From: Propionibacterium ruminifibrarum
GTDB lineage: Bacteria > Actinomycetota > Actinomycetes > Propionibacteriales > Propionibacteriaceae
DNA length: 32,000 nt
NCBI RefSeq assembly: GCF_900289195.1
Contig: NZ_OMOH01000006.1
Coordinates: forward strand, 30,001 to 62,000
Reading direction: 5' to 3'
In this document: positions 1 to 32,000 of the stretch, piece after piece
How the letters are laid out: each line of letters starts with the position of its first letter
Numbering within the stretch: position 1 is the stretch's first letter
Translations under genes and position numbers: made by a program
The notes under the pieces: generated by a model
Told to the model about the DNA's origin: nothing
The model's input: the letters and a program-made list of their open reading frames with translations, nothing else
Database searches by the model: none

Positions 1-901
1 TCAGCGTGTAGGTGGTGCCGTCGGTGGCGTCCTTGAGGGTGTTGTCCGCCAGCGGGATGCGCCCGTACTGGCCCGACTCGTACTGCTCGTAGCCGTCGGT
101 GCCGGCGAGCTGTTCGTCGGCGTAGTACTCGAAGCCACCGGCCCCGGTGCCCTCGGAGTTCACGAAACCGACGATGTTCGAGGCGAGCGTGCCCGAGGGG
201 TACACCCGGATCGGATCGTCCTCGCTGGTGATGCCGTACAGGCCCTTGTTGCCCAGGACGTCGGTGACCTCGTCGAGCGCCTGGCGGAGCTGCTCGTAGG
301 TGTCGGCGACGACGTCCTCCTTGAGCACCTCGTACTGGTTGACCGAACCGTCGCCGGTGGTGGTCCGCTTGAGGGCCGGCAGGTAGTCGGTGGTCGCGCC
401 GCCGAGGAAGTTGACGAGCACCTCGGCGATCTGGTGGGGGGTGCGATCGGCCAGGTCGGCGGCCTGCTGGTCGGTCAGATTGTCGGCGTTGTACCCGTTG
501 ACGCTGATCGAGGCGGGATCGGCTATCACCTTCACTGCGGGCTGGGTGGTCGCCAGCACCTCGCCGTTGCGGTCGAGAATCGATCCCCGGGTGGCCTTGA
601 TGGTGCGCGTGTGCGTCATCTTCTCCGCCGCCGCCTGGGCGTTGGCCGCCGAGTCGAGGCCCTGCAGCTGAAAGGCCCGTCCGGCCAGCAGGCACAGGAT
701 CAGGACGAGGACGATCATGCTGGCGCGCAGCCGGAAGGTGGTCGAGCCCAGCCTCATGTGGAAATCGGCCGGGGCGGGGCTGTGCCCCGACCCGCGTGAG
801 GGGCCCCGTCCGCTGTGGGAGCGCGATGAGGTCGTTCGGCGCGGGCCGGGCTGGGCACCCCGTGAGGAGGAGCGGGGGCGAGGACGATCGGGGGACGCCA
901 T
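1..901 (-). CDS. ftsI: Penicillin-binding protein / peptidoglycan D,D-transpeptidase FtsI (PBP3-like); only the N-terminal 300 codons are in the window, the 3' end runs off it
   Basis: Absent from the ORF track because there is no stop in the window. My translation of the minus strand from the ATG at 901 reads MASPDRPRP...FRLRASMIVLVLILCLLAGRAFQLQGLDSAANAQAAAEKMTHTRTIKATRGSILDRNGEVLATT...IRVYPSGTLASNIVGFVNSEG. That is a basic N-terminus, one TM helix, then PBP dimerisation-domain motifs. The ATGA overlaps the ftsL-like stop (901-903). The order mraZ-rsmH-ftsL-ftsI is the canonical dcw order. Confidence 0.9.
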   Translation of the reverse strand, partial: MASPDRPRPRSSSRGAQPGPRRTTSSRSHSGRGPSRGSGHSPAPADFHMRLGSTTFRLRASMIVLVLILCLLAGRAFQLQGLDSAANAQAAAEKMTHTRTIKATRGSILDRNGEVLATTQPAVKVIADPASISVNGYNADNLTDQQAADLADRTPHQIAEVLVNFLGGATTDYLPALKRTTTGDGSVNQYEVLKEDVVADTYEQLRQALDEVTDVLGNKGLYGITSEDDPIRVYPSGTLASNIVGFVNSEGTGAGGFEYYADEQLAGTDGYEQYESGQYGRIPLADNTLKDATDGTTYTL

Positions 902-1458
902 CAGCCACCGGCCTGACTGCTCTGGACGGCCCCGGGGTCCGTCCCCTGTGCCTCGTCATCCCCCTGGCCCGCCTGATCCTGCTCGTCGGGCAGGGGCGGC
1001 TCGGCGGCCTCGGCCGGCTGGCCGGCCGACGAGGAATTCGCCGACGGGTTGGCCGCAGCGCTCTCGGCGGGGACGACGCCCGGCATCTCGGTGCCGTCCA
1101 TGGCGGCGGGCGTGCCGTGACTCGTGCCATCGGGCATCTGGATGATGAGCGGGTTCGTGTTGGGCACCATGCCGAGCGCCGCGGCCATCCTCGCCAGCGA
1201 GTTCGTGGTGCTGAGCTCGTTCACCTCGCCCTGCAGCGCCGCCTCGTGGTAGGAGGCCTGCTCGGCCTGGTCCTGCAGTTCCTCGAGCTCGGCCTGCTGC
1301 TGCTGGATCTGGGTGCTCAGTACGAGGACCAGCCCGAGGCCGATACCGAGCAGGCCGATGAGCAGCAGGACGAAGGCGCCGTTGGTCAGGCGACGGCCGC
1401 CGTGCCCGTCGGGGGTGAAGACGCGCAGGCGGACGCGACGGGATCGGTGCTGTGCCAT
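901..1458 (-). CDS. ftsL: Cell division protein FtsL-like (bitopic membrane protein with coiled coil), 185 aa
   Basis: This is the C-terminal part of the 468-aa track ORF 901..2307, starting at the ATG at 1458 (MAQHRSRRVRLRVF...). It has a basic N-terminus, a TM helix AFVLLLIGLLGIGLGLVLVLS and a heptad-like segment QIQQQQAELEELQDQAEQASYHEAALQGEVNEL. The C-terminal tail is long and rich in Pro, Ala and acidic residues. ATGA start/stop overlaps occur with rsmH (1458) and ftsI (901). The assignment rests on position between rsmH and ftsI, since FtsL is poorly conserved in sequence. Confidence 0.75.
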   Translation of the reverse strand: MAQHRSRRVRLRVFTPDGHGGRRLTNGAFVLLLIGLLGIGLGLVLVLSTQIQQQQAELEELQDQAEQASYHEAALQGEVNELSTTNSLARMAAALGMVPNTNPLIIQMPDGTSHGTPAAMDGTEMPGVVPAESAAANPSANSSSAGQPAEAAEPPLPDEQDQAGQGDDEAQGTDPGAVQSSQAGG

Positions 1459-2450
1459 CAGCGCGCCTCCCCGGTCGAGGGCCTGACACGTTCGATGACA
1501 CGCAGCCGCGCCGAGGCGGCACGGGGGTTCTTGGCGATCTCCTCGGCGGTGGGGCGCTGGGCGCCGCGGGTGAGCAGGGTGAACCGGGCGAGCAGGTGCT
1601 CGGGGACGACGGGCAGGCCGGCCGGTGCCAGGTCGCTGGCCGCCTCGGCGAAGGCACGTTTGACGATACGGTCCTCCAGCGAGTGGTAGGCCAGAACGGC
1701 CGCGCGCGCATGCTGGTTCATGCGTTCCAGCATGACAGGTAGGACCCCTGCCAAGGCGTCCAGCTCGCCGTTGACCTCGATCCGGAGCGCCTGGAAGACA
1801 CGGCGGGCGGGATGGCCGCTCTGTCTGCCACGGACGGCGGCGGGCAGGGCACTGATGATGGTCTGCACGAGACGGGCCGAGGTGGTGAAGGGAGCGTGGC
1901 CGCGCTCGGCGACGATCGCCCGCACTATGCGCTGGGCCTGACGCTCCTCGCCGTACTCGCGCAGGATGCGGACGAGTTCGGCGGGCGGGTAGGTGTTCAG
2001 GACATCGGCGGCCGTCAGGGTGCCGCGGGTGTCCATGCGCATGTCGAGCGGGGCATCGACCCGGTAGGCGAAGCCACGGGCTGCGCGATCGATCTGCAGG
2101 CTCGACAGGCCGAGGTCGAGGAGCATGGCGTCGAGGTGTGTGACGCCCGCGTCGTCCAGGATCCGCCCGAGGTCGTCGAACCGGGCCTGCACCAGCCGAA
2201 CGCGGCTTCCGAAGCGGGCCAGTCGCCGCCCCGCCACGTCCAGCGCCTCGGCGTCCTGGTCGATGCCGACCAGGACCGCCTGCGGACAGCGATCGAGGAT
2301 GAGACATGCGTGCCCCGCCATGCCCAGGGTGCCGTCGACGTAGACGGCGTCGGGGCGATCGAGCGCCGGCGCGAGGCGTTCGGCGACGGCACCGGCCATC
2401 ACCGGGACATGGAGGACGGTGGGGTCATCCTCAGGACCCTGTTCGACCAT
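1458..2450 (-). CDS. rsmH: 16S rRNA (cytosine1402-N4)-methyltransferase RsmH (MraW), 330 aa
   Basis: Track ORF 1458..2498. It carries the HVPVM motif near the N-terminus, the SAM-binding DGTLGMAGH motif and LLDLGLSSLQID. It also ends in the ...SARLRV.ER motif. I prefer the ATG at 2450 (MVEQGPEDD...) because a strong SD GGGGGAGGAG lies 4-5 nt upstream. The track start at 2498 is a TTG. Confidence 0.93.
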   Translation of the reverse strand: MVEQGPEDDPTVLHVPVMAGAVAERLAPALDRPDAVYVDGTLGMAGHACLILDRCPQAVLVGIDQDAEALDVAGRRLARFGSRVRLVQARFDDLGRILDDAGVTHLDAMLLDLGLSSLQIDRAARGFAYRVDAPLDMRMDTRGTLTAADVLNTYPPAELVRILREYGEERQAQRIVRAIVAERGHAPFTTSARLVQTIISALPAAVRGRQSGHPARRVFQALRIEVNGELDALAGVLPVMLERMNQHARAAVLAYHSLEDRIVKRAFAEAASDLAPAGLPVVPEHLLARFTLLTRGAQRPTAEEIAKNPRAASARLRVIERVRPSTGEAR

Positions 2451-2571
2451 GTTCTCCTCCCCCGCTCCCGACAGCGGAACTGCGGCATCCGGTTTCAACC
2501 CGAGCCAGGTTCACCTGGCGCCGGGGAAGGTGCGCCAGGGGATCAGCCCGGGCCGAAGCCGCATGCCGCAG

Positions 2572-3009
2572 TCAGCGGTCAACATCAGCTGCGAGGATCT
2601 CGCCGTTCATGTCGGCGAAGACATCCTCCTGGGCAGCGGAGTAGTTCTCCCAGGTGGCGCAGTCCCAGATCTCGACCCTGTTGATGGCGCCGACCACGAC
2701 GATCTCCTTGTCGAGCCCCGCGTAGGAACGCAGCGCCGGGGGGATCGTCACCCGCCCCTGCTTGTCCGGCACCTCATCGCTCGCCCCGGCCGCCAGCATG
2801 CGCTGGAAGTCGCGGACCTGCTTCAGCGTCGCCGGAGCGGTGCTGACCGACTGGGTCATGGCGACGAACGTGTCCATCGGGTAGATGGCCAGACAACGAT
2901 CCTGGGATCGCGTGATGACCAGACCCTCGGCCAGTTCGTCCCGGAACTTCGCCGGGAGGAAGAAACGACCCTTGTCGTCGAGCTTCGGGGTGTGGGTACC
3001 CAGGAACAT
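2572..3009 (-). CDS. mraZ: Transcriptional regulator MraZ, 145 aa
   Basis: Track ORF 2572..3030. It has the canonical N-terminus MFLGTHTPKLDDKGRFFLPAKFR and a duplicated SpoVT/AbrB-like half (DKQGRVTIPPALR). The ATG at 3009 is preceded by the SD AAGGGGGAGG. The track start at 3030 is a GTG lying inside that SD. Confidence 0.95.
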   Translation of the reverse strand: MFLGTHTPKLDDKGRFFLPAKFRDELAEGLVITRSQDRCLAIYPMDTFVAMTQSVSTAPATLKQVRDFQRMLAAGASDEVPDKQGRVTIPPALRSYAGLDKEIVVVGAINRVEIWDCATWENYSAAQEDVFADMNGEILAADVDR

Positions 3010-3046
3010 TGGGCCTCCCCCTTCGCTCACCGATGACGGGTTTTCA

Positions 3047-3082
3047 CTCCACTGGCCCCCACATTACTCCATTTCGCTCCAT
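3047..3082 (-). promoter_or_regulatory. Candidate MraZ operator: four direct repeats (A/G)TGG(A/G)G at exact 10-bp spacing upstream of mraZ
   Basis: The minus strand reads aATGGAGcga aATGGAGtaa tGTGGGGgcc aGTGGAGtga. Plus-strand copies ctccat/ctccat/ccccac/ctccac start at 3077, 3067, 3057 and 3047. The nearest box is 38 nt upstream of the mraZ ATG. A -10-like TAATGT lies inside the array. This matches the known MraZ preference for phased GTGGG-type direct repeats in the Pmra region. Confidence 0.6.
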
Positions 3083-3157
3083 TTCATTACACACCGCCCC
3101 CCTGCACCCCCACCCATATCGCCGATGACCGTAGACGACTCGTGCCGGTGAACGCAC

Positions 3158-3191
3158 AAGAGCCCCCGGGCCACGTGGCCCGGGGGCTCTT
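3158..3191 (-). terminator. Perfect 34-nt palindrome / GC-rich hairpin downstream of the DUF3040 gene
   Basis: aagagcccccgggccacgtggcccgggggctctt forms a 15-bp perfect stem. It lies 85 nt after the stop at 3276 and upstream of the mraZ promoter region. The minus-strand transcript ends the stem in CUCUU followed by GUGCGUU, which is only a weak U tract. Confidence 0.5.
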
Positions 3192-3275
3192 GGGATTCCC
3201 CGGTGGGAACCCTGATTCCTCAGTCGCGGCGCTGCTCGCCGCCGAGCTGCACCACCGGTTCGACTCGGCTGCGGA

Positions 3276-3671
3276 TCACAGGCGCCCCTCGTCCTGACGG
3301 CGGCGCCAGCGATCCTCCATCCTCGTCGTGAAGGGATCGGACGAGATGGGCTTGCCCTGGACCGGCTTGCGCCGGGAGTCCGTCCTCGTCCTGGCGGAGG
3401 ATCCGCTCCAGGCGTTGAGGGCGAGTACGGCCGAACTGAACATGGCGACGAAGCCGACCACGCTGACGACCCAGACCGTCTGCATGCCGATGAGCAGAAG
3501 GGCCAGACCCATGACGAACCCGAGTCCGGCGAGACCTGCCTTGCGGCGCGAACGGGTAGGAGGACGGCGCTTGGCCGGCGTGCCCATCGTACGAGCCAGC
3601 CGGGGGTCTTCGGCTCTCAGCGATGCTTCGAGTTCATCGAGCATCTTCTGCTCTTCGTTCGAGAGGGGCAT
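3276..3671 (-). CDS. DUF3040 family membrane protein, 131 aa
   Basis: Track ORF 3276..3704. The N-terminus MPLSNEEQKMLDELEASLRAEDPRLA is the hallmark of actinobacterial DUF3040. Two hydrophobic helices follow (AGLAGLGFVMGLALLLIG, VWVVSVVGFVAMFSSAVLAL). The ATG at 3671 is preceded by the SD AAGGAGG. From memory, its position upstream of mraZ matches M. tuberculosis Rv2169c. Confidence 0.85.
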   Translation of the reverse strand: MPLSNEEQKMLDELEASLRAEDPRLARTMGTPAKRRPPTRSRRKAGLAGLGFVMGLALLLIGMQTVWVVSVVGFVAMFSSAVLALNAWSGSSARTRTDSRRKPVQGKPISSDPFTTRMEDRWRRRQDEGRL

Positions 3672-3832
3672 CACACGCCTCCTTAAGTCAGGCGTCCAGT
3701 CCATCGATGGACTGACTGTGCCTCCAGTCTATGACCCGCCCTGTCTCTGGGAAACGCCGATCTCGGATCAATTCCGGGCCGTCATCGTGTGGCGCATCGG
3801 CGCCACCACACCGCCGCGACGCAGGGCCGGCA

Positions 3833-3865
3833 CCGGACCACATGCCCACGTGGGCGGTGGCCCGG
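3833..3865 (-). terminator. Imperfect GC-rich hairpin about 34 nt downstream of the large adhesin gene
   Basis: ccgg-a-ccac-at-gccc acgt gggc-g-gtgg-c-ccgg is centred on the palindrome GCCCACGTGGGC. There is no U tract, as is common in high-GC actinobacteria. Confidence 0.3.
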
Positions 3866-3898
3866 CACCGGCGATCGTCGTCGCTCGTCAGCGGCTCA

Positions 3899-6800
3899 TC
3901 ACCGACGACGCCTGCGCAGGAGCGGCACAGCGGCCACCACGCAGACCAGTGCCGCTGTGAGTCCTGCCGCACCAGCACCGGTCCTGGGCAGGCCGGACGG
4001 GCTCGTCGAGTGTCTCCTGGGTGACTCACCGGTGGAGGGCTCGGGAGCCGGAGTGGAGGATTCCGGGGTCTCGTCAGGGGTCGACGGGGTCGGCTCCGGG
4101 ACCGGCGTGTAGACGTTCTCGAACTCGACCGGGACGACCTGGTCACGCTCGGAGACGGTCACCGTCCGGTCCTGCGGAGCGTCCAGCGTGTACCCGTCGA
4201 TCTGCGCCGCATCCGCGTCCTCGGAGATGGTGCACTCGGTACCCAGCGGGAAGGACGTGTCCGCCGTGACCGCCGTGCCGTCGCCCGGGACGGTGAGCGA
4301 ACCGGTCTGACCGTCGGTGCAGTCATAGGTGAAGGTGAACTCCTTGTCACCAGCCGAGGCGCCGGACACCGACTTCGCCACGGAGAACGTGCCGCGGTGC
4401 AGGGTGTACGTGTTCGTCGCGGCGATCGCGATCTCGGCGCCATTGACCACATCGAAACTCGCGCTCGGACCCGAGGCCTCCTGACCATCAAGGGTCAGGA
4501 TCGCCGCCAGGTCGGTGCCGGCGGCCTCGGCGTCGCGCTCGGTCACGGTGCAGCGGCCGACCGGCACGTTCGTGACGCTAGCAGTCGCTCCGGCCCCGAC
4601 CGTCAGCTCGCCGGACACGGTGCTCTCCCCGGCCTCATCGGTGCAGTCGTAGTCGAAGGTGAATGACGTGGGAGCCAGTGAGGCGCCGTCGCCGTCAACG
4701 GTCTTCGCGACGGTGAAGCCGCCGACCAGCCGCGTGTAGTCGTTCGTCACGGTCAGGACGGGATTCTCGCCCTTGGCGATGGTCACCGTCGTGTCCGAGT
4801 ACCGTGTCGCCACCGCGAAACCGGCGCGTTCAGCGCTGCCGGCGTCCTCGGTGATCGTGCACGAGGTCCCGGTCGGCAGCCTCGGACCGGACACCTCGCT
4901 GCCATCGCCGGGCACCACCAGCGAACCCGTCGCGTCATTGTCACAGCTGTAGTTCACGGTGAACGCATCCGAGGGCGAGGCCTGGTAGTCACCGGTCACC
5001 TGCTTGGCCACCGAGAAGGTGGCCTCGTCGCGGGTGTAGGCGTTCTCGAAGTCGACCGGAACGACCTGATCCTTCTCGGTGATCGTCACCGTCCGGTCCT
5101 GCGGAACATCCAGCGTGTACCCGTCGATCTGCGCCGCATCGGCGTCCTCCGAGACCGTGCACCAGGTGCCCAGCGGGAAGGACGCGTCGGCCGTGACCGC
5201 CCTGCCATCGCCCTTGGCCGTCAGAGAACCGGTCTGACCATCAGAGCAGTCATAGGTGAAGGTGAACTCCTTGTCACCGGCCGAGACACCCGACACCGAC
5301 TTCGCCACGGAGAACGTGCCGCGGTGCAGGGTGTACGTGTTGGTCGCGGCAACCGCGATCTCGGCGCCATCGGTCACATCGAAGCTCACGCTCGGACCAG
5401 AGGCCTCCTGGCCATCCACGGTCAGACGCGTCTCCTGGTCAGCAACGATCACCTCGGCGTTACGTTCGGTCACGGTGCACCGGCCGACCGGCACATCGGT
5501 GACGCTGGCAGCAGTACCGGCCTCGACCGCCACGGATCCGGACCGCGTCGGCTCACCGGCCTCATCGACGCAGTCGTAGTCGAAGGCGAACGCCCGAGGC
5601 GCGAGTGAGGCCCCGTCGCCGTCAACGCTCTTCGCGATGGTGAACCCGCCGACCAGCCGGGTGTAGTCATTCGTCACCGTCAGCAGGAGCGCAGCACTTC
5701 CTGAGATGACCACGGATGTGTCCGAGTAACTCGTCGCCACCACGTAGCCATCGCGCTCTGCGCTGTGGGCGTCCTCGGTGATCGTGCATACGATACCGGC
5801 CGGCAGTCTCGGGCTGAGTACCTCGGAGCCGTCACCTGGCACATCAAGCGAACCCTCCGACCCATCGTCACAGCGGTAATTGACGGTGAACATCTCAGCG
5901 GACGAGGCCTGGTAATCACCGGTGACCAGCTTCCTCACAAGGAGTGCACCCTCATTACGGGTGTAGTTATTTGTGAACGAGACCGGTATCGGCGTCATCG
6001 CGTCCGATATCGTCACTGTCTGGTCCTGCGGCACGTCCAGTGCGTGGTTTGGCACCTCCGCAGACGAGGTGTCCTCCGAGATCGTGCACTCAGTACCGAG
6101 CGGGAAGGATCTGTCGGCCGTGACCGCCGCGCCGTCGCCTTTGACCGTCAACGAACCGGTCTGACCATCAGAGCAGTCATAGGTGAAGGTGAACTCCTTG
6201 TCACCGGCCGAGACACCCGACACCGACTTCGTCACCGAGAACGTGCCCAGGGCGGTCACCTGGTTGCTCAGGTTGACGGCGACGGAGGTCTGGTCGCCGA
6301 TCGTCAGGGTGTTGGTGGTGCGGTTGCCGATGGTGAAGACGGGATCGCCCCACGCGTAGCCGTCGGGGGCCGGCGAGGCCGTTGACGTGTCCTCCTCCAG
6401 GGTGATCCGGGTACCGGCGGGGAAGGTGCTCGGGTACGGGGTCTTCTGGCCGACTCGCACCGTCATCGTCGTGGTGCCGGTTCTGCGGTCGGCGTTGAGC
6501 GTGCCGGGAGCCGTCCAGCCCTCGTAGGCCGAGGCCGCAGCGGGCAGCTCGTAGTTCACGGCGACCGTCAGGCTCGTTCCGTCGGGCACGCTGCTCGCGC
6601 CGTTGCCGCGCAACAGTTTGGTGACGTCGAAGCCGCCGAAACCGGCCGCCATCTCGACAGAGATCGAGAAGGAGTCGACGTAATAGCGTTCCGCGCTGCG
6701 TGTCTGGTTCAGGCCCTGGAGGGTGACGCTGTTCTGGTACTGGAAGCCCTTGACGACGCTGCCACCCGGGAAATCAGCGTTGTAGACGATGAAGTAGTTG

Positions 6801-7729
6801 GTCTCGGGCGCGAAGGGACCGGTCACCGTGATGGTGGCGGTGCTCCCCTCGGTGGTCATCGTCATGTCGAAATCGCCGTAGGCGCTGCTCAGGTCCTCAC
6901 CGGCGGCGTTGACGATCGGGTCGCCCGCCTCGCGGGCCGGGTCGGTGGCGCTGTTGCGCAGTAGGAGCCGTGCCGTGGTCAGGTCGGTGGAGAAGGTCAT
7001 GCCGTCGCCGAGGGTGTCGGTGAAGGTGAGGGTCTGGTTCGTCGAGCCGTCGAAGACCATCCCGGTGTCCTGGGTCAGGCTGGTGGTGTTGAAGTTGATG
7101 CCCCACTGCACGCTGGTGGCGTTCTCGGCGATGGCGCCGCCCCACTTGGACAGCGAGCCCCATCGGCCGTAGTCGGGTCCGGGGATGCCGCCGCCCGCGG
7201 GCAGTTGGACGGCCGTGACGACACCGTTCGCCGTGATGTTCGCGGTCTGGCTCGTCGTGCTCGTCGTGGCGACGAGCAGGGCCTGCCCCGTGCCACTGAA
7301 GCTGGTGAAGCCCGAGTTGCGGAGCTCGTCGACCGTGCCGTCGAAGGTGCACACGACACGGGTCCTCGTCAGTTCGCAGCTGCCGATCTGTTTCTCGGCG
7401 CCGTCGTAGAGGATGGACATCGGGGTGGTCTTGGGGAAATCGAGGTTCCTGAAGTTGGCGCCGAGGTCGATCGAGAAGGAGTCGCCGCTCTTCACGTTGG
7501 CCCTGGTGGCGTCCCAGGTGAAGGACAGCTTCGCGTAGCCGCCGACCTCGATCTTGCCGTCCTGGTTCTCGCCGCCGACGGTGGACCGCACCAGGCTCAG
7601 ACCCGAGACGGTGATGGCCGAGTTCTCCTCGGCCCGGGCGGGAAGGGTCGTGTTGAAGATGGTGAGCATCAGGGTGAGTGCGAGGAATACGGCACCCAGC
7701 GGGCGCCGCACCGAGCGGGTGCGCGACAT
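3899..7729 (-). CDS. Large LPXTG-anchored cell-wall surface protein (MSCRAMM-like adhesin), 1276 aa
   Basis: Track ORF 3899..7753. The signal peptide is MSRTRSVRRPLGAVFLALTLMLTIFNTTLPARA|EE. An N-terminal Ig-like adhesin region of about 340 aa follows, containing the motif TLTFTDTLGDGMTF. Next comes one Cys-free repeat-like domain, then seven repeats of about 100 aa of three subtypes arranged (A-B-C)x2-A, each with a conserved C-x27-30-C pair. A Pro/Thr/Ser/Glu-rich stalk (PVPEPTPSTPDETPESSTPAPEPS) leads to the sorting signal LPRTG, a hydrophobic helix and RRRRR. The start at 7729 is chosen because GGAAGG lies 9 nt upstream and it aligns with the paralog's start. Confidence 0.9.
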   Translation of the reverse strand: MSRTRSVRRPLGAVFLALTLMLTIFNTTLPARAEENSAITVSGLSLVRSTVGGENQDGKIEVGGYAKLSFTWDATRANVKSGDSFSIDLGANFRNLDFPKTTPMSILYDGAEKQIGSCELTRTRVVCTFDGTVDELRNSGFTSFSGTGQALLVATTSTTSQTANITANGVVTAVQLPAGGGIPGPDYGRWGSLSKWGGAIAENATSVQWGINFNTTSLTQDTGMVFDGSTNQTLTFTDTLGDGMTFSTDLTTARLLLRNSATDPAREAGDPIVNAAGEDLSSAYGDFDMTMTTEGSTATITVTGPFAPETNYFIVYNADFPGGSVVKGFQYQNSVTLQGLNQTRSAERYYVDSFSISVEMAAGFGGFDVTKLLRGNGASSVPDGTSLTVAVNYELPAAASAYEGWTAPGTLNADRRTGTTTMTVRVGQKTPYPSTFPAGTRITLEEDTSTASPAPDGYAWGDPVFTIGNRTTNTLTIGDQTSVAVNLSNQVTALGTFSVTKSVSGVSAGDKEFTFTYDCSDGQTGSLTVKGDGAAVTADRSFPLGTECTISEDTSSAEVPNHALDVPQDQTVTISDAMTPIPVSFTNNYTRNEGALLVRKLVTGDYQASSAEMFTVNYRCDDGSEGSLDVPGDGSEVLSPRLPAGIVCTITEDAHSAERDGYVVATSYSDTSVVISGSAALLLTVTNDYTRLVGGFTIAKSVDGDGASLAPRAFAFDYDCVDEAGEPTRSGSVAVEAGTAASVTDVPVGRCTVTERNAEVIVADQETRLTVDGQEASGPSVSFDVTDGAEIAVAATNTYTLHRGTFSVAKSVSGVSAGDKEFTFTYDCSDGQTGSLTAKGDGRAVTADASFPLGTWCTVSEDADAAQIDGYTLDVPQDRTVTITEKDQVVPVDFENAYTRDEATFSVAKQVTGDYQASPSDAFTVNYSCDNDATGSLVVPGDGSEVSGPRLPTGTSCTITEDAGSAERAGFAVATRYSDTTVTIAKGENPVLTVTNDYTRLVGGFTVAKTVDGDGASLAPTSFTFDYDCTDEAGESTVSGELTVGAGATASVTNVPVGRCTVTERDAEAAGTDLAAILTLDGQEASGPSASFDVVNGAEIAIAATNTYTLHRGTFSVAKSVSGASAGDKEFTFTYDCTDGQTGSLTVPGDGTAVTADTSFPLGTECTISEDADAAQIDGYTLDAPQDRTVTVSERDQVVPVEFENVYTPVPEPTPSTPDETPESSTPAPEPSTGESPRRHSTSPSGLPRTGAGAAGLTAALVCVVAAVPLLRRRRR
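4082..4257 (-). repeat. 3' module shared with the paralogous adhesin gene (partner 8372..8547)
   Basis: Base-by-base comparison shows 4082-4178 is identical to 8372-8468 (97 nt). The full 176-nt stretch has 4 mismatches (4179, 4223, 4228, 4229). Similarity continues more weakly for about 150 nt further. Confidence 0.9.
4105..6255 (-). repeat. Intragenic tandem repeat with an exact 927-bp (309-codon) period, about 2.3 copies
   Basis: Identical landmarks recur at offsets of exactly 927 bp. ggtctgacc... occurs at 4304, 5231 and 6158. cagtcgtagtcgaagg occurs at 4644 and 5571. Copies appear roughly 80-95% identical by eye. Each unit encodes three Cys-pair domains (A, B, C). Confidence 0.9.
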
Positions 7730-7789
7730 GGCAATGAACCTTCCGGTGGTCATCGGCGGCGGGGGTGCGCAGCAGCATGAAGCTGCGAC

Positions 7790-7820
7790 ATGATACGCCG
7801 GTGAGTCGGTGTCCTGTCAA
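7790..7820 (-). promoter_or_regulatory. Candidate promoter of the large adhesin gene: TTGACA-N19-TATCAT
   Basis: On the minus strand, TTGACA corresponds to plus tgtcaa at 7815-7820 and TATCAT to plus atgata at 7790-7795. The same architecture occurs upstream of the paralog. The 19-nt spacer is longer than optimal. Confidence 0.4.
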
Positions 7821-8006
7821 CTCATGGCAAGCGGTTGGCAGTGGACCGTGGCATCAGCCCGTCATTCCGGAGTGGCCCGGAGCGGTGATCGGCCCAGGGT
7901 GATGGCGGGTGAGCCGGTCCGGGCACCGGGATCACTCGAGGCCTCGCGACCCTGGTGAGGCCCGGCCGTCCGCCACCACAGCGCACCGAGACGAGCCACG
8001 TGCAAC

Positions 8007-8046
8007 GGCGCCGGGCCGCTGACGAAGCAGTCAGTGGCCCGGCGCC
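8007..8046 (-). terminator. Strong GC-rich hairpin 35 nt downstream of the second adhesin gene
   Basis: ggcgccgggccgctgac gaagca gtcagtggcccggcgcc forms a 17-bp stem with one G:U pair and a 6-nt loop. There is no clear U tract. It separates the two adhesin transcription units. Confidence 0.55.
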
Positions 8047-8080
8047 GAGGACGGAACGCGCAACCTCTTTCAGGGTGCCG

Positions 8081-9427
8081 TCACCGGCGGCGCCTGCGCA
8101 GCAGCGGCAGGGCGGCCAGCGCGCCGGCCGCAGCGACGGCCGTGAGCCCGGCGGCACCGGAACCGGTCCTGGGCAGACCGGACGGGCTCGTCGAGCTCCG
8201 CCTGGCCGACTCACTGGGTGAGGAACTCGTGACAGGCGCAGAGGATTCAGGGGTCTCCACCGGCGCCGAAGGAGTCTGGGTCGGGGCCGGCGCGGAGGGC
8301 TCCGGGGACTCGCCAGGGGTCGTCGGATCCGGCGCGGAGGGCTCCGGGGACGAAGGGCTCTCCTCCGGGGCCGACGGGGTCGGCTCCGGGACCGGCGTGT
8401 AGACGTTCTCGAACTCGACCGGGACGACCTGGTCACGCTCGGAGACGGTCACCGTCCGGTCCTGCGGAACGTCCAGCGTGTACCCGTCGATCTGCGCCGC
8501 ATCCGCGTCCTCCGAGACCGTGCACTCGGTACCCAGCGGGAAGGACGCGCCGGCAACCACCGCCACACCATCACCCCTGGCCGTCAGCGAACCGGTCTGT
8601 CCGTCGGTGCAGTCATAGGTGAAGGTGAACTCCTTGTCACCGGCGGAGGCACCCGTCACCGACTTCGCCACCGAGAAACCGCCCTCATCACGGGTATAGG
8701 CATTGGTGAACGAGAGCCGCTGCGAGGTCTCATTCCGGATCTTCACCGTCTGGGTCTGTGGGACTTCCACCGAGTAGCCAGGCACCTGCGCAGAGGAGGG
8801 ATCCTCAGCCACGGTGCACTCGGTACCATTCGGGAAGGTCGTGCCGGCCTCGACCGACGTGCCGTCGCCCGGGACGGTGAGGCTGCCCGACTGACCATCA
8901 GTGCAGGTGTAGGTGAAGACGTAGGGCCCCACAGACTGGTCCCCGATACCTTCAATCACCTTGCTTACCTCGAAAGTACCGTGCCGGCTGTAGACATTCC
9001 ACACGGTGATCCTCGTGTCCCTTCCCCCAGTCACATCGAACTCGGCCCCGGCAATATCTTCCCAGATCACATCCTGGTTGCTCACAACCGTGGTCGACCC
9101 CAGGTCGGCGCCGGGCACCGAGGCGTCTCGCTGATACGCATCGCACTGCCCGATCGGCACATCGGTGATGGTGACACCACTGCCGACCTCAACCGTCAGC
9201 ACACCGGACACGGTGGGCTCACCGGCAGTGTTCGAGCACTCGTAGTCGAAGGTGAAAGACTTGGGAGTCAACTCGCCCGCATTGCCGATTGCTGGGTCTA
9301 CGAAGATGGTGAAGCTGCCGACATCATCGGCGTGCGCGGGGACAGTCGCGTTGAAGAGTGTGATCATCAGGGTGAGAATGAGGAACACGGCACCCAGCGG
9401 GCGCCGTCTTGAGTGACTGCGCAACAT
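8081..9427 (-). CDS. LPXTG-anchored cell-wall surface protein, shorter paralog of 3899..7729, 448 aa
   Basis: Track ORF 8081..9451. The signal peptide is MLRSHSRRRPLGAVFLILTLMITLFNATVPAHA|DD. Three Cys-pair repeat domains follow (one C-type, two A-type) with no N-terminal adhesin region. A long Pro/Ser/Glu/Thr stalk leads to LPRTG, a hydrophobic helix and RRRRR. The start at 9427 has GGGAAAGG 8 nt upstream. Confidence 0.9.
   Translation of the reverse strand: MLRSHSRRRPLGAVFLILTLMITLFNATVPAHADDVGSFTIFVDPAIGNAGELTPKSFTFDYECSNTAGEPTVSGVLTVEVGSGVTITDVPIGQCDAYQRDASVPGADLGSTTVVSNQDVIWEDIAGAEFDVTGGRDTRITVWNVYSRHGTFEVSKVIEGIGDQSVGPYVFTYTCTDGQSGSLTVPGDGTSVEAGTTFPNGTECTVAEDPSSAQVPGYSVEVPQTQTVKIRNETSQRLSFTNAYTRDEGGFSVAKSVTGASAGDKEFTFTYDCTDGQTGSLTARGDGVAVVAGASFPLGTECTVSEDADAAQIDGYTLDVPQDRTVTVSERDQVVPVEFENVYTPVPEPTPSAPEESPSSPEPSAPDPTTPGESPEPSAPAPTQTPSAPVETPESSAPVTSSSPSESARRSSTSPSGLPRTGSGAAGLTAVAAAGALAALPLLRRRRR
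8372..8547 (-). repeat. 3' module shared with the large adhesin gene (partner 4082..4257)
   Basis: See the partner entry: 172/176 nt identical, including a 97-nt perfect run. Confidence 0.9.
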
Positions 9428-9490
9428 GAGGACGACCTTTCCCAGGAGCATCGCGGATCGGGGGGTGCGCAGACAATTGAAAGCAGAACC

Positions 9491-9521
9491 ATGCTAGGCG
9501 GGGCACTCCCGGCAGTGTCAA
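9491..9521 (-). promoter_or_regulatory. Candidate promoter of the second adhesin gene: TTGACA-N19-TAGCAT
   Basis: On the minus strand, TTGACA corresponds to plus tgtcaa at 9516-9521 and TAGCAT to plus atgcta at 9491-9496. The geometry matches 7790..7820. Both are followed by the identical 12-mer CTGCGCACCCCC (plus 9461-9472 and 7761-7772) in the predicted 5' UTR. Confidence 0.4.
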
Positions 9522-9604
9522 ATCACCCCGCGAGCAGTCGGCCCCGGCCACAGCAGCGGCTTTTCATCGTGGAGTAAACTTGGTCGGTCCCCGGCAGAGG
9601 AAGA

Positions 9605-11821
9605 ATGCAGTTGAGCGAATCCGAACACCAGGATCTCACCGAGCCCCTGGCCTCTGAGCTGGCCGTCGAGCAGCAGCACGTCGACCGGGTCTACGAGGCC
9701 CTTCGCCGGGCGGAGGCGCAGGCCCGCAGCGTCGAGGCCGAGTCCCGCGCCCGCTTCACCTCGGACCGCGCCGACTGGCTGCGTGAGGAGAACAGCACGG
9801 CACTGTTCGAGCGCGACGCCTTCGCCTACCAGGCGGCCAGGCGCCTGGCGATTCTCGACGAGGAGCACGAGGGCCTGGTCTTCGGCCGCCTCGACCTGCG
9901 CGAGGACGACGAGAGCCGCTACATCGGCCGCATCGGGGTGCGCGACGCCGACTACGAGCCCCTCGTCATCGACTGGCGCGCTCCGGCGGCCTCAGCGTTC
10001 TACCGCGCGACCCCGACGAACCCGATGGGCGTGATCCGCCGCCGTGTCCTGCGGTGCCGCGACGACAAGGTCATCGGCATCGAGGACGACCTGCTCGACA
10101 CCGAGGCGCAGTCCGATCTGGTGATCATCGGTGAGGGCGCGCTCATGGCGGCCCTGTCACGGGCCCGCGGCGCGCACATGCGCAGCATCGTGGCGACCAT
10201 CCAGGCCGAGCAGGACGAGGCGATCCGCGCCCCCCACCAGGGTGTCACGATGATCGCCGGGGGCCCGGGCACCGGCAAGACCGTCGTCGCCCTGCACCGC
10301 GCCGCCTACCTGCTGTACACGCACCGCAAACGCCTGGAGCGCGGCGGTGTGCTCGTCGTCGGCCCCTCCGACGTCTTCATGCGCTACATCGAACGGGTCC
10401 TGCCCGGCCTGGGCGAGGACGCCGTGGCGCTGCGCAGCATCGGCCGGGTCGCGCAGGACGTGCTGGGCACGGGCACCGATCGCCAGGACGACGCCGAGAC
10501 CGCGATCCTCAAGGGCTCGCTCGTCATGGCCAAGCTGATGCGCCGCATCTGCAACGAGCCCCTGGCCGCCGAGGCAGCGCGCAGCCTCAAGGTCAGCGTC
10601 AAGGGCGAGTTCCTCAGGGCCGATGCCCGCACCCTGTCGGGCATCCGTTCCCAGGTGCTCGGACAGCGCACGATGAACCAGGCCCGCCCCGCCGCCGAGA
10701 AGGCGTTGCTCGATGCCCTCTACGCGGGTCGTCCCGCCGAGATCGAGGACATGCCCCGCGAGGAGTTCGACGATCGTGTCACCGGGCAGGCCGCCTGGCG
10801 GATGTTCATGAACGCCTGGTGGCCGCTCGTCGGCCCCGAACAGACACTCGCCCGCCTCGCCGAGCCGTCGGTGCTCGCCAAGGTCGCGCGAGGCCTGCTC
10901 GACCCCGACGAGCAGGCCGTGCTGTCACAGTCCCTGGCCCACGCCCGCGGCTACCTGCCCGGCTCGGGCCAGCCCAGGCCGGCCTGGACGGTCTCCGACA
11001 TCCCGCTGCTCGACGAGTTGCACGCCATCCTCGGGCCGGTGCCGCTCGCCGAGGACGCCGAGCCCGAGCTGTTCGTCGACTCCGACGTGCCCGAACTCGT
11101 GACGGTGGCCGATCTGCTCACCGACCGCCGTGAGGACGACGAACCCCTCGAGAACTACTCGCACATCCTCGTGGACGAGGCACAGGACATCACGCCGATG
11201 CAGTGGCGCATGATCAGGCGGCGCGGCCCGCAGGCCAGCTGGACGATCGTCGGCGACCCGGCGCAGAGCTCCTACCCGGACGCCGGCCAGAGCGAACGCG
11301 CCCTGCGCGACCTCATCGGGCGCGCGCCCCACCGCACCTTCCGTCTGGCGACGAACTACCGGTCCCCCGCCGAGGTCATGGACCTGGCCGGCGCCTACAT
11401 CCGCCGTCTCATCGACGACGCCGACCTGCCGAACGCGGTGCGCAGCACCGGCGAGCACCCGCGGCTGCTCAGCTGCACACCGGACCGCGCCGCCGAGGAG
11501 ATCCGCACCCAGGTGGCCGCCCTGGCCGCCCGGGTCGAGGGCACCGTCGGCGTCATCGTGCCGCCGTCGCGCTACGCCGAGATCGCCGAGCTCGACCTCG
11601 GGGACTCGGATGAACGCGTCTTCGTCGTGACGGCCCTCGAGGCGAAGGGCCTGGAGTACGACGCGGCGCTGGTCGTCGCGCCCGACGAGATCGTCGACCA
11701 GGCCCCGGGCGGCCCGCGGGTGCTCTACGTGGCGCTGACCCGCCCCACCCAGCTGCTCACCACGCTCGACATCACCCCCGGCGCCTTTCCCGGCTCCTGG
11801 CGCACCGGGCTCGATTCCTGA
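9605..11821 (+). CDS. helD: HelD-type UvrD-like ATPase (RNA polymerase recycling/protection factor), 738 aa
   Basis: The N-terminal coiled-coil region is followed by the HelD signature GRIGVRDADYEPLVIDWRAPAASAFYRATP. Walker A is GGPGTGKTVVALHRAAYLLY and the DExx-like box is ILVDEAQDITPMQW. The C-terminal helicase motifs are TNYRSP and LEYDAALVVAP...LYVALTRPT. The SD GAGGAAG lies upstream of the ATG. Confidence 0.85.
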   Translation: MQLSESEHQDLTEPLASELAVEQQHVDRVYEALRRAEAQARSVEAESRARFTSDRADWLREENSTALFERDAFAYQAARRLAILDEEHEGLVFGRLDLREDDESRYIGRIGVRDADYEPLVIDWRAPAASAFYRATPTNPMGVIRRRVLRCRDDKVIGIEDDLLDTEAQSDLVIIGEGALMAALSRARGAHMRSIVATIQAEQDEAIRAPHQGVTMIAGGPGTGKTVVALHRAAYLLYTHRKRLERGGVLVVGPSDVFMRYIERVLPGLGEDAVALRSIGRVAQDVLGTGTDRQDDAETAILKGSLVMAKLMRRICNEPLAAEAARSLKVSVKGEFLRADARTLSGIRSQVLGQRTMNQARPAAEKALLDALYAGRPAEIEDMPREEFDDRVTGQAAWRMFMNAWWPLVGPEQTLARLAEPSVLAKVARGLLDPDEQAVLSQSLAHARGYLPGSGQPRPAWTVSDIPLLDELHAILGPVPLAEDAEPELFVDSDVPELVTVADLLTDRREDDEPLENYSHILVDEAQDITPMQWRMIRRRGPQASWTIVGDPAQSSYPDAGQSERALRDLIGRAPHRTFRLATNYRSPAEVMDLAGAYIRRLIDDADLPNAVRSTGEHPRLLSCTPDRAAEEIRTQVAALAARVEGTVGVIVPPSRYAEIAELDLGDSDERVFVVTALEAKGLEYDAALVVAPDEIVDQAPGGPRVLYVALTRPTQLLTTLDITPGAFPGSWRTGLDS

Positions 11822-11875
11822 GCCCGGACACGCGGCCATGAGCCGCATGCCTCGGCCCGGATCCGGGTCAGTCCG

Positions 11876-12865
11876 CTACCGGCGCCCCTCCTCCAGCATG
11901 GCGAGGATCCGGCGCGTCGCCGCCGAGCGGTTCTGAGTGAAGAACTGGATGCCGGGTGCCCCATCGGCGAGGAGCTCGCGGGCCAGTTCGGCGCAGATCT
12001 GCGCGCCGGTGAGACGCACCTGCTCGGGGTCGTCCGCGACGGACTGCAGACGGGCCACCATCTCCTCGGGCAGTGGCGCCCCGGACAGCTCGGCGAACTT
12101 GTCCACCTGCCTGATGGTGGTGACCGGCATCATGCCCGCGATGACGGGCATCCGGCAGCCGGCGGCGCGCAGCCGCTCGACCAGCAGGCGGTAGTTGGCC
12201 GGGCGGAAGAACAGCTGTGTGATGGCGAACTCGGCGCCGGCTGCCTGCTTGTCGCACAGCACCCGCACGTCGTTCTCGGCGGTCGACCCCTGGTGCACGT
12301 CGGGGAAGGCGCCGACGCCGACGCAGAACTCGCCGCGGCTCTTGATGAGTTCCACCAGCTCCGTGGCGTTGGACAGCCCCTGCGGGTGCCGCTGCCAGGG
12401 CACGAGCGGGCCGCCCGGCATGTCGCCGCGAACCGCGAGAATGTGGCGCACACCCATTTCGCCGTAGCCGTCGATGACGGCCTTCAGCTCGTCGACGCTC
12501 TGGCCGGTGCAGGTCAGGTGACCCATGACGCGCAGCCGCGTGCTGGCGAGGATGTCACGGACGGCGTCCAGGGTGCGTTCACGGCTGGAGCCGTTCGCAC
12601 CGTAGGTGACCGAGACGAAGTCGGGGTGCAACGGCTCGAGCTGCTCGATGGAGCGGTGCAGCACGGCCTGCCCCTCGTCGTCGCGGGGCGGGAAGAACTC
12701 GGCGCTGATGGTTGGGCGATCGGTTCGGGCGAGCAGCTGCGCGATGGTCTCGTCGGGACGGAAATCCAGACGATCCTGCGGCGTCACTGCATCGGGACGG
12801 TACTCGTGCTGCACGCCTCTCAGCCTACCGGTACCGGTTAGGCTGCTGGGCGTGTCCATGCCCAT
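11876..12865 (-). CDS. metF: 5,10-methylenetetrahydrofolate reductase MetF
   Basis: Track ORF 11876..13021. MetF motifs include ISAEFFPPRDDEG, FVSVTYGANGSSRERT, HLTCTG, ILAVRGD and AEFAITQLFF. The start is uncertain. ATGs at 12865 or 12859 would overlap the divergent synthase start at 12858. A GTG at 12814 (VQHEY..., 312 aa) avoids that overlap. The track start at 13021 is implausible. Confidence 0.9.
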   Translation of the reverse strand: MGMDTPSSLTGTGRLRGVQHEYRPDAVTPQDRLDFRPDETIAQLLARTDRPTISAEFFPPRDDEGQAVLHRSIEQLEPLHPDFVSVTYGANGSSRERTLDAVRDILASTRLRVMGHLTCTGQSVDELKAVIDGYGEMGVRHILAVRGDMPGGPLVPWQRHPQGLSNATELVELIKSRGEFCVGVGAFPDVHQGSTAENDVRVLCDKQAAGAEFAITQLFFRPANYRLLVERLRAAGCRMPVIAGMMPVTTIRQVDKFAELSGAPLPEEMVARLQSVADDPEQVRLTGAQICAELARELLADGAPGIQFFTQNRSAATRRILAMLEEGRR

Positions 12866-13931
12866 GTTCAATCCAGCAGACCCGGCCGGCCCGTCCTTCC
12901 GCGGCGCCATCGGTGAGCGTCTGAGCGGCTTCCTCGACGGCGCCTGCGCGCGCCTGGCACGGATCTCACCGGCACTCACCCCCCTGGGCGAACTGGCCCG
13001 CGTCTTCACCGCCGGCGGCAAGCGGCTGCGCCCGGCCTTCTGCTACTGGGGGCACGCGGCCGTTGCCGGTCAGCCGACCGACCCGTCCCCGCTCGTCGCC
13101 GCCGCCGCGAGCCTCGACATGATGCACGTCGCGATCCTCATGCACGACGACGTCATCGACGACTCCAGCACCCGGCGGGGTCTGGCGGCCGTTCACCGCC
13201 AGATCGAGGCGATGCACGCCGAGCAGGCGGGCAGTGGGGACCCGGCTGCCTTCGGACGCGCCGGGGCGATCCTGCTCGGTGACCTGCTCGCGGCCTGGTC
13301 CGATGAGCTGATCTGGGAATCGGGGTTCCCCCCCGCCATGCTGACCACCGCGCACCCCGTGCTGGACGACATGCGCACCGAGGTCAACGCAGGCCAGTTC
13401 CTCGACATGGCCGCGGAGGCCGGCCTGACCACCGGGACGGATCCGATCGCCGTCGCCGAACGCGTCGTCGAGTTCAAGACGGCCAAGTACACGGTCACCC
13501 GTCCCCTGCAGTACGGCGCGGCCCTGGCCGGAGCCGACCAGGCGACGCTCGACGCCCTCGCCGAACTCGGCTCCCCCCTGGGACGCGCCTTCCAGCTGCG
13601 CGACGACCTGCTGGGCGTCTTCGGCGACGAGTCGCTCACGGGCAAACCCGCCGGTGACGACCTGCGGGAGGGCAAGCGCACAGTACTCATCGCCGAGGCG
13701 CAGACGGCGGCGCCGCAGATCCTCGGCCTTCTCGGGCGTCCTCTCGACGAGGCCGAACTGTCCCGGGCCCGGGCGCTGCTCGTCGACTGCGGGGCCCGGG
13801 CCCGGGTCGAGGCGCGTATCGCCGCCGATGGTGCGCTGGCCCGGGCCGCACTGGACCGGCTCGCGATCACCGACGAGGGACGCACCGCCCTGGCAGCCCT
13901 CATCGAGGCGTGTCTCGTGCGCGACTTCTGA
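12858..13931 (+). CDS. Polyprenyl diphosphate synthase (geranylgeranyl diphosphate synthase, IdsA2-like), 357 aa
   Basis: This is the in-frame C-terminal part of track ORF 12606..13931, starting at MPMFNPADP. It has GGKRLRPAF, the first DDxxD box LMHDDVIDDSSTRRG and the second box FQLRDDLLGVFGD. It is divergent from metF, matching the Rv2172c/Rv2173 arrangement I recall from M. tuberculosis. Confidence 0.9.
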   Translation: MPMFNPADPAGPSFRGAIGERLSGFLDGACARLARISPALTPLGELARVFTAGGKRLRPAFCYWGHAAVAGQPTDPSPLVAAAASLDMMHVAILMHDDVIDDSSTRRGLAAVHRQIEAMHAEQAGSGDPAAFGRAGAILLGDLLAAWSDELIWESGFPPAMLTTAHPVLDDMRTEVNAGQFLDMAAEAGLTTGTDPIAVAERVVEFKTAKYTVTRPLQYGAALAGADQATLDALAELGSPLGRAFQLRDDLLGVFGDESLTGKPAGDDLREGKRTVLIAEAQTAAPQILGLLGRPLDEAELSRARALLVDCGARARVEARIAADGALARAALDRLAITDEGRTALAALIEACLVRDF

Positions 13932-13973
13932 CCCGGCGTCCCGACCCGTGCCGGGCGTTGGCCCCGCCGTCTG

Positions 13974-13995
13974 CACCGGGGATCATCCCGGTGCA
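13974..13995 (+). terminator. Hairpin 43 nt downstream of the polyprenyl synthase stop
   Basis: GCACCGGG gatcat CCCGGTGC forms an 8-bp perfect stem. There is no U tract. Confidence 0.3.
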
Positions 13996-14135
13996 TCCCC
14001 CGCCGGACCTGGACGCACCCACCCGGCGAATCATCTTTCTCAGGTGTTTCGTTGGGCCTGGCCCGCCCCGACGTCTTACACTGGCTCACAGGCTTACACG
14101 GCCTTCCTTCCCCGACCGTGTTTGGAGCAGACACC

Positions 14136-16361
14136 GTGACCAGAAATGGCACTGCTGACCCCTTGGTGGGTCATGTGCTGGATGACCGCTACGAGATCCT
14201 GCAGAAGCTGGCTCGTGGCGGCATGGCCACCGTCTACCGTGCCCAGGATCTGCGGCTCGGCCGCATCGTCGCGGTCAAGGTGATGCACGATGACCTCGAC
14301 GAGGCGCAGGGAACCGACTTCGCCCGCAAGTTCGACCGCGAGGCGCGGGCCGCGGCAGCGCTGACCGATTCACACGTCGTCGGTGTCTTCGACCAGGGGA
14401 TCGACGACGGCCGCCCCTACATCGTCATGGAGTTCATCGAGGGCTGCACGCTGCGCAACCTCATCACGCGCGAGGCGCCGTTCGACCCCGAACGCGCGCT
14501 CGGCCTCATCGAACCCATCGCGGCCGCCCTGGCGGCCGCCCACGAATCCGGTCTGGTGCACCGCGACGTCAAACCCGAGAACGTCCTCATCGGCAGCAAG
14601 GGCCAGATCAAGGTCGCCGACTTCGGGCTGGCCCGCGCCGCCAGCGCGAAGACGATCACCGTGGCCAAGGGCAACGTCATCGGCACGGTCAGCTACCTGC
14701 CGCCCGAGATCGTCGCGCAGACGCACGCGGACGCCCGCTCCGACATCTACTCGACCGGGATCGTGCTCTACGAGCTGCTGACCGGTGAGAAGCCCTACAC
14801 GGGCGAGAACCTGCAGGTCGCCTATGCGCACGTCAACAAGTCGGTTCCCGCACCGTCGCAGACGCTGCGCCGCAACGGCCACGCCCCCGTACCCGATTAC
14901 GTGGACGCACTGGTCATCGCGTGCACACGCCGCGATCCCGATCGCCGCCCGGCCGACGGGCACGACCTGCTCACCAAGGTGCGCCGCGCCCGCGCCGCCG
15001 TGGCGGCGGGTGTCACCAAGGACGACTCGTTGTCCATGGTCATGTACCCCGCCGGGTGGCGCGAAGGACGCACCTGGTCGGGGGCGAACGTCCGCGTCGG
15101 CAGTGTGCACATCGACACCGAACCGATCCGGCTCTCGTCGAGGGCCCGGGGCCGGGAACGCGCCGTGTCCTCGGCCGCCCCCCGCACGACCCGCGTCCGG
15201 TCCGCCGCCGGCCAGACTGTGACGAGCCTGTCGGCCGCCGGGGCGAATCCCCGGCAGGGACGTCACCGCCACGACGAGCCGGCGCGCCCGCCCTCGGACG
15301 GCTGGCACCCGGTCGACTCGCCCTCGCGCCCGGCCGCGCCGGTCAGCCCGGTCGATTACCGCGATCACCTGTCCCAGACCGGCTCGCATCCGCTGCCGCG
15401 GCATCAGCGCAGCCCGCTCCCGCGCAGCCAGCGCACGCCGTTGTTCCCGGAGATCGCCAACGACCCGGTGCACCGCCGCCGTCGCGGCGTCGTCGCGACC
15501 CTGCTCGTCCTGGTCCTGGCCACCGTCATCGGCGTGAGTTCCTGGTGGGTCACCTCCGGGCGCTTCATCGAGACACCGGACATGGTCGGCATGAGCCAGG
15601 ACTCCGCGATCAGCGCCGCCCAGCAGGCCGGGCTGACGGTCAGCTTCGAGCAGGCCTACAGCGACGACGTCGAGGCCGGCCTGGTCATCTCGACCGATCC
15701 GACGGCGGGCACGAGGATCGAGCGCAAGTCGCAGATCGACGCCGTCATCTCGGCCGGGCCGCAGACCTACACGATGCCGAACGTGGCGGGTCTGACCCAG
15801 GAGGCCGCTGTGCAGGCCCTCCTCGACGCCCACCTGGCCGTCGGAACCGTGACGCAGGAGTACTCCGACACCGTTGAGGCCGGCTCAGTCATCTCGGCCG
15901 GCGCGGAGGCGGGCACCCAGGTCGTCCACGACACGGCCGTCGACCTCGTCGTCTCGATGGGCCCCTCGCCGATCCAGGTGACCGACTACACCGGCAAACC
16001 GGCCGATGAGGCCAAGAGCGCCCTGGAGAAGGCCGGTTTCACGGTCACCACCGAGGAGCAGTCCTCCTCGACGGTCGAGGTCGGTCATGTCATCTCGCAG
16101 GACCCCGCCGGCGGTCAGCTGCAGGCCGGCAGCGAGATCCACCTGGTGGTCTCCAGCGGCGCCGAGGAGGTCTCGGTGCCCGACGTCCGCGCCCGCACCA
16201 TCGACGACGCCCGGTCGATCCTCGAGGCCGCCGGGTTCACCGTCGAGGAGAAGTACGTCGACGAGAACGCCTCTGTGCGCCTGAACCGGGTGCAGAAGAC
16301 CGATCCGGTGCGCAACACGAAGCTCGCGAAGGGCTCAACCGTGACGATCTACATCATCTGA
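14136..16361 (+). CDS. Transmembrane Ser/Thr protein kinase with four extracellular PASTA domains (PknL/PknB-type), 741 aa
   Basis: Track ORF 14052..16361. The Hanks kinase domain is intact: G-loop LARGGMATVY, VAVKVM, HRDVKPENVLI, VADFGLA, GTVSYLPPE and DIYSTGIVLYELLTGEKPY. A disordered Arg/Pro-rich linker of about 190 aa and the TM helix VVATLLVLVLATVIGVSSWWV follow. Four PASTA repeats of about 65 aa complete the protein. I prefer the GTG at 14136 (VTRNGTADPLVGHVLDDRYEI), which has GGAG 8 nt upstream. Its position next to metF and the synthase matches pknL of Corynebacterium and Mycobacterium. Confidence 0.93.
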   Translation: MTRNGTADPLVGHVLDDRYEILQKLARGGMATVYRAQDLRLGRIVAVKVMHDDLDEAQGTDFARKFDREARAAAALTDSHVVGVFDQGIDDGRPYIVMEFIEGCTLRNLITREAPFDPERALGLIEPIAAALAAAHESGLVHRDVKPENVLIGSKGQIKVADFGLARAASAKTITVAKGNVIGTVSYLPPEIVAQTHADARSDIYSTGIVLYELLTGEKPYTGENLQVAYAHVNKSVPAPSQTLRRNGHAPVPDYVDALVIACTRRDPDRRPADGHDLLTKVRRARAAVAAGVTKDDSLSMVMYPAGWREGRTWSGANVRVGSVHIDTEPIRLSSRARGRERAVSSAAPRTTRVRSAAGQTVTSLSAAGANPRQGRHRHDEPARPPSDGWHPVDSPSRPAAPVSPVDYRDHLSQTGSHPLPRHQRSPLPRSQRTPLFPEIANDPVHRRRRGVVATLLVLVLATVIGVSSWWVTSGRFIETPDMVGMSQDSAISAAQQAGLTVSFEQAYSDDVEAGLVISTDPTAGTRIERKSQIDAVISAGPQTYTMPNVAGLTQEAAVQALLDAHLAVGTVTQEYSDTVEAGSVISAGAEAGTQVVHDTAVDLVVSMGPSPIQVTDYTGKPADEAKSALEKAGFTVTTEEQSSSTVEVGHVISQDPAGGQLQAGSEIHLVVSSGAEEVSVPDVRARTIDDARSILEAAGFTVEEKYVDENASVRLNRVQKTDPVRNTKLAKGSTVTIYII

Positions 16362-16434
16362 CCGGGTGCCGCCGTGGGGCTGGAGGCACCCCGGATCGAT
16401 CCCGACCGGGCCGGCCGGTGCCCCGGAACCGGCC

Positions 16435-17508
16435 TCAGCCGAGCAGCCACATCACGAGGAGCAGCGCGGCGGCCAGGGCGCAGAGCAGGACGCCGGTCAG
16501 GGCCCAGCGCCCGGGCGTGCCGCGCACCGCGGGCCGTTCCCCCGCCGTCGCAGCGGGCCGGGCGGGATCCGCGGCCTCAGGGGTTCTCACGACGTGAACG
16601 AGGTGTTCGCTGACCCGTGCCGGGAGAGGCCCGTTCGTCCCCCATTCCGGGGGCAGGTCCGGTGTGGCGTCCTCGACGATGAAGGGCTCGGCGAAGCGGG
16701 CCCGCTGGCCGCTCGCGGGCTCCTGCGCGGTCGGCGCGGCGCGGACGGCTGTCAGCTCCGTGCGGGCGGCGGACGCGCTGGCGGTGCGGGCAGGGGCCGT
16801 GGCCAGCAGGTGCCCGAGGAAATCACCGACAGGGGTGCCCCGGTACTGCGCGGGCACCTCTGCCCCGCCACGGGCCACCGCGCCGGCCGAGGGCCGGCGG
16901 CCGGTGAGCATCTGCACCAGGAGGGCGCCCACCGAGTAGAGGTCCTGGACGGGATCCGGCGCGGCCCCGGAGAAGGCCTCGAAGGACATGTACCCCGGTG
17001 TCCCCACGGCGGCGCCGAGCCCCCGGGTGTCCCGCGTGCCGTCAGCGGTTTCGGCAACACCGCCGAGCCCGCCGAGGATCACGCGGGGACGCCGCCCGGC
17101 GCACAGCAGCACGACGTGGTCGGCGATGCCGCGATGCACGAGCCCCGCGCCGTGCAGCACGGTCAGGGCGGCCAGCAGCTGGTCGGTGATCTCGAGTGCG
17201 TTGTCGACGTCGATGGGTTCGTGGGCGGCCAGCCGGTCGCCGAGCACCTGGCCGCCCACCAGGGGGCTGAGGACGAGCGCCGGTCCCCCGGCCGCGCCGC
17301 CCACGACGACGGGTACCGCCAGGTGGGCCGCGGTAGTGGGGATTCGGGCGAGCAGCCCGCTCAGGGGTCCCGGGGCGTCGTCGACGAACTCGCAGGCCAG
17401 GTAGACCTTCTGCTCGTCGTCCCACACCCTCCAACGATTCCCCGCGAGGGCATCGACACGTTCGTAGCGTCCGCCGAAGACATCACCCATGGTGCGCAAG
17501 CATGCCAT
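16435..17508 (-). CDS. Tail-anchored protein-kinase-fold protein lacking all catalytic residues (predicted pseudokinase), 357 aa
   Basis: Track ORF 16435..17511, where the first codon is TTG and an ATG lies at 17508 (alternative ATG at 17490, MGDVFGGRYERV). The kinase scaffold is recognisable: GRYERV..LAG, GLVHRG, GTPGYMSFE and DLYSVGALLVQMLTGRRP. The catalytic positions are replaced: VAVK->LACE, HRD->HRG, KPEN->ADHV, DFG->LGG. The extreme C-terminus is a hydrophobic helix, WALTGVLLCALAAALLLVMWLLG, followed by the stop. Confidence 0.75.
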   Translation of the reverse strand: MACLRTMGDVFGGRYERVDALAGNRWRVWDDEQKVYLACEFVDDAPGPLSGLLARIPTTAAHLAVPVVVGGAAGGPALVLSPLVGGQVLGDRLAAHEPIDVDNALEITDQLLAALTVLHGAGLVHRGIADHVVLLCAGRRPRVILGGLGGVAETADGTRDTRGLGAAVGTPGYMSFEAFSGAAPDPVQDLYSVGALLVQMLTGRRPSAGAVARGGAEVPAQYRGTPVGDFLGHLLATAPARTASASAARTELTAVRAAPTAQEPASGQRARFAEPFIVEDATPDLPPEWGTNGPLPARVSEHLVHVVRTPEAADPARPAATAGERPAVRGTPGRWALTGVLLCALAAALLLVMWLLG

Positions 17509-17581
17509 CAAAGACCCGGCGGCGCACGGTGACCTGCCGGCATGACCCGCCCGAGGGCGGGCACAGGGCGCCGGCGGACAG

Positions 17582-17617
17582 CAGAGGAGGGCGGCCCCGT
17601 GGGGCCGCCCTCCTCTG
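17582..17617 (-). terminator. Long perfect GC-rich hairpin 17 nt downstream of rplO (end of the spc operon)
   Basis: cagaggagggcggcccc gt ggggccgccctcctctg forms a stem of about 15-16 bp. A second hairpin, cccgccc..gggcggg, follows at 17546-17561. Neither has a U tract. Confidence 0.55.
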
Positions 17618-17633
17618 CCATTGTCGCGTCGGC

Positions 17634-18083
17634 TCAGCGCTCGGTGACGCTGCCGCCGGCCTTCTCGATCTTCTCCCTGGCGGAGGCGCTGAACTTGTCG
17701 GCGGTGACGTCGAGCTTGACGCTCAGCTCGCCGTCGCCCAGCACCTTGACCGGCCTACCGGCACGAACCAGTCCCGCGTCGACGAGGTCGTCGACGCCGA
17801 CGGCGCCGCCCGCCGGGAAGTGCTCGGCGATCCGCGCCACGTTCACCGGCTGGTACTCGACCCTGAAGGGATTCTGGAAGCCGCGCAGCTTCGGCATCCG
17901 CATGTGCATCGGCATCTGGCCGCCCTCGAAGCTCTCGGGCACGTTCTTGCGTGCGCCGGTGCCCTTGGTGCCGCGGCCGGCGGTCTTGCCGCCCTTGCCA
18001 GCCTCGCCACGGCCGACGCGCTTCCTGGTGTGCTTCGCGCCGGGCGCCGGGCGCAGGTGATGAACCTTGATCGGCATGCTCAC
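17634..18083 (-). CDS. rplO: 50S ribosomal protein L15
   Basis: [41 protein letters not shown] is an L15 signature. The GTG at 18083 overlaps the rpmD stop. An alternative ATG lies at 18077. Confidence 0.96.
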
Positions 18084-18262
18084 TTCACCTCTTCCACGGT
18101 GACCAGGTGACGCGCAGCGCGGATCATGCCGCGGATCTCCGGGCGATCGGGCTGCGTGACGGTGTCACCAATTCGCTTCAGACCGAGGGACCTGACGCTC
18201 GCGCGGACGGCGGGCTTCTGGGCCACGGTCGACTTGATCTGGGTGATCTTCAGGTCTGCCAT
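18080..18262 (-). CDS. rpmD: 50S ribosomal protein L30
   Basis: The 60-aa product begins [32 protein letters not shown]. Its position between rpsE and rplO is canonical. Confidence 0.96.
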
Positions 18263-18876
18263 CAGGCCGACACCTCCGATTCCTTGCGGGCACGCAGCAG
18301 GGCGGCGGGGGCGACGTCCTCGACGGACTTGCCACGGCGCTTGGCGACCTGCTCGGGCTCCTCGAGCATCTGAAGGGCCTCAACGGTGGCATGCACCACG
18401 TTGATGGCGTTGGGCGAGCCGAGCGACTTGGCCAGCACGTCCTGGACGCCCGCGCACTCGAGGACGGCGCGGACCGATCCGCCGGCGATCACGCCGGTAC
18501 CGGGCGAGGCCGGACGCAGCATGACGACACCGGCCGCCTTCTCCCCCTGCACGGGGTGCGGGATGGTGCGCTGGACCAGCGGCACCTTGAAGAAGTGCTT
18601 CTTGGCCTCCTCGACGCCCTTGGCGATCGCCGCGGGCACCTCCTTGGCCTTGCCGTAGCCGACGCCGACCGTGCCCTCACCGTCACCCACGACGACGAGC
18701 GCGGTGAAGCTGAAACGGCGGCCGCCCTGGACCACCTTGGACACGCGGTTGATGGCGACGACGCGCTCCAGGTACTCGTCCTTGCGCTCGCTCTGCTTGT
18801 CGCGGCTCCGACGGTCGTCACGGCCGCGACGGTCACCGCCCTGGCGGCCGGTGGCGCCGCGCTGGGATGTATTCAT
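18262..18876 (-). CDS. rpsE: 30S ribosomal protein S5
   Basis: It contains [48 protein letters not shown]. An Arg/Gly/Asp-rich N-terminal extension of about 35 aa is present. The ATGA overlaps rpmD. Confidence 0.97.
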
Positions 18877-18896
18877 CGCTTTTCCTAATCCTTCCG

Positions 18897-19280
18897 TCAG
18901 AGACTCAGCCCCGCCTTGCGGGCGCCGTCGGCGACCGCTGCGACACGGCCGTGGTACTGGTTGCCCGCACGGTCGAAGACGACCTGCTCGATACCGGCGT
19001 CCTTGGCGCGCTGGCCGACGAGCTCACCGACCCGGGCGGCCTTGGCCGTCTTGTCCCCGTCGAGCGCTCGCACGTCCTGCTCCATGGTGGAGGCGGACAC
19101 GAGGGTGACACCGGCGACGTCGTCGATGACCTGCGCCACCATGTGGCGGGCGCTGCGCGTGACGACGAGGCGGGGACGCTCGGGGTAGCCGAAGATCTTC
19201 TTGCGGCCGCGCTTCTGGCGGCGCAGCTGGGAGGACCTGCGGGCGGCGAGATGCTTCTGATGCTTGATGTTGACCGCCAT
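18897..19280 (-). CDS. rplR: 50S ribosomal protein L18
   Basis: It contains [21 protein letters not shown]...[25 protein letters not shown] chose the ATG at 19280 (MAVNIKHQ...). The track start at 19286 is a GTG overlapping the rplF stop. Confidence 0.95.
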
Positions 19281-19282
19281 GA

Positions 19283-19825
19283 TCACTTACCAGCCTTCCC
19301 GACCTTGCGGCGGATGTGCTCACCGGCGTATCGCACGCCCTTGCCCTTGTAGGGCTCGGGCTTGCGGATCTTGCGAATGTTCGCAGCGACCTCGCCGACG
19401 ACCTGCTTGTCGATGCCGTGCACCTTGAAACTCGTCTGCGTGATGACCTCGAAGGTGATGCCCTCGGGGGCGTCGACGACGACCGGATGCGAGAAACCCA
19501 GCGCGAACTCGAGCTGGGTCGGGCTCTTCGCGACGACCCGGTAGCCGACGCCGACGATCTCGAGGTGCTTCTCGTAGCCATCGGTGACGCCGATGACCAT
19601 GTTGTTGACCAGTGTCCGGCTGAGGCCGTGCAGCGACTTGCTGACGCGCTCGTCGTCGGGACGTTCGACGACCAGCTGGCCCTCGTCGTTCCTGGACACG
19701 GTGATGGGTTCCGGGATGGTCCGCGAGAGTTCGCCCTTCGGCCCCTTCACGGTCACGTCCTGCCCGGCCAGAGTCACCTCAACACCGGACGGAACGGTGA
19801 TGGGGAGCCTGCCAATTCGTGACAT
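19283..19825 (-). CDS. rplF: 50S ribosomal protein L6
   Basis: [33 protein letters not shown]...[11 protein letters not shown] matches L6. Confidence 0.97.
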
Positions 19826-19855
19826 TCCTGTTCTCCTTACCTGTTCTCGTTCGGT

Positions 19856-20263
19856 TCACCAGACATAGGCGAGCACTTCGCCGCCCACTGATTTCTCATG
19901 GGCCTGCCTGTCGGTCATCAGGCCCTGCGAGGTCGAGATGATCGCGATGCCCATGCCGCCCAGGACCTTGGGCAGCTGGTTCGACTTCGCGTAGACGCGC
20001 AGGCCGGGTTTGCTGATGCGGCGCAGGCCCGCGATGGAGCGTTTGCGGTCATCGCCGTACTTGAGCTTGAGGGTGAGCGTCTTGCCCACCTCACCGGCCT
20101 GGGGCTCGGCGACCGCGAAGTCCAGGATGTAACCCTCCTGCTTCAGGATCGAGGCGATGCCCACCTTGATCTTGGAGCTGGGCATGCTCGCCTCGTCGTG
20201 GTACGCCTGGTTGGCGTTGCGCAGACGGGTGAGCATGTCTGCGATCGGGTCGGTCATAGTCAT
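19856..20263 (-). CDS. rpsH: 30S ribosomal protein S8
   Basis: [24 protein letters not shown]...GGEVLAYVW matches S8. Confidence 0.97.
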
Positions 20264-20408
20264 GGCTTGTCAGCCTCTTTCTCACAACGGTTTCCGGGTC
20301 GGGCCCGGACCTGTTGTGGTCGAGTGTGGAGCCCGCCTGCCTCGGCGCAGTGCCGAGCGGCGGCCGGCGGCTCGCGCCGCCACTGGGTCGTTGGGTGAGC
20401 CCTGGGAC

Positions 20409-20594
20409 TCACCAGGACGACTTGGTCACGCCCGGCAGGTCGCCCGAGTGGGCGAGCTCGCGCAGGCAGATGCGGCACAGGCCGAACTTGCGGTAGACGG
20501 CCTTCGGCCGGCCACAGCGCTGGCAGCGGGTGTAGGCGCGCACGGCGAACTTGGGCTTGCGGGCCTGCTTGGCTTTCAGAGCGGTCTTAGCCAT
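20409..20594 (-). CDS. rpsN: 30S ribosomal protein S14, type Z (zinc-binding, 61 aa)
   Basis: [61 protein letters not shown] carries the CxxC...CxxC motif. The start is the ATG at 20594, internal to track ORF 20409..20606. Confidence 0.96.
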
Positions 20595-20602
20595 GAGCTG
20601 TC

Positions 20603-21265
20603 TCACTTCCTCCTGCGGCCACGCTGCGGACCGCTGCTCTTCTTCTTGACCTTCGGGTCGTCAACGGCCTTGAACGGGAAGCCGAGGGCCCTGAGCAGGG
20701 CCTTGCCCTCCTCGTTGGTCCTGGCGGTCGTCACGAAGGTGATGTCCATGCCACGGACGCGGTCGATCTTGTCCTGGTCGATCTCGTGGAACATGACCTG
20801 CTCGGTCAGGCCGAAGGTGTAGTTGCCGTTGCCGTCGAACTGGTTGCTGTTCAGGCCGCGGAAGTCGCGGATCCTGGGCAGCGCGAGCGTCAGCAGGCGA
20901 TCGGCGAACTCCCACATGCGGTCGCCGCGGAGCGTGACATAGGCACCGATGGCCTGGCCCTCGCGCAGGTGGAACTGGGCGATCGACTTGCGGGCCTTGA
21001 CGACCATGGGCTTCTGGCCCGTGATGGCCGTGAGGTCCTTGATCGCCCCGTCGAGCACCTTGGAGTCGTGCGCCGCCTCGCCGACACCCATGTTCACGAC
21101 GATCTTGGACAGACCGGGGATGAGCATCGGGTTGGTGTAGCCGAACTCGTCCTGGAGCTTCGCGCGGATCTCGTCGCGGTAGCGGGCCTTCAGACGCGGT
21201 GTCTGGGGCGCGGTGGCAACGGCCACGTCGGCGACCTTGAGAGCGTTGTCCTTGGTGCGGGCCAT
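20603..21265 (-). CDS. rplE: 50S ribosomal protein L5
   Basis: [42 protein letters not shown]...MDITFVTTA matches L5. A TGATG overlap with the rplX stop indicates translational coupling. It carries a short N-terminal extension and a Lys/Arg-rich C-terminal extension. Confidence 0.96.
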
Positions 21266-21639
21266 CAGATCTCCTCCCCCGTCTTGCGGGCGACGCGGAC
21301 ACCACGGGTGCCCTCGTACTCAGAGCCGTCGGGGCGGCGCTTGGTCACGGTCACGCGCTTGGACCCGACGCGCGTCACGACGTCCTTGCCGCCGTCCTTG
21401 ACGAGCAGCTGGACGTTGGAGGCGTGGATCGGGGCCTCCCGCGAGATGATCCCGCCCTTGACCTGACGGCCCGTGTTGGGATCGGCGGTGTCGCCCTGGT
21501 GGCGTTTGACGATGTTGACGCCCTGGACCGTCACGCGGTTGTCCTCGGGGAAGACGGCGAGGATCTCACCGACCGCGCCCTTGTCCTTGCCGGCGATGAC
21601 CTTGACACGGTCACCCTTCTTCAGCTTCATCTTCGCCAT
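21265..21639 (-). CDS. rplX: 50S ribosomal protein L24
   Basis: [47 protein letters not shown] is the KOW motif. A C-terminal extension is present. Confidence 0.96.
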
Positions 21640-21640
21640 G

Positions 21641-22012
21641 TCAGATCACCTCGGGAGCCAGCGAGACGATGCGCATGAAGCGCTTGTCACGCAGTTCGCG
21701 GGCCACCGGCCCGAAGATACGGGTACCGCGGGGCTCACCCGTGTTACCGCCGAGAACGACGGCCGCGTTCTCGTCGAACTTGATGTAGGAGCCATCGGGA
21801 CGACGGTGCGGCTTGACGGTGCGCACGACGACGGCCTTGACGACCTCGCCCTTCTTCACATTGCCACCGGGAATGGCGTCCTTGACGGTGCACACGATGG
21901 TGTCACCGAGCCCGGCGTAGCGACGCTTCGAGCCGCCGAGGACACGGATGCACAAGAGCTCCTTGGCACCAGTGTTGTCGGCGACCTTCAGTCGCGTCTC
22001 CTGCTGGATCAT
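21641..22012 (-). CDS. rplN: 50S ribosomal protein L14
   Basis: [37 protein letters not shown] matches L14. The SD GAGGAGAAG lies upstream. Confidence 0.97.
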
Positions 22013-22135
22013 TTCTTCTCCTCTGCCCGACCGGTTCCCCGGGTCTCCCCGAGGCCTGGCCGGACTCGTAGTTGTCCTCTGGGTTCTGCCAGAGGGAGCA
22101 GCGGCGTCACCGGCACGATGACCGCCGGGTCTCGG

Positions 22136-22402
22136 TTACTTGGCCTTCTCGATGATGGTGACGAGACGCCAGCGCTTGGTGGCCGACAGCGGGCGCGTCT
22201 CCATGATGCGCACGCGGTCCCCGATCCCGGCCTCATTGTTCTCGTCGTGGGCCTTGAAACGGACGGTCTTGGTCATGACCTTGCCGTACAGGGGGTGCTT
22301 CACGCGGTCCTCCACGGCGACGACCACCGTCTTGTCCATCTTGTCGGAAACAACCAGGCCCTCACGGACCTTGCGGGTGTTGCGCTCGACCGACTCGCTC
22401 AT
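22136..22402 (-). CDS. rpsQ: 30S ribosomal protein S17
   Basis: [45 protein letters not shown] matches S17. Confidence 0.97.
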
Positions 22403-22647
22403 TCCGCGACCTCCCCTTCACGATCAGGATCCTCGATGATGCCGAGGTTGCGTTCCTGCAGCACCGTGTAGATGCGGGCGATGTCCTTGCGGACCTCGCG
22501 CAGACGTGCGGTGTTCTCAAGCTGGCCGGTGGCTGCCTGGAAGCGCAGGGCGAACAGCTCCTCCTTCAGCTCGACGACCTTGGCGTTGAGGTCGACGCGG
22601 GACAGCCCGCGCAGCTCGGCGGCGGTGTTGCTCCGGTTCTTCGCCAT
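22399..22647 (-). CDS. rpmC: 50S ribosomal protein L29
   Basis: [59 protein letters not shown] matches L29. The start at 22647 lies just after the rplP stop. The track ORF extends to 22659. Confidence 0.95.
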
Positions 22648-22648
22648 G

Positions 22649-23068
22649 TCAGTTCTCACCTGCTTCGCGCTTGATGATGCGTGCCTTGAAGGGCAGCTTG
22701 TGGATGGCCAGCCGGAGGGCCTCGGAGGCGACTTCCTCCGACACGCCGGACAGCTCGAAGAGCACCCGGCCCGGTTTGACGTTGACGACCCAGAACTCGG
22801 GGGTACCCTTGCCCGAACCCATGCGGGACTCGGCGGGGTGCTTGGTCAGCGGACGGTCCGGGTAGACGTTGATCCAGACCTTGCCGCCTCGCCTGATGTA
22901 ACGGGTCATGGCGATACGCGCGGCCTCGATCTGGCGGTTCGTCATGTAGGCCGGTTCGAGGGCCTGGATGCCGAACTCGCCGAAGGCCAACTGCGTGCCG
23001 CCCTTGGCCATGCCACGGCGCTTCGGGTGGTGCTGCTTGCGGTACTTGACGCGCTTGGGAATCAACAT
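22649..23068 (-). CDS. rplP: 50S ribosomal protein L16
   Basis: [38 protein letters not shown] matches L16. Confidence 0.97.
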
Positions 23069-23070
23069 GG

Positions 23071-23886
23071 TCAGGCTCCTGCGTTCTGGGTTTCGGGTGC
23101 CTCGGCCGGGGCAGCGGCGGCACTGCTGCGCGGGGCCTGCTCGCGTGCGGCATCGGCGCGGCGACGACCGGAACGCTCACCGCGGCCCGGGCGGCGGCTG
23201 CTGCGCTGACGCCCAGGAGCGGCCTGGCGGGCCGCCTTCTGGGCCGCACGCTCGGCGCGGGTGCCGGTGACGTCGCCCTTGTAGATCCACACCTTGACGC
23301 CGATGCGCCCGTACGTCGTCCTGGCCTCGTAGAAGCCGTAGTCGATGTCGGCGCGCAGGGTGTGCAGCGGCACGCGGCCCTCCCGGTAGCCCTCCGAGCG
23401 GCTCATCTCGGCGCCGCCGAGACGGCCGGAGCACTTGATGCGGATGCCCTGGGCGCCCATTCGGATGGCGGTCTGCTGGGCCTTGCGCATCGCGCGGCGG
23501 AAGGCCACGCGGGCGCCGAGCTGCTCGGCGATGCCCTGGGCGACGAGCTGGGCGTCGGTCTCGGGGTTCTTGACCTCGAGGATGTTCAGCTGGATCTGCT
23601 TGCCCGTGAGTTTCTCGAGCTCGCCGCGCACACGCTCCGCCTCGGCGCCGTTGCGCCCGATGACGATGCCCGGGCGTGCGGCGTAGAGGAAGATCGTCAG
23701 GCGGTCCGACCGGCGCTCGATCTCCACGGACGAGACGCCGGCGCGCTCGAGGTTCTTCCTGATCCAGGTGCGAACCTTGTCGTCCTCGCCCACGAGCTCG
23801 GCGTACTGCTTCTCGGCGTACCAACGCGACTTGTGGTCGGTCGTCACACCCAGGCGGAAGCCGTTCGGGTTGATCTTCTGTCCCAT
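23071..23886 (-). CDS. rpsC: 30S ribosomal protein S3
   Basis: [24 protein letters not shown]...[12 protein letters not shown] matches S3. An Ala/Arg-rich C-terminal tail of about 60 aa is present. Confidence 0.97.
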
Positions 23887-23888
23887 GC

Positions 23889-24296
23889 TCAGGCCTCCTT
23901 CTTGTCGCCCGAGTGGGGCTCGACGACCGCGGTGATATGGCTGGCACGCTTGAGGATCCGGCTGGCGGAACCCTTCGCGCGGGCGCGGATGCGGCGCATG
24001 GTGACACCCTCATCCACGAAAATCTGGCTCACGTAGAGATCGTCGGCGCGAAGCCCCTCGGCCGACTCGGCATTGGCGACCGCGCTCTCGATCACCTTGC
24101 GGACCGGCTCGGCCGCGGCCTGCGGGGCGAAGCGGAGAGTGGCGATGGCCCGGTTGACGTCCATCCCGCGCACCGTGTCGACGACGCGGCGCACCTTGCG
24201 GGGGCTCATCCGGACGTGACGCGCAATGGCGTACGAGCCAGGGCGATCCCCGAGCAGGGCAAGACGACGGCTGGGCCGTTCGTTGTTATTGCTCAT
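23889..24296 (-). CDS. rplV: 50S ribosomal protein L22
   Basis: [55 protein letters not shown] matches L22. I prefer the ATG at 24296 (MSNNNERP), which has AAGGA 9 nt upstream. The track start at 24305 abuts the SD. Confidence 0.95.
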
Positions 24297-24322
24297 CGAA
24301 TTCATTCCTTCTGGTCCGCGCC

Positions 24323-24604
24323 TCAGCGCCGGCGGGCCTTCTTGTCGTCCTTCACATGGCCGCGGAAAGTACGCGTCGGGGCGAACTCACCGAGCTTGTG
24401 TCCGATCATCGACTCGGTGATGAACACCGGGACGTGCTTGCGTCCGTCGTGCACGGCGATGGTGTGGCCGAGCATGTCCGGGGTGACCATGGAGCGGCGC
24501 GACCAGGTCTTGATGACGTTCTTGGTGCCGTTCTCGTTCTGCAGGTCGATCTTCTTCTGCAGGTGCTCGTCGACGAACGGACCCTTCTTCAAGCTGCGAG
24601 GCAT
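24323..24604 (-). CDS. rpsS: 30S ribosomal protein S19
   Basis: [19 protein letters not shown]...[38 protein letters not shown] matches S19. Confidence 0.97.
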
Positions 24605-24621
24605 TGTCTACTGCTCCTGAA

Positions 24622-25458
<837 letters not shown>

Positions 25459-25496
25459 GAGGTTTCTTCGTTCCTTGTCTACGCGTCAGCTCCCGG

Positions 25497-25808
25497 TCAC
25501 TCGGCCGGAGCGTTCCCGAAAATGTCGATGTGGTCGTCGGCCGCCAGGGTCACGATCGCTCGCTTGCTGCTGGCGGTCCGGCCGATGCCGTAGCGCGTGC
25601 GACGACGCTTGCCGGCCCGGTTCTGGGTGTTGACCGACTTGACCTTGACACCGAAGATGGCCTCGATGGCCTCACGGATCTCGATCTTGTTGGCCTTGGG
25701 GCTGACCTCGAAGGTGTAGGTGTTCTGGTCGATCAGCCCGTAGGTCTTCTCGCTCACCACCGGGGCGAGGATGACGTCGTGCGGATCGTGGATCTTGAAG
25801 TCGCTCAC
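25497..25808 (-). CDS. rplW: 50S ribosomal protein L23
   Basis: [51 protein letters not shown] matches L23. Confidence 0.97.
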
Positions 25809-26491
25809 TTGGCGTCCTCCTCATCCTCGGCCACGGCGCCGGCGGCGGCCCTGGCGGACGTGTTCTTTGCGATGAAGGCCTGAAGAGCCGACTCGGTGAA
25901 CACCACGGCGTCGGCGACGAGCACGTCATAGGCGTTCAGCTGGTCCCAGCTGATGACGTGCACGCCGACGAGGTTGCGCAGTGAGAGCCAGTTGGTCTCG
26001 TCGGTGCGCTCGAGCACGGCCAGAACGCGGCCGTGGTCGCCGAGTGAGGCGAGGAGGGCGGCGGCGCTCTTGGTGCTGGGACGCTCGCCGGAGACGAACG
26101 AGTCCACCACGTACAGGAGGCCCTCGCGGGCGCGGTCGGAGAGGGCGCCGCGCAGGGCGGCGGCGATCATCTTCTTGGGCGTGCGCTGCGCGTAGGAGCG
26201 CGGCACCGGACCGTGGACGATACCGCCCCCGGTCCACTGGGGGGCGCGGGTCGAACCCTGACGGGCGCGACCGGTGCCCTTCTGGCGCCACGGCTTGCGG
26301 CCGCCGCCGGAGACCTCGGCGCGGGTCTTCGTCGAGTGGGTGCCCTGGCGGGCCGCGGCGAGCTGGGCGGTGACGACCTGGTGCATCAGCGCGATGTTGG
26401 CCTGGACGTCGAAGAGCTCACCGGGAAGCTCGGCGGAACCGGTCTTCGTACCGCTGGCGTCGAGGACGTCGACTGTGCTGTTCTCGTTCAC
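25805..26491 (-). CDS. rplD: 50S ribosomal protein L4
   Basis: [56 protein letters not shown] matches L4. An acidic Ala-rich C-terminal tail is present. Confidence 0.97.
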
Positions 26492-27147
26492 TTGGCATCA
26501 CCCTTCTTGGCGGCGCTGCGCACGACGACGAGACCACCCTTGTTGCCGGGGACGGCGCCGCGCACGAGGATCAGCCCCTTGTCGGCGTCGACCGCGACGA
26601 CGGGGAGGTTCTGGATGGTCTTGCGCTCGTTGCCCATGCGGCCGGCCATGCGCAGACCCTTGAACACGTGACCAGGGGTGGAGCAGGCGCCGATGCCGCC
26701 GGGCGAGCGGTGCTTGCGGTGGACGCCGTGGCTGGCACGCAGACCGGCGAAGCCGTGACGCTTGACGACACCGGCGGTGCCCTTGCCCTTGGTCACGCCG
26801 ACGACGTCGACGATCTCGTCGGCGGCGAAGACGTCCGCGCCGAGTTCCTGACCCAGCGTGTACTCGGCGGCATCGCTGGTGCGGATCTCCGCGAGATAGC
26901 GGCGAGGGGTCACGCCGGCTGCGGCGAACTGGCCGGCGGCGGGCTTGTTGACCGACTTGGCCTTGACAGCGCCGTAGCCGAGCTGAACGGCCGAGTAGCC
27001 GTCCTTGTCAGGCGTGCGGACCTGCGTGACGACGCAGGGGCCGGCCTGGATGACGGTCACCGGCACGAGCCGGTTGTTCTCGTCCCACAACTGGGTCATG
27101 CCGAGCTTGGTGCCCAGCACGCCCTTCACTTTGCGATCGATGGTCAT
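26488..27147 (-). CDS. rplC: 50S ribosomal protein L3
   Basis: [38 protein letters not shown] matches L3. The ATG at 27147 has GAGG 9 nt upstream. The track start at 27162 is a GTG overlapping the rpsJ stop. Confidence 0.96.
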
Positions 27148-27158
27148 GTTCTGCGGCC

Positions 27159-27470
27159 TCACGGAAGCTTGATTTCGATGTCAACGCCGGCGGGAAGATC
27201 GAGACGCATGAGCGAGTCGACGGTCTTCGGAGTCGGGTCGAGGATGTCGATGAGCCGCTTGTGGGTGCGCATCTCGAAATGCTCGCGGCTGTCCTTGTAC
27301 TTGTGGGGCGAACGAATGACGCACCACACGTTCTTCTCGGTCGGCAACGGCACTGGGCCGGCGACCTGGGCACCCGTCCGGGTGACGGTGTCGACGATCT
27401 TGCGCGCCGACGAGTCGATGACCTCGTGGTCATAGGCACGGAGCCTGATGCGGATCTTCTGTCCCGCCAC
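27159..27470 (-). CDS. rpsJ: 30S ribosomal protein S10, 103 aa
   Basis: (V)[75 protein letters not shown] matches S10. The GTG at 27470 has AGAGGA 6 nt upstream. The track ORF extends artificially to 27542. Confidence 0.96.
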
Positions 27471-27855
27471 GGTTGTTCCTCTTCTCGTCCCTGCTGAGCC
27501 GGTGCACCCGGCCTGGCCTGGTTGTGACCAGGGCGAATCCACCTCGAAAACTCTCCGTTTTCACCGCTATTCGCCCTTGTCAATGTCATGTCGCCTGGCA
27601 CCCGAGGTCGGGCGTGTCGGCCAGCATTTTTTGAGCGCACGCCATGCGTGCGCTCGATCGGCTGCCCGGACAGGGCCTCGCCGAGGCCCGTACCGCTGCC
27701 TGGGTTCCCCGCAGCGCGGCGCCTCGGAACGACGTCCGACGCAGTCCCACCGCAGGGAGCAACTTGTCCATGTTCCCATGAATCGATGGCCCAGGCAAAT
27801 CACTGGTGCAGATTTCTTGCCGGCCGGCCCGCGCGCGGCGGGGCCGGGGCCGAGT

Positions 27856-29319
27856 TCACAGGCGCCTGCGCAGACCTTCGATGCGGGCCAGGGTGGATTC
27901 CCGGCCGAGGATCTGGCAGGTCTCGAACAGCGGCGGGCTGACCTTGCGACCACTGGTGGCCACCCGCAGCGGCGCGAAACCGGCGCGGGCCTTGAGGCCC
28001 ATGGCGTCGACGAGCCGGGCACGCAGGGCGGCCTGGATCGTGTCCGCGTCGAAGGGCTCGACCGCGCCGAGGACCTCGGCCGTGGCGTCGAGGATCTCGG
28101 CGGCGTCGTCCTTGAGCTGGGCGCGCGCGGTGTCCTCGACACGGATCGAGTCGTCGGGAACCGTCAGGAAGGCGATCTGGTCCCAGGCGTCCGACAGCTT
28201 GACCAGGCGCGGTTTGATCATGCCTGCCGCCGCCCGGACGATGCCCGCCCAGGCCGGATCGGGGTCCGGACCCCACTGCTCGTTCTCACTGATGTACTCC
28301 ACCAGACGATCACCCAGCTCGTCGTCCGAGAGCTCCCGGATGTAGTGACCGTTGAGCCAGTCGAGCTTCTTGGTGTCGAAGATCGGGCCGACGGTGTTGA
28401 CCTTGCCCCAGTCGAAGCCCTCGACGAACTGCTCGAAGGTGCTGATCTCCTCGTCGCCGCCCGCCGGCGGGTAGGCCAGCAGCTGGAGGAAGTTGCGCAG
28501 GGCCTCGGGCAGGTAGCCCTGCTCCTTGAACCACATGAGGCGCGCGGCCGGGTTCTTCCGCTTGGAGATCTTGGAGTGATCGGCGTTGCGCAGCAGCGGC
28601 ATGTGCGCGAACTGGGGCGGTTCCCAGCCGAGCCAGCGGTAGAGCAGGATGTGCTTGGGGGTCGAACTGATCCACTCCTCCCCCCGCACGACCGTCGTGA
28701 TGTCCATCTCGTGGTCGTCGACGACGACGGCCAGGTGATAGGTGGGGAACCCGTCGGTCTTCATGATGATCTGGTCGTCGGGGAACGGCGCCTTGACATC
28801 GCCCCGGATCACGTCGTGGAAGACGGTCGGTGCGTCATCGGGGATGAGCATGCGCACGGTGGGGGTCTCGGTGAAGCCGGGCAGTTCGGCGCGCTCCTGC
28901 TTCGTCATCCGGTAGCACAGCCGGTCGTAGCGCGTGTCCTCCTTCCGGGCGGCCTTCTCCTCACGCATCCGGGCCAGCCGCTCGGGGGAGCACCAGCAGT
29001 GGTACGCATGGCCCTCCGCGATGAGCCTGTCGACGATCGGCTGGTAGCGGTCCAGCCGCTCGGACTGCTTGTACGGGGCGTAGGGCCCCCCGAGGACCGG
29101 CGACTCGTCGGGGCTCAGGCCCAGCCAGTCGAGGGTGTCGATGATCTGCTGCTCGGAGCCGGCGACCAGGCGGGCGCGGTCGGTGTCCTCGATGCGCAGC
29201 ACGAACCGGCCGCCGGTCTTCACCGCCCACGCCTTGTCGAAGAGGGCCATGTACGCGGTGCCGACGTGCGGATCACCGGTGGGGGAAGGAGCAACACGAG
29301 TGCGAGCAGGAGTCGTCAT
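27856..29319 (-). CDS. gltX: Glutamate--tRNA ligase (glutamyl-tRNA synthetase), 487 aa
   Basis: This is the C-terminal part of track ORF 27856..29790, starting at the ATG at 29319: MTTPARTRVAPSPTGDPHVGTAYMALF (HIGH-type motif). It also has RIEDTDRAR, PTYHLAVVVDDHEM and the KMSKS-type motif KISKRK. Confidence 0.95.
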   Translation of the reverse strand: MTTPARTRVAPSPTGDPHVGTAYMALFDKAWAVKTGGRFVLRIEDTDRARLVAGSEQQIIDTLDWLGLSPDESPVLGGPYAPYKQSERLDRYQPIVDRLIAEGHAYHCWCSPERLARMREEKAARKEDTRYDRLCYRMTKQERAELPGFTETPTVRMLIPDDAPTVFHDVIRGDVKAPFPDDQIIMKTDGFPTYHLAVVVDDHEMDITTVVRGEEWISSTPKHILLYRWLGWEPPQFAHMPLLRNADHSKISKRKNPAARLMWFKEQGYLPEALRNFLQLLAYPPAGGDEEISTFEQFVEGFDWGKVNTVGPIFDTKKLDWLNGHYIRELSDDELGDRLVEYISENEQWGPDPDPAWAGIVRAAAGMIKPRLVKLSDAWDQIAFLTVPDDSIRVEDTARAQLKDDAAEILDATAEVLGAVEPFDADTIQAALRARLVDAMGLKARAGFAPLRVATSGRKVSPPLFETCQILGRESTLARIEGLRRRL

Positions 29320-29359
29320 AGTGGCGCCAAGTCTAGTGGCTGTCACCCGCGGCCTATTA

Positions 29360-29375
29360 TCGAACTCATGTACGA
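29360..29375 (+). promoter_or_regulatory. Candidate LexA (SOS) box TCGAAC-TCAT-GTACGA overlapping the umuD start codon
   Basis: It matches the actinobacterial / Gram-positive consensus TCGAAC-N4-GTTCGA at 11 of 12 positions. The ATG of umuD (29368-29370) lies inside the box. A -10-like TATTAT (29355-29360) sits 7 nt upstream of the ATG, which suggests a leaderless transcript. Confidence 0.6.
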
Positions 29376-29796
29376 AGTACGAGTGCTGTGTCAGGTGGCG
29401 CAGCTGACACCCGCGGCACCGGTCCCCCTGGCCGTCGAGACCGTGCCGGCGGGTTTCCCCTCGCCCGCGCAGGACTACTGGGAGCGCGACATCGACCTCA
29501 ATGAGCACTTGATCCGCAACCGGCCCGCCACATTCGTCGTCCGGGTCGCCGGGGACTCGATGGAGGGGGCGGGGATCTTCGACGGGGACGAACTGATCGT
29601 GGACCGTTCCCTCCAGGCCGGTGAGGGGGACGTGGTGATCGCCGTCATCGAGGACGAGCTGACCGTCAAACGCCTCCACCTGACCCCTGACGGCCCTCAG
29701 CTTCAGCCGGCCAACGACGCCTACCCGGTGCTGAGACCCCGCGAGCTGAGGATCTGGGGGGTGGTGACGACATGCCTGCATCATCTGCACCGCTGA
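29368..29796 (+). CDS. umuD: UmuD-like S24 peptidase (DNA polymerase V autoproteolytic subunit), 142 aa
   Basis: This is the in-frame C-terminal part of track ORF 27448..29796. It aligns by eye to E. coli UmuD. The cleavage-site region is VPAGFPSPAQDYWERDIDLNEHLI. The catalytic Ser lies in VAGDSMEGAGI and the catalytic Lys in LTVKRL. Confidence 0.88.
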   Translation: MYEVRVLCQVAQLTPAAPVPLAVETVPAGFPSPAQDYWERDIDLNEHLIRNRPATFVVRVAGDSMEGAGIFDGDELIVDRSLQAGEGDVVIAVIEDELTVKRLHLTPDGPQLQPANDAYPVLRPRELRIWGVVTTCLHHLHR

Positions 29797-31067
29797 CCCG
29801 GTATGCGCTGGTGGACGTCGACGCGTGCTACTGCGCGTGCGAGAGGATCTTCCACCCCGAACTGGAGGGCGTCCCGGTGGTGGTACTGTCCAACAACGAC
29901 GGCTGCGTGATATCCCGCAGCAGCGAGGCCACGGCCCTCGGGGTGGAGATGGGCGCCCCGTGGCTCCGGATCAGGAACTGGGCCGCCCGCCGGGGCGTGG
30001 TCGCCCGGTCGTCGAACTACGAGCTGTACGGGTCGATCTCCAGGCGGCTCATGGATCTCCTCCACGACGTGTCCCCCGCCGTCGAGGCGTACTCGATCGA
30101 CGAGGCCTTCATCCGCGTGCAGGCCACCGACCCGGACGGCCTGGCCGCCCTCGGCCACCGGATACGCGCCACGGTGCGGCGGGACCTGGGGATACCGGTG
30201 TCCGTGGGGATCGGCCCGACGAAGACCCTCGCGAAGCTCGCCTCCCATGGCGCGAAGCACTCCCGGGCCCTCTGCGGGGTCGCCGTGTGGGACCAGTGCA
30301 CCGAGTCCGCCCGGGCACGGATCCTCCAGGCGACACCGGCCGCCGGCGTGTGGGGGGTGGGGCGTCGCACGGCCCGGCGGCTGGCCGCGCGAGGCATCGA
30401 CACGGCCGGGCAGCTGCACGGGCAGGACCCCGGCGCCCTCCGGCAGCAGTTCGGCGTGAACCTGGCCCGCACGGTCCTGGAGCTGCGCGGGACACCGTGC
30501 ATCGAGACCGCGGACCATGACGCCGACCGGAGCGGCCGGCTGGTGTTCTCCCGGTCGTTCTCCACCCCCGTCACCACGGCGGACCAGATGCACCAGGTGC
30601 TGAGCCTGTACGCGCAGCAGCTCACCTCCCGGCTGCGCCGCCAGGGCTCCGTGGCGGGAGCGGTGTGGGCCTTCGCCGCCACGAGCCCGTGCCGGGAACC
30701 CTTCCACCAGGTGTCGGCCGCGGCCGAGCTGCCCGAGCGCACCGACGATCCCCTGGCGGTACTGCGGAGCGTGTCCGGGCTGCTGGAGCCGCGGATGGCC
30801 GAGGGGGCGCGATACGTGCGGGCGGGGATCTGCCTGTCCGAGCTGGCCCCCGCAGGCCGCCAGGAGCCCCTGCCCGTGTTCGCCGCGGATCCCCGCGGGC
30901 GGCGCATCGGCGCCGTGATCGACGAGGTCAACACCCGGGTCGGCCACGGCGCGGTCGGGCTCGGGCTGGCCGGGCTGGCCTGCCCGCCCGACTGGCAGAT
31001 GCGCCGCGGGATGCTCTCCAACCGGGGTACCACCTGCTGGGCGGAGCTGACGACCGTCCGGGCCTGA
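29772..31067 (+). CDS. umuC: Y-family DNA polymerase, UmuC-like (Pol V catalytic subunit), 431 aa
   Basis: YALVDVDACYCACERIFHPELEGVPVVVLSNNDGCVISRSSEATALGVEMGAPW...SSNYELYGSISRRLM...YSIDEAFI closely parallels the E. coli UmuC N-terminus (DVNAFYASCE, VVVLSNNDGCVIAR, SSNYELYADMS, YSIDEAF). It overlaps umuD by 25 nt, with GGGGGTGGTGA upstream of the ATG. Confidence 0.9.
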   Translation: MPASSAPLTRYALVDVDACYCACERIFHPELEGVPVVVLSNNDGCVISRSSEATALGVEMGAPWLRIRNWAARRGVVARSSNYELYGSISRRLMDLLHDVSPAVEAYSIDEAFIRVQATDPDGLAALGHRIRATVRRDLGIPVSVGIGPTKTLAKLASHGAKHSRALCGVAVWDQCTESARARILQATPAAGVWGVGRRTARRLAARGIDTAGQLHGQDPGALRQQFGVNLARTVLELRGTPCIETADHDADRSGRLVFSRSFSTPVTTADQMHQVLSLYAQQLTSRLRRQGSVAGAVWAFAATSPCREPFHQVSAAAELPERTDDPLAVLRSVSGLLEPRMAEGARYVRAGICLSELAPAGRQEPLPVFAADPRGRRIGAVIDEVNTRVGHGAVGLGLAGLACPPDWQMRRGMLSNRGTTCWAELTTVRA

Positions 31068-31219
31068 GCGGGCGGGGCGCGCAGGCGCGCCACTGACATC
31101 CACGGCCCGGACCCATGCCGGGCACCGTTGGACGTGGGCTGCCGCGAGTAGGGTGGGGCCGTTTCTGGCGGGAGCCGCGGTTCGCCGGCCCGCCCCGGTC
31201 TCGACTCGCAGGACTGATC

Positions 31220-32000
31220 ATGACCACACGCACCACCCGGACGGGTCCGGCCACGGACTCCGCGTCCGCCGAGGGGCTGCGTCGTTCGCTACGCGGCCGG
31301 CACCTGACGATGATCTCCATCGGGGGCGCGATCGGCACCGGCCTGTTCGTCGCCTCGGGCAGCACGATCTCCCAGGCCGGGCCGGGCGGCGCGCTGGTGG
31401 CCTACGCGGCGATCGGCGTGATGGTCTGGCTCATCATGCAGTCGCTCGGCGAGATGGCGGCATGTCTTCCGGTGGCCGGCTCATTCGGCGAGTACGGGAC
31501 GCGTTTCGTCTCGCCGTCCTTCGGGTTCGCCATCGGCTGGAACTACTGGTTCAACTGGGCGGTCACGGTGGCGGCCGAGCTGGTGGCGGCCGCCCTGGTG
31601 ATGAAGTTCTGGCTGCCCGACGTGCCCTCGATCGTGTGGTCCGGCCTGTTCCTGCTCATCCTGTTCGGCATCAACGCGCTGTCCACCCGCGCCTACGGTG
31701 AGAGCGAGTTCTGGTTCGCGACCATCAAGGTGGCCGCCGTGGTCGTCTTCCTCGTCCTGGGCGTGGCCATGATCGCCGGAATCCTGGGGGATTCCCCGGG
31801 CGCCGCCAACTGGACGCGGGGCGAGGCCCCCTTCGTCGGCGGCGGCAAGGGGATCCTGCTGGTCCTGCTGGTGGCCGGCTACTCCTTCCAGGGCACCGAG
31901 CTCATCGGTACCGCGGCCGGTGAGGCCGCGCACCCGGAGCGGACGATCCCGCGGGCCATCCGCACGATCTTCTGGCGCATCCTGCTGTTCTACGTCGGGG
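31220..32000 (+). CDS. Amino-acid permease of the APC/AAT family, LysP-like; N-terminal 260 codons, continues past the window end
   Basis: Absent from the ORF track because there is no stop in the window. My translation from the ATG at 31220 reads MTTRTTRTGPATDSASAEGLRRSLRGRHLTMISIGGAIGTGLFVASGSTISQAGPGGALVAYAAIGVMVWLIMQSLGEMAACLPVAGSFGEYG...GWNYWFNWAVTVAAELVAA...FQGTELIGTAAGEAAHPERTIPRAIRTIFWRILLFYVG. This runs parallel to E. coli LysP almost motif for motif. Confidence 0.88.
   Translation, partial: MTTRTTRTGPATDSASAEGLRRSLRGRHLTMISIGGAIGTGLFVASGSTISQAGPGGALVAYAAIGVMVWLIMQSLGEMAACLPVAGSFGEYGTRFVSPSFGFAIGWNYWFNWAVTVAAELVAAALVMKFWLPDVPSIVWSGLFLLILFGINALSTRAYGESEFWFATIKVAAVVVFLVLGVAMIAGILGDSPGAANWTRGEAPFVGGGKGILLVLLVAGYSFQGTELIGTAAGEAAHPERTIPRAIRTIFWRILLFYVG

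Follow-up and report, generated by a model that had tools for sequence, protein, structure and literature searches.

Two kinase-like proteins are encoded by convergent genes in the window analysed here, a stretch of 32,000 nucleotides from Propionibacterium ruminifibrarum. The first is a four-PASTA Ser/Thr kinase of 741 aa (14136..16361, plus strand), assigned to PknB_PASTA_kin (Pfam, NCBIfam) with 578 bits; it shares 88% identity with its P. australiense counterpart, and its position beside the genes for MTHFR and polyprenyl synthase makes it the equivalent of PknL. The second gene (16435..17490, minus strand) specifies 351 aa plus a stop codon, and the gap between it and the stop codon of the PASTA kinase gene is exactly 73 bp, as had been given in a sequence-only reading of the region. 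In that reading the second protein was a membrane-tethered pseudokinase and a candidate dedicated partner, scaffold or decoy of the PASTA kinase. The locus raises the question of whether this gene is genuine, whether its product has lost catalysis, and what such a protein could do at the membrane.

The reading frame of the pseudokinase gene is intact and closes with the stop codon at 16437-16435 of the minus strand. Its true start is the ATG at 17490 (MGDVF...) and not position 17508, as formerly proposed; the N-terminus MG[DE]VF is common to all homologues, and the frame upstream of this ATG is disrupted in relatives by 2-nt indels. The GC3 value of 0.88 is coding-like (0.905 for the PASTA kinase gene and 0.93 for rplO). 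Intact open reading frames of 347-357 aa occur in five lineages; the gene is real and conserved, and the alternative of a spurious reading frame can be dismissed. Directly 5' of the ATG lies a 19-nt element, GATGGCATGCTTGCGCACC (17491..17509, minus strand), which in the five-lineage alignment is conserved while the rest of the intergenic region diverges, and which probably acts as a promoter or in translation initiation. Just past the rplO stop codon there is a perfect 18-bp G+C hairpin (17580..17619, minus strand; RNA fold z-score -4.6), and equivalent palindromes of different sequence are found in relatives. This hairpin probably terminates the spc ribosomal-protein operon, in which case the pseudokinase gene would form a separate transcription unit. 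The hairpin has no U-tail and was detected by folding only; a simple promoter and terminator scan of the U-tail type over 16200-17800 returned nothing.

The product has a Hanks-type kinase fold (PF00069). The Pfam Pkinase profile matches residues 84-209 with 43.1 bits, above the gathering cut-off of 31.7 (E 4e-11), and all the motifs by which the Hanks-kinase scaffold had been recognised by eye are found in the protein. BLASTP aligns it with the neighbouring PASTA kinase at 28% identity (E 9e-13), and phmmer matches it to the structures of Stk1, PknA and PknB. The AlphaFold2 model (pLDDT 84.7, pTM 0.77) is bilobal, and its best Foldseek matches are PknB (2fum/5u94) and PknA, with E about 1e-14 and a target-normalised TM-score of 0.71-0.76 (0.74-0.76 for the two PknB entries). 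The N-lobe (residues 1-80; 17251..17490, minus strand) has a pLDDT of 83-94, which may overstate its folding because the AlphaFold alignment consists mostly of active kinases. The C-lobe (residues 81-252; 16735..17250, minus strand) runs from alphaD to alphaI, includes the Pfam match, and keeps the P+1/APE segment GTPGYMSFEA and alphaF. Compared with the PASTA kinase, its F-to-H region lacks 11 residues, and the model has only short helical turns there; the same shortening is seen in active relatives.

The catalytic positions were read from an alignment of the family that includes 91 active-type relatives, all of them retaining G17, K34, E52, D121, K123, N126 and D141. The corresponding residues of the window protein are E34, T52, G121, A123, V126 and G141, and its Gly-rich loop is degenerate and shortened, with indels between the pseudokinase lineages. 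The catalytic substitutions listed earlier were thus borne out, and the family alignment did not yield a placement with Lys, Asp, Asn and DFG-Asp equivalents at these positions. Within the N-lobe, the beta3 Lys is replaced by Glu (E34, nt 17389-17391) and the alphaC Glu by Thr (T52); across the five pseudokinase lineages the beta3 position is E/Q/Q/R/Q. The catalytic loop is represented by the remnant HRGIADHV (residues 119-126; 17113..17136, minus strand), where active kin have HRDxKPxN, with the D, K, P and N found in 91/91. In the five lineages position 121 is G/N/N/A/T, position 123 is A/A/C/G/S and position 126 is V/V/A/V/V, while the Asp at 124 is new and invariant across the pseudokinase clade. 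The DFG remnant is GLG (residues 141-143; 17062..17070, minus strand), and residue 141, an Asp in all 91 active relatives, is Gly in all five lineages. The loss of this Asp had been recognised correctly, but from a misplaced alignment of ADFG with ILGG; the true counterpart is GGLG, with G141-L142-G143 at the DFG position, and the conclusion is unaffected. The activation loop, of about 28 residues, is of normal length. Its Thr, invariant in active relatives (PRxT), is lost (Ala) in three of the five lineages, and the window protein has DTR there, Arg-x-Thr being reduced to Thr alone.

The varied replacements at the catalytic positions favour loss over a rebuilt active site, and, as judged from its residues, the protein is a pseudokinase in the operational sense (no VAIK-Lys, HRD-Asp and/or DFG-Asp). 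An atypical active kinase, or another nucleotide-using enzyme working with relocated residues such as the clade-invariant Asp124 or Arg133/Arg134, could be imagined, since D124, R133, R134 and E147 are new invariant charged residues in or near the catalytic loop and WNK provides a eukaryotic precedent for moved catalytic residues (cited in PMC12599244). We consider this extremely unlikely: Lys, alphaC Glu, HRD Asp, Asn and DFG Asp are simultaneously absent, the short Gly-rich loop differs by lineage-specific indels, the former catalytic positions vary among lineages, and the nucleotide-binding lobe is the least constrained. Database entries for the homologues in P. australiense and P. acidifaciens, which read "protein kinase" or "non-specific serine/threonine protein kinase", are hereby corrected. 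P. acidifaciens is an oral, caries-associated species, so that a culturable host is at hand.

The close homologues, 58-78% identical, come from P. australiense, P. acidifaciens and three uncultured relatives. Together they are the degenerate Propionibacterium version of a widespread active actinobacterial family of tail-anchored kinases, characterised by (i) an N-terminal MGEVFxGRYELVD; (ii) an invariant activation-loop PRxT; (iii) a juxtamembrane LPxxW; (iv) a terminal transmembrane helix. The active family occurs in Aestuariimicrobium, Enemella, Luteococcus, Tessaracoccus, Microlunatus and Acidipropionibacterium, and also in Nocardioides, Kribbella, Streptomyces and Nesterenkonia; no characterised member of this MGEVF family was found. 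Homology to the pseudokinase extends over the full length at 30-44% identity, and the N-terminus, the shortened F-to-H region, the LPxxW motif and the terminal helix are all common to both. The window protein possesses MG[DE]VFxGRYE, LPxxWxxxGP and a transmembrane segment 0-7 residues from the C-terminus, whereas intact catalytic residues and the invariant PRxT are absent. It further differs from the active family in that most family-invariant N-lobe residues are replaced, and in its genomic context.

Among the matches listed, a GTDB scan contained active relatives alone (30-39% identity). The hit lists gave no active family member in Propionibacterium sensu stricto among the matches listed, and the pseudokinase thus seems to be the only representative of the family in that group. 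Presence in named species was judged through cluster look-ups and through the locus reached via the PASTA kinase. The pseudokinase is apparently absent from P. freudenreichii, among the matches listed and at the PASTA-kinase locus. A partly degenerate relative, P0072, has its beta3 Lys changed to Gln, the Gly-rich loop partly deleted and DFG changed to DLS, with HRD retained, so that decay is not confined to the Propionibacterium clade. With an active family, one genus whose member is fully dead and the half-degenerate P0072, the clade is a clean and recent natural experiment.

Residues 328-350 (16441..16509, minus strand) are predicted to form a C-terminal transmembrane helix, a tail anchor preceded by Arg residues. 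The best hydrophobic 19-residue window begins at residue 333 (mean Kyte-Doolittle 2.56), and the segment is helical in the model. The terminal hydrophobic helix had been noted before; the addition that no residues lie beyond it was inexact, as one residue follows (the protein ends at 351). The predicted topology of a cytoplasmic pseudokinase with a C-terminal tail anchor and without an ectodomain agrees with the topology signals in the sequence. This sensor-less layout is not a special trait, as had been thought. Of the active relatives, 78 have a strong hydrophobic segment, and in 75 of these the helix lies 0-7 residues from the C-terminus; the tail anchor is therefore inherited from the large active family, not new in the pseudokinase. 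Between the kinase domain and the helix, the linker measures about 75 aa and not about 110 aa, since the domain reaches approximately residue 252 with alphaH and alphaI included. Nor is it a plain low-complexity stretch rich in Ala, Pro and Arg, because it holds the strongly conserved juxtamembrane motif RxxxPF[IV]VEDxTPxLPxxWxxxGPLxxRVSEHxV (residues 265-298; 16597..16698, minus strand). The family-wide core of this motif is VxDxxPxLPxxWxxxGP, and the model reaches pLDDT 90 across residues 271-280 within it.

The pseudokinase gene is under purifying selection, region by region. Omega for the gene is 0.27-0.43 (bootstrap 95% intervals 0.20-0.53), with none of the replicates reaching 1. Values were compared with those of active Kribbella, Streptomyces and Nesterenkonia members, the Nocardioides values being excluded for apparent paralogy or saturation. 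In the N-lobe, omega is 0.31-0.90 in the pseudokinase clade versus 0.03-0.09 in the active members, an approximately ten-fold relaxation of constraint; in the C-lobe it is 0.18-0.29 versus 0.07-0.16, and in the post-kinase segment 0.15-0.40 versus 0.15-0.60. The motif at 265-298 is constrained (omega about 0.15-0.3) and has many clade-specific invariant residues, and the transmembrane helix gives 0.6-0.95 in most pairs. The C-lobe and the juxtamembrane motif are thus the surfaces that have outlived the loss of catalysis.

An omega 3-10 times that of active relatives means that selection is clearly relaxed, and slow decay could account for some of the signal. The gene might, on this account, be a relic of the ancestral kinase, without function but so far neither lost nor disrupted, as the disappearance of all catalytic residues, the 3-10-fold weaker constraint and the omega of up to 0.9 in the N-lobe and transmembrane helix would allow. 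Its location is a lineage-specific rearrangement junction (rplO, pseudokinase, pknL), and its apparent absence from P. freudenreichii among the matches listed points the same way. Such a relic is nevertheless distinctly unlikely: across a dS of 0.5-1.0 the frames of the five lineages have stayed intact at the length given above, omega lies significantly under 1, constraint and many clade-specific invariant residues persist in the C-lobe, post-kinase segment and motif, and the element 5' of the start codon is conserved.

We consider it moderately probable that the protein is a Hanks-type kinase without catalysis, which its tail anchor holds at the membrane in a docking or scaffold role. The ancestor was an active, sensor-less, tail-anchored actinobacterial kinase, whose ATP and Mg site fully decayed and whose N-lobe drifted in the clade of P. 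australiense and P. acidifaciens, so that phosphate transfer would be lost. Selection continues on the C-lobe, post-kinase segment and juxtamembrane motif, and the protein would act as a membrane-localised docking or scaffold protein, binding the partners of its ancestor through the surfaces that it has kept in the C-lobe and beside the membrane. Fold, lost catalytic residues, regional purifying selection, ancestry and topology signals are observed; that the protein is a scaffold, and what it would bind, we infer. Bacterial pseudokinases with C-terminal transmembrane segments and scaffold roles are on record in MviN/ActPs3 (PMC12599244), and mycobacterial PknL is tail-anchored and sensor-less (PMC8408660).

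The adjacent PknL-type PASTA kinase is the obvious candidate for such a partner, with the pseudokinase as its dedicated allosteric partner, scaffold or decoy substrate. The convergent adjacency is kept in six of the six pseudokinase-bearing genomes, and each of the two proteins has a membrane anchor and a kinase domain in the cytoplasm. Moreover, receptor kinases phosphorylate the sensor-less mycobacterial PknL (PMC8408660), PknB phosphorylates the pseudokinase domain of MviN (PMC12599244), and the clade-invariant Thr276 lies in an acidic-x-T-x-x-Leu context partly like that of mycobacterial PknA-dependent phosphosites. However, the six genomes belong to one Propionibacterium subclade and are close kin (dS up to about 1) with the whole block syntenic, so the adjacency says little. 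The genes are convergent, hence not co-transcribed, and the gap between them is anything from 50 to 588 bp. In P. freudenreichii the PASTA-kinase locus is the same but contains no pseudokinase gene, and PknL-type PASTA kinases unaccompanied by it are present throughout Propionibacteriaceae. Among the matches listed in GTDB genomes, a PASTA-domain gene lies within 8 kb of 0/80 active family members. Contexts inspected singly for P0072 and for active members in Enemella, Nocardioides sp. J54, Streptomyces and Acidipropionibacterium gave no nearby PASTA-domain gene; the convergent downstream neighbour of P0072 was checked as a candidate and is not a PASTA kinase. The Streptomyces family member adjoins genes for cyclophilin, a DUF5324 protein and a VWA protein, which offer no functional lead or gene name. 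The N-lobe is the allosteric dimer face in PknB-type kinases, and in the pseudokinase it is the least constrained part; the activation-loop Thr, the obvious decoy phosphosite, is the residue gone in three of five lineages. A survey of co-occurrence therefore shows synteny within a single subclade, and the proposed dedicated partnership is unsupported and rather unlikely. Gene adjacency is what connects the pseudokinase with PASTA-kinase signalling, and the link is unproven.

Thr276 (E-D-x-T-P-x-L-P), invariant in the pseudokinase clade and present in 2% of active relatives, also permits a further reading. After the loss of catalysis, the protein might have been repurposed as a membrane phospho-adaptor: the adjacent PASTA kinase, or a different Ser/Thr kinase, would phosphorylate Thr276, which would then attract an effector such as an FHA-domain protein, by analogy with the PknB-MviN-FhaA circuit. 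This is very unlikely; if true, it would be a new cell-envelope signalling branch in the Propionibacterium clade.

Bacterial pseudokinases have been catalogued and are experimentally almost untested (PMC12599244), and the protein described here is a real yet fairly ordinary one, which opens no long-standing question. Compared with the published descriptions of ActPs1-3 (PMC12599244; bioRxiv 10.1101/2025.01.12.632604), it resembles ActPs3/MviN (PMC12599244) as an actinobacterial Hanks-type pseudokinase with three degraded catalytic motifs, a C-terminal transmembrane segment and a plausible membrane scaffold role. It differs from ActPs3/MviN in having neither an activation-loop deletion nor a flippase fusion and in deriving from a different, still-active family, and MviN is absent among the best sequence and structure matches (PknB, PknA, Stk1). 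Since the ActPs3 hallmark, an activation-loop deletion of about 40 residues, occurs in about half or more of members, exclusion from ActPs3 is not absolute. ActPs2 proteins are likewise actinobacterial, have lost the catalytic triad and commonly carry a C-terminal transmembrane segment. Their hallmarks are a beta3 Lys-to-Arg change, HRN, a DFG deletion, and insertions of about 30 aa between beta3 and alphaC and of 200-250 aa in the activation loop; none of these described features is present in the window protein, which keeps GLG ungapped and has no insertions. ActPs1 proteins often have no G-helix, owing to a deletion of about 20 residues in about 60% of members, to which the shortened F-to-H region, also seen in the active relatives, may bear some likeness; the C-terminal PQQ2 domain of many ActPs1 proteins was not found here by Pfam search. 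Mycobacterial PknL (Rv2176) is, similarly, a Hanks kinase with a transmembrane helix, having fewer than 10 extracellular residues and no sensor domain, and other kinases are believed to control it (PMC8408660). In contrast to the pseudokinase, PknL is catalytically active, and its positional equivalent in the window is the four-PASTA kinase.

The pseudokinase encoded at 16435-17490 (minus strand, 351 residues) has retained the Hanks-type kinase scaffold recognised in the sequence-only reading. Residues 84-209 score 43.1 bits against Pfam Pkinase, which clears the gathering score of 31.7, and matches to the NCBIfam kinase models fall far under their equivalog cut-offs. The protein is 28% identical (BLASTP, E 9e-13) to the convergent neighbouring PASTA kinase (14136-16361, plus strand), and phmmer against PDB sequences matched the C-lobe to S. 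aureus Stk1 and to M. tuberculosis PknA and PknB. The AlphaFold2 model, built with a 56-sequence alignment as input (pLDDT 84.7, pTM 0.77), has a bilobal kinase fold; its activation loop is disordered, confidence is locally high at 271-280, and a terminal helix spans 328-350. Its top Foldseek matches are PknB and PknA (E ~1e-14, target TM-score 0.71-0.76).

Database searches revealed five close relatives, P0001-P0005 (58-100% identity), and many more distant ones; in the alignments, the latter have the complete architecture, with every catalytic residue in place. These residues are lost in the window protein and P0002-P0005. Among 91 active-type relatives, G17, K34, E52, D121, K123, N126 and D141, and likewise the activation-loop Arg and Thr, are each 100% conserved. 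The five pseudokinase lineages instead have E/Q/Q/R/Q for K34 (beta3 Lys), T/S/R/R/G for E52 (alphaC Glu), G/N/N/A/T for D121 (HRD Asp), A/A/C/G/S for K123, V/V/A/V/V for N126 and G in all for D141 (DFG Asp), and the Gly-rich loop is shortened, with indels. About 49 positions with a conservation of 85% or more among active members are altered, mostly in the N-lobe and catalytic cleft. On these alignments the catalytic-site substitutions claimed for the phosphotransfer residues are real, and they are clade-wide. Since the replacements vary among the five lineages, plain loss rather than a re-engineered site is argued. New clade-invariant charged residues, absent or rare in the 91 active relatives, are present in and around the former active site (nt ~17050-17121): D124 (for the KPxN proline), R133, R134 and E147, which may form salt bridges stabilising a fixed pseudo-active conformation. 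The P. australiense and P. acidifaciens orthologues P0339 and P0340-P0346 are publicly annotated as "protein kinase" or "non-specific serine/threonine protein kinase", though every catalytic residue is missing.

Pairwise Nei-Gojobori comparison of the five lineages gave an omega of 0.27-0.43 at dS 0.47-1.0, with bootstrap 95% intervals of 0.20-0.53 and no replicate reaching 1; the corresponding values are 0.09-0.15 for rplO and 0.26-0.32 for the PASTA kinase. Such values mark the pseudokinase, at the level of sequence, as a maintained gene. By region, omega in the pseudokinase clade and in active congeners at similar dS (Kribbella, Streptomyces, Nesterenkonia) is, respectively, 0.31-0.90 and 0.03-0.09 for the N-lobe, 0.18-0.29 and 0.07-0.16 for the C-lobe, and 0.15-0.40 and 0.15-0.60 for post-kinase residues 206-262; that of the clade's TM helix is 0.2-0.95. 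The nucleotide-binding lobe has therefore lost most constraint, and selection still acts on the C-lobe, the alphaG-to-alphaI region and the juxtamembrane motif.

The minus-strand ORF is intact to its end at 16435, and GC3 is 0.88 (PASTA kinase 0.905, rplO 0.93), with codon-position G+C typical of genes in this ~70% G+C genome. Translation starts at ATG 17490 (MGDVF...), MG[DE]VF being the N-terminus in every homologue; the region upstream cannot be coding, because 2-nt indels separate relatives there. The start codon, DFG register and linker length first reported needed small corrections, the rest of that observation being confirmed. The 414 aa given for the P. acidifaciens entry AYW78303.1 suggest a start set too far upstream. 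A 388-aa ORF (16366-17532, plus strand) lying antisense across the whole pseudokinase is no gene, its codon-position G+C of 0.87/0.59/0.80 being that of a shadow frame. Directly 5' of the ATG a 19-nt element is kept, the rest of the intergenic region being unalignable, and a strong G+C hairpin of lineage-specific sequence follows rplO in every lineage; together they suggest a separate transcription unit.

Clustered at 50% identity, the dead clade is a single group among the 1.84 billion representatives of the library. P0002 shares 99% identity with the P. australiense protein, and cluster look-ups assign P0339 to P. australiense and the P0004 cluster to P. acidifaciens. The next match, P0072 (43% identical to the window protein), is partly degenerate: Gln stands at the beta3 Lys position, part of the Gly-rich loop is deleted, and HRDVNPAN occurs along with DLS in place of DFG. 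The HRD Asp and activation-loop Thr are kept, and P0072 may represent a second loss of activity within the family, whether independent or intermediate. Its locus (L093:2112-3152, Logan SRR13001968) has an unrelated context with DUF2255, cupin and CMD genes. Active family members occur widely in Propionibacteriaceae, Nocardioidaceae, Kribbellaceae, Streptomyces and Micrococcales. In 75 of the 78 active members whose hydrophobic segment is clear, 0-7 residues separate the TM from the C-terminus, which makes the tail-anchored layout without a sensor ancestral. None of the matches listed is an active member from Propionibacterium sensu stricto, and there the pseudokinase is probably the sole representative of the family.

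Seven families of bacterial Ser/Thr pseudokinases are defined (ActPs1-3, GLW, CP1, DYD and DLHK), several of them actinobacterial with C-terminal TM segments, and MviN (ActPs3) is a scaffold phosphorylated by PknB (PMC12599244). In contrast to ActPs2 and ActPs3, the window protein lacks, respectively, the insertions with the DFG deletion and the activation-loop deletion. Its shortened F-to-H region resembles that of ActPs1, but active relatives have the same shortening and the PQQ domain is absent. The protein fits best among the known membrane-tethered actinobacterial Hanks pseudokinases, as a genus-restricted member that degenerated independently and recently.

All six pseudokinase genomes share a block comprising the S10-spc ribosomal operon to rplO, the pseudokinase, the convergent PASTA kinase with polyprenyl synthase, MTHFR and a UvrD-like helicase. 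The MTHFR/polyprenyl synthase/kinase order near mraZ and rsmH matches the M. tuberculosis Rv2172c-Rv2176 (pknL) region. Corynebacterium PknL carries PASTA domains (PMC8408660). The window PASTA kinase shares 88% identity with its P. australiense counterpart and 57% with that of P. freudenreichii. In the latter species the PASTA-kinase locus (L092) is followed by EamA, a metallo-beta-lactamase-fold gene, DAHP synthase and acyltransferases and carries neither pseudokinase nor ribosomal operon; the pseudokinase therefore lies where a rearrangement specific to the lineage has its junction. In the P. australiense/acidifaciens clade, rplO and the pknL locus appear to have been brought together by a chromosomal rearrangement. 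The usual order after rplO is secY-adk-map; in the window (17580-18083) the spc operon ends at rplO with a strong hairpin, and secY-adk-map is not next.

The pseudokinase call was correct, and the proposal of a dedicated partner of the PASTA kinase found no support and has a low probability. The pairing is confined to the six close genomes, and adjacency alone, among close relatives, is weak evidence for such a partnership. Active relatives in Enemella, Nocardioides, Streptomyces and Acidipropionibacterium, like P0072, have unrelated contexts, and in 80 GTDB loci of active relatives neither a PASTA domain nor rplO occurs within 8 kb. Stop to stop, the two genes are 50 to 588 bp apart, three of the five lineages have lost the activation-loop Thr, and the N-lobe, through which PknB-type kinases dimerise back to back (PMC12599244), is under the least constraint. 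It is highly probable that the protein is a catalytically dead kinase kept by selection. Most likely, it would act as a non-catalytic, membrane-tethered docking protein, with docking through the C-lobe and juxtamembrane motif; with this scaffold mechanism included, the whole statement is somewhat favoured.

Two minus-strand genes upstream of the helicase encode probable cell-surface DUF5979 repeat proteins, one of 1284 aa (3899-7753; eight repeats, a DUF7601 match and DUF7926) and one of 456 aa (8081-9451; three repeats and a DUF7601 match). P. australiense also has a DUF7926/DUF5979 gene there, and in the relatives' loci L001 and L003 that side of the helicase has DUF3040 and mraZ. Between helicase and MTHFR, P. 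australiense (L091:3909-4554) has an inserted HepT-like/nucleotidyltransferase (MNT) toxin-antitoxin pair that the window lacks at this position. A gltX-like gene (class I Glu/Gln tRNA synthetase; 27856-29790, minus strand) is located past the S10 operon. A 782-aa ORF (27448-29796, plus strand) is mostly an antisense shadow of gltX, with an S24 match in its last ~110 residues only. The gltX-like gene is followed on the plus strand by a umuD-like gene (Peptidase_S24; ~29440-29796), paired with a umuC-like gene (IMS/Y-family polymerase; 29772-31067).
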